A stretch of DNA of 59,370 nt from Rhizobium sp. Q54 (GTDB lineage: Bacteria; Pseudomonadota; Alphaproteobacteria; Rhizobiales; Beijerinckiaceae): positions 1 through 59,370 of the forward strand of contig CAMDKB010000001.1 in assembly GCA_945901195.1 (NCBI GenBank), written 5' to 3'. Of the stretch, positions 1 through 59,370 are shown one piece after another. The notes under the pieces are model-generated. The model had not been told where the DNA came from. It saw only the letters and a list, made by a program, of their open reading frames with translations, and ran no database searches. Within the stretch, counting starts at the first letter, position 1. Every line of letters starts with the position of its first letter. The position numbers and the translations under genes were made by a program.

Positions 1-307
1 ATGGGTAGTTAGAAGGAGTGGCGCTGTGACCTAGGGAAAACCAACTACGAAATCATCCCCGGCTCGGGAAAAACAATTTCGCCCCGCCTGTCCCATCATT
101 TTGACTATGACGCCACGCAAAAATTCATGTTTTTAGAAGAGCCCTTTAGATAGTGAAGTGTTGCTCAAAAACCTCGCGGTCCCGCAGGACGACGGGAAAG
201 CTGAATAATGTGCAGCCCAAAAAATTCAGCGTTCCGCGAATTGGTTTCTTGAGTCATGTCTTTCTATCGTATTGAAATAACTTATAACTTAGAGAATCGC
301 GGCTGAG

Positions 308-1057
308 TTAAAACGCCAGACGCGCATCCAGAATGCCGTAACCGCCAGGGCCGGCGCGGCGATCGTTAACATATCCACCCGAGACTCCGATCTGCATCGG
401 ACCGAATTTTGCCCCTGTTACATGAGCGCCTACACGCCATTGGCTGTAAAAACTGTCGCCAAGAAACAAGACTTCTGGACCAACAAATATTTTTTCTGTA
501 ACCGCCAACCCTGCCTTGAAGCGTGTGTAGTAGGCGTTATTAACGGTTGAGTAAGTGATGTTACCCGACGCCATCGTATATGATGTCGGGTTCATGTAGA
601 AATCGAACGAGGTTTTGAAGCCATAGGAAGTTCCCACAACCTTGTTGGAAGGGTCGGGCTTAGACAGCGTCCGGTTCTGTACGTCTGCTCCTAAATAAAG
701 AGCGAAAGTCGCATTCTTGGCGACCCACTCATAGCCGGCCATGAGATTGCCGCTTGTCTCGTCGCCTTTCACCTGGCCAACGCCGGGCGATGTAGATGTA
801 TAAGTGTATGTGCCAAGGAGGCCGCCAATGCGCAGGCGGGCGCCAGACTCGTCCAGCTTGCTGAAGGGCGCAATTGTACCGATGAGTCCGCCATGCATGG
901 AGCCTTTGCTTGTGCCGCTTAATGAAGCGTCGATAGACGCGCCATAGTTAGCTTCGGGTGTCTGACTGCGCGCGCCGGTATACCATTCCTGGGCGACACC
1001 CGGACCACTCAGGGAAACTGTCACTGAAATCGCGATTACGCAAACACCGGTACGCAT
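308..1057 (-). CDS. bcsS: Cellulose biosynthesis protein BcsS-like outer-membrane beta-barrel
   Basis: Signal peptide, amphipathic beta-strands, C-terminal Phe; segments GARLRIGG..G.Y.Y, PDPSN, GPEV.FLG...Y.QWRVGAHVTG resemble the BcsS family. Confidence 0.7.
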   Translation of the reverse strand: MRTGVCVIAISVTVSLSGPGVAQEWYTGARSQTPEANYGASIDASLSGTSKGSMHGGLIGTIAPFSKLDESGARLRIGGLLGTYTYTSTSPGVGQVKGDETSGNLMAGYEWVAKNATFALYLGADVQNRTLSKPDPSNKVVGTSYGFKTSFDFYMNPTSYTMASGNITYSTVNNAYYTRFKAGLAVTEKIFVGPEVLFLGDSFYSQWRVGAHVTGAKFGPMQIGVSGGYVNDRRAGPGGYGILDARLAF

Positions 1058-1183
1058 GTCTTATATCCTGTCATTCGAAATCACGCCCTCATTCAGACAG
1101 AGAGACGTCTTTCGCAGTGTCATAAGTCTTGCGGTACGGGGCTTACGTAGATGTTAAACGGAAACTATCACCGGTTGTTATGT

Positions 1184-1198
1184 TTAAGAGTGAATTAA
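1184..1198. promoter_or_regulatory. Putative CtrA binding box (TTAA-N7-TTAA)
   Basis: TTAA GAGTGAA TTAA in an AT-rich intergenic region about 130 bp upstream of the bcsS-like start. Confidence 0.5.
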
Positions 1199-1260
1199 TG
1201 GTTTAACAATTTCTTGATCAGGAAATCGAAGCGCTGTCACATTTCAGGACAGCGACGTCA

Positions 1261-1698
1261 TCAAAGATTGATAACGACATAATCCTCTTCAACGGTGACC
1301 TTGTAGGTTTCGGCCTTGAAAGGGCCTGTCAGAAGATCACTGCCATGGGCAACGCCAGCATCATAGGAGCGAACACGGACTTGCTGCGGGTCGCAATAGG
1401 ATTGGCCCGTACGAATGTCGAATTCCCACCCGTGCCAAGGACACTTGATCACTTCGCCTTGATGGGTCAGATGATATTTGCCGGGTTCATCTGAATCGGC
1501 AAAGCTCCCAAGCTTGCCTTTGCACAATGAGCCGGCTTCATGCGGACATTTGTCGCCAATAGCGAAAAACTCCCCGTTCAGATTGAACAAGGCAATCGGT
1601 CGACCCGCTATTTCGACAAGCTTCCTGTCGCCGGGCTTAATTTCTCCGGCGCGAGCTACGACATGGCGAGTGCGGGTTGAAGGTGCGCTGGTTGTCAT
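1261..1698 (-). CDS. Rieske [2Fe-2S] ferredoxin
   Basis: CPH and CPWHGWEFD Rieske ligand motifs; ATGA overlap with the upstream amidohydrolase. Confidence 0.9.
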   Translation of the reverse strand: MTTSAPSTRTRHVVARAGEIKPGDRKLVEIAGRPIALFNLNGEFFAIGDKCPHEAGSLCKGKLGSFADSDEPGKYHLTHQGEVIKCPWHGWEFDIRTGQSYCDPQQVRVRSYDAGVAHGSDLLTGPFKAETYKVTVEEDYVVINL

Positions 1699-2813
1699 GA
1701 CAGGTTGTAGAGTTTCTTTGCGTTGCCGGAAAAGATCATCTCTTTCTTCTCATCGCTCAGGGCAAGTTTGCCGAGAACGAAGCGGGGATCGTCGAAATCC
1801 CAATGGGGATAATCGGTTGAAAACATCACGCGATCGCAACCTATGAACTCAAGGATTTCGGCCAGATCCTGATCACGGTCTGGTTCGTCCAGCGGCTGGG
1901 TCGTGAACCAGATGTGCTCGCGTATATATTCGGAGGGCGGGCGTTTGAGGTGCGGTACTTCCAAGCGAAACCGCATCCAATGCTTGTCGAGACGCCATTT
2001 GAGCGATGGCGCCCAGGCGAGGCCGCCTTCAACCAGAACTATTCTCAGCTGGGGGAATTGTTCAAACACGCCCTCCAGTACCATGCTGGTGATGAGGCTC
2101 TGCATGCCGCGTACATTGGTATGATGTTCTTCGATATAATATGAAGGCGAGCCGCTGCCCGTGGAGGCAAAGCCATTTACGCCGCTGACATGAAAGGAAA
2201 TCGGAAGGTTGCATGCCTGCGCAGCCTCGTAAACAGGCCAGTATTTGCGGCGTCCCAACGGCTCTATGGAGTGCGGTGGCATCATGATCTGAGAGAAAGA
2301 TTTATCTTTGGCGCGCAGTTCAATTTCGACAACGGCAGCCTTGGCGTCATCATGCGCAATAACGATGGAACCGTGCAGACGTGGTTCAGGGTTTACCCAA
2401 TAGTGCAATTGCCAATCATTCACAGCATGGGCCAGGGCGGCGCCAAAATCGAGATTGCGCTGGTTGGCGGGGCCGCGATTGAGCGGCATCAGCATGCCAT
2501 GGTCGATATTATTGGCGTCCAGATGCTGCTCGCGCATGAAGGCCAGATCGGAGCCGGGCGGTCCCTTGGGCGGCCACGCATCGTTGCGGGCGACATCGGG
2601 GGCCATGCGCGGATGCGACAGAGTATCGGCGAGCGCCTGACGGTACAGTCCGCCATAGGTCTTCATATAGTCCTGCCAGCGCTCCGGGAGGAACGGGAGG
2701 ATTTCATCCTTGCTTCCGAATTGTGGATGAATATCACAATCGATGACAGACAAGCGTTGTTTGCCGCCTATCATGACGGGCGCAGGCTGGCTTCTGGTTA
2801 TGACGTCACTCAT
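1695..2813 (-). CDS. Amidohydrolase_2 family protein (candidate catalytic subunit of a dinuclear oxygenase)
   Basis: DCDIH, FHVSG, VEGG and STDYPHWDFD motifs; start set at ATG 2813, which overlaps the upstream stop (ATGA). Confidence 0.85.
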   Translation of the reverse strand: MSDVITRSQPAPVMIGGKQRLSVIDCDIHPQFGSKDEILPFLPERWQDYMKTYGGLYRQALADTLSHPRMAPDVARNDAWPPKGPPGSDLAFMREQHLDANNIDHGMLMPLNRGPANQRNLDFGAALAHAVNDWQLHYWVNPEPRLHGSIVIAHDDAKAAVVEIELRAKDKSFSQIMMPPHSIEPLGRRKYWPVYEAAQACNLPISFHVSGVNGFASTGSGSPSYYIEEHHTNVRGMQSLITSMVLEGVFEQFPQLRIVLVEGGLAWAPSLKWRLDKHWMRFRLEVPHLKRPPSEYIREHIWFTTQPLDEPDRDQDLAEILEFIGCDRVMFSTDYPHWDFDDPRFVLGKLALSDEKKEMIFSGNAKKLYNLS

Positions 2814-3949
2814 GCTGCAGCCTCCGAAGTGTCGAGGGTTTCGCGCAGGCGCGGGTAGGTGTCTAGGGGATTGTCGAGAAGGATGCGCCTGGCAATCGGC
2901 GAGGACGCGGGGACTGGTAGCGCGTCCGTTCCTTCGAAATGCCAATGGGGAAAGTCCGTCGAGAAAAGCAGCATACGGTCGGATTTCATCTGATCGACAA
3001 ACCGCTCCACAGCGCCGGTGTGATCGGGCGCGTCTAAGGGTTGCAATGTCAGGCGGATGTTCTCACGCACGATATCGCCTGGAATGCGTTTGACCCAGGG
3101 GACCTCCGGCCGAACGCCCCGCCAGGTCTTGTTGAATCGCCAAAGGCAGGCTGGCATCCATGTCACGCCGGATTCCGACAATACGAATTTCAGCCCCGGG
3201 AATTTCTGAAATACGCCTTCAGAAACGAGGCTCAGGACCTGATTTTCGAAAGAAAATGCCTGGGCAACATAGTCTTCATAGGCAAAGGAACCCCAGCCTG
3301 CCATTGGCGGGTGATTATAGAGTGAGCCGGCATGAATATTGATCGGCAGATTATGGCGATGGGCAGCTTCATAGATCGGCCAGTGCTGGCGCTTGCCCAA
3401 AAGATCATGTCCCATGGCGAGCATCAGCACTTGCACAAAGCGCTTGTCACCGGCGCGGCGCTCAATTTCCTCGATGGCCAGCTCGATTGAGTTCAGGGGC
3501 ACGAGAATGGAGGCCCGCAGGCGCGGTTCCTTGTTGAGCCAATGCTCGGCAACCCAATCATTCACGGCCTTGCATAACGCTGCAACTATATCTTCACTGT
3601 GCAGGGCGATGCCGCCGAAGACGCAGTTTGCGATGGCAATGCTGGAGCCGAAGCCGTCCAGCGCACCCTTCTGCAAGAGTGCCAGATCGCTGCCAGGCCG
3701 CGCGTCTTTGGGCCGCCAGTCCGGCCGGGCCGCCATGGGCGCGTTAGGCGCATCGCCCGTCATCGTGAAGCTTGTCCGGTTGATGCCCCGCGATTTGAAC
3801 GCGTCAAACCAAAACGCGTCGAGATAGGGCATGAGAGCTTCGGTCGACGGCACGGCGATATGCACATCACAATCTATAGCGGGATGACCGAAGATGCCTG
3901 GCCGCAGCTTCGCGGCTGTCCTGTCAGAAGTTTGTACCAGATCGTCCAT
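2810..3949 (-). CDS. Amidohydrolase_2 family protein (paralog, candidate partner subunit)
   Basis: DCDVH, IHAGS, SESG and STDFPHWHFE motifs; visibly homologous to 1695-2813. Confidence 0.85.
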   Translation of the reverse strand: MDDLVQTSDRTAAKLRPGIFGHPAIDCDVHIAVPSTEALMPYLDAFWFDAFKSRGINRTSFTMTGDAPNAPMAARPDWRPKDARPGSDLALLQKGALDGFGSSIAIANCVFGGIALHSEDIVAALCKAVNDWVAEHWLNKEPRLRASILVPLNSIELAIEEIERRAGDKRFVQVLMLAMGHDLLGKRQHWPIYEAAHRHNLPINIHAGSLYNHPPMAGWGSFAYEDYVAQAFSFENQVLSLVSEGVFQKFPGLKFVLSESGVTWMPACLWRFNKTWRGVRPEVPWVKRIPGDIVRENIRLTLQPLDAPDHTGAVERFVDQMKSDRMLLFSTDFPHWHFEGTDALPVPASSPIARRILLDNPLDTYPRLRETLDTSEAAA

Positions 3950-4108
3950 ACGCTGTTTCCGCCCGCAGCCTTTTCTCGCCTACGGGCAAATCTATCGCAT
4001 CTGCGCCTCGTGCGCTATAGTAGGTCCAATTCGTGTTCACGCGCGGCTCAAGTGCGCGCAGGCGCGATATGCTGCGCAGCTATGTGGGCAGAAATGGGAG
4101 GAACGCAA

Positions 4109-5146
4109 ATGCATTCAGTTTCCGCGCGCCTTGCTCGCTATGGCAAGATGTTCACTCTGGCGGGTTTGCTGTCTGGTGCTTTTCTCGGGCCTGTGGTGGC
4201 GCAGGCGGAGTGGAGCGCCGTTGTTGCCGCCGCGAAGAAGGAAGGGCTTGTCTACGTTTATCAGTCCCAGCATTCGACGCCGCACTGGCAATCGGTCGTC
4301 AAGGATTTTGAATCCAGATATGGCGTTAAAGTGCAGGTTTATGACGCACGCGCCAGCGAAATGACCGAGAAAATCAGAGTCGAACAGACGGCCGGGCGTT
4401 ATCTCGCCGACATCGAATTCCACGGTCGTACTTCCATCTTGCAACAACGCGAGACGGATTTTGTACAGAAGCACGGCGGCATGCCCAATACCGTCAATCT
4501 GCGGGAAGAGTTTCCTGCAGACGAATACTCGGTGCCGGCGTGGGTTCAAAATGTCTGCTTTCTTTATAATACGAGTCTTGTGAAACCTGACGAATCGCCG
4601 CGTGAGTGGAAGGATCTGCTTGATCCCAGGTGGAAGGGCAAGATGCTGACCGACGATATGCGCGTGCTTGGAACGGGCCAGACCTTGTTCGCGGTGTTCT
4701 ACAAGGTTTATGGGAAGGCATTTCTTGAAAAGCTGCAAGCGCAGGATCTGGTGATCGACCGCGATTTGCGCATGGGCTCGCGGCGTGTCGCGCGGGGTGA
4801 GTTTCCCATTCTGCTGACCCAGCAGATTGCGCTGGCCTCGGACCTGAATGGTCTGCCTATCAAGGTCGTCCTGCCCAGTGATGGCTGTCCCTATACGCCC
4901 ATTCGCAGCGCCATGTTGCGTGGCGCGCCGCATCCCAATGCTGCTCGCCTTTTCATGAATCACTTTATCGATATGCAGTCGCAGGTGACCTATGGAAATG
5001 CCTGGGTTGGTACAGTTGTGAAGGGCGTTACAGAAAAGCTTGCGACGCCTGAATCGCGGGCCTTTGCGCAGGTGAAGCTGATGGGCGAAATCGACTATAA
5101 TGATCGTGTCGAAATGCTCGACCTTGCGAAGAAGATGATGAAGTGA
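4109..5146 (+). CDS. ABC-type extracellular solute-binding protein (Fe3+/thiamine/polyamine-like class)
   Basis: GGAGGA RBS before ATG 4109; signal peptide; AAAKKEG, WKDLLDPRWKGK and APHPNAARLF motifs. Confidence 0.85.
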   Translation: MHSVSARLARYGKMFTLAGLLSGAFLGPVVAQAEWSAVVAAAKKEGLVYVYQSQHSTPHWQSVVKDFESRYGVKVQVYDARASEMTEKIRVEQTAGRYLADIEFHGRTSILQQRETDFVQKHGGMPNTVNLREEFPADEYSVPAWVQNVCFLYNTSLVKPDESPREWKDLLDPRWKGKMLTDDMRVLGTGQTLFAVFYKVYGKAFLEKLQAQDLVIDRDLRMGSRRVARGEFPILLTQQIALASDLNGLPIKVVLPSDGCPYTPIRSAMLRGAPHPNAARLFMNHFIDMQSQVTYGNAWVGTVVKGVTEKLATPESRAFAQVKLMGEIDYNDRVEMLDLAKKMMK

Positions 5147-5187
5147 AAACGTATCGAAAGATCAACGGCGATTTCGAGGGGAAAAAT

Positions 5188-6204
5188 ATGTTTCATTCAA
5201 TGTACCGCGGGCTGGCCCTGGCCTCCCTGGTAGCGCTGACTGGCGCGCCAGCCCTTGCCCAAAGCGATTGGGACAAGGTGATTGCTGACGCCAAGAAAGA
5301 GGGCACGGTGCTTGTCTATCACGCGCAGCTGGGCGCGCCGCACTGGCGCATCGTTGTGAATGCATTCACGGCCAAATACGGCATCAAGGTTCAGGAATAT
5401 GATGCGCGCGCGAGTGAATTGACTGAGCGGGTGCGCGTTGAGCAGACTTCGCAACGTTATATTTCAGATATCGAGTTTCACGGTCGCGCCTCGATACTGG
5501 AACAACAGGAAACGAATTTCATCGCTAGGCACGGCGGCGTTCCGAACATGGGAAACATCCGGCCAGAATTTCCGATCGACGAATATTCCATCCCTGCCTG
5601 GGTGCAGAATGTTTGCATGCTCGTCAACACGGCACTGGTAAAAGAGGCTGATCACCCCAGGGAATGGAAGGATATTCTCGATCCCAAATGGAAGGGCAAG
5701 ATATTGTCCGACGACATGCGCGCCGTCGGCTCTGGACAGACAGTGTTTGCGGTTCTTTACAAGCAGTACGGCCAGTCTTTCGCCGAAAGACTGGCACAGC
5801 AGGACATTGTGATTAATCGCGATCTTCGAGCCAATTCACGGCGTGTCGCGCGAGGCGAAAATCCTTTGTTCATTTCGCAGATTCTTGCATTTGCGTCCGA
5901 TCTCAAGGGTCTGCCAGTCAAGGTCATCCTGCCTACGGACGGCTGCCCTTACACCGCTATTCGCGGTGCGATCCTGCGCGGCGCACCGCATCCAAACGCC
6001 GCGCGTGTGTTTATCAATCACTTCCTGGATATGGAGTCGCAACTTGCTTATGCGAATGCCTGGATGGGGACTGTTCTCAAGGGCGTCGCTGAACGGTTGA
6101 CCGATCCGGACACCAAACGCATGGCGGAGGTGAAGTTGATGGGCGAGGTGGCCTTTGTGGATCGTGTCACGATGCTCAAGGCTGCAACGGATATCATGAA
6201 ATAG
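5188..6204 (+). CDS. ABC-type extracellular solute-binding protein, tandem paralog of 4109-5146
   Basis: GAGGGG RBS before ATG 5188; signal peptide; same motifs as the upstream gene. Confidence 0.85.
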   Translation: MFHSMYRGLALASLVALTGAPALAQSDWDKVIADAKKEGTVLVYHAQLGAPHWRIVVNAFTAKYGIKVQEYDARASELTERVRVEQTSQRYISDIEFHGRASILEQQETNFIARHGGVPNMGNIRPEFPIDEYSIPAWVQNVCMLVNTALVKEADHPREWKDILDPKWKGKILSDDMRAVGSGQTVFAVLYKQYGQSFAERLAQQDIVINRDLRANSRRVARGENPLFISQILAFASDLKGLPVKVILPTDGCPYTAIRGAILRGAPHPNAARVFINHFLDMESQLAYANAWMGTVLKGVAERLTDPDTKRMAEVKLMGEVAFVDRVTMLKAATDIMK

Positions 6205-6338
6205 GCGCGCGATAACGCAGTCCTATATTTTGCATGGCGCAATCCTTCAGACCGCCCCAACACAGGGCGTATCGCGACAGCTTGTAAGAACCTTCCGGCT
6301 TTCGCGGAACAGGACCTGCGACCTTGCAGCGTCGGGAA

Positions 6339-7229
6339 TCAGGCCGGCAACATCTGCTGGATGAACTTGCGTGTAGTCTCGGCGACGAGCTCTGGCTTTT
6401 CGATTTGCAAGAGATGACCCGTGCCGGGGATTGAGACGTGCTTAAATCCGAATTTTGCGGCGGCCTGCGGGCCGGAAAACGCGGGTGAAAGGGCGCGCGG
6501 GGCTGCTGGATCGGCGCAGATCAGATAGACCGGCGGCTTCAGTGCGGCCATTGCCTCAAATGAATCGAATTCTGCATTTTCTGTATAGATTCGCGCTTCA
6601 TATTTTCCGGGGCAGGACAGTTCGTAGCCACCGCCTGGCGAGGGGCGGGTGATGGCTTTGGCCATGTCGAATTCCGCGCCCGCTGCCCAGCTGCGTCCAA
6701 GGCGTTGGCGGAACTGGGCTGCCAACTCATCGATGCAGGCAAAGTGATGCGGACGGTTCAGCGCAAAGTTGGCGAGGGTCTGATCCAGCTGCTTGTTCAT
6801 GTCCCGCAAAGGATTCTCTGCGGGCGCGATAAGCGGCGGATCGTACAGGATAAGCCCATCCCATTGGAGATTGTGATCCAGTGCGGCGCGGATGGCGGCG
6901 ATGGAAGATACCGAGTGGAAAAGGCCGAACGTCGGGCGAGGATCAAAATTGGCTGCAATGTAAGCGGCGATATCCACATGATCTCGAGCCATGGCTGCAA
7001 TTGAATGAGTCTGCAGAGACGACAGCGGATTGGCGCCATGATTTCGCAGATCAAACAGACACAATTCATAGTCCGATTGCAGCTGCTCCCAAAACAGGCG
7101 ATAGCCGTCGATGGCAAATCCATTGCCGTGGCTCAGGACAAGACGCGGCGCCCCTGGCCGGGAATACCGGCGCAATTGAATGGAGGCGTTACCCGAGCAG
7201 GCGATATCCAGTGTGTCAAAGGAATTCAT
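6339..7229 (-). CDS. Alpha/beta hydrolase
   Basis: HGNG oxyanion motif, DLRNHG, FHSVS elbow, C-terminal GTGHLLQIEKP. Confidence 0.85.
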   Translation of the reverse strand: MNSFDTLDIACSGNASIQLRRYSRPGAPRLVLSHGNGFAIDGYRLFWEQLQSDYELCLFDLRNHGANPLSSLQTHSIAAMARDHVDIAAYIAANFDPRPTFGLFHSVSSIAAIRAALDHNLQWDGLILYDPPLIAPAENPLRDMNKQLDQTLANFALNRPHHFACIDELAAQFRQRLGRSWAAGAEFDMAKAITRPSPGGGYELSCPGKYEARIYTENAEFDSFEAMAALKPPVYLICADPAAPRALSPAFSGPQAAAKFGFKHVSIPGTGHLLQIEKPELVAETTRKFIQQMLPA

Positions 7230-7373
7230 AAACCGGCCCGTTGATGTTCTGAGAATTCCGTTTGCTGAGGTTTGTCTTTCGAGTCAATGCTGTTGTCGCA
7301 GGACTAATTAGGCAAAGTCTTAATGGGTGAGGCGTAAACTATACCGTACTGAGCCTGTTACCAAGGGTCACCT

Positions 7374-8150
7374 GTGAGCGATTACGATATAAAATCTGCG
7401 CTTATTAACGCCGTCAGGACCGGCGAGATATTCGTTCTGTACCAGCCTCAAGTACTGGCTTCTACAGGCGAGCTGGCTGGAGTGGAATGCCTTGTACGTT
7501 GGCGTCATCCTGAACGTGGAGTCTTGAAGCCAGCCCAGTTTATTCCCGTTGTCGAAGATGACGAGGAAATCATCCAAATGCTCGGGGGTTCAGTTTTACG
7601 GACGGCTTGCCGGGATGCAGCGGCTTGGCCTCACCTTTTCATTGGTGTGAACATCTCGCCGGTGCAGTTCAGGCTGCCTGGTCTTACCGGCGGTTTGGTC
7701 GCGATAGTGGAAGAGGCCGGATTCCCGTTTCATCGGATCGAACTTGAAATTCTGGAGACTTCGTATTTCGAGAACCCCGAACATATGCGCGATGTCCTTT
7801 CTGAGTTGCGAAAGCTCGGCATGGGCATTGCGCTGGACGATTTTGGCACCGGCTATTCTTCACTGGCTGCTTTGCTGGAATTGCCTTTGGACAAACTCAA
7901 GATCGACGCGCAGTTCGTTCGCAAGTTCAACGATATTCGCTCCGCTTCGGTGATACATGCCATCGTCGCGCTGGCACGGGCTATCGGCCTTAAAATCACG
8001 GCCGAAGGGGTTGAGACTGAGCAACAGCGTCTTTTTCTGCGCTCGTCGGGATGCCACTTCCTGCAGGGTTATCTATTCTCGCAACCCGTTGTTGCCGATG
8101 TCATCACGCAAATGATCTCTGCAGGCAAGGTCACACCGCGGGTAAACTGA
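7374..8150 (+). CDS. Stand-alone EAL-domain c-di-GMP phosphodiesterase
   Basis: YQPQ, ECLVRW, VNISP, ELEILE, DDFGTGYSS, KID, AEGVET and QGYLFS motifs; GTG start. Confidence 0.9.
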   Translation: MSDYDIKSALINAVRTGEIFVLYQPQVLASTGELAGVECLVRWRHPERGVLKPAQFIPVVEDDEEIIQMLGGSVLRTACRDAAAWPHLFIGVNISPVQFRLPGLTGGLVAIVEEAGFPFHRIELEILETSYFENPEHMRDVLSELRKLGMGIALDDFGTGYSSLAALLELPLDKLKIDAQFVRKFNDIRSASVIHAIVALARAIGLKITAEGVETEQQRLFLRSSGCHFLQGYLFSQPVVADVITQMISAGKVTPRVN

Positions 8151-8180
8151 CGTTCCACGTCCCTTGCTTGTCGCGTGATT

Positions 8181-9452
8181 TCAACGCTGCAGAGCTATTT
8201 CACTTGATAGCGGGCCCACGCCCTGGGGCACAGGCACTGTTGACGCCGAATAGTCCGAATTCAAGACCAGCGTCGGGCCTGCGGACATCTGGATCTTGTT
8301 GGCGACGATGATTGTGTAGGCGGATTTTTGAGCGACTGGCTTGTCACCGCCTACGTAGAGCCGTCCGCGCGGAAGGTAGATGGTTCCCAGCAAATTGGAC
8401 GCATCGTCGCTGGAGACTTCAAATTTTTCATTATCCACGATCGTAGCGCGGTCCTGATAAATTAACAGTCCCGTCATGTCGCCAGTTCTTGGCGCGCTCA
8501 GTGAAAGGCTGGAATTTTTTTTCATATCCATGCCCGCATTGATGCCGGTAAAGAACAGGCCGATATCTGTCCCGACCAGTCGCGATCCCCCGCCGATGAC
8601 CAAAGGCCCATCCTTGAATACGTAGATGCCGGGTTGCAGTGTAACCTGGGCATTCTTGTCAATTGTCAGGCCACCGCAATATGTGCCGGGCGTCAGGAAG
8701 GTGTCGATGCCAGCAATATATTTCTTTTCTTTGGAAGCTTCGCACGCGCCGACCACTGGAGGTGGTCTGGAAGCGAGCGGATCGGGGAAATTAGGGCAAT
8801 CGATATCAGGCGTAGGAGAGAACGTTCCCCCTCCGGATTTGAAACCACCTGCCGAGCAGGTGAAGGCGGATGTAAGCGTCGCGGAGTCGCGCGCTTCCAA
8901 CCCGTTTACAGACTTGCTGTTGCTGTAAACTGCGCATTTCGGTGCTTCTACCCGCGCCAATTTTTCCAGATCGAAAGTCGAAGGATCCTTTTCGTTCAGG
9001 GCCACAGCGCACACCGGCGCTCCACCCATGATACGTGCAGTGGCGGTGACAGAAATGGCGGACTTAGCCAACCCTGCAGCAACGCCAAGCCCTGCGGAGG
9101 CGTCGGAATTCAGATTGACAGTAATTGTGCGCTTGTCGGCGCCGACTGATCCGCTGAAATTATAGTTGATGTTCTGATTGCTTGCGCCCGCAGCCACAAT
9201 ATTTTGCGCGACCCCGAGGATAGTGGTGTCTTTGGCGTTCCCCAGCCGCATTTCCCGTGCTGCGCCAACCGCAGCGCTGTCCGCCAGCGTTTGCAGTTTG
9301 GCTTGCATCGAAGAGGAGTGAGACATTTCGACTGCCACAACGCTTACGGCCACGAGGCCCGGAAGAGCAATGGCAGCAATCAATCCAACGTTTCCTGAGG
9401 CATCCCAGGCGAACGCGGTCAGATCCGCGAGCCATTTTTTTCGTTTATGCAT
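8181..9452 (-). CDS. TadE/TadG-like pilus assembly protein with extended C-terminal beta-rich domain
   Basis: N-terminal SGNVGLIAAIAL hydrophobic helix and KLQTLADSAAVGAA Tad motif; PGTYCGG and PGIYVF segments; start uncertain (9452 overlaps the upstream stop). Confidence 0.75.
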   Translation of the reverse strand: MHKRKKWLADLTAFAWDASGNVGLIAAIALPGLVAVSVVAVEMSHSSSMQAKLQTLADSAAVGAAREMRLGNAKDTTILGVAQNIVAAGASNQNINYNFSGSVGADKRTITVNLNSDASAGLGVAAGLAKSAISVTATARIMGGAPVCAVALNEKDPSTFDLEKLARVEAPKCAVYSNSKSVNGLEARDSATLTSAFTCSAGGFKSGGGTFSPTPDIDCPNFPDPLASRPPPVVGACEASKEKKYIAGIDTFLTPGTYCGGLTIDKNAQVTLQPGIYVFKDGPLVIGGGSRLVGTDIGLFFTGINAGMDMKKNSSLSLSAPRTGDMTGLLIYQDRATIVDNEKFEVSSDDASNLLGTIYLPRGRLYVGGDKPVAQKSAYTIIVANKIQMSAGPTLVLNSDYSASTVPVPQGVGPLSSEIALQR

Positions 9453-9900
9453 GGTCGCCATCGTCATGGAGGACGGCATGAGCGCGCATGACATATTTGA
9501 TCTGATAGCTCAGCAGGCGCCAGTTCACAGGCTTTGTGACGAACGATGTGGCGCCGGCGCGATAGGCCGCGTCTATTGTTGCGATGCCTTCGTGCCCGGT
9601 GATCATTATAATGGGCAGCTTTGCGAATTTGCTTTCAGCCCGCATCGCCTTGATCAGTTCAACACCATCCATGCCCGGCATCTCAAAATCCACAAGCACG
9701 ATATCAAAGTGCTCCTTGTGAAGACGCTTCAACGCCCGTTCCGCCGTAGGGACCGCGATCACTTGGGCCGCAGGTGTCGTCAGATAAACTGTGGCAAACT
9801 CGCGCTGAATGGGGTCATCATCGACAACGAGCATACGAACACTCGCTTCGAGTACATGGGTGTAACTCGTTTCGCTGGTTTCGATCATGACCGGTGACAT
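9445..9900 (-). CDS. Single-domain response regulator (REC)
   Basis: VVDDD, DFEMPGMDG, ITG and FVTKP; start uncertain. Confidence 0.85.
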   Translation of the reverse strand: MSPVMIETSETSYTHVLEASVRMLVVDDDPIQREFATVYLTTPAAQVIAVPTAERALKRLHKEHFDIVLVDFEMPGMDGVELIKAMRAESKFAKLPIIMITGHEGIATIDAAYRAGATSFVTKPVNWRLLSYQIKYVMRAHAVLHDDGDHA

Positions 9901-10022
9901 TGGGTTGGGGCACATGAGCCATTTATAGGCCTGGAAAGCTAACAGATGCTTGAAATTCACGATTAATGAAATGATTAGATATTTAGGTTCAACTGTTTAA
10001 TCCATCATCACGAAAGTTCGCC

Positions 10023-12713
10023 ATGCAGCTTTTGAGAGCCCTGTCTATCCGGATCAAATTAATCGCATTGGTTTCCCTTGCTGTTCTGGGCGCACAAATC
10101 TTCATTTCATGTGTATTGCTCTGGCAGGAGGCGAGCCGTTATGGCTTGGCCAAACGCGATTCCATGCTGTCTGCTGCACAGGTCTTGTCGGCGGGAGTCG
10201 CGCCGGCGGTGGTGAGCGGAAATCGCTTGGAAATCCGGACGGTATTGAGGGCCATCGGTCGAATTCCTGGACTACTTTACGTGGGTGTGGAGGATGCCAG
10301 CGGGCGTGAACTCACTGATCTCGGCGCAACAGAACAATTGGTTCGCGATCTCAAGTTTTCGACGCACGAGGCAGAAGCTATGCCACTAAGGGCATTATTG
10401 CGGAGCCGTACAGCGGAACTGGAAGTCCCTATAGTCTCGGGCGGTTTGACTGTGGGTCGTTTACGACTTGTTAGCGATACATCAGATTTGCCCGCCCAGT
10501 TATGGTCGGCTCTGAGCGTTACATTCTACGGCGCGCTGGTTGCGCTCGTGCTGGCTTTGCTGATTGCGTTGCGGCTTCAGCGTTCGATCACACGCCCGTT
10601 GACGATGCTGACGCGATCGATGGCGCGGGTTGGCTCACATCACGATTATTCCACAGAACTCAAAAGTCAGGGCAATGATGAAATCAGCGTTCTTGTGCGT
10701 GGGTTCAACACCATGATTGCCGATATTCGCGAGCGTGACGGGAAGCTCGCCCGGCATCGCGAGAATCTGGAACAAGAAGTAATCGAACGTACGCAAGATT
10801 ACCGCGACGCGCGCGACGCAGCCGAGGCTGCGAATAATGCCAAATCAGATTTCCTGGCGACCATGAGCCACGAAATTCGCACGCCAATGAATGGTATTCT
10901 CGTGATGGCCGATCTTCTGGCGGGCGGCGATCTGCCGCCGCGATCCCGGCGCTATGCTGAGGTCATCGCGCGCTCTGGGCAGAGCCTGGTTGCGATCATC
11001 AACGACATTCTGGATTTTTCGAAAATTGAAGCCGGCAAACTTGATGTCGAACAGCTGGCGGTTGAAGCAGCAGACTGCGCTGAAAACGCGGTCAATCTTT
11101 TTGGCGAAAGAGCGCAATCGAAAAGGCTTGATCTCATTGCGCGGATTGATGTGGACGCGCCGCAATACGCCGTCGCAGATCCGGTTCGTCTCAATCAGGT
11201 GCTTGCCAATCTCGTCAACAATGCATTGAAGTTTACCGAAGCAGGCTCGGTGACTCTGCGCGTAGGTCAATCGTCTGGCCGGGTTGTCTTCAGTGTCAGC
11301 GATACGGGAATAGGCATTGCCGCAGACAAGATCACATCCATATTCAGCGCATTCTCGCAAGCCGATCAGACGACCACGCGGCGCTTTGGCGGCACCGGGC
11401 TAGGGCTTTCCATTGCCCAGAGGCTGGTGTCGGCCATGGGGGGTGAGATCACGGTGACAAGTCAGTTGGGCAAAGGGTCCGTCTTCAGCTTCTCGTTGCC
11501 TGCTGCTCAGGACTCACAGGCAAGCGCCTGGCCGCTTCTGACGGATATATCGCGGAAACAGGCGTTGATCTGTGTCAGCGGGCAAGCGACGTGTGACGCC
11601 CTGAGTTATTATCTTGTTCAGGCAGGCTTTGATGTCAGCGTAGCATCAACCGAAACATTCGCCACGCAGGTGCGAACCGCAGGTTTGATTGCTGCGGGGG
11701 TCAAGGAGCTCGAGTCGCTTGAGGAGAATGCAGTCAGAGGCGGAGCAACCATTATAGCGCTTGCCGGGCTGGGCGAGGCGGGCCTTGAGAGGCTTGAGGC
11801 AAGGGGTCTGGCCCATGTCTGTCTGGAAGTGCCCTTGTCTCGTCAGGATATCTGTGCGGTTTTGCAAGCGGTATGTGAAGGTCGGCCAGTGAAGCAGGCC
11901 AACAAGTCTACATGGGAGGCAGGCAAGGATGTGCAGTTCCCGGGCGCACGTGTCCTTGTAGTGGATGATGGCGCTGTCAATCGCGAAGTGGCGCAGGAAG
12001 CGCTCCGGCGTTTTGGGATCATTGCAGAACTTGCTTGCGATGGTCTTGAAGCCGTCAGTCTTTGCGCGAGTCATGACTACGATATCGTGCTGATGGATGG
12101 CAGCATGCCGGGTATGGACGGATTTGAAGCAACACGCAAAATCCGAGGCCGGGAGAGCGAAGCTGGTTCCCAAAGGCAAATCATTGTCGCGGTCACAGCG
12201 CATGTAGTGGGCCGCGCGGCCGATGGCTGGCGCGAATGTGGAATGGATGGCGTGTTGCACAAGCCGTTTACAATGGCTTCGATGACGGCTTGTCTCAGCC
12301 AGTTCCTGACCGGGCAAGCGGCAGCCAACCAAACCACGCAATCCACATTCGATGCTGGCGATGGGGTCCTTGATTTTGCGCTGGTGGAGCAATTGCGGGA
12401 TATGGCTGCATTGGGGCGAAGCGATTTCGTGCTTCGCGTGTCGGCGCTTTATCGCGATCACGCACCATCTGCCCTGGCGGACATCGAAGCGGCTTGGGCG
12501 GTTCAGGATATGCAGGCTCTAAGCAAAGCAGCACACGCCTTGAAATCAATGAGCTATAATGTGGGCGCCAAACGAGTGGGCCTTCTGGCGGATGAACTGG
12601 AACTGCAGGCGGGTGGTTCACACATGGCCGACGCTGACACACAAATAAAAAGCCTCCGCGAAGCTATCGCAGAGGCCTGTTCCGAATTGGCTGCCATTGC
12701 TCTGGCGGCCTGA
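10023..12713 (+). CDS. Hybrid sensor histidine kinase (periplasmic sensor-HAMP-HisKA-HATPase-degenerate REC-REC-Hpt)
   Basis: Two TM helices, HAMP, FLATMSHEIRTPMNG, NALKFT, DTGIGI, GGTGLGL, VVDD..DGSMP..KP, AHALKS Hpt. Confidence 0.92.
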   Translation: MQLLRALSIRIKLIALVSLAVLGAQIFISCVLLWQEASRYGLAKRDSMLSAAQVLSAGVAPAVVSGNRLEIRTVLRAIGRIPGLLYVGVEDASGRELTDLGATEQLVRDLKFSTHEAEAMPLRALLRSRTAELEVPIVSGGLTVGRLRLVSDTSDLPAQLWSALSVTFYGALVALVLALLIALRLQRSITRPLTMLTRSMARVGSHHDYSTELKSQGNDEISVLVRGFNTMIADIRERDGKLARHRENLEQEVIERTQDYRDARDAAEAANNAKSDFLATMSHEIRTPMNGILVMADLLAGGDLPPRSRRYAEVIARSGQSLVAIINDILDFSKIEAGKLDVEQLAVEAADCAENAVNLFGERAQSKRLDLIARIDVDAPQYAVADPVRLNQVLANLVNNALKFTEAGSVTLRVGQSSGRVVFSVSDTGIGIAADKITSIFSAFSQADQTTTRRFGGTGLGLSIAQRLVSAMGGEITVTSQLGKGSVFSFSLPAAQDSQASAWPLLTDISRKQALICVSGQATCDALSYYLVQAGFDVSVASTETFATQVRTAGLIAAGVKELESLEENAVRGGATIIALAGLGEAGLERLEARGLAHVCLEVPLSRQDICAVLQAVCEGRPVKQANKSTWEAGKDVQFPGARVLVVDDGAVNREVAQEALRRFGIIAELACDGLEAVSLCASHDYDIVLMDGSMPGMDGFEATRKIRGRESEAGSQRQIIVAVTAHVVGRAADGWRECGMDGVLHKPFTMASMTACLSQFLTGQAAANQTTQSTFDAGDGVLDFALVEQLRDMAALGRSDFVLRVSALYRDHAPSALADIEAAWAVQDMQALSKAAHALKSMSYNVGAKRVGLLADELELQAGGSHMADADTQIKSLREAIAEACSELAAIALAA

Positions 12714-12716
12714 CAC

Positions 12717-13286
12717 TTAATCCTTGGCGCGTTCAACGTAGCTGCCGTCTTCGGTATTCACTACAACGCGGGTGCCAGCGGAAATATGCGGTGGCACCAT
12801 GATACGGGCGCCGTTGGTCAGGATTGCCGGCTTGTAGGAGGACGATGCGGTCTGCCCTTTCATGGCAGGCTCCGTCTCGGAGATTTCAAAGGTGACGCGC
12901 GGCGGCAACTGGATGCCGACAGCTAGTTCATTAAAGATGCTGAGAATGACTTTCATGCCCTCCTGCAGATAGGCGGCCTGATCGCCAATAAGATCTTCGG
13001 TCAGGGTCAACTGCTCGAAGGTCTCGTTGTTCATGAAATGATAGCCCTCGGCATCGTTATAAAGAAAATCGTGCTCGCGATCTTCAACATGGGCGCGCTC
13101 GACCTGCTCGGTGGTCTTGTAGCGGTCTGTGGTCTTAACGCCGGTGGCCAGGCCGCGCATGTCAATCTGCGTTGTCGGCGTGCCCTTGCCGGGGTGAAAA
13201 CTTTCGGCAGACAGAACGACATAGAGATTGCCGTCCTCACGTTCAATTATGTTGCCCTTGCGGATCGAGCTGGCGATGACTTTCAC
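12717..13286 (-). CDS. efp: Elongation factor P
   Basis: PGKG loop, [20 protein letters not shown]; GTG start. Confidence 0.97.
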
Positions 13287-13458
13287 GCGGATGTTCCCTT
13301 GTCGTGGCGGCTCCGACCGGTTGGATCGGACACTCCTGCCGCTTGAATGGATGGACCGCCAAGCCTATAGCAACCTACCCAAGGCTTTGGCGGAATCGGG
13401 CGCACAATACTCATAATTGTGCCCAACGCCACCCCATTCGCATCTGCGAGCGTGCTTC

Positions 13459-14541
13459 ATGGCGGATTTTACTCATACCGGGCCGCCCTCGCCCTTTTGG
13501 GCGCGGCAAGTTTATGCGGATCGCCGTCCGTTCTTGCTGGCGCGCGCGCGCATTTTGGCAGCGTGGCGGAATTGGTTTGCAGGCGAGGACTTCATCGAAG
13601 TGGAGACGTCGATCCTGCAGGTTTCCCCGGGAAATGAAGCGCATATCAGCGCTTTTGCGACGGAATATCTGGGTCCCGATGGGAAATCCCAGCCTTTTTA
13701 TCTCCACACTTCACCAGAATTTGCGTGCAAGAAACTGCTGGCCGCCGGGGAAGAGCGCATTTTTACGCTGGCTCCTGTTTTTCGAAACCGGGAGCGGGGG
13801 CCGTTGCACGCGCCAGACTTTACGATGCTGGAATGGTACCGGGCCGGCGCGCCGTATCACCAGCTCATCGCAGATTGCCAGGCGCTGACGGCGTTGGCGG
13901 CGCAGGCGGCGGGCTCCCGGCTCATGGTTTGGCGTGGACGCAGCTGCGATCCTTTTGCGGGCGCCGAAATTCTCAGCGTGAGTGAGGCTTTTCAAAGGCA
14001 TGCGGGTATCGATCTGGACGCAACGCTGACATTGGAGGGCGGGAATCGGGATGGGCTGGCTGATCAGGCCGCCAAACTGGGCTTGCGGATAACGAGCGAC
14101 GACAGCTGGTCGGACCTATTAAGTAAAATTCTCAGCGGGTGGGTCGAGCCCAATCTTGGCATGGGGCGGATGACTGTGCTCGATCTCTACCCGGCCTGCG
14201 AGGCTGCGCTGGCGCGGGGCTCGCGTGATCCACGTTTTGCCGAGCGATTCGAGCTTTATGCCTGCGGCGTGGAGCTGGCCAATGCGTTCGGTGAGCTGAC
14301 GGATGCATCAGAACAACGCCGCCGGTTCCAGGCGGAAATGGTTGAAAAAAATAGAATATATGGAGAGAGCTATCCTCTGGACGAGGATTTTCTGGACGCA
14401 CTGGCGGATATGCCTGAAGCCTCCGGGATCGCGCTTGGGGTTGAACGGCTGATCATGCTGGTGAGCGGCGCTACCGATATCGATCAGGTCATCTGGACCC
14501 CTTTGCCGAAACGAACTGCATATGCGCCACATATTACCTGA
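13459..14541 (+). CDS. epmA: EF-P lysine aminoacylase EpmA (GenX/PoxA)
   Basis: LysRS catalytic-domain motifs YLHTSPEFACKKLL, FRN.E, ERFELY, GVELANAF, GIALGVERL; no anticodon-binding domain; divergent from efp. Confidence 0.93.
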   Translation: MADFTHTGPPSPFWARQVYADRRPFLLARARILAAWRNWFAGEDFIEVETSILQVSPGNEAHISAFATEYLGPDGKSQPFYLHTSPEFACKKLLAAGEERIFTLAPVFRNRERGPLHAPDFTMLEWYRAGAPYHQLIADCQALTALAAQAAGSRLMVWRGRSCDPFAGAEILSVSEAFQRHAGIDLDATLTLEGGNRDGLADQAAKLGLRITSDDSWSDLLSKILSGWVEPNLGMGRMTVLDLYPACEAALARGSRDPRFAERFELYACGVELANAFGELTDASEQRRRFQAEMVEKNRIYGESYPLDEDFLDALADMPEASGIALGVERLIMLVSGATDIDQVIWTPLPKRTAYAPHIT

Positions 14542-14572
14542 AGCTTGCCATAAAATGATCTAGACAGGCGGC

Positions 14573-15685
14573 ATGGCGGACGATTCACGCATAGAAATAC
14601 AGGCCAGCTTACGCACGGCCAGCGACCTGGCTGCGGCGGGGCTGATTGCTTCTGCCAGCGAAGCTGGTCTCGCCAAAGTCGCTGAACGATATGCAGTAGC
14701 GCTGACGCCCGATGTGGTCGCATTAATCGACCCCTCTGATCCCCATGATCCCATTGCGCGCCAATTCATACCGGATGAGCGCGAGCTCGAAAGCGCGCCC
14801 CACGAACTCGCGGACCCCATTGGCGATGAAGTGCATTCTCCCGTGGAAGGCATTGTGCATCGATATCCCGACCGGGTGTTGTTGAAACTGCTTTCTGTTT
14901 GCCCTGTGTATTGCCGTTTCTGTTTCCGGCGGGAGACCGTGGGGCCAGGCGCTGAACAGGTGCTGTCCTCTGAGGCACTGGAGAAAGCACTCACATATAT
15001 TTCTGCCACGCCGGCAATCTGGGAAGTTATCCTGACGGGGGGTGATCCTCTGATGCTTTCGCCGCGCCGCCTTGGAGCGGTGATGACCAGGCTCGCCGCC
15101 ATAGACCATGTGAAGATCATCCGCATTCACACGCGGATTCCCGTGGTTGATCCTTCGCGTATCAATGAGGCATTGATCGCAGCGCTGATGTCGTCGCGCA
15201 AGACCGTTTTTGTCGCGCTGCATGCCAATCATCCGCGCGAGATGAGCGCGCGCGCGCGCGCGGCGTGCGCCCGCCTGATCGACGCCGGTCTTCCCATGGT
15301 TTCGCAAAGTGTTTTGTTGCGCGGGGTGAATGATGACGCCGACATCCTGGCGGCTTTGATGCGGACCTTCGTCGAAAATCGAATCAAACCCTATTATCTT
15401 CATCATGGGGACCTTGCCCCGGGCACGTCGCACTTCCGCTTGCCCCTTGAATCCGGGCAAGACCTGATGCGGCAGTTGCGCGGCCGTCTCTCGGGGTTGG
15501 CCATGCCAGAATATGTGCTTGATATTCCAGGCGGGCATGGCAAATCCCCGATCGGGCCGAGTTATGTTTCATCGCAGTCCGGCGGCTCGGGGCGACCGGT
15601 TCAGGACTGGCAGGGGAAAGTCCACATTTATGACGACCCTGCGCCGATGAATTCACTAGCGGCGGGAAAGCCGGACGGAGCCTGA
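14573..15685 (+). CDS. epmB: Lysine 2,3-aminomutase-like radical SAM protein EpmB
   Basis: HRYPDRVLL, CPVYCRFCFR, TGGDPL, SQSVLLRGVND, PGGHGK; follows epmA. Confidence 0.9.
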   Translation: MADDSRIEIQASLRTASDLAAAGLIASASEAGLAKVAERYAVALTPDVVALIDPSDPHDPIARQFIPDERELESAPHELADPIGDEVHSPVEGIVHRYPDRVLLKLLSVCPVYCRFCFRRETVGPGAEQVLSSEALEKALTYISATPAIWEVILTGGDPLMLSPRRLGAVMTRLAAIDHVKIIRIHTRIPVVDPSRINEALIAALMSSRKTVFVALHANHPREMSARARAACARLIDAGLPMVSQSVLLRGVNDDADILAALMRTFVENRIKPYYLHHGDLAPGTSHFRLPLESGQDLMRQLRGRLSGLAMPEYVLDIPGGHGKSPIGPSYVSSQSGGSGRPVQDWQGKVHIYDDPAPMNSLAAGKPDGA

Positions 15686-15686
15686 T

Positions 15687-18014
15687 GTGCAAGCTTTTCT
15701 TCGCATACTCGTCCTGGGCCTGTTGCTGGCGGCAGGCTATCACGCGCTGGCGCAAGACAAGACTCCAGAAATGCCGCCAAGGCTTTCAGCCATAGCGGCC
15801 AAGATTGATGACATCTCCAAATCCGTTCGCGACAACGAGCTTGATGATTCCGCGCTGCTGCAATTTCGGACCCAACTGGAGCCGTTGTCAGCGGACAATC
15901 AGGCAATCCTTGAGGAACTGCAGCCACTGCTGGAAGCGGCCAGGCAGCGCCTTGAACAACTTGGCGCCAAGCCGGCGGCCAACGAGCCTCCGGAATCGGC
16001 GGAAGCTGCCAAGACGCGGGCTGAAAACCAGAAGGCGTTTGATGACCTTGATACGCAGATCAAACGTGCGCGAGTCCTGTCTGTACGCGTGACCCAGGTG
16101 GGTGGTGACATTACCAATGCGCGCCGCGAATTGTTACTTGGCGAAATCTTCAAACCGACATCAAGCGCATTCAATCCAAGCGTCTGGTACAATGCCTCGC
16201 TGGCGATGCCGCGGGTATCACGCACGCTGACGTTCATTGTCTCGGACTTGTTCGATAGAATACAGCAGCGTCTCAAAGGCGCGCGGTTGCTGCGCTTTAT
16301 TGGAGCTGTGCTTATTCTGACTGGCCTATACGCCGCCTTGCGCTATCTTGTGCTCAGGTTTGTAATACGAAAGCCCCGAACCGACGCAATTTCAAAGTTT
16401 CAAAAGACGATTGCTGCAATCTGGGTCGCTCTGACGATTGCAATTCTGCCGATTGCTGTCGCCATGGCGTTTGTCGAAATTCTCAAGTCCTTTGATCTGA
16501 TCACGCCATATGTGACGCCTTTTATTGCCGCTGTGTTGGATGTTGTCCGCATGATTTCGGTGTGCGTTGGATTGGCGCGTGGCCTGTTCGCCCCCGGACG
16601 TCCCGAGTGGCGGCTGTTGTCGTTGCACGATGATGTGGCCCGCCGCTATCATAGATTGGCGTTGAATTTTGTGTGCATCGTGGCTGCATTGAGGTTGATG
16701 GAATCCATCAATCAGATTGTGAGTGCGCCCCTTGATATTTCGATTGCTGTGCGCTCGCTGCTGACGATCAGTGCGGCGATTGTCATGGCCAATTCGCTCT
16801 TTGGCGCGGCGCGGTCGGGCAAACTATTGGACATTGAGCTGGGTCCGATCCTCGAGAAGAAGCGAGACTGGTTCTCGGTCTGGTGGCTTGCTGTCTGGGC
16901 CGCCATCATCGGCATTATTGGCGCAAACATTTTTGGCTACATCAATTTTGCAAACTTCATGATCACCCAGATCATGTGGGTGACGTTTATTCTGGTGGTG
17001 GCCTATCTGCTTTATACACTTGCCAATGAAGCCATCGGCCAGTTCATGAATCCCAACTCTGCTATCGCGCAAGCCGCTTCGACGGCGTTGGGCGTGGGCT
17101 CATCCGCGCTCAAACAGATTTCAATATTGTTGTCTGGTCTTGTGTCCCTAATGATATATTTCATAAGTGTCCTTCTTATACTTGCCCCTTGGGGGGTGGA
17201 GTCCAATAGCATTTTCGACACATTGCAGGCAGCGTTCTTCGGTTTCAGTTTCGGCGCTCTCAGCTTTTCGCTTTCAGGCGTTGTGATTGCGATTGTGTTA
17301 TTCTTCATCGGTTTTATAGCGACGAGGGCATTTCAACGCTGGCTGGAAAAAAACTATCTGCCCAGCACGGAGCTCGATTCGGGTTTGCAGAATTCGATCA
17401 CGACCAGCGCTGGATATGCCGGCGCTCTTGCGGCTATTGCGCTGCCGTTCGCCTATCTCGGGTTCAGTTTCGATAAGCTGGCAATCGTTGCCGGCGCGTT
17501 GTCGGTCGGTATTGGTTTTGGTCTGCAATCCATCGTGAACAACTTCGTCTCAGGTCTTATTCTGTTGTGGGAAAGAGCTGTGAAGGTGGGCGACTGGGTC
17601 GTGGTTGGCTCTGATCAAGGCATCGTCAAGCGCATCAACGTGCGCTCAACGGAGATCGAGACTTTCGAACGGCAGACTGTCATCGTTCCCAATTCCAACC
17701 TGATCTCCGGTGTCGTCAAGAATTGGGTCCGGATGGACAGGAACGGACGGTTCAACCTGGAAATCAAGGTGGACTACAAATCTGATCCCGAAGACGTGCG
17801 CGACATCTTGGTGGCGTGCGCCATAAATCATCCCCACGTCCTGCAAGCGCCGGCGCCGAGTGTCATGTTCACGGAATTTGCAAATACGACATTGAATTTC
17901 GATTTGCGTTGTTTTGTCGATGATGTCGACCATATGGGCAGGACACGCAGCGATCTGCGATTTGAAATTTTCAGGCGTTTCAGAGCCGCTGGCATCATCA
18001 TGCCGCCGCCCTGA
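15687..18014 (+). CDS. Large MscS-family mechanosensitive channel with DUF3772-type N-terminus
   Basis: Periplasmic coiled coil, multiple TMs, GALSVGIGFGLQSIVNNFVSG, IVPNS. Confidence 0.9.
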   Translation: MQAFLRILVLGLLLAAGYHALAQDKTPEMPPRLSAIAAKIDDISKSVRDNELDDSALLQFRTQLEPLSADNQAILEELQPLLEAARQRLEQLGAKPAANEPPESAEAAKTRAENQKAFDDLDTQIKRARVLSVRVTQVGGDITNARRELLLGEIFKPTSSAFNPSVWYNASLAMPRVSRTLTFIVSDLFDRIQQRLKGARLLRFIGAVLILTGLYAALRYLVLRFVIRKPRTDAISKFQKTIAAIWVALTIAILPIAVAMAFVEILKSFDLITPYVTPFIAAVLDVVRMISVCVGLARGLFAPGRPEWRLLSLHDDVARRYHRLALNFVCIVAALRLMESINQIVSAPLDISIAVRSLLTISAAIVMANSLFGAARSGKLLDIELGPILEKKRDWFSVWWLAVWAAIIGIIGANIFGYINFANFMITQIMWVTFILVVAYLLYTLANEAIGQFMNPNSAIAQAASTALGVGSSALKQISILLSGLVSLMIYFISVLLILAPWGVESNSIFDTLQAAFFGFSFGALSFSLSGVVIAIVLFFIGFIATRAFQRWLEKNYLPSTELDSGLQNSITTSAGYAGALAAIALPFAYLGFSFDKLAIVAGALSVGIGFGLQSIVNNFVSGLILLWERAVKVGDWVVVGSDQGIVKRINVRSTEIETFERQTVIVPNSNLISGVVKNWVRMDRNGRFNLEIKVDYKSDPEDVRDILVACAINHPHVLQAPAPSVMFTEFANTTLNFDLRCFVDDVDHMGRTRSDLRFEIFRRFRAAGIIMPPP

Positions 18015-18019
18015 TTGCG

Positions 18020-18757
18020 TCAGGTTTTCTGCGCGGGCTGACCGGCCCGGCTCCAGCGGTGCAGAAATTCAGTCGTCCAGCGGGCGATGGGCCGGTCATG
18101 CTGGAACCAGCCGTCGACATGGGCCTTGCGCGGCTGTGCGCCATTGCCTTCCATGCGTTCGCCCGCTCGCGTCGTCCAGCGGCAGATGTTGATGTAGGTA
18201 ACTTCAGGGTGAAACTGCAGCGCAGTGGCGCTTGCGTATTGAAACGCCTGCACAGGAAACATGTCGCCTTCAGCCAGCAATGTCGCAGCGCGGGGCAGAT
18301 CAAATCCTTCTCGATGCCATTGATAGACCGTTTCAGGAAACGGGGATTGGCATAATGAGCGTCCTGCTTCCGTCGGGCGCACCGGATAATAGCCGATCTC
18401 TGCGCCGGCATCGTCATGCACGTAAACACGTTCGCCAAGGTGACGTGCAATCATCTGTGCGCCCAGACAGAGGCCCAGCAACGGCTTGTTCTCTTTCAGT
18501 GAGACACCGATCCAGTCAATTTCCCGGCGGATGAAATCATCGGGATCATTGGCGCTCATGGGGCCGCCGAAGATTACTGTGCCCGCATAATCTTGCAGGG
18601 TTTCAGGCAGCGGATCGCCAAAACGGGGGCGACATTCGACAATGTCAAATCCCATGCGTGACAGAAGCACCCCGACGCGACCCGGGGTCGATTGCTCCTG
18701 ATGCAGGACTACGAGGATTTTCCCCGCAGACGAGAACTGGCGGTCAATCTGTTTCAT
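18020..18757 (-). CDS. Class I glutamine amidotransferase
   Basis: GGPMS, GLCLGAQM (Cys), QFHPE (His-Glu). Confidence 0.9.
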   Translation of the reverse strand: MKQIDRQFSSAGKILVVLHQEQSTPGRVGVLLSRMGFDIVECRPRFGDPLPETLQDYAGTVIFGGPMSANDPDDFIRREIDWIGVSLKENKPLLGLCLGAQMIARHLGERVYVHDDAGAEIGYYPVRPTEAGRSLCQSPFPETVYQWHREGFDLPRAATLLAEGDMFPVQAFQYASATALQFHPEVTYINICRWTTRAGERMEGNGAQPRKAHVDGWFQHDRPIARWTTEFLHRWSRAGQPAQKT

Positions 18758-18814
18758 ATGGCTAGAATCGGAATTCAGACGGTCAACGTCAAGCTTTCTT
18801 GTTCGCCAACTTGC

Positions 18815-19591
18815 TTATTTTCCCAGCTGGAGGCGCGCCATGATGGGCAAGAGGACCTGGCGGGGTACAAAGGGCATGAGGCTGGTCATCAATTTGTTCA
18901 TCGCGCCGGGCACGACAACACGGCGGCCAGCCATCAAGCCATCGAATCCGGCCTGTGCGACGGTCATCGAATCCATCATCCCGAAACTTTTGAGTTTTGC
19001 AGTGTAACCGCCGACCCGGTCAAAAAAGCCTGTCGCTGTAGGGCCGGGGCAGAGAGCGGTCACGGTTACGTTCTTGTTGGCCATTTCCTGGGCAAGCGCC
19101 TGACTGAACGAGAGGACATAGGCCTTGCTGGCATAATAGACTGCCATGCCTGGGCCAGGCAGAAAGGCTGCCGTGGAAGCCACATTCAGGATACGGCCCT
19201 TGGATTTTTCGATCGAGGGAAGGAAAATCAGGGTGAGGGCGGTCAAACTGCGAATATTCAGATCGATGATGCCGAGCTGCCCGGCGGGATCGAGCCTGGA
19301 AACCCTTCCATTCATGCCATAGCCGGCATTGTTGACCAGAATTGCGGGTTCGAAGCTTGCCGCCGCCAGCGCTTCGGCGAGTTGGCCCGGAGCGTCGGGC
19401 AGTGTCAGGCCCAGCGCGACAATGAGGGGTTTCTGGCCGCCGGGATTTCCCAATTCGGCCGCGAGGATTTCCATAGCCTGCCGGTTGCGTGCGGCCAGAG
19501 CCAGGGGATGACCCGCCTTTGCAAAAATCCTGGCGAGATCAGCGCCAATGCCCCCGGAGGCTCCGGTAATGAGAACGGGCTGGGCGTTCAC
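18815..19591 (-). CDS. Short-chain dehydrogenase/reductase
   Basis: TGASGGIG, NNAG, YYASK; GTG start overlapping the TerB stop (GTGA). Confidence 0.9.
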   Translation of the reverse strand: MNAQPVLITGASGGIGADLARIFAKAGHPLALAARNRQAMEILAAELGNPGGQKPLIVALGLTLPDAPGQLAEALAAASFEPAILVNNAGYGMNGRVSRLDPAGQLGIIDLNIRSLTALTLIFLPSIEKSKGRILNVASTAAFLPGPGMAVYYASKAYVLSFSQALAQEMANKNVTVTALCPGPTATGFFDRVGGYTAKLKSFGMMDSMTVAQAGFDGLMAGRRVVVPGAMNKLMTSLMPFVPRQVLLPIMARLQLGK

Positions 19592-20061
19592 GAGCTGGTG
19601 TCCGGCCAATGGCCCGGCGAGCGGCTGCGGCGCAATGTTTCCAGATCCGTCTCGCCAATTCCGAACATGGCGGCGATGCGCCAGACAATGGATTCTTCGG
19701 TTTCGTTGGCTTCGCCGTCTGCGAAAACGATATCCCAAATCATTTCAACCAATTTGAGCCGGCCGCTTTCGTCCAGTACGCGTTTGAGGATGTTGACGAA
19801 ATGGTCGATGCCGACAGCCTCCCGATCGCTTTTCAAGGCGTCGCGAACGAGCTGGATGGCAGTCCCGGCATCAAGTTCGAACTTTTCCTTGATGATCTCT
19901 CGCAGCCGCTGATTTTCCTGCTTGTCGAAGTCCCCATCAGAATCGGCGACATGGATCAATAACGCGACCGCGGCGAGGCGGTGGTCGTTTTCGTCAAAAT
20001 GGCGGCGGCTGGCGACAGGCGTTGCCAGATTGCTCAAGAACCCACGCAATGCATCAAACAT
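19588..20061 (-). CDS. TerB-family protein
   Basis: LAAVALLIHVADSDG...E and VFADG...E motifs; start at MFDALRG. Confidence 0.85.
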   Translation of the reverse strand: MFDALRGFLSNLATPVASRRHFDENDHRLAAVALLIHVADSDGDFDKQENQRLREIIKEKFELDAGTAIQLVRDALKSDREAVGIDHFVNILKRVLDESGRLKLVEMIWDIVFADGEANETEESIVWRIAAMFGIGETDLETLRRSRSPGHWPDTSS

Positions 20062-20181
20062 CAAACTGCTCTTCCGATGGCTGTGATGATGGTTTATGCC
20101 AGACCGAGGTTGCTTGCAAAGCGGCATAGAACACATCTGGTCCCCGGTCAGCGGTGGGCAAGGGAAGAAACGAACTAGTGC

Positions 20182-21774
20182 ATGGAAACTTACGATTATA
20201 TTGTCATCGGTGCGGGTTCGGCTGGCTGCACTGTCGTCACTCGGCTGATTGAGGCTGGCAAAAGCGTTTTGGCGCTGGAAGCGGGTCCGCCGGAGCGTTC
20301 GCCATTGGTCAGCATTCCCGCGATGTTTTTCAGGTTGATCGGCACCAAACGCTTCTGGATGTATCAGAGCGAGCCTGAGCCCGCCTTGAATGGCCGCCCA
20401 TTCTTCATTCCCCAGGGCAAGACTGTCGGTGGCGGCTCTTCGGTCAACGCCATGATCTATATCCGTGGTCAGGCCCAAGACTATGATGACTGGCGCGATG
20501 CCGGCTGCGCAGGCTGGGGGTATGACGACGTGCTGCCGTTCTTCATCAAGAGCGAAGCCAACGAGCGACTGGCTGGTCCATTGCATGGAACCGGTGGACC
20601 GCTGGTTGTCAGCGATTCCAAATATCGCAATCCCGTAGGTTATGCTTTTTTGCGTGCGGCGCAGGAAGCGGGAATTCCTTTCAATGACGATTTCAACGGA
20701 TCGAACCAGGAAGGCGCCGGTTTCTATCAGAACACGATTTCCGCCGCCAAACGTGGCTCAACCGCTGCGACCTATCTGGCGCGCGTTAGAGACAACAAGC
20801 TGCTGACACTGCGCACGGGAGCCCAGGTCGAAAGTCTTGTTCTGGAAAATGGCGCGGCTGCGGGCGTCAGTTATCGTGGCGCGGGAACAGAGATAATCAC
20901 CGCACGCGCCAGGGAAGAAGTCATCCTCAGCGCGGGCGCGCTCGCCAGCCCGAAAATATTGCTCCTGAACGGCATTGGCCCAGCGGCGCATCTGGCCGAA
21001 ACCGGAATTCCGGTGCGGCGTGACTTGCCGGGCGTGGGCGAGAATTTCCGCGACCATGTGGGTGCGCCCTGCTATGCGAAACTCAATGTCCCCTGGGGCT
21101 TCTGGGCACAGGACCGGGGGCTGCGCGCCATTCGGCATGGACTGGAATATGTGCTGTTCAAACGCGGCATCCTCAATTCCAATCTGATCGAAACCGGCGG
21201 CTTCATCGATACGTCTGGCTCCGGGCGTCCTGATGTGCAGTTCCATGTCATCCCGGTCTTGAGCGGCGATGTGGACAAGCCGCCGCCGCCATTCCACGGC
21301 ATGTCAGTGAACCCCTGTGTCCTCAGGCCGAAATCCCGCGGGCGCGTACGGTTGCGCTCCTCCAATGCGGGCGACCCCATTCTGCTCAACGCCAATGTGC
21401 TTGGTGAAAGCGAGGACATGGAGACGCTTGTTCGCGGCGTGAAAATGGCGCGCAGGATATTCCGCTCGCCCTCGCTGGCCAAATTGATCGAAAGCGAACT
21501 GACGCCCGGCGGGCCGGATGAAATTAGCGACACCGTCATCGAAGATCATATCCGAAAGGTCGCCAAGACTGTCTATCACCCGGCTGGCACGTGCAGAATG
21601 GGTTCTGATGATATGGCTGTCGTGGACAACCAGCTGCGTGTTCGTGGTGTGCCGAGGCTTCGTGTTGCCGATGCCTCGATCATGCCGCAGGTCATAAGTG
21701 GCAATACAAACGCGCCGTCGATCATGATCGGCGAACGCTGTGCGGATTTCGTATTGAAGGCCAATCGCGCCTGA
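20182..21774 (+). CDS. GMC family FAD oxidoreductase (choline dehydrogenase-like)
   Basis: GAGSAG, GGGSSVNAMIY.RG, YHPAGTCRMG, DASIMP..SGNTNAP. Confidence 0.93.
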   Translation: METYDYIVIGAGSAGCTVVTRLIEAGKSVLALEAGPPERSPLVSIPAMFFRLIGTKRFWMYQSEPEPALNGRPFFIPQGKTVGGGSSVNAMIYIRGQAQDYDDWRDAGCAGWGYDDVLPFFIKSEANERLAGPLHGTGGPLVVSDSKYRNPVGYAFLRAAQEAGIPFNDDFNGSNQEGAGFYQNTISAAKRGSTAATYLARVRDNKLLTLRTGAQVESLVLENGAAAGVSYRGAGTEIITARAREEVILSAGALASPKILLLNGIGPAAHLAETGIPVRRDLPGVGENFRDHVGAPCYAKLNVPWGFWAQDRGLRAIRHGLEYVLFKRGILNSNLIETGGFIDTSGSGRPDVQFHVIPVLSGDVDKPPPPFHGMSVNPCVLRPKSRGRVRLRSSNAGDPILLNANVLGESEDMETLVRGVKMARRIFRSPSLAKLIESELTPGGPDEISDTVIEDHIRKVAKTVYHPAGTCRMGSDDMAVVDNQLRVRGVPRLRVADASIMPQVISGNTNAPSIMIGERCADFVLKANRA

Positions 21775-21793
21775 CCAAGGATGGGAGGATATC

Positions 21794-24121
21794 ATGGGTG
21801 AATATGCACTGGGACAGCCGGTCACACGATTTGAAGATCCAAGATTGCTTCGCGGCGGTGGACGCTATGTCGACGATCTCGCACTGCCGAATATGGCGTG
21901 GGGCGTTGTGCTGCGCGCCAAACACGCTCATGCGAAAATTTTGAAGCTAGATACATCGGCTGCAAAGGCTGCACCCGGGGTTTTGGCTGTTCTGACCTGG
22001 CAAGACTGGAATGCTTCGGGCTATGACGATTTGCCCCGGCCCACAGGAAAGAAGAAGCGCGACGGCGCTCCCATGTATCGTCCTGGACTACCAGGCATGA
22101 CACGGGATCGTGTGCGCTGGATCGGTGATTATGTTGCGTTCGTTGTCGCGGAAACCAAGCACCAGGCGCTGGACGCTCTTGAACTGATTGATGTCGAATA
22201 CGAGCCCTTGCCAGCAGTTCTTACGGCGCTCGATGCGCTGAAGCCGGGCGCACCTGTGGTTCACGCCGATAATCCGGACAACATCTGCTATGTCCATATT
22301 GAAGGCGACAAGGAAAAGACGGACGCTGCATTCGAAGTCGCCGATCACGTTGTCAAGCAGACGTTCAACATCACCCGGGTCATGGCCGCGACGATGGAGC
22401 CGCGTGGCTCCATCGGGGTTTATGACAAGGCTGCTGATCGCTACACGGTCTACACTACATTGCAGCGGGCGCTGGACTTTCGTGAGAAGCTCGCAGAAAC
22501 GCTGCGCATTCCCGAAACCAAATTGCGCGTCGTTGCCGGTGACATCGGCGGCAGTTTCGGCATGAAATCGGGTGTGTTTAACGAAGTCGGTCTTGTATTG
22601 CTTGCGGCCAAAATCATCGGGCGTCCGGTGAAATGGACGGCGACAAGAAGTGAGTCATTTCTGTCCGATGCGGCTGCGCGCGACAATGTAACCGAGGCGC
22701 ATTTGGCGCTCGACAAGAACGGCAAGTTTCTGGGTATGCGGATCAGGACAATTGCCAATCTCGGTGCCTATGTACAGCCGGGCTCGGAAGGTGGACCGAT
22801 CAGCAATCTGGGCACGCTGGCTGGTGTCTATACATTTGGTGGCATTCACATTGATGTGACGGCAGCCTTCACGCACACGCACTGGATGCGGCCCTATCGT
22901 GGTAACGGGAGGCCTGAAGCGGCTTATGTGCTGGAACGTCTGGTGGACTGCGCCGCGCGGGAACTCAAGATGGATCCGGTGGAGCTGCGCCGGCGCAATC
23001 TGATTTCGCCTTCGATGCTGCCGTATATGTCAGCGCTGAATTTTCTGTATGACAGCGGCGAATTTGAAAGGAACATGGATATCTGCCTCGAAATGGCGGA
23101 CTGGAAAGGCTTTGAGGCCCGCCGTGCAGAAGCGCGCCAGCGCGGAAAGTTCCGTGGGATCGGTATTTCAAATTCCATCGAAAAGGCTGCATCGCCGGGC
23201 ATAGAGGGCGCTGAAATTCGGTTTGACCGGACAGGCAGCATGACCTTGATTTCAGGCTCCGTGTCGCATGGGCAGGGCCATGAGACCGTATTTAAGCAAC
23301 TGGTTTGCGACAAGCTCGGGGTTGACCCCAAAGACGTTCACTACGAGCAGGGCGATACGGATATCGTATTTTACGGCGAAGGCACGGGTGGTTCGCGGAC
23401 ATCGGCCATCGGCGGCGGCGCCATGGTGATGGCTGCGGACAAGATCATCGTGAAGGCCAAGCGGATAGCAGCCCATGCGTTGCAAAGTGCGCCTGAAGAT
23501 GTTGAATATGGCGAAGGCGTATTCAAAGCCACAAAAACCGGCGGCAGTATCAGTATGAAGGAAGTCGTGCTCATGGCTTCAAGGCCGAACCAATTGCCTG
23601 ATGGTGAGGAGCCGGGCCTGAATTCCAGCGCTGTCTATAACAACAAGGCAGCAAATTATCCCAACGGCTGCCATATCGTCGAACTGGAAATCGATGAAGA
23701 CACAGGCGAAACTGAAATCGTCAATTACTGTGTGGTTGATGATGTGGGCAACGTCATGAATCCTTTGTTGCTGAAAGGCCAGATTGTGGGAGGCATCTCG
23801 CAAGGCGTTGGCCAAATGATGATGGAAGAACTGCGTTATGATCCGCAGACCGGAGACTTACAGACCGGGTCCTTCATGGATTACACGATGCCGCACGCCA
23901 AGGATTTTTCCTACGTGCATATCCAGAGCAACCCCGTGCCGACTAATACGAATCCGCTTGGCGTCAAGGGAGCAGGCGAGGCTGGCTGCGTCGGCGCTTT
24001 GCCGGCCGTCGCCAACGCGCTCGTTGACGCACTTTCGCCTTTCAATATTCGCGACGTGCAAATGCCTGCAACGCCACAACGTCTTTGGGAAATCATCCAG
24101 AATGCCAAGAAGAAACATTGA
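21794..24121 (+). CDS. Xanthine dehydrogenase family molybdopterin-binding large subunit (CoxL-like)
   Basis: EDPRLLRG, GGSFGMK, PYRGNGRPEA, GQGHET, GVKGAGEAG. Confidence 0.92.
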   Translation: MGEYALGQPVTRFEDPRLLRGGGRYVDDLALPNMAWGVVLRAKHAHAKILKLDTSAAKAAPGVLAVLTWQDWNASGYDDLPRPTGKKKRDGAPMYRPGLPGMTRDRVRWIGDYVAFVVAETKHQALDALELIDVEYEPLPAVLTALDALKPGAPVVHADNPDNICYVHIEGDKEKTDAAFEVADHVVKQTFNITRVMAATMEPRGSIGVYDKAADRYTVYTTLQRALDFREKLAETLRIPETKLRVVAGDIGGSFGMKSGVFNEVGLVLLAAKIIGRPVKWTATRSESFLSDAAARDNVTEAHLALDKNGKFLGMRIRTIANLGAYVQPGSEGGPISNLGTLAGVYTFGGIHIDVTAAFTHTHWMRPYRGNGRPEAAYVLERLVDCAARELKMDPVELRRRNLISPSMLPYMSALNFLYDSGEFERNMDICLEMADWKGFEARRAEARQRGKFRGIGISNSIEKAASPGIEGAEIRFDRTGSMTLISGSVSHGQGHETVFKQLVCDKLGVDPKDVHYEQGDTDIVFYGEGTGGSRTSAIGGGAMVMAADKIIVKAKRIAAHALQSAPEDVEYGEGVFKATKTGGSISMKEVVLMASRPNQLPDGEEPGLNSSAVYNNKAANYPNGCHIVELEIDEDTGETEIVNYCVVDDVGNVMNPLLLKGQIVGGISQGVGQMMMEELRYDPQTGDLQTGSFMDYTMPHAKDFSYVHIQSNPVPTNTNPLGVKGAGEAGCVGALPAVANALVDALSPFNIRDVQMPATPQRLWEIIQNAKKKH

Positions 24122-24132
24122 GGGAGAGCGAC

Positions 24133-25113
24133 GTGGCTGATTTGAAACTGAAGTTTGCATGCGGAGCTTATGATCGCATCGAACCGTTGCGCCTGAAACA
24201 AGTTGTCGCCAAGGGGATCGATCTGGAAGTAGATTCGAGCTATTCGCCGCGCGTTTTGTTTGACCGGGTCATGGCGACTGATGAATATGATCTGGCTGAA
24301 TTTTCGTCGTCTGAACATATTGCGATGACGCTGTTGGGTAACAATCCGTTCGTTGCGTTGCCAGTCTTTCCATCAAAAGTGTTTCGCCACAGTTTCATAA
24401 CGATCAACAAGAACAAGGGAATCAATTCTCCTAAAGATCTTGCTGGCAAACGGATCGGGGTGCCGCTTTATACGATGAGCGCGGCGCTGTGGTGCCGGGG
24501 CGTGCTGGAAGATGATTATGGCGTGGATCTGTCCGACGTGACCTGGGTGCAGGGCGCTGTCGAAAAGCCAGGTTCGCATGGCAATCCAAATCCGCCGCCG
24601 TTGCTGAAGCCGGTAAAAATCGAGCAGAACAAGACCCAGTATTCGCTGGGTCAATTGCTGGCGCGAGGCGAGATTGATTCAATTATTGGCGGCGTCAATC
24701 CGGCAGAGCTCTACACCGATCCCAATGTCGTGCGCCTGTGGCCAAATTTTCGTCAAGTGGAACGCGAGTTCTTTCAACGCACGAAAATTCATCCCATCAT
24801 GCATCTGCTGGCTATTCGCAAGAGCGTATACGAAAAAAATCCGTGGATCGCACAGCCTCTCTATGACGCTTTCAATGCGTCGAAAAATCTCGCCTGGGAG
24901 CAAGCCTGCTATACAGGGGCGCAAAAATACATGCTTCCCTTTCTTTACGACGACATAGATGAAATAGCCAAAGTCTTTGGTGGCGATCCCTGGCCTTACG
25001 GGCTTGAGAAAAACCGGCCTGCACTCGAGAAAGCCATCGAACTGATGTACCGCCATCACATGATTGCAAGCAAGCCTTCGCTGAAGGATTTGTTCATTGA
25101 AGTAAAGGAGTAG
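24133..25113 (+). CDS. 4,5-dihydroxyphthalate decarboxylase-like protein (PBP fold)
   Basis: ACGAYDR, ALPVFPS..FRHS, HPIMH, DPWPYG; no signal peptide; GTG start with GGGAG RBS. Confidence 0.75.
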   Translation: MADLKLKFACGAYDRIEPLRLKQVVAKGIDLEVDSSYSPRVLFDRVMATDEYDLAEFSSSEHIAMTLLGNNPFVALPVFPSKVFRHSFITINKNKGINSPKDLAGKRIGVPLYTMSAALWCRGVLEDDYGVDLSDVTWVQGAVEKPGSHGNPNPPPLLKPVKIEQNKTQYSLGQLLARGEIDSIIGGVNPAELYTDPNVVRLWPNFRQVEREFFQRTKIHPIMHLLAIRKSVYEKNPWIAQPLYDAFNASKNLAWEQACYTGAQKYMLPFLYDDIDEIAKVFGGDPWPYGLEKNRPALEKAIELMYRHHMIASKPSLKDLFIEVKE

Positions 25114-25117
25114 AGCC

Positions 25118-25858
25118 ATGAGTGTAGACGCCATTACACGGGTCAAGCGCGACGTCGTTATCGCCAACCGCATTTTGGGACAGCAAGGCGTTCTGGATGC
25201 ATATGGGCATGTCAGTATGCGGCATCCGCACGATCCCAACAAATATCTCCTGTCACGCTCGCTTAGTCCCGCACTAGTCGAGGAGAGCGATATTATCGAA
25301 TATAATCTTGATGGCACGCCCGCTGATGGCGACACGCGCTCACCTTATCTCGAACGCTTCATTCATGGTGGCGTGTACGAGAAGCGCGCCGATGTGCATG
25401 CCGTTTTGCATTCACATGCTGAGGACCTGTTGCCGTTTTCGATTTCTAAAAAAGTACGTCTACGGCCGGTTATTCATGCTGTCGGCGATATGGGGCATGA
25501 TGTACCCGTGTGGGATATTGCCGACAAATTCGGAGAAGAGACGACGCTTCTGGTCACGAACATGGATCACAGCCGTGATCTTGCGAAATGCCTCGATTGC
25601 AATCGCCTGGCTCTTATGCGCGGCCATGGCTTTGTTTGCGCGGGACGCTCGATCAATGATCTGGTTCGCCTCGCTGTCTACATTCCACGCAATGCACGCG
25701 TTTTGATGAACGCGATGCGACTGGGCGAATATATTGCGCTGTCGCGTGGAGAGATCGAGGCTCGGCTCAAGCTTGATACCGAAACTGTGGCGATGAAGCG
25801 CGGTTGGGAGTTCTGGGCGCGTGAAGCCGGGGTTGGTCATCTTCTTGGCGACATGTAA
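25118..25858 (+). CDS. Class II aldolase/adducin family protein (resembles pyridine-dicarboxylate decarboxylase subfamily)
   Basis: GHVS, YLERFIH, HSH and MRGHG metal motifs; C-terminal RGWEFW. Confidence 0.85.
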   Translation: MSVDAITRVKRDVVIANRILGQQGVLDAYGHVSMRHPHDPNKYLLSRSLSPALVEESDIIEYNLDGTPADGDTRSPYLERFIHGGVYEKRADVHAVLHSHAEDLLPFSISKKVRLRPVIHAVGDMGHDVPVWDIADKFGEETTLLVTNMDHSRDLAKCLDCNRLALMRGHGFVCAGRSINDLVRLAVYIPRNARVLMNAMRLGEYIALSRGEIEARLKLDTETVAMKRGWEFWAREAGVGHLLGDM

Positions 25859-25882
25859 TCTCGTTGTGAGGGAGCACTGCCG

Positions 25883-26911
25883 ATGAAGAGTGTAAGGCGT
25901 TTGCCGTGGATTGCGACAATTGCTTTTGGCTGCGCCTGTGGGCCGGCTTTGGCTCAGCCGGTGGCGGAGTTTTACCGCGGCAAGACCGTAAGCGTGGTTG
26001 TCGGATTTCCGCCGGGCGGGGGGTATGACGCCAATTCGCGTGTACTTGCGCGTTTCATGGGGAAATTCATTCCCGGTAATCCCTCTGTGGTGGCGTCAAA
26101 TATGCCGGGGGCGGGGTCACTCGTGGCTGCCAATCACATGTACAATGCTGCGCCAAAGGATGGCACCGCTTTCGTCATTATTGCATCTTCTGTCGCGGTG
26201 GAGCCTTTTCTCAATAATGACAAGGCTCGGTTTGACCCGTTGAAATTCGGCTGGCTCGGGTCAATGTCGCAGGAAGCGTCGTATTGCGGTGTTTGGCGCA
26301 GGCTGGGCAACGCGACATCCTGGGGCGAAGTGATGGAGAAGGAAACTGTGTTTGGGGGTGGTGCGCCGTCGGCGATCACATCTCAACATCCGCAGATTCT
26401 CGCCAATGTGCTTGGAGCAAAGATCAAGGTCATCAACGGTTATCAAGGTTCTCGCGATATCAATCTAGCGATGCAGCGCGGTGAGGTTGCCGGCAGTTGC
26501 GGCATGTTTTCATCGTCGATCAAGACATCGTGGAATCGCGAAGTCTCCTCAGGCGCTCTGAAACTTGTCATGCAGGTCGGTCCAAAGAAATCGCTGGAAT
26601 ATGGCGACGTTCCGCATGCCTTCGATTATGCGAAGTCCGAGGAAGATCGAGGTGTACTTGATTTTCATTTTGGACAATTGCTGTTGTCGCGCCCTTATGC
26701 AGCGCCACCTGGCATTCCCGAAGAACGCCTTAATGCTCTTCGGGACGCCTTTGTTGCAACCTTGAAGGATCCAGACTTTCTGGCGGAAGCCAACAGGGCC
26801 GGTCTTGATATCGACCCGGTTCCCGCAGCGGATATTGTCGCGTTGCTGACAAAGTTCTCGAAATTTCCCCGCAACATTCTCGAACGGGCGAAGTCTGTGA
26901 TCGAACGTTAG
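25883..26911 (+). CDS. Bug/TctC tripartite tricarboxylate transporter receptor
   Basis: Signal peptide, FYRGKTV, PGGGYD, NMPGAG, PKDG. Confidence 0.88.
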   Translation: MKSVRRLPWIATIAFGCACGPALAQPVAEFYRGKTVSVVVGFPPGGGYDANSRVLARFMGKFIPGNPSVVASNMPGAGSLVAANHMYNAAPKDGTAFVIIASSVAVEPFLNNDKARFDPLKFGWLGSMSQEASYCGVWRRLGNATSWGEVMEKETVFGGGAPSAITSQHPQILANVLGAKIKVINGYQGSRDINLAMQRGEVAGSCGMFSSSIKTSWNREVSSGALKLVMQVGPKKSLEYGDVPHAFDYAKSEEDRGVLDFHFGQLLLSRPYAAPPGIPEERLNALRDAFVATLKDPDFLAEANRAGLDIDPVPAADIVALLTKFSKFPRNILERAKSVIER

Positions 26912-27783
26912 ACGGGAATATCGCCGCATACGGCCGTGCGCTCCATGCGGCGGCGATCGGGATAATAATCGTTCGCCGCATAATGTTGCGTCGACATATT
27001 GTCCCACATGATCAGCGTGCCTTCGGTCCAGCGCAGCCGGAACTGATACTCGGGTGTATGGACCGGCTCGTAGAGGACCTTTAGTACAGCGTCGCTTTCG
27101 TCTTCGTTGAGCCCGTCGATCCGCAACGTGAATTGTGGGTTTACATACACGCACCTGCGTCCACTGATGGGGTGTGTGCGCACCAGGGGATGCAAAGGGT
27201 TGGGATAGAGTTCTTCCATCTTGCGTAGGCGTTCCTGATCTTCCGGCGTTTTCTTGAAAAGCACGCGGAAATTCTTGAAGTCATGCCAGACCTTCAGGGG
27301 GTCAATAAAGGCGCGGAATGGTGCGCTAAGGCTTTGGTAGACCTGCTCCATATCGCACCAAAGCGTATCACCGCCGAGCTTGGGCAAGATCTGGTTTCGC
27401 AATATGGTGTATTTTGTTGGCTTGATGCGGAATGTTGTATCGGAGTGCCACACGTCGGTGGAGAGGACTGGATTGTCCTTGTGGTTGTCGAGCACGAGGA
27501 TTTCAGGGAACTCACCCTGCGGCCTGAACGGATGCACTTCCAGCTCGCCGAACATGCGGCTGATTTCCACATGCTGTTTCGTGTTGATATGCTGATCTCG
27601 CAACACGATGATCTTGTGTTCGGTGAGGGCAGCCAACAGATTTTCATAGGTCGCTTGATTCAGTCCCTGCTTGAGATCGAGCCCGTGAATCTCTGCGCCC
27701 AGATGCCGGCCCACGCGTTCAGTTTCGAACGGAACGGCCTTGTCAGTCTGGACGATAGCGGGCGAGGCGACATTTACATTCAT
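26908..27783 (-). CDS. TauD/TfdA family Fe(II)/2-oxoglutarate dioxygenase
   Basis: WHSDTTF (HxD), GGDTLW, HPLVRTHP, WDN..TQHYA, RRMER. Confidence 0.92.
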   Translation of the reverse strand: MNVNVASPAIVQTDKAVPFETERVGRHLGAEIHGLDLKQGLNQATYENLLAALTEHKIIVLRDQHINTKQHVEISRMFGELEVHPFRPQGEFPEILVLDNHKDNPVLSTDVWHSDTTFRIKPTKYTILRNQILPKLGGDTLWCDMEQVYQSLSAPFRAFIDPLKVWHDFKNFRVLFKKTPEDQERLRKMEELYPNPLHPLVRTHPISGRRCVYVNPQFTLRIDGLNEDESDAVLKVLYEPVHTPEYQFRLRWTEGTLIMWDNMSTQHYAANDYYPDRRRMERTAVCGDIPV

Positions 27784-27801
27784 GGAAACCTCCGGCGCGA
27801 C

Positions 27802-28824
27802 TTATTCAGCTGCGATGGCCAGTGATTGAACGCGTGGCATGATTTCTTCGGCGAAGATCCGCACGGTCTCCACCTTCTGCGGCATGGTCATGATGATGTA
27901 TTCGAAACCAATGTCCTTGAGCACATTGATCTGCTGGATGATGCGCGCGGGATCACCGATGAGCGCTCCCGATTCATCTTCAAATATGGCGTCGCTGTAA
28001 CTCTCCGGTTTGGGGGACTTGCCCTCCTGTCCCGGCAGATTGCCGAAATTCGACACGAATTTCGCCAGCCCTTCCTTGCGTGTTTTTAGCGCTGTCTCAT
28101 ATTCCTGCTGCGTGCGCGTGATGAAAATGCCCCGCGCAACGGTCACCTGCATGGGATCGTATTGACGGCCGCATTCGGCGCAGGCTTCCTTCCAAATATC
28201 GAGGCGTTCTTTGGTCCGCGCTATATTGGCGAACTGGTCGAACATGACGTTATGCCCGGATTTGGCGACGGCGCGGATACTGTCGTCTGACCCAGCGGCA
28301 ATCCAGATGGGCGGATGTGGCTTTTGCACGGTCGGCGGCTCGACGATGATATTTTCGAATTGCCAATATTTGCCATGATGGGAAAAGCGTTGATCCGAAG
28401 TGAACGCCTTGAGGATGACCGACAATGATTCCTGATAGCGCTCGTCGGCTTCCTCTTTGGGGATTGTGAAACCCTCGAACTCATTGTCGCGATATCCCTT
28501 GCCGACACCGAAGTCGAGGCGGCCGCCAGAGAGCAGATCAACGGTTGCCGCCTGCTCCGCCACCAGAACGGGATTGTGCCAGGGAAGGACCGTGACCGCT
28601 GTGCCGAGGCGTATGTTCCTGGTCCTGGCCGCCAGATAGCTCAACATGTTCAGCGTGGCTGAAACCTGACCGATGCCAGTGAAGTGATGTTCCACCATGA
28701 ATATGCCGTGATAGCCGAGCCGGTCGGCCTCGGTCACGATATCAATGACGCGGTTGTAATCGCTTGTGTCGGCATTGTCGCCGCCACGCTTGGAATTGGC
28801 GCCGCCGAAAAAACCGAACTTCAT
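27802..28824 (-). CDS. LLM-class flavin-dependent monooxygenase
   Basis: EHHF, RLGTAV.VLPWHNP, DLLSGGRLDFGVGKGY, PHPPIW. Confidence 0.92.
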   Translation of the reverse strand: MKFGFFGGANSKRGGDNADTSDYNRVIDIVTEADRLGYHGIFMVEHHFTGIGQVSATLNMLSYLAARTRNIRLGTAVTVLPWHNPVLVAEQAATVDLLSGGRLDFGVGKGYRDNEFEGFTIPKEEADERYQESLSVILKAFTSDQRFSHHGKYWQFENIIVEPPTVQKPHPPIWIAAGSDDSIRAVAKSGHNVMFDQFANIARTKERLDIWKEACAECGRQYDPMQVTVARGIFITRTQQEYETALKTRKEGLAKFVSNFGNLPGQEGKSPKPESYSDAIFEDESGALIGDPARIIQQINVLKDIGFEYIIMTMPQKVETVRIFAEEIMPRVQSLAIAAE

Positions 28825-28914
28825 CTTTCACTCCCGGTCGCGCCCGCACGCCATCCTTTTGGGAGACATCGCGGAAAATCCTTCAACTGGCAAGTTATAG
28901 GCCGAGAGGGCCGG

Positions 28915-30642
28915 TTAGGCCAGCACTGGCAGCAGCAAATATGAATCGTGTGTCCCGCCTGTGTGCAGGGTGTTCGTACCGTGGAACAATTCGGCGGGCC
29001 GGTCGCGCGGCTCGTCATGGGTGAACCAGGCGACCCCACGCATGGGGCCTGTTTCGCCCGCACGCTCGAAATCCTTGCCTTGAATGGTCAGCGTGAGTGT
29101 TGAGCCGGGCGGCAAGGCCAGCGCCATAGGCCAGATTTCCAGATCCACTTCATAGATTTCCCCCGGCTTTAGCGGCTGTCGCTCGTCGTGGGGGTAGTAG
29201 GGCAGATATTCCAGGGTTCTGGCTGGATCGAGCTTGCGTTGGGACACGCGGAGCCATCCTTGCGTGACCGGGGTTTTGGGTTCCGGCGCGCCGATGAAGG
29301 TCATTTCCTTGCCTGCAGCGTCGAAGGCGCAAATGGTCGCAAAAAGGTCCATATCGGCGGTGCTGGAGGAAACGTAGAGCCTCGCTTTGACCGGACCGAC
29401 GATTTCTGTTTCCTGCGCAAATACCGGCGTTGAAAACGTGATGCCTTCGCTGATGGCAGGATAGCTGGCGCTTGCTGCACTCCTTGGTTCTTCGGTCAGG
29501 ATCGTTTTTGCCGCAGCGTCGAGCGAGTATTTTGTGAATTTGGCTTCTGGTATGGGCCAGTCGCCGGCCTGCGCGGTGCGCTTGATCGTGTCGCCGGCCG
29601 CGCGGATCTGCACTTCGACCCGAGGCTCGCTTTCCCAGCCGTTTTGAATTTCTTTCAGGTAGCGATCGAAAAAGCGCTTCTGCAATGCGACGTTCTTGGG
29701 CTGCAGGAAGGTATGGAAATAGGAGCCTCCCTGAACCTTGAGCCATTTTTCTTTTGAGGCGAGTCCCATGAAGCCGCGAACGGTTCCGCGGGTGTGCAAG
29801 CCGAGGCCACCCCAGTTCGCAACAACGAGGGCAGGAACTTCTATCTTCGAAAGATCCGGCGTGCGGTCTTTATAAAAGTCATCGTTGAGGGGATGGGCCA
29901 GAACGTCTTCGAGATAATTGGAAGCATTGGCCTTGAGCTGCTCGTCGGTGAGGCTTTCCGGTCCGGTCACGCGTTCGCCCGTGTATATATCCGTGCAATT
30001 TGTTTTGGGATTGCCGTATTGGTTGCGTAATACGCTGGCGTTCCACCAGCGCTTCAGAAACCCGGCAGAATAGATGCCATCGAGGCGGGTGCGGTCACGA
30101 TAGAAATCGTATGTACCTTGCCACGGCAAAATAGCACTGAGATATTTTGGCTTCATGGCGGCGACAAACCATTGCGAGGCCGCGTAATAGGAAATGCCGA
30201 GCAGACCGACCTTGCCGTTGCTGAAGCCCTGTGCGCCCGCCCATTCGATGGCGTCAAAGAAATCACGAAATTCGCCGGATGAATTGGGATCGAGCTTGCC
30301 GGCTGATTTGCCAGCGCCGCGCGAATCGACGTTGATCAGGACATAACCATCAGGGATCCACATTTCCGGATCGGGCCGTTCGAATACGAGGTGCTTGCAA
30401 GAAGAAGCCGCCAGGACCTCAGGATAGGTCTCGTTGAGGCGGTCCCAGGCTTCCTGCATGAATTGTTTGAGCGGCACATCTTTTCCATAGGGGCCAAATG
30501 TCATCAGCACGGGGAACGTGCCCGGGGCTTCCGGGCGATAGACGTTTGCCCTGAGATTGGCGCCGTCCCGCATTGGGATGGCGACGTTGGTTTCCACGAG
30601 CATGGGATAGGGAGCCGGCATGGTTTCCTCTCGCATCGCCAT
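28915..30642 (-). CDS. CocE/NonD family hydrolase
   Basis: MRDG, PYGKD, DSRGAGKS, GISY nucleophile, GWLRVS.R C-terminal jelly-roll domain. Confidence 0.9.
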   Translation of the reverse strand: MAMREETMPAPYPMLVETNVAIPMRDGANLRANVYRPEAPGTFPVLMTFGPYGKDVPLKQFMQEAWDRLNETYPEVLAASSCKHLVFERPDPEMWIPDGYVLINVDSRGAGKSAGKLDPNSSGEFRDFFDAIEWAGAQGFSNGKVGLLGISYYAASQWFVAAMKPKYLSAILPWQGTYDFYRDRTRLDGIYSAGFLKRWWNASVLRNQYGNPKTNCTDIYTGERVTGPESLTDEQLKANASNYLEDVLAHPLNDDFYKDRTPDLSKIEVPALVVANWGGLGLHTRGTVRGFMGLASKEKWLKVQGGSYFHTFLQPKNVALQKRFFDRYLKEIQNGWESEPRVEVQIRAAGDTIKRTAQAGDWPIPEAKFTKYSLDAAAKTILTEEPRSAASASYPAISEGITFSTPVFAQETEIVGPVKARLYVSSSTADMDLFATICAFDAAGKEMTFIGAPEPKTPVTQGWLRVSQRKLDPARTLEYLPYYPHDERQPLKPGEIYEVDLEIWPMALALPPGSTLTLTIQGKDFERAGETGPMRGVAWFTHDEPRDRPAELFHGTNTLHTGGTHDSYLLLPVLA

Positions 30643-30808
30643 TGTGATTTGAAGTTGTGGCTGGCAATGTCATATTCAAGGGAAGTTTAGAACTTCGCCG
30701 TGCAGTGAATCAAGCAGACTTTGAACGGGAGCCGGTGTGTCTGAAGTTGTGGTTGATGGCGGCGGTCGAGCCTCTCAAGCGCTGTTGATCTGAAGATCAA
30801 CGGGCGAT

Positions 30809-31801
30809 ATGCGCGGCGATCTCGCTGCGCTTGAGATAGAGCATTCGCCAGCCCCACAAATTGTCGTTCTGCAAGCAAGTGGACCGGGAGCTCCAAATGC
30901 TGCAGAGGCCATTCGCGAACTTCTTGAGTCCTTGAATTCACGATCAGCATCGATCAAAGCGCGTATAATAATTATCGGTCAGTCCATCACGGCAAATATG
31001 CACCCGCTGCTTGTTGCCGCCTTGCGCGAGATTGCATCTGTTTTGTCAGGCGGTGCGCGCATAATATGTGATTGTCCTGCAACGGAAGAGCTTTCCAAGG
31101 ATCACGTTTCGCGAATGGCTGAATGGCTGAAAGCGGAATGGGGCTTGGCTGCGGCCGGGCCGGGGGCAGGAGAGATGTCCGCCCAGGAACTGACTTACTT
31201 CATAGTCAGCGGCGGACAACGTGCGCTGGCCTTGAGGCACATACTATCGACGGTGTCTGACCAGCAGCCTGCTTCCATTCTGGATATCGGGGCTGGTATC
31301 GGGTTTATGTCGTTTCTGACAGCGCTCCGCGGTAAAGCGCCGATGCACCATGCCGGGGTCGTGGACGTTGCGCGCAAGTACAAGACTCCGGCCGAACGTT
31401 TGTGGGCAGTGGCGTCGGAAATCGAGTTCGAATTTGAGTTGGCGAGCGCAGAAACCTACAGGCCCAGGCGCAGTTTTGAACCGGGGTTGATTTGCCAGCG
31501 CATATTCAGGTTTTCCGCCGGTCAGCATGCGGAGATTTTCAGACACCTTATGGAGGCCCTGACGCCCGGCGGTTTGCTGATCATCAATGAAATCGTGCGG
31601 AGCGACAGGGGTGCCGACGGGGATTGGGATGCGCTTTATCCGTCCTGCGTTCCCAAAAGCGAACTTCTGGAAAGTCTTGCGCCTCTGGGATTGGCGCAAC
31701 TTTATCTTCGCGACAGCGGCTGGAAAGTCGCAATCGATCCAGCTTCGGTTTCTGCCCGGCAATGGGCGTCCAACAGTCTTCTTGTGTTGCGCCGTTCCTG
31801 A
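30809..31801 (+). CDS. Hypothetical protein with class I SAM-dependent methyltransferase domain
   Basis: ILDIGAGIG motif I and LTPGGLLIINE; N-terminal half unrecognised; start uncertain. Confidence 0.6.
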   Translation: MRGDLAALEIEHSPAPQIVVLQASGPGAPNAAEAIRELLESLNSRSASIKARIIIIGQSITANMHPLLVAALREIASVLSGGARIICDCPATEELSKDHVSRMAEWLKAEWGLAAAGPGAGEMSAQELTYFIVSGGQRALALRHILSTVSDQQPASILDIGAGIGFMSFLTALRGKAPMHHAGVVDVARKYKTPAERLWAVASEIEFEFELASAETYRPRRSFEPGLICQRIFRFSAGQHAEIFRHLMEALTPGGLLIINEIVRSDRGADGDWDALYPSCVPKSELLESLAPLGLAQLYLRDSGWKVAIDPASVSARQWASNSLLVLRRS

Positions 31802-31803
31802 AG

Positions 31804-32748
31804 TCAGCCTTGCAAGCGGGGAAACAGCTTCAGCGCATTGCCCCGCACAACAGCCGCTGCATCGGCTCCTTCCAGCTTCAGTTCCGAGATACCTTTGACG
31901 GCGGTTTCCGGCGCCCAGAACGGGAAATCGCTGCCGAACAGAAGCTGCGAAGTTCCCACAACATCACGCACTGATTCAAAGCAGGACCGGCTATATACGC
32001 CGACCACATCGAGATAGAGTTTGCGAAACAGCGGCATCACACCATCAGGCAATTTCTCCGCCAGATCCTTGCGGTTTTCGACGAGGCCGACGATGCGTCC
32101 AGCAAGCATCGGCAATGCGCCGCCGCCATGAGAGAAAATAAATTTTATGTCAGGGCAACGGATCAGGGTTCCACTAAAGAGCAGGCTGACTATCGCGCGG
32201 GTGGTATCAAATGGAAATTCGATCGTTGGCGAGGGAACGCCGGGGATCACGCCTTCCAGGAAGCTCGCGGCAGTGGGGTGAAAGTAAACCACTGCCTTGC
32301 GGCGATTGAGTTCGTCGAAGACCGGCGCGAATTGAGGATCGCCGGGCCACATGTCGTTGGCGTTGGACATAAGCGCGATGCCATCGGCCTTGAGGACATC
32401 AAAAGCATAGTCGATCTCGCGCAAGCTGCCTTCTACATCTGGCAGAGGCAACATCGCGAAGGAGCCAAAGCGACCGGGAAAATCGCGCATCATATTGGCG
32501 GCAAATTCATTACACTCGCGCGAGAGGGTACGCGCGGCGGCATCGTTGCCAAACCAGACACCCGGCGAAGATACCGATAGAATGGATGTCGCGATCCCGT
32601 TTCTGTCCATGGCGTCAACCGCTTGTTGCGGTGTCCAGGCCAGGACCTTTGGAAAGAGTGCGTGCGTAGTGATTTTCAGCCGCGCTTCTTCGGTTTTCAC
32701 ATAATAGGGCGGATAAATGTGATGATGGGTGTCTATGTAATTTGACAT
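31804..32748 (-). CDS. Amidohydrolase_2 family protein (aromatic/heteroaromatic acid decarboxylase-like)
   Basis: DTHHH, YFHP, FPFDTTRA, SHGGG, FGSDFPF. Confidence 0.85.
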   Translation of the reverse strand: MSNYIDTHHHIYPPYYVKTEEARLKITTHALFPKVLAWTPQQAVDAMDRNGIATSILSVSSPGVWFGNDAAARTLSRECNEFAANMMRDFPGRFGSFAMLPLPDVEGSLREIDYAFDVLKADGIALMSNANDMWPGDPQFAPVFDELNRRKAVVYFHPTAASFLEGVIPGVPSPTIEFPFDTTRAIVSLLFSGTLIRCPDIKFIFSHGGGALPMLAGRIVGLVENRKDLAEKLPDGVMPLFRKLYLDVVGVYSRSCFESVRDVVGTSQLLFGSDFPFWAPETAVKGISELKLEGADAAAVVRGNALKLFPRLQG

Positions 32749-32758
32749 GTTTTTTTGT

Positions 32759-33721
32759 TTATTCCGGTTGAATGTTTGCGGCCTTGATCTGTCGGCCCTG
32801 ATTGGCGAGATCGTCGGCTAGAAATTTTGCGAACTCAGATGGCTGCGTTTTGATGCGCTCAATTGTGTTGGACTCAAAAAGCTTGCGGCCATCAGCGGAG
32901 TCCAGTGTTTTGTCGACATCTGCACGTATTTTTTCAACCAAAGCTGCTGGAAGCTTTGCCGGTGCGAATATCCCCCACCAGCTTCCCGTGGAAAAGCCGG
33001 GAACCGCAGATTCTGAAATCGTCGGAATATCCGGGCGCATGGATGCGCGTTGCGGGCCTGCTGCCGCGAGTATCCTGATTTTGCCAGATTTCACGTGTTC
33101 ATCGAGGTTTCCCATGTTGACGATCAACATAGTGATTTCGCCGCGCAACAGGGCAGAGGCGGCAACTGAAGCCCCCTTATAGGCAATATGTTGCATTTGA
33201 GTGCCGGTGCGCTGTTTGAAATCTTCCATGGATATATGAGGATATGTGCCAATGCCCATTGAGCCATAATTAAGCGTATCGGGTTTTGATTTCGCGAGCG
33301 CGATATATTCCTGCACAGTTTTGACCGGCAAGGAATCCAGCACGTGCATCATGGGCGTGATCTGCCCCAAAAACGCGATCACCATCAGATCCTTCATGGG
33401 ATCATAGTGCATCTGCTTTTGCAGATGCGGTGCAGCGGTAATAGGTGAACTGCCGGTCACCAGCATCGTATATCCGTCAGGCGGGGATTTTGCGACCGCG
33501 CCGGTGCCGATCATTTCCGCGCCGCCTGCACGGTTTTCAACGATTACGGTCTGCCCCCACATCTGGGTGAGCCCGTTTGCTATGACCCTGGCCAGGATGT
33601 CTGTCACACCGCCGGGCGTCGTCGGCACGATGATCTTGACGCTCCGATCGGGATATTGCCCCTGCGCGAACGCTGCACCCGTGCATGCAAGCCATATGAT
33701 GCTGGCGAACAACCTCCGCAT
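32759..33721 (-). CDS. Bug/TctC receptor
   Basis: Signal peptide, YPDRSVKIIVP, GGVTD..AR, ENRAG, PDGYT, YKG. Confidence 0.88.
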   Translation of the reverse strand: MRRLFASIIWLACTGAAFAQGQYPDRSVKIIVPTTPGGVTDILARVIANGLTQMWGQTVIVENRAGGAEMIGTGAVAKSPPDGYTMLVTGSSPITAAPHLQKQMHYDPMKDLMVIAFLGQITPMMHVLDSLPVKTVQEYIALAKSKPDTLNYGSMGIGTYPHISMEDFKQRTGTQMQHIAYKGASVAASALLRGEITMLIVNMGNLDEHVKSGKIRILAAAGPQRASMRPDIPTISESAVPGFSTGSWWGIFAPAKLPAALVEKIRADVDKTLDSADGRKLFESNTIERIKTQPSEFAKFLADDLANQGRQIKAANIQPE

Positions 33722-33897
33722 ATGCGCTCTCCCTCTGGTCAATTTTTCGCATGTCCGGAACAGCCCGGTAATTTCCGCGATGATTGCACTTGCGAGAGCT
33801 CGCGGCAATACGCCTGCCTATGGCTTGCCCATCTCAGGCGGTCGTGGTGATATCAGGTCCAAGAGCCCAAACGGGCAGCTTATTTGAGGATGCGCCA

Positions 33898-34881
33898 ATG
33901 TCGATCTTTCGAAAGTCAGGTTCGTTTGCAGGAGCCGTTACCTTGGCTGTCTTGATAGCCAGTGGATCTGCGGCTCAAGAGTGGCCACCTCGGCAGACAA
34001 ATTTTGTTATCGGCTTTGGGGCAGGGTCCGCCGCCGATCTGCTCGCGCGGGTTGTGGCAGAAGCCATGCAGAAAAAACACGGGCGGCCATTCATCGTGGA
34101 AAACAAGGCGGGCGCTGGTGGCAATATCAGTGTCGACGCTGTGGTCAAGGGGCCTTTTGATGGAAGCGTGCTGCTGGTGTCGGGATTTGCACCGATCATC
34201 GTCAATCCACTGATAATGCCAGGCGTGAAATTCGATCCCGTTGCTCAACTTGTGCCACTGACCATCATGGGCACGACTCCCAGCGTTGTCGTGTCGAGCA
34301 AAAAGCTCGGCGTAAAGAGCATGAGAGAGTTCCGCGAGCTGTTGAAAAAGAACCCGGAGAAATATTCATATTCAACCGTTGGCCCGGGCACGATTGGACA
34401 TTTGTCCATGGAGATGCTGGCCGATCAGTCTGGCTCGAAAATGGTGCATGTGCCATTTCGCGGAACGCCTGAAGCCCTGAGCGCTGTCGTGCGCGGGGAT
34501 GTGGATGTTGCTACGATTGCTCTGGGCAGCATTGCGTCACAACTGGAGTCTGGCGAAGTGATCCCGCTCGCGATTACGTCGGCGAAGCGCTGGCCGGGCT
34601 TCCCCGACATTCCCACTGTTGCAGAGGCGGGGACGCCTGACATGCCCGTCGATGCATGGATGGGCGTGTTTGCACCCACGGGAGTTCCCAAGCCGATCCT
34701 TGATAAGATCGCGGCGGAATTGAGAGCTGTTATTGCACAGCCCGAAGTTCGGGATCGCATAATAAAGGTGTTTTACAATCCCTCGGGTGTTTCGCAGGAA
34801 GAGTTTGGCAAGATTCTGCAGTCAGACCGGGACATATTGACGGCTGTTATCCGGAAGCTCGATCTGCAGATCAAAAATTGA
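33898..34881 (+). CDS. Bug/TctC receptor
   Basis: GAGGA RBS, signal peptide, ENKAGAGG, HVPFRG, PDIPTVAEAG. Confidence 0.88.
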   Translation: MSIFRKSGSFAGAVTLAVLIASGSAAQEWPPRQTNFVIGFGAGSAADLLARVVAEAMQKKHGRPFIVENKAGAGGNISVDAVVKGPFDGSVLLVSGFAPIIVNPLIMPGVKFDPVAQLVPLTIMGTTPSVVVSSKKLGVKSMREFRELLKKNPEKYSYSTVGPGTIGHLSMEMLADQSGSKMVHVPFRGTPEALSAVVRGDVDVATIALGSIASQLESGEVIPLAITSAKRWPGFPDIPTVAEAGTPDMPVDAWMGVFAPTGVPKPILDKIAAELRAVIAQPEVRDRIIKVFYNPSGVSQEEFGKILQSDRDILTAVIRKLDLQIKN

Positions 34882-34961
34882 GTGCTGTGGACTTTTGTCT
34901 GAAGTGGCGTACTCCCAGTCCTGGACGGCCCCGAGCCGCCAGGCCCTCGGAGCCGTGAGAT

Positions 34962-35675
34962 TTGCCAGTGCATGATCAGGAACGCTGGAAAAGCAGCAAA
35001 GTCATCCGCAATGTAGCAGGCCATGTACGTATGTTAACCTGCGTTATTTCGGGTATCGTTGTCTCATTGGTGTTTGCCAGGCTTGGTTGGCCCGCCCCCT
35101 CACTGGCTGGCTGGAACCTGGGCGTTCTTTTCTATCTTGCGATCACTGCGTATATGATGAGGCGTGCAACCGAGCACTCCATCCGTGCCAGAGCGGCGAT
35201 GATTGATGAGAGCCGCTCCCTGGTGCTGCTTCTGGTCATTATCGCAGTTGGAGCTTCTTTCGCCGCTATTTTTCTGGAACTGAGAGGGCTCGCTTCTCTC
35301 AAGTGGGAGCAGCAATTATTACGCGCTGGTACGGCAGTCCTCACGATCGTTACCAGCTGGACGCTCATCCATGCCGTTTTCGCCCAACATTACGCGCATG
35401 AATTCTTAATCGAGCGGGATGGGAGCACGGCATCAAGCCGGGCGGAAGGCGGCGGGTTGCGGTTTCCCGGTGTATCTGGCCCTGACTATTTCGACTTTCT
35501 CTACTTTTCGTTTGTGATCGGCGTCGCTTCGCAGACCGCCGATGTCGAGATCACATCCCAGGCGATGCGGCGGCTGAATCTACTGCATTGTGTTCTGACT
35601 TTCTTCTTCAATACGACGATTCTGGCGCTTACCATCAATATCGGCGCTTCGCTCATTCTGGGAAGCGGAAACTAG
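34962..35675 (+). CDS. DUF1345 family membrane protein
   Basis: SW..IH.VFA.HYAH, FPG...PDYFDFLYFSFVIG, QTADV, FFFNTTILAL; start uncertain. Confidence 0.85.
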   Translation: MPVHDQERWKSSKVIRNVAGHVRMLTCVISGIVVSLVFARLGWPAPSLAGWNLGVLFYLAITAYMMRRATEHSIRARAAMIDESRSLVLLLVIIAVGASFAAIFLELRGLASLKWEQQLLRAGTAVLTIVTSWTLIHAVFAQHYAHEFLIERDGSTASSRAEGGGLRFPGVSGPDYFDFLYFSFVIGVASQTADVEITSQAMRRLNLLHCVLTFFFNTTILALTINIGASLILGSGN

Positions 35676-35693
35676 GCATTAACAAGATCGTTC

Positions 35694-35713
35694 ACATAAA
35701 CTTATCTTTATAT
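35694..35713. promoter_or_regulatory. Imperfect 20-bp palindrome, putative SahR operator
   Basis: ACATAAAC-TTAT-CTTTATAT about 90 bp upstream of ahcY; resembles my recollection of the alphaproteobacterial SahR motif. Confidence 0.55.
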
Positions 35714-35803
35714 CGTTATTGCATCTTGTCGCTGGCGCTGTTATAGAGCACCCGGCTTAAAAGCTGGCCCTACCGGCCACTCCAGAACTTCACCGGAAAA
35801 ATC

Positions 35804-37210
35804 ATGACCGTTAAAGACCACGATTACGCCGTCGCAGACATGTCGCTTGCCGAGTTTGGCCGCAAGGAACTTGATATCGCCGAAACCGAAATGCCGGGGC
35901 TTATGGCTACCCGCGCCGAATACGGCCCGAAGCAGGTGCTGAAGGGCGCGCGCATCGCCGGTTCGTTGCACATGACGATTCAAACTGGCGTGCTGATTGA
36001 AACGCTAAAGGCGCTGGGTGCAGATGTGCGCTGGGCGTCCTGCAATATTTATTCGACGCAGGACCATGCCGCTGCCGCAATCGTGGCTGCCGGTACGCCC
36101 GTTTTCGCAACCAAGGGTGAAAGCCTGCAGGATTATTGGGAATATACCCACAAGATCTTCGAATGGGCCGATGGCGGGACCCCCAACATGATCCTTGATG
36201 ACGGCGGCGACGCCACCTCATTGATCCACCTGGGCAAGCGCGCCGAAGGCGGCGATGTCGCATTCCTCGACAAGCCCGGCAATGAAGAAGAAGAAGTGCT
36301 TTTCGCGGCCATCAAGTCACGCCTCAAGACCCATCCCGGCTGGTACACAAAGAATGCCAACGCCATCAAGGGCGTGTCGGAAGAGACGACCACTGGCGTG
36401 CATCGTCTCTACAACATGCAGAAGGACGGCTCGCTCCTTTGGCCTGCCATCAACGTCAATGATTCCGTCACCAAGTCGAAGTTCGACAACCTCTATGGCT
36501 GCAAGGAATCGCTGGTCGACGGCATCCGCCGCGGCACAGACGTCATGATGGCCGGCAAGGTCGCCATGGTTGCCGGCTTCGGCGACGTAGGCAAGGGTTC
36601 GGCCGCTTCGCTGCGCAATGCAGGCTGCCGCGTGCTGGTTTCCGAAATCGATCCGATCTGCGCTTTGCAGGCGGCGATGGAAGGCTATGAAGTCGTGACC
36701 ATGGAAGATGCAGCGCCCCGCGCAGACATTTTCTGCACCGCGACAGGCAATGTGGACGTCATCACTGTCGATCACATGCGCAAGATGAAAGACCGCGCCA
36801 TCGTGTGCAACATCGGGCATTTCGATTCAGAAATTCAGGTTGCTGGTCTGAAAAACCTGAAGTGGAACAACATCAAGCCGCAGGTTGACGAGATCGCGTT
36901 CCCCGATGGCCATCGCATCATCCTGCTGTCCGAAGGACGCCTTGTGAACCTTGGCAATGCCACGGGCCACCCGTCGTTTGTTATGTCGGCTTCCTTCACC
37001 AACCAGACACTCGCCCAGATTGAACTCTGGACGAAGCCCGGCCATTACAAGAAGGAAGTCTACACGCTGCCCAAGCACCTCGACGAAAAAGTCGCGGCGC
37101 TGCATCTCGACAAGATCGGCGTGAAGCTCACAACGCTGACCGATCATCAGGCAACCTATCTCGGCTTGCCGAAGCAAGGCCCTTACAAGCCGGAAACTTA
37201 CCGGTATTGA
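35804..37210 (+). CDS. ahcY: Adenosylhomocysteinase
   Basis: [47 protein letters not shown]. Confidence 0.98.
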
Positions 37211-37266
37211 TTTTCACTTAGTGGCTTGTTGATTGGCTAGCCACTAGATAAGGTATGAAAGACATG

Positions 37267-37300
37267 CGCCTCCGGTCCTTAATTGAATCGGAGGCGTTTT
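37267..37300 (+). terminator. Probable rho-independent terminator after ahcY
   Basis: CGCCTCCG/CGGAGGCG stem followed by TTTT. Confidence 0.6.
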
Positions 37301-37414
37301 AATTGATTAACTACTTTCTCAGCCCTGCCGGGTGACTATACAGTGAGCTGATTCGCATCGCGGAGGCCACGCCGCAGTTGCGAACACATAACGTTTTGAG
37401 ACGGGATCCAAAGC

Positions 37415-39922
37415 ATGAGACGGCGGCGTCGCTTTGGTAACGTTTGGCCGTTCGCGTCACGAGATGCGAGCCGCTGGACGATGAGTTCACTTTGTAAGAC
37501 GCGTATTTCCGGCGCTACGGCTTGCGTCATGCTGACGGCTGAAATGGCGTCAGCGGCAGAAGGATTGACAGCATTCGAGACGATGAAGGATACGCAGGGC
37601 ATTGCTGGCGTATCGGTCGTTGTCGCGCTTGTCATATTTTCGGCCAGCACAGCTATTCTGCACCTGACAGGGCGGCGCAGATGGACGCAGCGTGAAGAGC
37701 AGCTGACCAGTGATCTTGGCACAACCCGCAACGCACTTGATCGTGCAAATCTTTTTCTGTCTGCCGAACCGCAGATCGTAATCGCATGGGGCTCTGCTTC
37801 TGGTGAACCTGATATCGAGGGTGATCTGTCGCTTGTCATGGACGTGCCCGTGCCCCGGCGTGTGCTCGGCTTTGGTTCGTGGCTTACGCCTGACTCTGCC
37901 CAGAAGATCGAGCAATGTGTCGAACGCCTGCGCAGCCGGGGCGAGGGCTTTCGGCTGCCGCTTGTGAGCATCGCAGGCCGTCACATGGAAGCAGAGGGCC
38001 GGGCTGTTGGCGGGCGCGCTGTCATGCGTGTGCGCGACGTATCCGGCGACCGGCTTGAGCTGACGCAATTGCGCGAGCGTCACGCCAAAGCCTTGACCGA
38101 TGTAGAGACGCTCAAGACGCTCCTTGATGCAATACCCGACCCAGCCTGGACCCGCGATCAAGACCACAAGCTGGTTTGGGCGAATGCTGCTTTCGCCCGC
38201 GCTGTCGAAGCTGCGAATGGCGTTGAAGCTGTTGCAAAAGGCAACGAACTACTTGATGCGGGCTCACGTGCTCTGGCTATGGAACACCGCGCGAAAAGCG
38301 CGATCTGGCACGCACGGCTGCCGGCGGTTGTCGCCGGTCAACGACACCTTATGGAGATTTTCGATCTTCCCACAAATGGTGGTTCAGCGGGAATGGCGCA
38401 TGATCTTGCCGAACTTGAAGAAATTCGCAGAGATTTTGGTCGCCAGATGGAATCGCATGGGCGAACGCTTGATCAATTAAAAACAGCAGTAGCCATATTC
38501 GATGGCAAGAAGCGGCTGGTGTTTCACAACGCCGAATATCGCCGGCTTTGGTCCCTCGACGCGGCATTTCTTGATCAACGGCCAACGGATTCGGAAATTC
38601 TCGATCACCTCAGGGCGCAACGTAGACTGCCCGAGCAGGTTGACTTCAGGAGCTGGAAAGACTCGCTTCTTGCAGCCTATCACACCAATGATATGTCCGA
38701 ACAAGTTTGGCACCTGCCCGACGGACGTACATTGCGTGCAGTTCTCAATCCCAACCCGCAGGGCGGCATAACCTATCTCTATGATGATGTGACTGAACGT
38801 TATCATATAGAGTCCCAGTACAATGCGTTGATCCGCGTGCAAGGGGAAACGCTCGATACCTTGAAAGAAGGCGTCGCTGTTTTTGGTCCCGATGGGCGGT
38901 TGAAGCTCTACAATCCAGCATTTGCAAGCCAATGGCGGCTTGAAGAAGATAACCTCATTGATGAGCCGCACATCGATCAAGTCTTGCACCTGTGCACGCC
39001 GCTTGATGAGGATGCGAGGAACTGGTCGCAATTGCGGTCAATCGTTGCGGGCCTTCACGATACGCGCACTAGCTATGATCTTCGCATATATTGCAGCAAC
39101 GATCTGATCCTTGACGCAACGACCGCGCCGCTCTCGGATGGCGCGACCCTGCTCACCTTCACCGATGTCACCGCTGATGTAAAACACGCACGGGCTGTTG
39201 AAGAAGGTCAAAGACTTCGTGATGATTTCGTGCACCATGTTTCTTACGAGTTGCGCTCGCCACTTACCAATATCATTGGCTATGCGGAACTGCTTGGCGG
39301 TGAAAGCGTAGGGCCGCTGAACCCGAAACAGCGCGAGTATTCCGGTCACGTGCTGAAATCGTCCGCCGCGTTACTTGCCATCATCAACGATATTCTTGAT
39401 CTTGCAACCATCGACAACGATGGAATGGAATTGGCCTTGCAGGACGTCGACGTTGAAAAAACGATCGCCTCAGCGGTCGAAGGCGTTCAGGACAGATTGT
39501 CGGAAGCTGATATCAAGCTGAACGTGGTGGTCCCCAAGGACATTGGCGACTTTCACGCAGACGCCAATCGGGTTCGACAGGTCCTGTTCAACTTGCTGTC
39601 CAACGCCATTGGCTTTTCTTCGCCGGGGCAAACAGTCACCTTGGCGGCCTTGCGGCGTGGCGACCAGATGGTTTTCAAGATTACTGACCAGGGCCGGGGT
39701 ATACCAGCCGACGTTATCGCGCACGTCTTTGATCGTTTTCAAAGTCAGACTGTTGGATCGCGTCACCGTGGCGTTGGCCTTGGACTTTCCATCGTGCGTT
39801 CATTTGTCGAGCTGCATGGGGGTACAGTCACTGTCGATTCGGTGGCTGGCGAAGGCACTGTCGTCACGTGCATCTTTCCGGCCAATTGCGCGCAATTGCC
39901 GGTTGCCAGCCAAACTGCATGA
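37415..39922 (+). CDS. divL: DivL-like PAS-domain pseudo-histidine kinase
   Basis: Multiple PAS domains; H-box reads VSYELRSPL (Tyr instead of His); conserved position between ahcY and tsaE; start uncertain. Confidence 0.85.
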   Translation: MRRRRRFGNVWPFASRDASRWTMSSLCKTRISGATACVMLTAEMASAAEGLTAFETMKDTQGIAGVSVVVALVIFSASTAILHLTGRRRWTQREEQLTSDLGTTRNALDRANLFLSAEPQIVIAWGSASGEPDIEGDLSLVMDVPVPRRVLGFGSWLTPDSAQKIEQCVERLRSRGEGFRLPLVSIAGRHMEAEGRAVGGRAVMRVRDVSGDRLELTQLRERHAKALTDVETLKTLLDAIPDPAWTRDQDHKLVWANAAFARAVEAANGVEAVAKGNELLDAGSRALAMEHRAKSAIWHARLPAVVAGQRHLMEIFDLPTNGGSAGMAHDLAELEEIRRDFGRQMESHGRTLDQLKTAVAIFDGKKRLVFHNAEYRRLWSLDAAFLDQRPTDSEILDHLRAQRRLPEQVDFRSWKDSLLAAYHTNDMSEQVWHLPDGRTLRAVLNPNPQGGITYLYDDVTERYHIESQYNALIRVQGETLDTLKEGVAVFGPDGRLKLYNPAFASQWRLEEDNLIDEPHIDQVLHLCTPLDEDARNWSQLRSIVAGLHDTRTSYDLRIYCSNDLILDATTAPLSDGATLLTFTDVTADVKHARAVEEGQRLRDDFVHHVSYELRSPLTNIIGYAELLGGESVGPLNPKQREYSGHVLKSSAALLAIINDILDLATIDNDGMELALQDVDVEKTIASAVEGVQDRLSEADIKLNVVVPKDIGDFHADANRVRQVLFNLLSNAIGFSSPGQTVTLAALRRGDQMVFKITDQGRGIPADVIAHVFDRFQSQTVGSRHRGVGLGLSIVRSFVELHGGTVTVDSVAGEGTVVTCIFPANCAQLPVASQTA

Positions 39923-41490
39923 TGGAGCCGCGCCACCGCATGAAAACTGCCGGACAAAATGAAGATCTGAATTCATCTGTGTGGTGGCTGGATCTTCCGG
40001 ATGAAGCGGCGACGGCAGCGCTTGCGCGGCATATTTCGGAACTCGTAACTTCAGGAGATCTGCTCACTCTGTCAGGCGATCTTGGTGCAGGTAAAACCAG
40101 TTTTGCAAGAGCACTGATCCGCCACATCTGCCGTGATGAAGAACTGGAAGTGCCAAGCCCAACTTTCACGCTGATGCAAATTTACAGCGGCCCGTCGTTT
40201 CCTGTTGTTCATGCAGATCTCTATCGCATCAAGTCTGCAGACGAACTGGTTGAATTGGGCTGGGATGAAGCTGCAGAAGGCGCTCTGGTCATAGTCGAAT
40301 GGCCTGATCGAGCGGGCGACAAGTTGCCGCTGGACAGGCTTGATATTGCCCTTTTTGTCGAGCCTGCACAGGGCGATACCTGGCGGCGTGCGAAGCTCAC
40401 AGGCCATGGCGCGTTTGCGCAAAAGCTTGCCCGCGCCAAAGGGATTGATCGACTGCTGGTTCGCGCTGGCTGGGCGGACGCCCGCCGCAGCTTCATGCTG
40501 GGTGACGCCTCCAGCCGTGCCTATGAGCGGTTGCAAAAGCCTGATGGCCAGCAGGCCGTGTTGATGATTTCGCCGCCACGACCGGACGGCCCGCCTGTGC
40601 GCTACGGCAAGCCGTATAGTGCGATTGCGAGGCTTGCCGAAGATATACGGCCTTTTATCGCTGTGGCCGAAGCGCTGCGTGCTCAGGATTTGTCGGCGCC
40701 CAATATCCATGCCGCCGATCTTGAGACGGGGCTTGCGATCATTGAGGATCTGGGAAGCGATCCGTTCGTCGACGCAAAGGGTCCGATAGCTGAAAGATAT
40801 GGTGAAGCCGTGGCGGTGCTGGCAAAATTGCACAGCACGCAATTGCCGGAAGCAATACCGCTTGGAGCGGATACCTATCGAATCCCGCCTTACGATATTG
40901 ACGCCCTGATTATCGAAGTTGAACTACTGACAGAATGGTACACGCAACACGCGTCCATTCATCTTTCATCGGGTGCGGCGGCCACGTTCATCAATCTCTG
41001 GCGTGCCGTATTAAAGGAAATGGTCGATGGACCGAAGACATGGGTTTTACGCGATTATCATTCGCCAAATCTGATCTGGCTTGCAGACCGCGAGGGATTG
41101 CAGCGGGTGGGCATTATCGATTTTCAGGATTGTGTCATGGGTTCGCCAGCCTATGATGTGGCTTCGCTTCTGCAGGATGCCCGGGTCACGGTACCCAATG
41201 AGCTTGAGCTCAAGCTTTTGTCGCACTATGCCCGTCAACGCCTTGCACGCGATCCGCAATTCGACATGAGTTTGTTTGCGCGTGCTTATGCCATCATGGC
41301 TGCGCAAAGAGCCACAAAAATCTTGGGGATTTTTGCGCGCCTGGACCGGCGTGACCGCAAGCCGCAATATCTGGCGCATATGCCGCGAATTCAGAATTAT
41401 CTTGCTAAGAGTCTCCAGCATCCGGCATTATCTGAATTGAAAATCTGGTACGAAACGTATTTGCCGGCGGTATTCGGCGCCGGATCCTGA
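39919..41490 (+). CDS. tsaE: Fused TsaE ATPase / AmgK-like phosphotransferase
   Basis: GDLGAGKT, SPTF, HADLYR, EWP followed by GDAS.R.Y.R, RDYHSPN, DFQD; ATGA overlap with divL. Confidence 0.9.
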   Translation: MMEPRHRMKTAGQNEDLNSSVWWLDLPDEAATAALARHISELVTSGDLLTLSGDLGAGKTSFARALIRHICRDEELEVPSPTFTLMQIYSGPSFPVVHADLYRIKSADELVELGWDEAAEGALVIVEWPDRAGDKLPLDRLDIALFVEPAQGDTWRRAKLTGHGAFAQKLARAKGIDRLLVRAGWADARRSFMLGDASSRAYERLQKPDGQQAVLMISPPRPDGPPVRYGKPYSAIARLAEDIRPFIAVAEALRAQDLSAPNIHAADLETGLAIIEDLGSDPFVDAKGPIAERYGEAVAVLAKLHSTQLPEAIPLGADTYRIPPYDIDALIIEVELLTEWYTQHASIHLSSGAAATFINLWRAVLKEMVDGPKTWVLRDYHSPNLIWLADREGLQRVGIIDFQDCVMGSPAYDVASLLQDARVTVPNELELKLLSHYARQRLARDPQFDMSLFARAYAIMAAQRATKILGIFARLDRRDRKPQYLAHMPRIQNYLAKSLQHPALSELKIWYETYLPAVFGAGS

Positions 41491-41509
41491 TCTGCAGGAA
41501 CGCGCACTT

Positions 41510-42238
41510 ATGACTTCAAGGTACATGCCGGAAATTGCCATGGTTTTTGCGGCAGGACTGGGCACGCGCATGCGGCCCGTCACCGACACAATGCCCAAAC
41601 CGCTGATAAAAGTGGGCGGACGCGCCTTGATCGACCACAGCCTCGACCGTTTTGCAGAAGCAGGCGTCAAAAAGGCCATCGTCAACGTCCATTACCTGCC
41701 TGACATGGTCATCGAACATTTGCTTAAGCGCGCGCAGCCGGAAATCATAATTTCTGATGAACGTGACAAATTGCTCGATCAAGGTGGCGGCATTTGCAAG
41801 GTTCTGGACCAGTTTGAAGGAAAGCCATTCTTCGTCTGCAATACTGATGCCTTCTGGATTGAAGGCCTTTCGAATAATCTGCAGGAGTTGGCAGCAGTCT
41901 GGGATGAAGAAATAATGGATATCCTGCTACTGGTAGCATCCACGCCTCATAGTATCGGTGTGGACTGGCCAGGTGATTTCACGATGGACAAGGATGGGCG
42001 GCTGATCAAGCGCGCCGAGAAGGAAGTGGCGCCTTTCGTTTATTCCGGCATCGGCATTATCAAAGTCGATTTATTTTCCGCCGAGACCCGCGAAATATTC
42101 GGACTGGCGCAGTATTTCTTTCAGGCTGCGCAAAGGGGAAGATTGTACGGCAAGCGGCTCGATGGCCAGTGGTTGCATGTGGGGCGGCCGGAAACAATTG
42201 CTGAAGCCGAAGAAGCTGTTGCAAGATCGGCGCTTTAA
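41510..42238 (+). CDS. murU: Nucleotidyltransferase, MurU-like
   Basis: AAGLGTRMRP.T...PKPL, NVHY, WLHVG; follows the amgK-like domain. Confidence 0.8.
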   Translation: MTSRYMPEIAMVFAAGLGTRMRPVTDTMPKPLIKVGGRALIDHSLDRFAEAGVKKAIVNVHYLPDMVIEHLLKRAQPEIIISDERDKLLDQGGGICKVLDQFEGKPFFVCNTDAFWIEGLSNNLQELAAVWDEEIMDILLLVASTPHSIGVDWPGDFTMDKDGRLIKRAEKEVAPFVYSGIGIIKVDLFSAETREIFGLAQYFFQAAQRGRLYGKRLDGQWLHVGRPETIAEAEEAVARSAL

Positions 42239-45200
42239 ATGCAAGCGGCCACATTTCGCCGGCACGTATTTACGATATCGCCAGGGGTCGCGTTTTTGCC
42301 GGCTTTCGCGAGAGCATTGCTTGCTGGCGAGGTTATTTCAGGATTTCCCGCAAGAGATGATCCATTCGCACTTAGCAAGGCCAGAATTTTCGTTCCCACC
42401 CGAAGAGCAGCGCGCGCGCTGATCAACGAAATTGCATCTTTGGTTTCAAAACCTTCAGTGCTGTTGCCGACTATTGTGCCGCTGGGTGCAATGGATGAAA
42501 GCGAAACGGCCTCGCTTTTCGAAACCGACCCGCTGGTATTTACCCGACCGGATGTGGTGCGCGAAGGCGAGCGAAGACTTGTACTTGCAAAGATGATTCT
42601 TGCGTGGGGCGAGAATCTTCGCAACGCGATACTCTATGTCGATGGTCCCCGTTTTGTGACGAATGCAGACGAGTCCATGCTTGTCACAACATCGCCAGCA
42701 CAAGCCTATCAGCTTGCCGGAGATCTTGGATTGCTGATCGACGAGATGACGATCGAAGGCATTGATCCTTCCCAGCTCAAATTTCTCTTGCCCGATGGGC
42801 TTGATAAATATTGGGGTATCACACTCGAATTTCTGAAGATCGCCTTTGAAGCCTGGCCGGCTCATCTTGCCGAGCGCTGCCTTGAAGACAGGGCGCAGAG
42901 ACAAGCGGCTTTGATCGAATATGAAATCGGCAGGCTGCATGAAGCAGTTGATCCAGACCCTCAAATTGTCATCGGTTCGACCGGAACAAACATTGCCACA
43001 GCAAAGCTCATGGCAGCTATCGTGACGCTGAGACATGGCGCAGTGGTGTTGCCCGGTCTTGATCTTGATATGGATCACGCAACCTGGTCGCTCATAGGCG
43101 GCAAGGGCGAGGGTGATAAAAAAGCGCCGCCCGCTCACGGTCATCCGCAAGCCGCCATGCGCCGGTTGCTTGATGTCATAGGTATTTCCCGCGCAGATGT
43201 TCATGAGATCGGGACGCCTGATGTCGTCCTGAAACAGCGTATGAGTCTGGTTCGCGAGGCGCTTCGTCCCGCCGAGTCAACCGAACATTGGTTGCATTGG
43301 CGAAAACAGGCGATTGAAGCTCATGTGCAGGAATCGCTTGGAGATGTTACCTTCATTGATGCGGATGATGAACGCACAGAAGCTCTGAGTATTGCGATTG
43401 CCTTACGCAAAGCGCTGATTGATCCAGCGACGACCGCGGCGCTTGTTACTCCTGATCGTGATTTGGCCCGCCGGGTCCGCACAGAATTGCTGCGTTGGAA
43501 AATAGAAGCCGACGATTCCGGCGGCGATCCGTTGTCCGGTGAGCCTGCAGGAATTTTCGCCAAACTGGTTCTCGAATGCTCCAGCAGTCGCAGCAATAAT
43601 GCAGCGATTCTTGCGCTGCTTGATCATTCCAGTGTTCGCCTTGGCTATAGCGCCGCTAAATATGGCAGATTACGTGCTCTTGCGGAAATTGCAGTGCTGC
43701 GGGGCATAACCTGGAATTTAAACGAGCCGGAAACAGGAATCGCCCTTGCCAAGGCTTCTGCCCAGGAGGTTCATGCGCATCAATTGAAACGCGGTATTCG
43801 CGATGAAGACTGGACGGAACTGGAAGTGTTTTTCCAGCGCTTGCGTGAGGCTTTGTCACCGCTGCGCGCAATTCGCAATCAGGGAAGTCTAAAATCTTAT
43901 ATTGAAGCACATTCAGATGTTATCGCTGAACTGAAGAAAAGTGACGCGGACGAGAATGATTTATTGTCTGATGAGGATGAACTTTCGTTACAGAGCCTGT
44001 TCGAAACATTTTATGTGATCGATTATCCCTACTTTGCCTTGACGATCGAGAGTTACACGTCGTTGTTTACGCTTCTGGTTCGCGAAACCGTGGTCCGTGG
44101 GCCGCGGCGAGCGCATCCGCGTGTAAAGATACTGGGACTTCTGGAAGCCAGACTTCTCAGCGCAGACTTGATGGTTCTGGCAGGCCTTGATGAATCCGTA
44201 TGGCCGCCTACCGCGCGTACAGATGCCTTTCTCAATCGTCCAATGCGAGCTGACCTCGGGTTGAGTTCGCCGGAGCGCCGCATAGGGCAGACAGCTCACG
44301 ACTTTGTTGAAGCCATGGGCGCGCGAAAAGTTATTCTTACACGCGCTAAAAAGCGTGGCGGCTCGCCGGCTGTGCCTTCTCGCTTTGTGCAACGCATTGC
44401 TGCCTTGGCAGGACAAAATTGGACTATATGCCAAGAGCGCGGAAATGAGCTTTTGCGTATGGCGCACCATATCGACAGTACGCCTGGGGAACCCAAGCCC
44501 GTGAAGCGGCCGGAACCTCGCCCTGCCCTCGACTTACGTCCCAAAGGGCTCAGCATCACACAGATTGAAAAGTGGCGGCGAGATCCCTACGCGATTTATG
44601 CGCAGCGTATTCTTGGGCTGGAGCCACTTGAATTGGTCGATGCCGAAGATGGATTGCGGGAAACAGGCACAAGATTGCATGAAGTGTTTTCCGCGTTTCA
44701 CGTCCAAAATCCTGCGGGGCCCTTGCCCGCCAATGCTCTGCCTCAACTTATTGCTTTGGCGGAATCCGTTTTTACCGGGCAATTGCAGAATCCGGATTTT
44801 GCAACCTTCAAATGGCCAGATATTCTTGCTTCGCTCAAATCCTTTGTTGCTTGGGAAAGTGATCGTCGATCAACTGCTGTCCGCATAGAAGTGGAGCAGA
44901 GCGGGAAGTTGGAGATTGCACTGAACGATGGATCAATATTCACGCTGACGGGACGCGCCGATCGGTTCGAAACAGATCCTGAAAACCAGGTAACAATCGT
45001 CGACTACAAGAGCGGTTCTATTCCCGCCAAAAGGCAAATTAACGCTGGTTTTGCACCACAACTAACATTGGAAGCTGCCATGATCGAACGTGGCGCATTC
45101 AAATGTTTTCCAAAGGGTACAAAAGTTTCGCAGGCCCTTTATGTACCCATTGGAAAAGATGAAGATATAGAACCCGCATCAGTAGGCAACAAAGATAAGT

Positions 45201-45379
45201 CATTTGAGCAACTCGTAAAGGAGCATTTTGATGGCTTGCTCGAGTTGGCCAATCAGTTTCGTGATCCGCAGACCGCTTATCTGCCGCGACCACTTGCTGA
45301 GTTCAAAGATAAATATGGCGAGTATGATCTTCTTGCACGAGTGAAAGAATGGGCTTCGAATACCGATGAGGAATCCTGA
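42239..45379 (+). CDS. addB: Double-strand break repair protein AddB
   Basis: VPTRRAAR, GSTG, HPQ, LVTPDR.LARRV, RDPYAIYA, nuclease GRADR..DYKSG. Confidence 0.95.
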   Translation: MQAATFRRHVFTISPGVAFLPAFARALLAGEVISGFPARDDPFALSKARIFVPTRRAARALINEIASLVSKPSVLLPTIVPLGAMDESETASLFETDPLVFTRPDVVREGERRLVLAKMILAWGENLRNAILYVDGPRFVTNADESMLVTTSPAQAYQLAGDLGLLIDEMTIEGIDPSQLKFLLPDGLDKYWGITLEFLKIAFEAWPAHLAERCLEDRAQRQAALIEYEIGRLHEAVDPDPQIVIGSTGTNIATAKLMAAIVTLRHGAVVLPGLDLDMDHATWSLIGGKGEGDKKAPPAHGHPQAAMRRLLDVIGISRADVHEIGTPDVVLKQRMSLVREALRPAESTEHWLHWRKQAIEAHVQESLGDVTFIDADDERTEALSIAIALRKALIDPATTAALVTPDRDLARRVRTELLRWKIEADDSGGDPLSGEPAGIFAKLVLECSSSRSNNAAILALLDHSSVRLGYSAAKYGRLRALAEIAVLRGITWNLNEPETGIALAKASAQEVHAHQLKRGIRDEDWTELEVFFQRLREALSPLRAIRNQGSLKSYIEAHSDVIAELKKSDADENDLLSDEDELSLQSLFETFYVIDYPYFALTIESYTSLFTLLVRETVVRGPRRAHPRVKILGLLEARLLSADLMVLAGLDESVWPPTARTDAFLNRPMRADLGLSSPERRIGQTAHDFVEAMGARKVILTRAKKRGGSPAVPSRFVQRIAALAGQNWTICQERGNELLRMAHHIDSTPGEPKPVKRPEPRPALDLRPKGLSITQIEKWRRDPYAIYAQRILGLEPLELVDAEDGLRETGTRLHEVFSAFHVQNPAGPLPANALPQLIALAESVFTGQLQNPDFATFKWPDILASLKSFVAWESDRRSTAVRIEVEQSGKLEIALNDGSIFTLTGRADRFETDPENQVTIVDYKSGSIPAKRQINAGFAPQLTLEAAMIERGAFKCFPKGTKVSQALYVPIGKDEDIEPASVGNKDKSFEQLVKEHFDGLLELANQFRDPQTAYLPRPLAEFKDKYGEYDLLARVKEWASNTDEES

Positions 45380-48300
45380 TGGCTCATTGGCCCATTCCTG
45401 CGAAGACAGCTGCGGACCAACTCAAGGCGTCCAGCCCGGCCAGCTCTGCCTGGGTTCATGCCAATGCGGGCTCTGGTAAAACGCACGTTCTGGCACAGCG
45501 TGTTGTGCGATTGCTGCTTGCCGGTGCGGAACCTTCCAAAATTCTATGTTTGACTTTCACGAAGGCCGCAGCCGCGAATATGTCGATGCGCGTGTTTTCG
45601 ATTTTGTCCAAGTGGACGGAGTACGATGATATCCGCCTGAGAGAAGAAATCCGCGCTTTTGGCGGATCCGGCGATATCAAGCTGGAAGACGCCCGCAGGC
45701 TTTTTGCGCGCGCGGTGGAGACGCCAGGCGGTCTCAAGATACAAACGATACACGCATTCTGTGAACGCATCCTGCATTTGTTTCCTTTTGAAGCGAACGT
45801 CCCATCCCGATTTGAAGCGGTTGATGACGAACGCCAGGCATTGTTGATGGACGAAGCGCGCGAATATGCGCTTATGACGGCAATCAATTCGCCAGAATCG
45901 CCATTGGGACAAGCTGTTCGTTTGGTTGCGTTGGAAGCATCCGGCAAGACGTTCGGTGGTCTGCTCAAGAGCGCACTCAACATACGCGCCACCGTGCGCG
46001 CGGCAGCCGATTTGCAATCTGAGCGATTTGAGCGTGAGCTTGCAGTGCGTATGGGGCTCGGGCCGAATGACAGCCTTGAGTCTATCACGCGGGAGATTTT
46101 GACGGGCGGCATTTCCACGCGGCGTTGGAGTGATATTGTTGAAGCTCTGGAACTGAGCGGGGGCAATGACGCCAAGGTCGCTGCGCGGTATCGACTTTCA
46201 CATTCAGCGGCGGATGAAGAATCACGGTTGTCGAGTTATCTTGATATTTTCCTGACAGGGAAAGGGGAAGCGCGCCAAGGTCGATTAGTCAAGAAAAGTA
46301 TAGATGAATCAATAGCTGCAGATATTGAGGAAGAGAAAGTTCGTACTCTTGCGCTGCTTGAAAAAATCAAGTCAGCGCGCATTGTTCGAAGAAGCGCAGC
46401 GTTACAAAAAATATGTGATGAAATCCTGAGTGGATATGCCCGGTTGAAGCAGGCTCAAAATCTTTTGGATTTCGACGACCTCATCGAACGGATGTTGAAC
46501 CTGTTCACGCGGTCAGATGCGGGCTGGGTGCTTTATAAGCTGGATGCCGGGATAGACCACATACTTGTCGATGAGGCGCAGGATACTTCGCCACAGCAAT
46601 GGCGCATCCTGAAGAAGCTGGCGGACGAATTCTTTTCCGGTGAGAGCGCCAGGACAAAGGCGCGCACGTTTTTTGCTGTCGGCGACGAAAAGCAATCGAT
46701 ATTTTCTTTTCAAGGTGCAGCGCCAAGAGAGTTTGCCGGAAATGCCAGGCTTTTTGGAAAGCAGGTTGTTGATGCCAAGATGAGTTTTGAAAATGTTAAG
46801 CTTCAACACTCGTTTCGATCTTCCCAAATTATCCTTGATGCTGTGGACAAAGTATTTTCTCTCGCGGAGAATTACAAAGGATTATCCATAGACGATGAGA
46901 AGAGAACGGTTCACGTAGCTTGGAAAGTTGGCTTGCAAGGTCTTGTCGAGATCTGGGATTTTGTCTCTCCGCTTGAAAAGCCTGTGCCAGAGAACTGGCG
47001 CATGCCCGTCGATGCTCTTTCGGAGAATGCTCCGGCCTCCATTCTTGCCCGACAAATTGCACTTCGAATTCGTACGATGCTGGATCCGGACTCGCGCGAA
47101 GCTGTGCATGACAGTAACGGAATTCCACGCTCCGTTCGTGCTGGTGATATTCTCATACTGGTGCGGCGTCGCAATGCATTCTTCGATGCGGTCATTCGCG
47201 AGTTAAAGGTCGCTGGCGTCCCGGTAGCAGGTGCCGACCGGCTGAAGCTTATGGAACATATTGCTGTGATGGATCTGGTCGCGGCGGGGCGTGCGGCCTT
47301 GTTGCCAGAGGATGAACTCACGCTGGCTTGTGTTCTCAAGTCGCCATTCTTCGGGTTTGATGACGACGATTTGTTGCGGCTGGCTCCCAATCGTACAGGC
47401 AATCTGTTTGTCGAACTGGGGCAATCAAAAGTGTCGAAAGATCGCGAAGCGTTTGCTCGCATCACAGCCTGGGGTGTGGCGGCGCGGGATTTCGGGCCCT
47501 TCAATTTTTATGCGCAACTTCTGGGGGCAGAAGGTGGACGGCGCGCCATTCTGGCTCGTCTTGGTAGCGAGGCTGGTGATGCCATCGATGAGTTTTTGCG
47601 GCTGGCTTTGCAATGGGAACATGATGAAGCCGCTTCGCTCACCGCTTTTCTGCATCGCATGCAGGGTGCTTCGCTGGAAATCAAACGCGATATGGAGGCG
47701 GCGGGCGAGTCTGTTCGCGTGATGACGGTGCATGCAGCCAAAGGCCTCGAGGCCAAGATTGTGTTCATGCCCGATACGGCTTCCAAACCCGCAGGGCAAA
47801 ACGATCCGCGACTGATCAAATTTCCTGCCGGGCAGGAAATTGATCTGCCAGTCTGGCGAAGCCGTGCCGTGGAAAATCCCGAGGCTGTCAAACTTGTCAT
47901 GGATCAATTGAAAGCGGATCAGGAGGACGAATACCGACGGCTGCTTTATGTTGCCATGACGCGGGCGGAAGAACGCCTTTATATATGCGGTTATCTCGGC
48001 GCACGCGATGCGCCCGAAGGATGCTGGTACAAAATGGTGGCAGCTTCGCTTGGCCCGGATTTGGAAAGCGTGCCTGGGCATCCTGATGGTGGAAATGTCT
48101 GGCGCATGGGCGGGGTCGATCTTCTTGCGCAACCTGTTTCAAATTCAAAGCTTGCAAGTGCTTCCGAAGATTGCCCCTGGCTCTTTACTGCGGTTACTGC
48201 GGAATTTGCGCCCCAACCGCCGCTTCGGCCATCTCATGTTCTGGCCGCTGCCGACCAGATGGACCCGAGTGGTGGAGACAGCGTGACTTTGGCGCGCAAT

Positions 48301-48816
48301 CTGGCTTTGCTCGAGGGCAATTTGTTGCATGCCCTGTTGCAATATCTACCCGCGGTCGCAACGGATAAGCACGAGTCTGCCGCTGCACACTTTCTCGAAA
48401 AGCGAGCCGAAGGTCTTCCCGATGAACGGCGCAGGGATCTCGTTCGTCAGGCGCTTCGCGTTATCACCGATCCACTGCTCGAACCTGTGTTCGGGCCGCA
48501 AGGGCGGGCAGAGGTCACCATTGCCGGGCGTATTCCGCGCCGCTCTGGGGGGCATGTCGAAATTGCAGGCCGGATTGACCGTTTAAGCGAAACCGGAGCG
48601 GATGTTCTGATTGTCGATTTCAAGTCTGGCAGACCGGGGCGGGATGGCAAGATCCCCCCTCACTACATGACCCAGATGGCGCTCTACCGCGCGGCGCTGG
48701 CGCCACTGTTTCCCGAAAAGCAGATCAGGGCGCTTATCGTGTGGACATCCGGACCGGATGTCGTCGAACTCAGCGAAGCGAGCCTGGAAGCGGCGGTTCT
48801 GGAACTCACCGCTTAG
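45379..48816 (+). CDS. addA: Double-strand break repair helicase/nuclease AddA
   Basis: ANAGSGKT, TIHAFC, DEAQDT, VGDEKQSI, TVHAAKGLE, YVAMTRA, GRIDRL..DFKSG. Confidence 0.96.
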   Translation: MAHWPIPAKTAADQLKASSPASSAWVHANAGSGKTHVLAQRVVRLLLAGAEPSKILCLTFTKAAAANMSMRVFSILSKWTEYDDIRLREEIRAFGGSGDIKLEDARRLFARAVETPGGLKIQTIHAFCERILHLFPFEANVPSRFEAVDDERQALLMDEAREYALMTAINSPESPLGQAVRLVALEASGKTFGGLLKSALNIRATVRAAADLQSERFERELAVRMGLGPNDSLESITREILTGGISTRRWSDIVEALELSGGNDAKVAARYRLSHSAADEESRLSSYLDIFLTGKGEARQGRLVKKSIDESIAADIEEEKVRTLALLEKIKSARIVRRSAALQKICDEILSGYARLKQAQNLLDFDDLIERMLNLFTRSDAGWVLYKLDAGIDHILVDEAQDTSPQQWRILKKLADEFFSGESARTKARTFFAVGDEKQSIFSFQGAAPREFAGNARLFGKQVVDAKMSFENVKLQHSFRSSQIILDAVDKVFSLAENYKGLSIDDEKRTVHVAWKVGLQGLVEIWDFVSPLEKPVPENWRMPVDALSENAPASILARQIALRIRTMLDPDSREAVHDSNGIPRSVRAGDILILVRRRNAFFDAVIRELKVAGVPVAGADRLKLMEHIAVMDLVAAGRAALLPEDELTLACVLKSPFFGFDDDDLLRLAPNRTGNLFVELGQSKVSKDREAFARITAWGVAARDFGPFNFYAQLLGAEGGRRAILARLGSEAGDAIDEFLRLALQWEHDEAASLTAFLHRMQGASLEIKRDMEAAGESVRVMTVHAAKGLEAKIVFMPDTASKPAGQNDPRLIKFPAGQEIDLPVWRSRAVENPEAVKLVMDQLKADQEDEYRRLLYVAMTRAEERLYICGYLGARDAPEGCWYKMVAASLGPDLESVPGHPDGGNVWRMGGVDLLAQPVSNSKLASASEDCPWLFTAVTAEFAPQPPLRPSHVLAAADQMDPSGGDSVTLARNLALLEGNLLHALLQYLPAVATDKHESAAAHFLEKRAEGLPDERRRDLVRQALRVITDPLLEPVFGPQGRAEVTIAGRIPRRSGGHVEIAGRIDRLSETGADVLIVDFKSGRPGRDGKIPPHYMTQMALYRAALAPLFPEKQIRALIVWTSGPDVVELSEASLEAAVLELTA

Positions 48817-48922
48817 AGTCATGCAGGACAAGTGTTTGTGATCGCGCCTTGACGGAAACGGAGGGGGTCCATAGGTTGGCGGCAATAACAGCGCGGCCCT
48901 GCCGCGATTCCGGAGAATCAAC

Positions 48923-49246
48923 ATGCCGACAGTCAAGGTCACCGACGAAACATTCGAGGCTGAAGTCCTCAAGTCAGATACGCCCGTCGTTCTCGATTTC
49001 TGGGCGGAATGGTGCGGCCCGTGCAAGATGATTGGCCCCTCGCTTGAAGAAATCTCAGACGAAATGGCCGGAAAAATTAAGGTCGTCAAAATCAATGTGG
49101 ATGAGAATCCCGGTGTCGCCGGCAAGATGGGTATCCGCTCCATTCCGACACTGATGTTGTTCAAGGGGGGGCAGCTTGCCTCGCAAAAAGTGGGCGCATC
49201 GCCCAAGGGCGCGCTCTCAAAGTGGATCGAAGATACGATCGCCTGA
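48923..49246 (+). CDS. trxA: Thioredoxin
   Basis: [13 protein letters not shown]; GGAG RBS. Confidence 0.97.
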
Positions 49247-49269
49247 GTTTTTCTTGCGTCAATCCATAG

Positions 49270-49294
49270 AAGGCCGCGTGAGCGGCCTTTTTTT
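49270..49294 (+). terminator. Rho-independent terminator after trxA
   Basis: AAGGCCGC-GTGA-GCGGCCTT followed by a T run. Confidence 0.85.
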
Positions 49295-49388
49295 ATTGCG
49301 GACGTGAGACTGGCGGCAGTTCAAGCCGCGGGCGATCCCGATCTACCCGGGGGGTAATCGAGACATAAGTCGCCCCATCGCTCTGGTA

Positions 49389-49925
49389 TCAGGCCTTCTT
49401 GGACTTTGCCCGTTCGACGCCTTCAAGAACCATCTTGCGCGCTTCATCCGCATCGCCCCATCGCACGACCTTGACCCATTTGCCCGGCTCCAGGTCTTTG
49501 TAATGGGTGAAGAAATGCTCGATCTGCTGCAGGGTGATGCCGGGCAGATCTGTATAGTTTTTCACATGTTCGTAGCGGCGCGTGAGTTTGGCTGAGGGAA
49601 CGGCAATGAGCTTTTCATCGCCCCCAGCTTCATCTTCCATCAGCAGTACGCCGACGATCCGGCACCTCATGATGGCGCCGGGAACAATTGCGCGTGTGTT
49701 GGCTACGATGACGTCGCAGGGGTCGCCGTCCCCAGAAAGCGTATGCGGCACAAAGCCATAATTGCCGGGATAACGCATCGCCGTATAAAGAAACCGGTCC
49801 ACCATAAGGGCGCCGGAATCCTTGTCCATCTCATATTTGATGGGTTCGCCGCCGATTGGCGCCTCAATGATGACATTCACATCATGGGGGGCATTCTTAC
49901 CGATAGATACAGCGTTGAGATTCAT
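49389..49925 (-). CDS. ppa: Inorganic pyrophosphatase (family I)
   Basis: KYEMDK, YPGNYG, DGDPCD, DEKL, FF.HYKDLE; GGAG RBS before MNLN. Confidence 0.96.
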
Positions 49926-50062
49926 ACGGGGCTCCGGGAATTTGAACTGACGGCTTCGCGCCGCGTTCTGGCATGGCGCTGAGCCGCAAGCCACCGGGAC
50001 ATTCGGATGATGCGCTTACGATTTGGTTAGGAACACGCCTCTTTTGGGCGAAAATTCCGTGT

Positions 50063-50632
50063 TTATCGCTTCAAGAACTCGGCAGCGTTGAACAGCGCAC
50101 GGAAATACATGCCCTTGCTGGCGAAAAATCCAACGGCGCCTTCATCGCGATCGACTATGGAAATCACCATATCCACGTCTGCGCCGGTTTCCCGTATCGC
50201 CTCGATCGCCTTCCAGGCGCTTTCGCCTGTCGTCGTCACATCCTCGAGGATCACGACCTTTTTTCCGGCCAGTGTTTCAGTACGGGTCAGACCTTCCACC
50301 AGCTTTTTGGCTCCGTGGCCTTTGGCCTGTTTGCGCACGAAGAACCCCCTGAAGGGCCTGCCGCGCTCGAAGCTCAACTGACACAGGCCGCCGGTAATCG
50401 GTACCGCGCCCATTTCGAGGCCGCCCACATATTCCACCCCGCTATCCTTGAGCGCGTCGAACAATTCCTGGGCGATCAAGCTGGCCCCTTCGGGGTCCAG
50501 CATGGTGGGTTTCATATCGAAGTAGAAATCGCTCTCCCGGCCTGAAGCCAGCATGACCTTGGCGCGACCAAAGGAGCGCGCAAATATAATGTCAGCAAGG
50601 CGGGCGCGGGGCGAAGCGTGCGAATCGGTCAT
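50063..50632 (-). CDS. pyrE: Orotate phosphoribosyltransferase
   Basis: LASGRES.FYFD, VRK..KGHG, VVILEDVTTTG PRPP motif. Confidence 0.93.
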   Translation of the reverse strand: MTDSHASPRARLADIIFARSFGRAKVMLASGRESDFYFDMKPTMLDPEGASLIAQELFDALKDSGVEYVGGLEMGAVPITGGLCQLSFERGRPFRGFFVRKQAKGHGAKKLVEGLTRTETLAGKKVVILEDVTTTGESAWKAIEAIRETGADVDMVISIVDRDEGAVGFFASKGMYFRALFNAAEFLKR

Positions 50633-50986
50633 TGATGCCTCCAGAAGCGTAATCTTGGTAGCGCCCGGCGCCGCGTCTGTCATCGGCTCGAATCCGGCGA
50701 TCCCCAACCCAATTCAAAATATCCGACTACTGGAAGGGTTGCCCCTGGACTGGGGGCCAAGGCCTGCACCCCTTACCGAGCGTCAGAGAGAAATTTGGAA
50801 TTTCCGGCCTCTAGCCATTCTGACCTGCATTTTTTCAGCGCGCGATATCCGCTTTTTTAATCTTCTTGCAGGATACTTTCCCCCGAGAGTGGTCTTGTCG
50901 CCGGACCCGTTGAATGCGTCAGCAGCAAGGTCAATCAGGCCGGTTACTGCGATGTGACACGGCGCCCGATAAGTTAAGGGAAAAGA

Positions 50987-53134
50987 ATGCCGCTGATCGT
51001 CATCGTAGACGACCGGGTCAGCAACCGGAATATTTTTGCAAAGCTTGCGGCCTCCATAGAGGCTGACATTACCGTGCGCACATTTGGGGAGCCCTTGAGC
51101 GCCCTGGAATGGCTCAAGGACAATACCCCGGATCTGGTTATTACCGATTACAAGATGCCTAATTTCGATGGCGCGGAGTTCATCAGCCGTTTCAGGCTTC
51201 TGTCACATTGCGAAGAAGTTCCGGTGATCGTGATCACTGTTTATCAGGAACGGATATTCCGGCTTTGTGCGCTGGAGGCCGGCGCGACTGACTTTCTGCA
51301 CTCTCCGGTCGATCATCATGAGTTTGTCACGCGCGCGCGCAATCTCCTGAAGCTTCATAAACATCAACTGTTGCTGGCAGACCGCGCCAACATGCTTGAG
51401 CAGGAGCTGGTGAATTCTGAACGTACGCATGAACTTGCGTTGCGCGACTCCAGTGAACGTCTGGCTCAGGTTATCGATACGGTTCCCGCCATGATCCGCG
51501 CCACGGACAAGGATGGGAAGCTCCTTTTCGTAAACGCTTATCAGGCCGCTTTTGACGGTGTGGATGCAGCGACGATAATTGGCAATCATTCGGAAGCAGT
51601 TCATGGCCAGGAGCGAAGCGCGCGCGACGCAGCTCTCGACAAGATTGTATTTGAAACCGGCAAGGCGTTGCCTTCGTTTGAAGAGGACTTGTTGGACGTC
51701 AATGGCGCCACACGGGTGTTTCTGACGACCAAATCACCCTTGAAATCAAATAATGAGGCTATCTCGGGTGTTCTTACAAGTTCACTCGATATATCCGCCC
51801 GAAAGCGCATGGAAGCCCATTTGCGACATCAGGCGCATCACGATCAGTTGACGGGTCTGCCCAATCGCGTTCTTTTGAATGAAAGAATGCGCAAGTTGGT
51901 GGCGCGCGCCAGACGTGGGGATCAATTGTTTGCATTGCATACGATCGATTTTGATGGGTTTAAGGCGATCAATGATCTTCTTGGACATGCTGCAGGAGAT
52001 CGGTTCATCGAGGCCATTTCGAAGCGTCTTCAATCGTCCATGCGCGATTGTGATACGCTCGCGCGCGTAGGGGGCGACGAATTCGCTGTCTTGCAATCGG
52101 ATGTGTCCGATACGCAGGATGCAGCTGAATTTGCAATCAGGCTACTTTCGATTGTCGAACAAAGCGCAGACCTTGAAGATATTCCACTTTCAATCACAGC
52201 TTCAATCGGCATCGCGATTCACCCTGCCGATGGGGCCGACGCCGAATCGTTGCTGAGGAATTCTGATCTCGCCATGTACCGGGCGAAGGCCGAAAAAGGC
52301 AGTCACTTTTGCTTCTATGCTTCGGATATGACCTTACGGGCACGGCAGCTTGTAGTTCTTGACAAGCGCCTGCAGAGAGCTTTCGAAAATGGCGAATTCA
52401 TACTCCACTATCAACCGCAGGTAGACGTCGCCAGCGGCAAGTTGATTGGCGCAGAAGCCCTGTTACGCTGGCAAGATCCAGAGCACGGATTAATCGGGCC
52501 AAATATGTTTCTTCCCCACGCAGAAGAAAACGGCCTGATCGTTCCGATCAATGAATGGGTCCTTCAAAAGGCTTGTGAAGACGCAAAGGGATGGCAGCGG
52601 TTCGGGCTCGAAAATATATGTGTGAGCGTGAACATGTCGCCGATACAATTCCGGCGGCGCACTGTTCCCCTTCATGTCGCACGCGTGCTTGCCAGCACCG
52701 GCCTTGAGCCGAGGTTGCTCGACATCGAGCTGACCGAAGGTATAGTCATGAGCAGTATAGACACAGTGATTGCAGACATGCAGCACCTTGTTAATCTGGG
52801 AATCGGAATATCCATAGACGATTTCGGGACGGGTTATTCATCGTTGAGTTACGTGAAAAAACTTCCCGTCAGCAGATTGAAGATCGATCAGAGTTTCATC
52901 AAGAATCTTGCCACAGATCTCAGTGATGCGGCAATTGTCCGGGCCATCATCACCTTGGGTCGTAGTCTGAACCTGAAAGTGCTCGCCGAAGGTGTGGAAA
53001 CAGCCGAACTATTCGCGCGTCTTCAGGCAGAAGGCTGCGATCAGGCACAGGGATATTATTTCGGCAGGCCTATCAGCAACGACGGATTTATCGAAGCGTT
53101 CGGGAATATCTCAAGGTTGTCAAAATCGGTATGA
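50987..53134 (+). CDS. REC-PAS-GGDEF-EAL c-di-GMP response regulator with RpfG-like receiver
   Basis: IVDD..DYKMP REC; PAS; DFDGFKAIND, RDCD I-site, GGDEF; EALLRW, DDFGTGYSS, AEGVE; ATGA overlap with the downstream kinase. Confidence 0.92.
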   Translation: MPLIVIVDDRVSNRNIFAKLAASIEADITVRTFGEPLSALEWLKDNTPDLVITDYKMPNFDGAEFISRFRLLSHCEEVPVIVITVYQERIFRLCALEAGATDFLHSPVDHHEFVTRARNLLKLHKHQLLLADRANMLEQELVNSERTHELALRDSSERLAQVIDTVPAMIRATDKDGKLLFVNAYQAAFDGVDAATIIGNHSEAVHGQERSARDAALDKIVFETGKALPSFEEDLLDVNGATRVFLTTKSPLKSNNEAISGVLTSSLDISARKRMEAHLRHQAHHDQLTGLPNRVLLNERMRKLVARARRGDQLFALHTIDFDGFKAINDLLGHAAGDRFIEAISKRLQSSMRDCDTLARVGGDEFAVLQSDVSDTQDAAEFAIRLLSIVEQSADLEDIPLSITASIGIAIHPADGADAESLLRNSDLAMYRAKAEKGSHFCFYASDMTLRARQLVVLDKRLQRAFENGEFILHYQPQVDVASGKLIGAEALLRWQDPEHGLIGPNMFLPHAEENGLIVPINEWVLQKACEDAKGWQRFGLENICVSVNMSPIQFRRRTVPLHVARVLASTGLEPRLLDIELTEGIVMSSIDTVIADMQHLVNLGIGISIDDFGTGYSSLSYVKKLPVSRLKIDQSFIKNLATDLSDAAIVRAIITLGRSLNLKVLAEGVETAELFARLQAEGCDQAQGYYFGRPISNDGFIEAFGNISRLSKSV

Positions 53135-55740
53135 GAGAGAAGACAATGCAAACGGCCACCGGAATAAATCAGGAGCCTACCGTAGTCGCCAGCACCGGCG
53201 TCTTTTCGCGAATACGCAATCGCCTCAGAAATCGTCCGGATTCCGAACATGAAATGACACTGAACCGTCTGGTCAACAACATTGTTGTTCTGACGTACTT
53301 CGCTGTCGCCAGTTATCTTGAAGTCAAGGAAGCTGAACATGTCCTAGCGCAAACGCTTGTACTGTTCGTAGCCTACAATCTGGCTTCCATCGCCTTATTC
53401 TTGCATATCTTGCATCGTCCTGGCGTGTCGATACCAAGGCGTTTGCTGGCGATGATCATGGATCTAAGCATGATTTGCTACGTCATGCATGTTGGGGATC
53501 ATGCAACGGCGCTGCTTTATCCATTTATTCTTTGGACCATTTTTGGAAACGGCTTTCGATTTGGGCGCAAATATCTATTGCTTGCGACTGTGGTTTCGCT
53601 TGCCGAATTTGGCGCCGTCGTCGCCACCACCGAGTTTTGGTCTGCTTATCCCGCTCTCACGACCGGTCTCATGATCGGATTGATCATTCTTCCTGCGTAT
53701 GTGTCAGTCCTTATTCACAAGTTGTCGGAAGCACGTGATCAGGCCGAATCTGCAAATCGTGCAAAAAGCCTGTTTTTGGCGAGCATCAGTCACGAACTTA
53801 GAACCCCGTTGACTGCAATCATTGGATTGAGCGATGTATTACGCCAAACCGGATTGAACATTGAACAAACAGATATGAACGAGACGATCTCTCAAGCAGG
53901 CAATTCACTTCTTGCACTGATAAATTCAATTCTTGATCTTTCCAGACTTGAAGTCGGGAAAATGCCAAAACAATTACAGGATGTCGATATATATCGATTG
54001 ATGCATCGGACATATGATCTTTTAAAGGTCCCGGCGAGAGCCAAAGGAATTCACATTTCTTTGCACATTCAGAACGATGTTCCGCGATTTGTAATGGCGT
54101 CATTGAAACATATTGAAGATTCAATAATCAATTTGGCCAGCAATGCGGTCAAATTCACTGAACGTGGATTCGTCACAATCAGTGTGTTGCATGTCTCAAA
54201 TACAGAACATTCGCACACCCTGAGATTTGAAGTGAGCGATTCGGGCATAGGAATTTCACCGGAAGCACAATCGAGGATATTCGAACGGTTTACGCAAGCT
54301 GATGAGACGATCGTGAACAAATTCGGCGGGACAGGGCTGGGGCTGGCTACCGTCAAGCAGATGATCGAAGATATTGATGGCTCTGTGGCTGTCACCAGTT
54401 CTGTCGGAAAAGGCAGCGTATTCTGGTTCGATGTGACATTTGCATCTTCGGCCAACGTGAAATTGCAAGATCGAAAACTTCACGATGTCATTCTGTTGTC
54501 AACAGATATGAAGCTTCACTCAAAGATCGAGGAAGCAGGAATTGATGCAGTTACTGTCGGCACGCTCAGTGAATGTTGTGACAAGATTGCAGAGATGCGC
54601 GGTGCGAAAAGTCACGATCTCGTCACTTTTGTGGACTTTCGAGACGTGGGGTCTGATATCGAATTGATCGTCAGTCAGCTTTCTAACGACAAGAAAGCCG
54701 CTATGCCCAAACTGATTATTGTAGCTGACAACACCGAATCGCTCGACACTGGAATTATCCGGCAATATGCTTCGACAGTCCTGGTGCGCCCCTTGGAAAT
54801 GGCGTCGATCGAGAATGCGCTCGTCATCGCCTCCGGCCCGCGTTCGAACCATGACAGCGTTCTGGAAAGTGAGAACTCTCTGGAGAGCATCATTCCTCGG
54901 CGTATTCTTTTGGCAGATGACAACAAGACAAATCAAAAGGTGATCACGAAAATTCTGGAGAGGGCTGGCCATCGCGTTACGGTGGTGGATAACGGACAAA
55001 CCGCACTTGCCACTATGCAAGAATTTGCCTTCGATATCGCCTTTCTTGATGTGAATATGCCCGTTTTGAGTGGCGTGGAGGCAGCAAAGCTTTATCGGTT
55101 CACCACGGCCGGATCTGATTGTGTTCCAATCGTAGCGCTTACCGCCGATGCAACGGCCGAGACCCGGAAGCAATGTCTCGAGGCGGGCATGGTGGAGTGC
55201 CTGTTGAAGCCTATTGAGCCGCAAGTTCTTCTGGGGGCAGTTTCCAGAATCACTGATGCTAATCCAATCGTCAATTTGTCAGTGGGTGAAAGTACGAGGG
55301 TTGAAGCAGCAGCGCCAATGTCGCAAATTGATTTCATTGATATGCACGCTGTCAATGATCTTATAGAACTGGGTGGCAAGGAATTTGCGCTAGACATAGT
55401 TTTGCAATTTGCAGCCGATGGCAACAAGGTTATGCTCGAATTAGTGCAAGCGGTGGCTACCGGTAATGCTGCTCATTTTGCCGATCAGGTTCATGCCCTC
55501 AGGAGCGGGGCGGCCAATGTTGGGGCGCAGCAGGTGTTCAAAATGTGTCAGACCTGGCGCCAGGTTTCGTCCGCCGAACTAAACGAGAATGGAGAAGTTT
55601 ATCTGCGGGAGTTCTCACGGGAGTTCGAATTTGCGGTGCTAGAACTGCAAAAAATGCTCTTGAACGTTGAAAACATTCGGTCAGAGAAAGAAACTGCGGC
55701 ACGCGAGCCGTATGATCCAAAAAATTCGCGGGCCGCCTGA
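53131..55740 (+). CDS. rpfC: RpfC-like hybrid sensor kinase (5TM-HisKA-HATPase-degenerate REC-REC-Hpt)
   Basis: N-terminal RL.NRPDSEH, about 5 TMs with W...GNGFRFG, SHELRTPL, GGTGLGL, ADD..DVNMP..KP, HALRS Hpt; convergent with rpfF. Confidence 0.82.
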   Translation: MREKTMQTATGINQEPTVVASTGVFSRIRNRLRNRPDSEHEMTLNRLVNNIVVLTYFAVASYLEVKEAEHVLAQTLVLFVAYNLASIALFLHILHRPGVSIPRRLLAMIMDLSMICYVMHVGDHATALLYPFILWTIFGNGFRFGRKYLLLATVVSLAEFGAVVATTEFWSAYPALTTGLMIGLIILPAYVSVLIHKLSEARDQAESANRAKSLFLASISHELRTPLTAIIGLSDVLRQTGLNIEQTDMNETISQAGNSLLALINSILDLSRLEVGKMPKQLQDVDIYRLMHRTYDLLKVPARAKGIHISLHIQNDVPRFVMASLKHIEDSIINLASNAVKFTERGFVTISVLHVSNTEHSHTLRFEVSDSGIGISPEAQSRIFERFTQADETIVNKFGGTGLGLATVKQMIEDIDGSVAVTSSVGKGSVFWFDVTFASSANVKLQDRKLHDVILLSTDMKLHSKIEEAGIDAVTVGTLSECCDKIAEMRGAKSHDLVTFVDFRDVGSDIELIVSQLSNDKKAAMPKLIIVADNTESLDTGIIRQYASTVLVRPLEMASIENALVIASGPRSNHDSVLESENSLESIIPRRILLADDNKTNQKVITKILERAGHRVTVVDNGQTALATMQEFAFDIAFLDVNMPVLSGVEAAKLYRFTTAGSDCVPIVALTADATAETRKQCLEAGMVECLLKPIEPQVLLGAVSRITDANPIVNLSVGESTRVEAAAPMSQIDFIDMHAVNDLIELGGKEFALDIVLQFAADGNKVMLELVQAVATGNAAHFADQVHALRSGAANVGAQQVFKMCQTWRQVSSAELNENGEVYLREFSREFEFAVLELQKMLLNVENIRSEKETAAREPYDPKNSRAA

Positions 55741-55767
55741 GTAGATATCTGAAATGGATTTCTCGAT

Positions 55768-56769
55768 CTAGTTGGCGAGTCTTTTCATTTGTGCCTTCCC
55801 GAGAAGCTCCATGCGGCGGAGGTCCGGTTCTTCAAGATCGAGCGTCGTTTGGACCCAGATGTCGGTGATATCCTGGAGTTCCTTGAGCTCCAATGGTGAG
55901 GCGCGCCGTCTGGCATTGAGCATGGCGATATTGAGCCTGTGCCGACGTGCATTTTGATGAATATATTTCTGGATAACGGCGCGTCCTTCACCGGGATCAG
56001 CTAAAATGTCTACGATCCCCATTTCGTAGAGATCTTCGGCTTTGTAAATATTGCCACTCCGGATCATTTTCTCCGCGGCAGTTATGCTCAATCGCCTGCT
56101 CAGGAAGCTATAGGCTCCCATCCCGGGAAAAGAGCCGAACAGAATTTCCGGCATACCCATTTTTGAGCCGCGTTCAGCAACGATCAGGTTGAAACATATG
56201 ACGCCTTCGAGACCTCCTCCAAGTGCATCTCCTTCAACCAGACAAATGGACATTATCGGTAAATTAAAGCCGTGCCATATGTTGTGTACTGCTTCTACAC
56301 ATCCGAATGCATAGGCTCGTAAGGCCTCCCGGTCCTTGTTTCTTATTGCGTCAATCATGAAGGCCAGGTCGCCGCCCATATTATAGATGGCCGGGATCTT
56401 CGAACCCATCACATAATAGTTTATGGGTGCAATGGTGGAGCTGTCCGAATAAAAATCGTGAATTGATTTGTGGAGCGCATTGAGTTCTCGCACCATCGAC
56501 GGGGTGAAGCTCGGTGGACCCTTGGGCGCCATAAGGCACCAAAGTGCTTTTTGGTCCGGGTCGAGCTGTATTTCCAGCTCGGTGAATTTCGAGAATGGAA
56601 ACGTCAGGCTCGCAGGGAGCTGATCGCCATCACTTGGCGGTATTATAGAGTCTGCTATTGCCGAAGTGATTAAGCCTGATCGTATGGCTCCCGTGTTTCC
56701 CGTCGTTGAAGATACAAATCCAGCGTCTGCGGGTTCATGGAACCCGCCTGACTTTCTTATGTCCCACAT
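55768..56769 (-). CDS. rpfF: RpfF-like DSF synthase (crotonase superfamily)
   Basis: YNMGGDL, L..YA..CV, GDALGGGLE, GMPEILF..FPGMGAYSFL.RR, W...L.L...DLRRM..L..AQ; both catalytic Glu positions present. Confidence 0.85.
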   Translation of the reverse strand: MWDIRKSGGFHEPADAGFVSSTTGNTGAIRSGLITSAIADSIIPPSDGDQLPASLTFPFSKFTELEIQLDPDQKALWCLMAPKGPPSFTPSMVRELNALHKSIHDFYSDSSTIAPINYYVMGSKIPAIYNMGGDLAFMIDAIRNKDREALRAYAFGCVEAVHNIWHGFNLPIMSICLVEGDALGGGLEGVICFNLIVAERGSKMGMPEILFGSFPGMGAYSFLSRRLSITAAEKMIRSGNIYKAEDLYEMGIVDILADPGEGRAVIQKYIHQNARRHRLNIAMLNARRRASPLELKELQDITDIWVQTTLDLEEPDLRRMELLGKAQMKRLAN

Positions 56770-57036
56770 TGTCCCACACCACTTGTTCTATCCCACCTTT
56801 CATTCTACTTACATTGATGTACACAGCAATAGTTTGTTAACGAAATATGTCTGTGTTTACTATATTACATGCGAATGTGGTTAATTTTGTTAACGATCTG
56901 GTAACAGGTCGTGCAGGTTGCCTAAACGTCACCGCGTGCGCCCCTGTTCGGTGTCGTTGTGAAGTCACAGCTTGAGCGGCGGCTTTGATACGTGCAAATA
57001 TATGATGGCGATATGCCTTTTGGATCGAATGAGAGT

Positions 57037-58524
57037 ATGACTGTGAACGATGAAGATGGAGTGGCAGATGCATCTCGCCTGACGCCGCTAAAGTCCCGCG
57101 GTCCCGCTCCAATATCGCAAGCGCGTTTGCTAAAACTCAGTGTACTTCCTTTGTTTTACAAACTCTCCGGACAGCGCGTTGCAATTGCAGGCAGCAGCCG
57201 CGCGGCGGCCTGGAAAGTGGAGCTGCTTGCCGCTACAGGCGCGCAGGTGGATGTCTATGGCGCCACGCCCGATGCGCAAATTCTTGCAGTTGCTTCCCAA
57301 GCCTCGAACGTGTGCGTCTTCGAAAGACATTGGTCTGCCAATGATTTCGCGAAGGCCGTGCTGGTCATCGCGGAGGCGGAAGAAGAAGATGAAGCGATCG
57401 CGTTGCAACAGGCAGCCGCCGTCGCCGGGGCGCATTTGAACATTATCGACAAACCTCAGTGGTCCAGTTTTCAATTTGGCTCGATTGTCGAGCGATCACC
57501 TCTGGTGATCGGAATTTCCACAGATGGCGGGGCGCCTGTTTTTGCCCAGAGCATCCGTGCACGTCTCGAGACTCTATTACCGGACGGTTTGCGAAATTGG
57601 GCATCGGCGGCCAAGGCCTGGCGACCCAGGGTCACCTCACTGGGGCTTGATATTCATGCGCGCAGAAAGATTTGGGAGAAATTTACCCGCCTGGCTCTCG
57701 CTGAACCGGGGCGAGTCCCGGCCGATCACGACTTTGCGTCGCTCGTGGAAGGCGTAGACAGGGAGCCCGCAGCGAGCGCGAAAACGGGAATAGTGATGCT
57801 GGTAGGTGCAGGTCCGGGCGATCCAGAGTTGCTCACATTGCGCGCCGTACGGGCCTTGCAATCGGCAGACGTGGTGCTGTTCGATGATCTCGTCTCGCAG
57901 CAGGTGCTTGATCTTGCGCGCCGGGAATCTGACAAGATTTCCGTCGGCAAACGCGGTTTCAAGCCGTCATGCACTCAGGAGGACATCTGCGATCTCATGA
58001 TCTCGCTGGCCCGCGAAGGGAAATATGTCGTGCGGCTGAAGGGTGGGGATCCCATGGTTTTTGGCCGTGCGAATGAAGAAATCGCCGCGCTGGAGGCAGT
58101 GGGGATCCCGGTCAGCGTCGTTCCGGGCGTCACTGCTGCTTCGGCAGCTGCGGCTTCGCTCGGGATTTCTCTGACCGAACGGAATCTGGCGCGGCGGCTG
58201 CAATTTGTCACTGCCCATGCACGGGGCGGTTTGATCCCGGACGATCTCAACTGGAGGGCGCTGGCCGACCCGTTGGCGACGACCATTGTTTATATGGGCG
58301 TGCGAACACTGCCAGAGTTCTGTGCGAGGCTTGTGCGAGAGGGCCTGTCCGCAGATATGCCCGCCGTTATGGTCGAACGGGCGAGCCAACCGGATGAAAG
58401 ACACTTTGCGGGCACGCTGACGACATTGCCGGGCATCGTAGCCAATGCCGGGGTAAAAGGACCTGCGCTGACAATTATCGGACCGGCAGCGCTGGATCGC
58501 CGCATTGTAAAAAATATCAGCTGA
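57037..58524 (+). CDS. cysG: Siroheme synthase
   Basis: N-terminal LPLF..L and ISTDG.APV; C-terminal LVGAGPGDPELLT, VRLKGGDP.VFGR, YMG. Confidence 0.93.
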   Translation: MTVNDEDGVADASRLTPLKSRGPAPISQARLLKLSVLPLFYKLSGQRVAIAGSSRAAAWKVELLAATGAQVDVYGATPDAQILAVASQASNVCVFERHWSANDFAKAVLVIAEAEEEDEAIALQQAAAVAGAHLNIIDKPQWSSFQFGSIVERSPLVIGISTDGGAPVFAQSIRARLETLLPDGLRNWASAAKAWRPRVTSLGLDIHARRKIWEKFTRLALAEPGRVPADHDFASLVEGVDREPAASAKTGIVMLVGAGPGDPELLTLRAVRALQSADVVLFDDLVSQQVLDLARRESDKISVGKRGFKPSCTQEDICDLMISLAREGKYVVRLKGGDPMVFGRANEEIAALEAVGIPVSVVPGVTAASAAAASLGISLTERNLARRLQFVTAHARGGLIPDDLNWRALADPLATTIVYMGVRTLPEFCARLVREGLSADMPAVMVERASQPDERHFAGTLTTLPGIVANAGVKGPALTIIGPAALDRRIVKNIS

Positions 58525-58867
58525 TATTCTGGCAGCGCTTCCAGACAATGGCTTTGGCGACGGGATTGCCTGAGCGCACTTCCATGGTCTCTTCGTTCAG
58601 AAGAACCATGTAGATTGTTGAACCGCTTTCGGGTTCTGGTGATTGCGCGGTGTAGGAAAAGGAGTGGCGACCGTATTGCCCGGCCATTTTTGCCCCAGCT
58701 GGTGTTGTGATCTGCGGGCCCAGGATCTCCACATGCTTGCCGTCCGGGCTGCACCATTTGCCGTCGATGCGGTCTGCGAGGGCAGGGCCGGAGATAATGA
58801 GGCCAAGTGCCAAAAGCGGGAGCGCCACCTTGGTGCGGCGCGAAAACCGTGGCTTTGAGATGAACAT
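58517..58867 (-). CDS. Small secreted hypothetical protein
   Basis: GGAG RBS, signal peptide ending ALA-D, two Cys (WC near the mature N-terminus, WKRC at the C-terminus). Confidence 0.7.
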   Translation of the reverse strand: MFISKPRFSRRTKVALPLLALGLIISGPALADRIDGKWCSPDGKHVEILGPQITTPAGAKMAGQYGRHSFSYTAQSPEPESGSTIYMVLLNEETMEVRSGNPVAKAIVWKRCQNIS

Positions 58868-58971
58868 GACAGGCTCCAACTTTGATGGTGGACGGCCCAG
58901 CCTAACGCAAAATCCGCTAATGTCTCGCGGATTTCATGTCTGTTCGCGAAAACTTGACCGTGCATGGTGTC

Positions 58972-59183
58972 TCAGCCCGTGCGCGCTGCTCCGGCCTCAT
59001 AATTTTTCAGGAAATCCTCCGGTGGCGGGGATGTCGCCCATTGGAACAGGGATTCTTCATTGGCTTCGGCCTTTTCGGTATTCCATTCGGCATTTTCCGG
59101 GATGAAGTCGATATCCCAGTAGAATTCGTTCAGGCCCATCCAGGGGTCGCGGATGTAGTGGAAATAATTGGAGCCATAGATAT
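58972..59183 (-). pseudogene. 3' fragment of a VOC-family (glyoxalase/extradiol dioxygenase-like) gene cut by an IS
   Basis: Manual translation IYGSNYFHYIRDPWMGLNEFYWDIDFIP...PPPEDFLKNYE...*; the frame is broken exactly at the IS terminus. Confidence 0.75.
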
Positions 59184-59225
59184 TGAACCGCCCCGGGTTT
59201 ACCGGAGGGTGATTTGTTCAACGAC
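59184..59225. mobile_element. IS3-family (IS51/IS629-like) terminal inverted repeat, probably the right end
   Basis: TGAACCGCCCCGGGTTTACCGGAGG, a characteristic IS3-family terminus. Confidence 0.8.
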
Positions 59226-59370
59226 TAGCAGCCTGTCGGACTGGATTCAAAGACTTGGACCCGCTGCGCGTTTTTGCTGGTTCGGGCGCGTTGCAAGCGC
59301 CTGTCGGCTCCCGGAGGGCCTGGCGGGGGCCGCGTTTGGCGCCTGCCATGTCCGCATCGACCTGAATTTC
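59225..59370. mobile_element. Possible end of a second, nested IS (IS1182-like)
   Basis: CTAGCAGCCTGTCGGACT; a minus-strand frame ends SPTGC*; does not read as an IS3 OrfB C-terminus; truncated by the window edge. Confidence 0.4.

What the first reader, a model, noticed from the sequence alone, without database searches (positions are those of the whole stretch)
50987..56769. Candidate DSF fatty-acid quorum-sensing system in an alphaproteobacterium, with a non-standard architecture
Seen: a regulator and a hybrid kinase coupled by an ATGA overlap, converging on a crotonase 27 bp away. The crotonase has RpfF-type motifs and both catalytic Glu; the kinase has RpfC-type DSEH, TM, REC and Hpt regions. 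Known: Xanthomonas has rpfG-rpfC convergent with rpfF (HD-GYP output); Burkholderia uses RpfF with RpfR (PAS-GGDEF-EAL). Inference: a complete synthase-sensor-effector module matching neither model, in a lineage mainly known for AHL signalling. I know of no characterised example but cannot search the literature.
Basis: partly seen in the sequence, partly recalled or inferred. Interest (0 to 1): 0.9.

Follow-up and report, generated by a model that had tools for sequence, protein, structure and literature searches.

The report
Alphaproteobacterial DSF relay with swapped output
Three adjacent genes match the Xanthomonas fatty-acid (DSF) cell-to-cell signalling locus, but the last protein keeps only the front end of RpfG and carries PAS-GGDEF-EAL domains instead, so it likely links a fatty-acid signal to cyclic di-GMP in many alphaproteobacteria, where I found no description of such a system.

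Summary
The crotonase groups with RpfF synthases, not ordinary hydratases. The kinase is an RpfC with sensor motif R35-P-D-S-E-H-E-M42. The regulator is not a new gene and not RpfR. Its residues 4-164 align without gaps to RpfG (41%), and PAS-GGDEF-EAL replaces HD-GYP at exactly that point. This is the Xanthomonas layout with a swapped output. It is common: 28 of 401 order genomes carry all three genes. In other alphaproteobacterial orders the slot mostly holds REC-PAS-histidine kinase. Two oddities: the invariant receiver lysine is absent in 58 of 58 alphaproteobacterial regulators, and Xanthomonas Gln22, needed for DSF binding, is Met here. Relatives lacking rpfF keep the regulator beside a full RpfC or an Hpt-only remnant. 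No signal, binding or activity was measured. Eight literature searches found no description. The scan reported this architecture before on another genome (e1-2471808). Verdict: new variant of a known system; interest 0.5.

The parts
50987..53134 (+). Response regulator in the RpfG slot: REC - helical linker - PAS_4 - GGDEF - EAL (715 aa)
   Evidence: model pLDDT 86
50996..51478 (+). RpfG-derived receiver plus linker (aa 4-164); D8, D9, D54 and T84 kept
   Evidence: ungapped, 66 of 161 identical to Stenotrophomonas RpfG; receiver tree; motifs
51302..51304 (+). Ser106 in place of the invariant receiver Lys
   Evidence: Lys in 0 of 58 alphaproteobacterial regulators; Lys or Arg in 7 of 7 RpfG
51476..51808 (+). 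PAS_4 domain, ligand unknown
   Evidence: RpfR ligand residues not kept
51833..52300 (+). GGDEF domain, intact GGDEF (aa 362-366) with RxxD at 353-356
52364..53071 (+). EAL domain, intact EAL, DDFGTGYSS and EGVE motifs
53131..53134 (+). ATGA stop/start overlap
53131..55740 (+). RpfC-type hybrid kinase: membrane input - HisKA (H221) - HATPase - poorly conserved ~155-aa insert (likely pseudo-receiver) - REC (D640) - Hpt (H788)
53233..53256 (+). Sensor motif R35-P-D37-S38-E39-H40-E-M42, matching Xanthomonas R15-Q22 with Gln changed to Met
   Evidence: residue roles from PMC5391125
53203..53730 (+). Membrane input domain, five or six hydrophobic helices
   Evidence: hydropathy; model pLDDT 93
55741..55767 (.). 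27-bp gap between the converging stop codons
55768..56769 (-). RpfF-type DSF synthase homologue (E188, E208, G132, L183-G186, G216, M217, W305, L323), with a ~55-aa N-terminal extension

Best explanation
This is an RpfF-RpfC-RpfG-type locus whose regulator keeps the RpfG receiver and linker but carries PAS-GGDEF-EAL; RpfF likely makes a DSF-family fatty acid, RpfC likely senses it, and RpfC would pass phosphate to the regulator to change cyclic di-GMP. Shown by sequence: the three proteins, their domains, intact catalytic and phosphorelay residues (RpfF E188/E208; RpfC H221, D640, H788; regulator D54, GGDEF, EAL), RpfG ancestry of the receiver, and conserved linkage. Inferred steps: (1) RpfF converts 3-hydroxyacyl-ACP to a cis-2-unsaturated fatty acid. 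(2) The acid binds the R35-M42 stretch before the first membrane helix and activates autophosphorylation; the Met at the Gln22 position may shift which acid is preferred. (3) Phosphate moves H221 to D640 to H788 to D54. (4) The linker helix and PAS retune the GGDEF-EAL pair, most likely towards degradation as in RpfG and RpfR (direction about 60:40). (5) The RpfC receiver may hold RpfF inactive at low signal; not tested.
For: RpfF: the four best PDB hits (two titled RpfF, one of them 3m6m) score E 5e-51 to 4e-49 against 6e-11 for the next crotonase. PRK08788 scores 330 bits, cut-off 177. All 138 RpfF-like rows, including the named Stenotrophomonas DSF synthase, split from 6 host crotonases at SH-aLRT 100. 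RpfC: 37% identical over 415 aa to a Xanthomonadaceae-type RpfC, input domain included; many relatives are named RpfC by their source; it is the only RpfC-type input domain in the genome; R15, D17, S18, E19 and H20 equivalents are kept, residues needed for DSF binding in PMC5391125 and bioRxiv 2022.01.03.474871. Regulator: RpfG homology ends where PAS begins; the 32 alphaproteobacterial receivers sampled form a clade (96) inside a clade (97) with RpfG and RpfG-like HD-GYP proteins, apart from the genome's other receivers. Xanthomonas RpfC phosphorylates RpfG Asp80, which aligns with D54. No HD-GYP gene was found in the genome (93.6% complete; control rang in 4 of 14). In 4 genus-mates without rpfF the kinase core is gone but the His-bearing Hpt stays next to the regulator.
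Against: No experiment exists. The receiver lacks the invariant Lys (S106; 0 of 58 have Lys), which normally helps organise the active pocket (PMC4395418). Gln22 is Met; in Xanthomonas Q22A abolished binding and Q22E/Q22N reduced signalling. 14 of 46 order genomes with this regulator have no rpfF, and 11 of those keep a full RpfC, so the sensor pair can persist without its own synthase. The curated RpfF equivalog scores 202 bits against a cut-off of 550. Rows of the RpfF tree were chosen by similarity to the query, so that clade is partly circular. 2 of 32 regulators of this type have degenerate GGDEF and EAL motifs.
Confidence: 0.6

Rival explanations
1. It is a DSF-family system, but the Lys-less receiver is not switched by stable phosphorylation. 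RpfC controls it by docking through the Hpt domain, or uses it as a short-lived phosphate sink.
For: Lys is absent in 58 of 58 regulators regardless of output type. Membrane-anchored Hpt-only or kinase-less remnants stay beside the regulator in 4 genus-mates with no cognate kinase. Atypical receivers that work without phosphorylation are known (PMC4395418).
Against: D8, D9 and D54 are invariant in 30 aligned regulators, as is T84. The remnants keep the Hpt His, which fits phosphate supplied by another hybrid kinase.
Confidence: 0.2
2. The RpfC-regulator pair senses another lipid or a membrane state, not the product of the neighbouring RpfF.
For: Gln22 is replaced in 29 of 32 sensors of this type. 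10 of 13 genomes of one genus (identical proteins named Cohaesibacter) and one more genome keep RpfC and regulator without rpfF.
Against: rpfF lies next to rpfC at 58 alphaproteobacterial loci, convergent at 52 and divergent at 6. Pairwise identities of RpfF and the RpfC input domain rise together (Spearman 0.54, 31 loci; kin are not independent). In the window's genus rpfF and the kinase core are lost together in 4 of 4 cases.
Confidence: 0.12
3. The regulator binds DSF directly through its PAS domain, like Burkholderia RpfR.
For: It has the PAS-GGDEF-EAL order of RpfR; the profiles align as PAS folds (probability 92%).
Against: Identity is 17%. Positions matching RpfR S169, N172, R187 and N202 read D, L, E and T (my reading of the alignment; R187 and N202 from PMC6361424; mapping uncertain). 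There is no FI domain. The same PAS also precedes kinase outputs.
Confidence: 0.05
4. The crotonase is an ordinary beta-oxidation enzyme that lies next to a two-component pair by chance.
For: It is below the curated RpfF equivalog cut-off.
Against:: it is far closer to RpfF structures than to other crotonases, and the linkage is conserved across several orders.
Confidence: 0.02

Closest known systems
Xanthomonas / Stenotrophomonas RpfF-RpfC-RpfG
   Same: Gene order (regulator, rpfC, convergent rpfF; PMC4504480; loci L122-L126); RpfF catalytic residues; RpfC input domain and phosphorelay sites; RpfG receiver and linker.
   Different: PAS-GGDEF-EAL instead of HD-GYP; receiver Lys lost; sensor Gln22 is Met; RpfC has about 155 residues between kinase and receiver against 41-52 in L122-L126; no conserved fourth gene (rpfB or rpfH) beside the locus.
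Burkholderia / Cronobacter RpfF-RpfR
   Same: RpfF homologue linked to a PAS-GGDEF-EAL protein; c-di-GMP output.
   Different: RpfR is a one-component receptor with FI and DSF-binding PAS domains (PMC6361424). Here the enzyme starts with an RpfG-type receiver, has no FI domain, and a membrane kinase lies between it and rpfF.
Leptospirillum, Methylobacillus, Thiobacillus and Methylophaga rpfF-rpfG-rpfC clusters
   Same: RpfF with RpfC outside the xanthomonads (PMC4504480; PMC8357829).
   Different: These are described as keeping RpfG (HD-GYP stated for Leptospirillum, whose cluster is unidirectional).
   Same: The same architecture on another genome, also judged common and undescribed.
   Different: An unchecked AI note, not literature. 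The lines shown do not mention the Lys loss, Gln22 change, kinase-output sister type or synthase-less remnants.

Membership tests
RpfF DSF synthases | Crotonase closer to RpfF than to other enoyl-CoA hydratases | tested here: met
   PRK08788 330 bits over cut-off 177
RpfF DSF synthases | Two catalytic Glu and pocket residues (Xanthomonas E141, E161, G85, L136-G138, M170, W258, L276) | tested here: met
   E188, E208, G132, L183-G185, M217, W305, L323, read from the alignments; residue list from PMC9864630
RpfF DSF synthases | Curated equivalog NF053515 cut-off | tested here: not met
   202 bits against 550
RpfF DSF synthases | Makes a cis-2-unsaturated fatty acid | not testable with these tools
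   needs LC-MS
RpfC sensor kinases | Homologous membrane input domain with five helices | tested here: inconclusive
   Homology met. Count unsure: six hydropathy peaks; five long helices in the model, one of 44 residues
RpfC sensor kinases | HisKA-HATPase-REC-Hpt with phospho-sites | tested here: met
   Hpt 24.3 bits, just under the Pfam cut-off, His present
RpfC sensor kinases | DSF-binding residues R15, D17, S18, E19, H20 | tested here: met
   R35, D37, S38, E39, H40
RpfC sensor kinases | DSF-binding residue Q22 | tested here: not met
   M42; Gln in 3 of 32 sensors of this type, 23 of 26 kinase-output type, 7 of 7 RpfG type
RpfC sensor kinases | Receiver domain binds and inhibits RpfF | not tested
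RpfG | RpfG-type receiver and linker, encoded upstream of rpfC | tested here: met
RpfG | HD-GYP output domain | tested here: not met
RpfG | Canonical receiver pocket including the beta-5 Lys | tested here: not met
   S106
RpfR | N-terminal FI domain | tested here: not met
   profile from 7 RpfR-type loci hits nothing in the window or genome
RpfR | DSF-binding PAS residues (R187, N202) | tested here: not met
   17% identity, so the mapping is uncertain

The most novel reading that the evidence does not exclude
Alphaproteobacteria carry their own branch of DSF signalling. An RpfG receiver that lost its invariant lysine became a plug-in adaptor, driving GGDEF-EAL in Hyphomicrobiales and a second histidine kinase in other orders. 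It is controlled through the RpfC Hpt in a non-canonical way and responds to a chemically distinct fatty acid matched to the Met at position 22. Synthase-less copies eavesdrop on neighbours, and Hpt-only remnants rewire the enzyme to other kinases.
Probability: 0.25. Interest if true: 0.75.

Novelty: new variant of a known kind. Interest (0 to 1): 0.5.

Why it matters
The reviews I read present two DSF circuits, RpfC-RpfG and RpfR (PMC4504480, PMC13220807). If this locus works as inferred, a third wiring exists in many non-pathogenic alphaproteobacteria, which could then join in or overhear fatty-acid signalling in mixed communities. Surveys that require RpfG or RpfR would score these genomes as having no receptor. 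It is testable now: identical proteins are recorded from named species such as Methylopila turkensis, M. capsulata, Hansschlegelia beijingensis, Oharaeibacter diazotrophicus and Lutibaculum baratangense. The family is also a natural test of how a receiver works without its invariant lysine. The limits: all parts belong to known families, output swaps are common in two-component systems (own knowledge), and the scan has seen this architecture before.

Tried and rejected
RNA runs: none was listed; no evidence either way. Promoter and terminator scan: 7 and 5 sites against 7.1 and 6.1 expected, nothing above chance. LuxI search: none found, but the control rang nowhere, so inconclusive. A named-genome scan with the kinase returned only 1 locus. 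Recent horizontal transfer: weak. The genes have GC 0.48-0.52 against 0.57 for the genome, but nearby addB/addA have similarly low GC3, the pyrE-cysG site is shared with G016 and G004, and RpfF groups with genus-mates. A conserved fourth gene: none; the clusters were shadow frames or genus-level synteny. Feedback through the RpfC insert as in Caulobacter ShkA (PMC7010744 abstract in the listing; the DDR motif and the name of structure 6qrj are recalled): the insert is poorly conserved and shows no DDR at the aligned place; not supported. Homology of the type-B membrane domain to the RpfC input: none (probability 0.5%). Search of earlier scan findings by sequence: nothing.
Full report
Observation. 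The three frames, the ATGA overlap and the 27-bp gap are as described. Pfam gives REC-PAS_4-GGDEF-EAL, HisKA-HATPase-REC-Hpt behind a hydrophobic N-terminus, and a crotonase. The window is contig 1 of a 4.3-Mb genome, 93.6% complete. Its nearest relative carries a Beijerinckiaceae title. The genome holds one RpfF-like gene among 21 crotonase matches and one RpfC-type input domain.

Synthase. The four best solved structures score E 5e-51 to 4e-49; two are titled RpfF, and the next crotonase is at 6e-11. It passes PRK08788 (330 against 177 bits) and fails the strict RpfF equivalog (202 against 550). E188 and E208 are invariant in 58 alphaproteobacterial homologues. The pocket residues listed in PMC9864630 (passages) are kept. 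In a quick tree of 144 rows, 138 RpfF-like proteins split from 6 host crotonases at SH-aLRT 100. The 138 include a protein named Stenotrophomonas DSF synthase. The window's protein groups with genus-mates. The rows were picked by similarity to the query, so that split is partly circular.

Sensor. The kinase is 37% identical over 415 residues to a Xanthomonadaceae-type RpfC, input domain included, and many of the 120 listed relatives are named RpfC by their source. PMC5391125 (passages and section 8) and bioRxiv 2022.01.03.474871 (passages) identify R15, D17, S18, E19, H20 and Q22 as needed for DSF or BDSF binding. Here they are R35, D37, S38, E39, H40 and M42. Gln is kept in 3 of 32 sensors with GGDEF-EAL output, 23 of 26 with kinase output and 7 of 7 with RpfG. 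In the input-domain tree 29 of the first group and 3 of the second form a clade at 99. This is a real deviation: it may mean another ligand, or weaker DSF sensing. H221, D640 and H788 are present. About 155 poorly conserved residues lie between kinase and receiver, against 41-52 in five Xanthomonadaceae-type RpfCs.

Regulator. Residues 4-164 align without a gap to Stenotrophomonas RpfG 31-191 (66 of 161 identical). RpfG's HD domain starts at 187 and the PAS here at 164, so the swap point is the end of the linker helix. I searched 38 genomes with RpfG. Of the 31 alphaproteobacterial ones, 23 had a match. In 20 the only match was the N-terminus of the regulator beside rpfC, and 3 had a full-length RpfG-like gene elsewhere. 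In a receiver-only tree (86 rows; 15 of 32 GGDEF-EAL and 17 of 26 kinase-output regulators sampled; few columns) the alphaproteobacterial receivers form a clade at 96, inside a clade at 97 with 7 RpfG and 4 RpfG-like HD-GYP proteins. GGDEF and EAL motifs are intact here; 2 of 32 relatives are degenerate. No HD-GYP gene was found in the genome. The phospho-Asp D54 aligns with RpfG Asp80, the site RpfC phosphorylates in vitro. The invariant beta-5 Lys is Ser106. None of 58 alphaproteobacterial regulators has Lys there (50 have Ser), while 6 of 7 RpfG have Lys and 1 has Arg. PMC4395418 (passages) describes that Lys as part of the active pocket. The protein is not RpfR: it has no FI domain, and its PAS lacks the ligand residues of PMC6361424 (passages; alignment, 17% identity).

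Distribution. In the order, 52 of 401 genomes have an RpfF match. I fetched 50 of the 51 other loci at full width; the last lies on a short contig. Of the 50, 22 have the window's layout, 6 a REC-PAS-kinase with rpfC, 16 a membrane-PAS-GGDEF-EAL gene, 1 is cut by a contig end and 5 stand alone. Four of those 5 have the regulator and rpfC elsewhere in the genome, and the cut one has the regulator on another contig. With the window that makes 28 genomes with all three genes. In the class sample 34 of 401 match. Of 31 loci from other orders, 20 have a kinase-output regulator, 3 GGDEF-EAL, 2 are cut and 6 show no partner, 3 of them at contig ends. No alphaproteobacterial locus had HD-GYP RpfG beside rpfC. 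Outside the class I fetched 36 of 45 matches: 7 RpfG type, 7 RpfR type, 18 rpfC with no adjacent rpfG, and 4 other. Kin are not independent, and these are samples.

Losses. The regulator's N-terminus occurs in 46 of 401 order genomes. Fourteen have no rpfF, confirmed with a profile that scored two positive controls at 4e-124 and 3e-88 against 3e-21 or weaker for these. Eleven of the 14 keep a full rpfC, and 13 belong to one genus whose proteins are named Cohaesibacter. In the window's genus 8 of 18 others have rpfF. I tested 5 of the 10 without it, and 4 keep the regulator. Three of these have only a short gene with a hydrophobic N-terminus and an Hpt after it; one has a kinase-less remnant. 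All keep the Hpt His. This ties Hpt to the regulator, and rpfF to the kinase core. It also shows that the pair can outlast the synthase.

Mechanism. Most likely (0.6) RpfF makes a DSF-family acid, RpfC senses it, and phosphate passes through Hpt to D54 to change c-di-GMP. By analogy with RpfG and RpfR (PMC4504480, passages; PMC13220807, passages) the level would probably fall. Every functional step is inferred. The rivals are non-canonical control of the Lys-less receiver (0.2), a different signal (0.12), direct PAS binding (0.05) and chance adjacency (0.02).

Novelty. Searches found no paper on an RpfF-RpfC locus with this output, or on such a locus in these genera; I judged most hits from listings only. 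PMC8895600 (passages) notes from KEGG that alphaproteobacteria hold the RpfC-RpfG pair, without architecture. PMC12781772 (passages) found no alphaproteobacterial genome linked to both DSF/AHL synthase and receptor genes in its correlation analysis. PMC8357829 (passages) describes Leptospirillum with HD-GYP RpfG. The library lacks most subscription papers, and I read no supplements, which could list such loci. The scan's note e1-2471808 reported the architecture on another genome. It agrees with my reading but is not independent evidence. Verdict: a real, common and apparently undescribed variant of the Xanthomonas system; interest 0.5.

Noticed in passing
L078:4801-7137, L087:4521-6851, L085:4708-7017, L012, L014 and similar loci: At 16 of 50 order loci and on 3 plasmids rpfF lies beside a protein with GGDEF-EAL behind several membrane helices and (in the four scanned) a PAS_7 domain. 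The membrane part resembles neither the RpfC input nor FI. It is a candidate undescribed DSF receptor.
   Followed up: partly
L097-L101, L103 and 20 loci among L158-L185: The RpfG slot holds REC-PAS-HisKA-HATPase: a second kinase behind the same Lys-less receiver (26 loci).
   Followed up: partly
L219:8131-8721, L220:6727-7413, L221:7360-8082, L222:7124-8590: Genus-mates without rpfF keep an Hpt-only gene with a hydrophobic N-terminus, or a kinase-less RpfC remnant, behind the regulator.
   Followed up: yes
L223-L228, L234-L240, L229: Regulator with (11) or without (3) rpfC in genomes lacking rpfF, with diverged sensor motifs; possible eavesdroppers.
   Followed up: partly
L137-L157: In one family outside the class, 18 loci have rpfC and rpfF with no adjacent rpfG, and many change the sensor D-S to N-P.
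   Followed up: no
window 7374-12713: A second signalling cluster: stand-alone EAL gene, Tad-like protein, single receiver and a HAMP hybrid kinase with Hpt. It is a possible source of cross-talk.
   Followed up: no
window 308-1057: Cellulose biosynthesis protein BcsS, a hint at a c-di-GMP-controlled output in this genome.
   Followed up: no
window 39868-41490: TsaE fused to a phosphotransferase domain, upstream of a nucleotidyltransferase and addB-addA; the usual alphaproteobacterial arrangement as I recall it.
   Followed up: no
L013:8013-8963, L015:7995-8921: Bosea plasmids carry a lone rpfF-like gene with no sensor within 8 kb.
   Followed up: no
L193, L194, L195: Three order genomes with this locus also hold a full REC-HD-GYP RpfG-like gene elsewhere.
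   Followed up: partly
window 56605-56769: RpfF has a ~55-residue N-terminal extension missing from the Xanthomonadaceae-type proteins; it is present in the nearest relative too.
   Followed up: no
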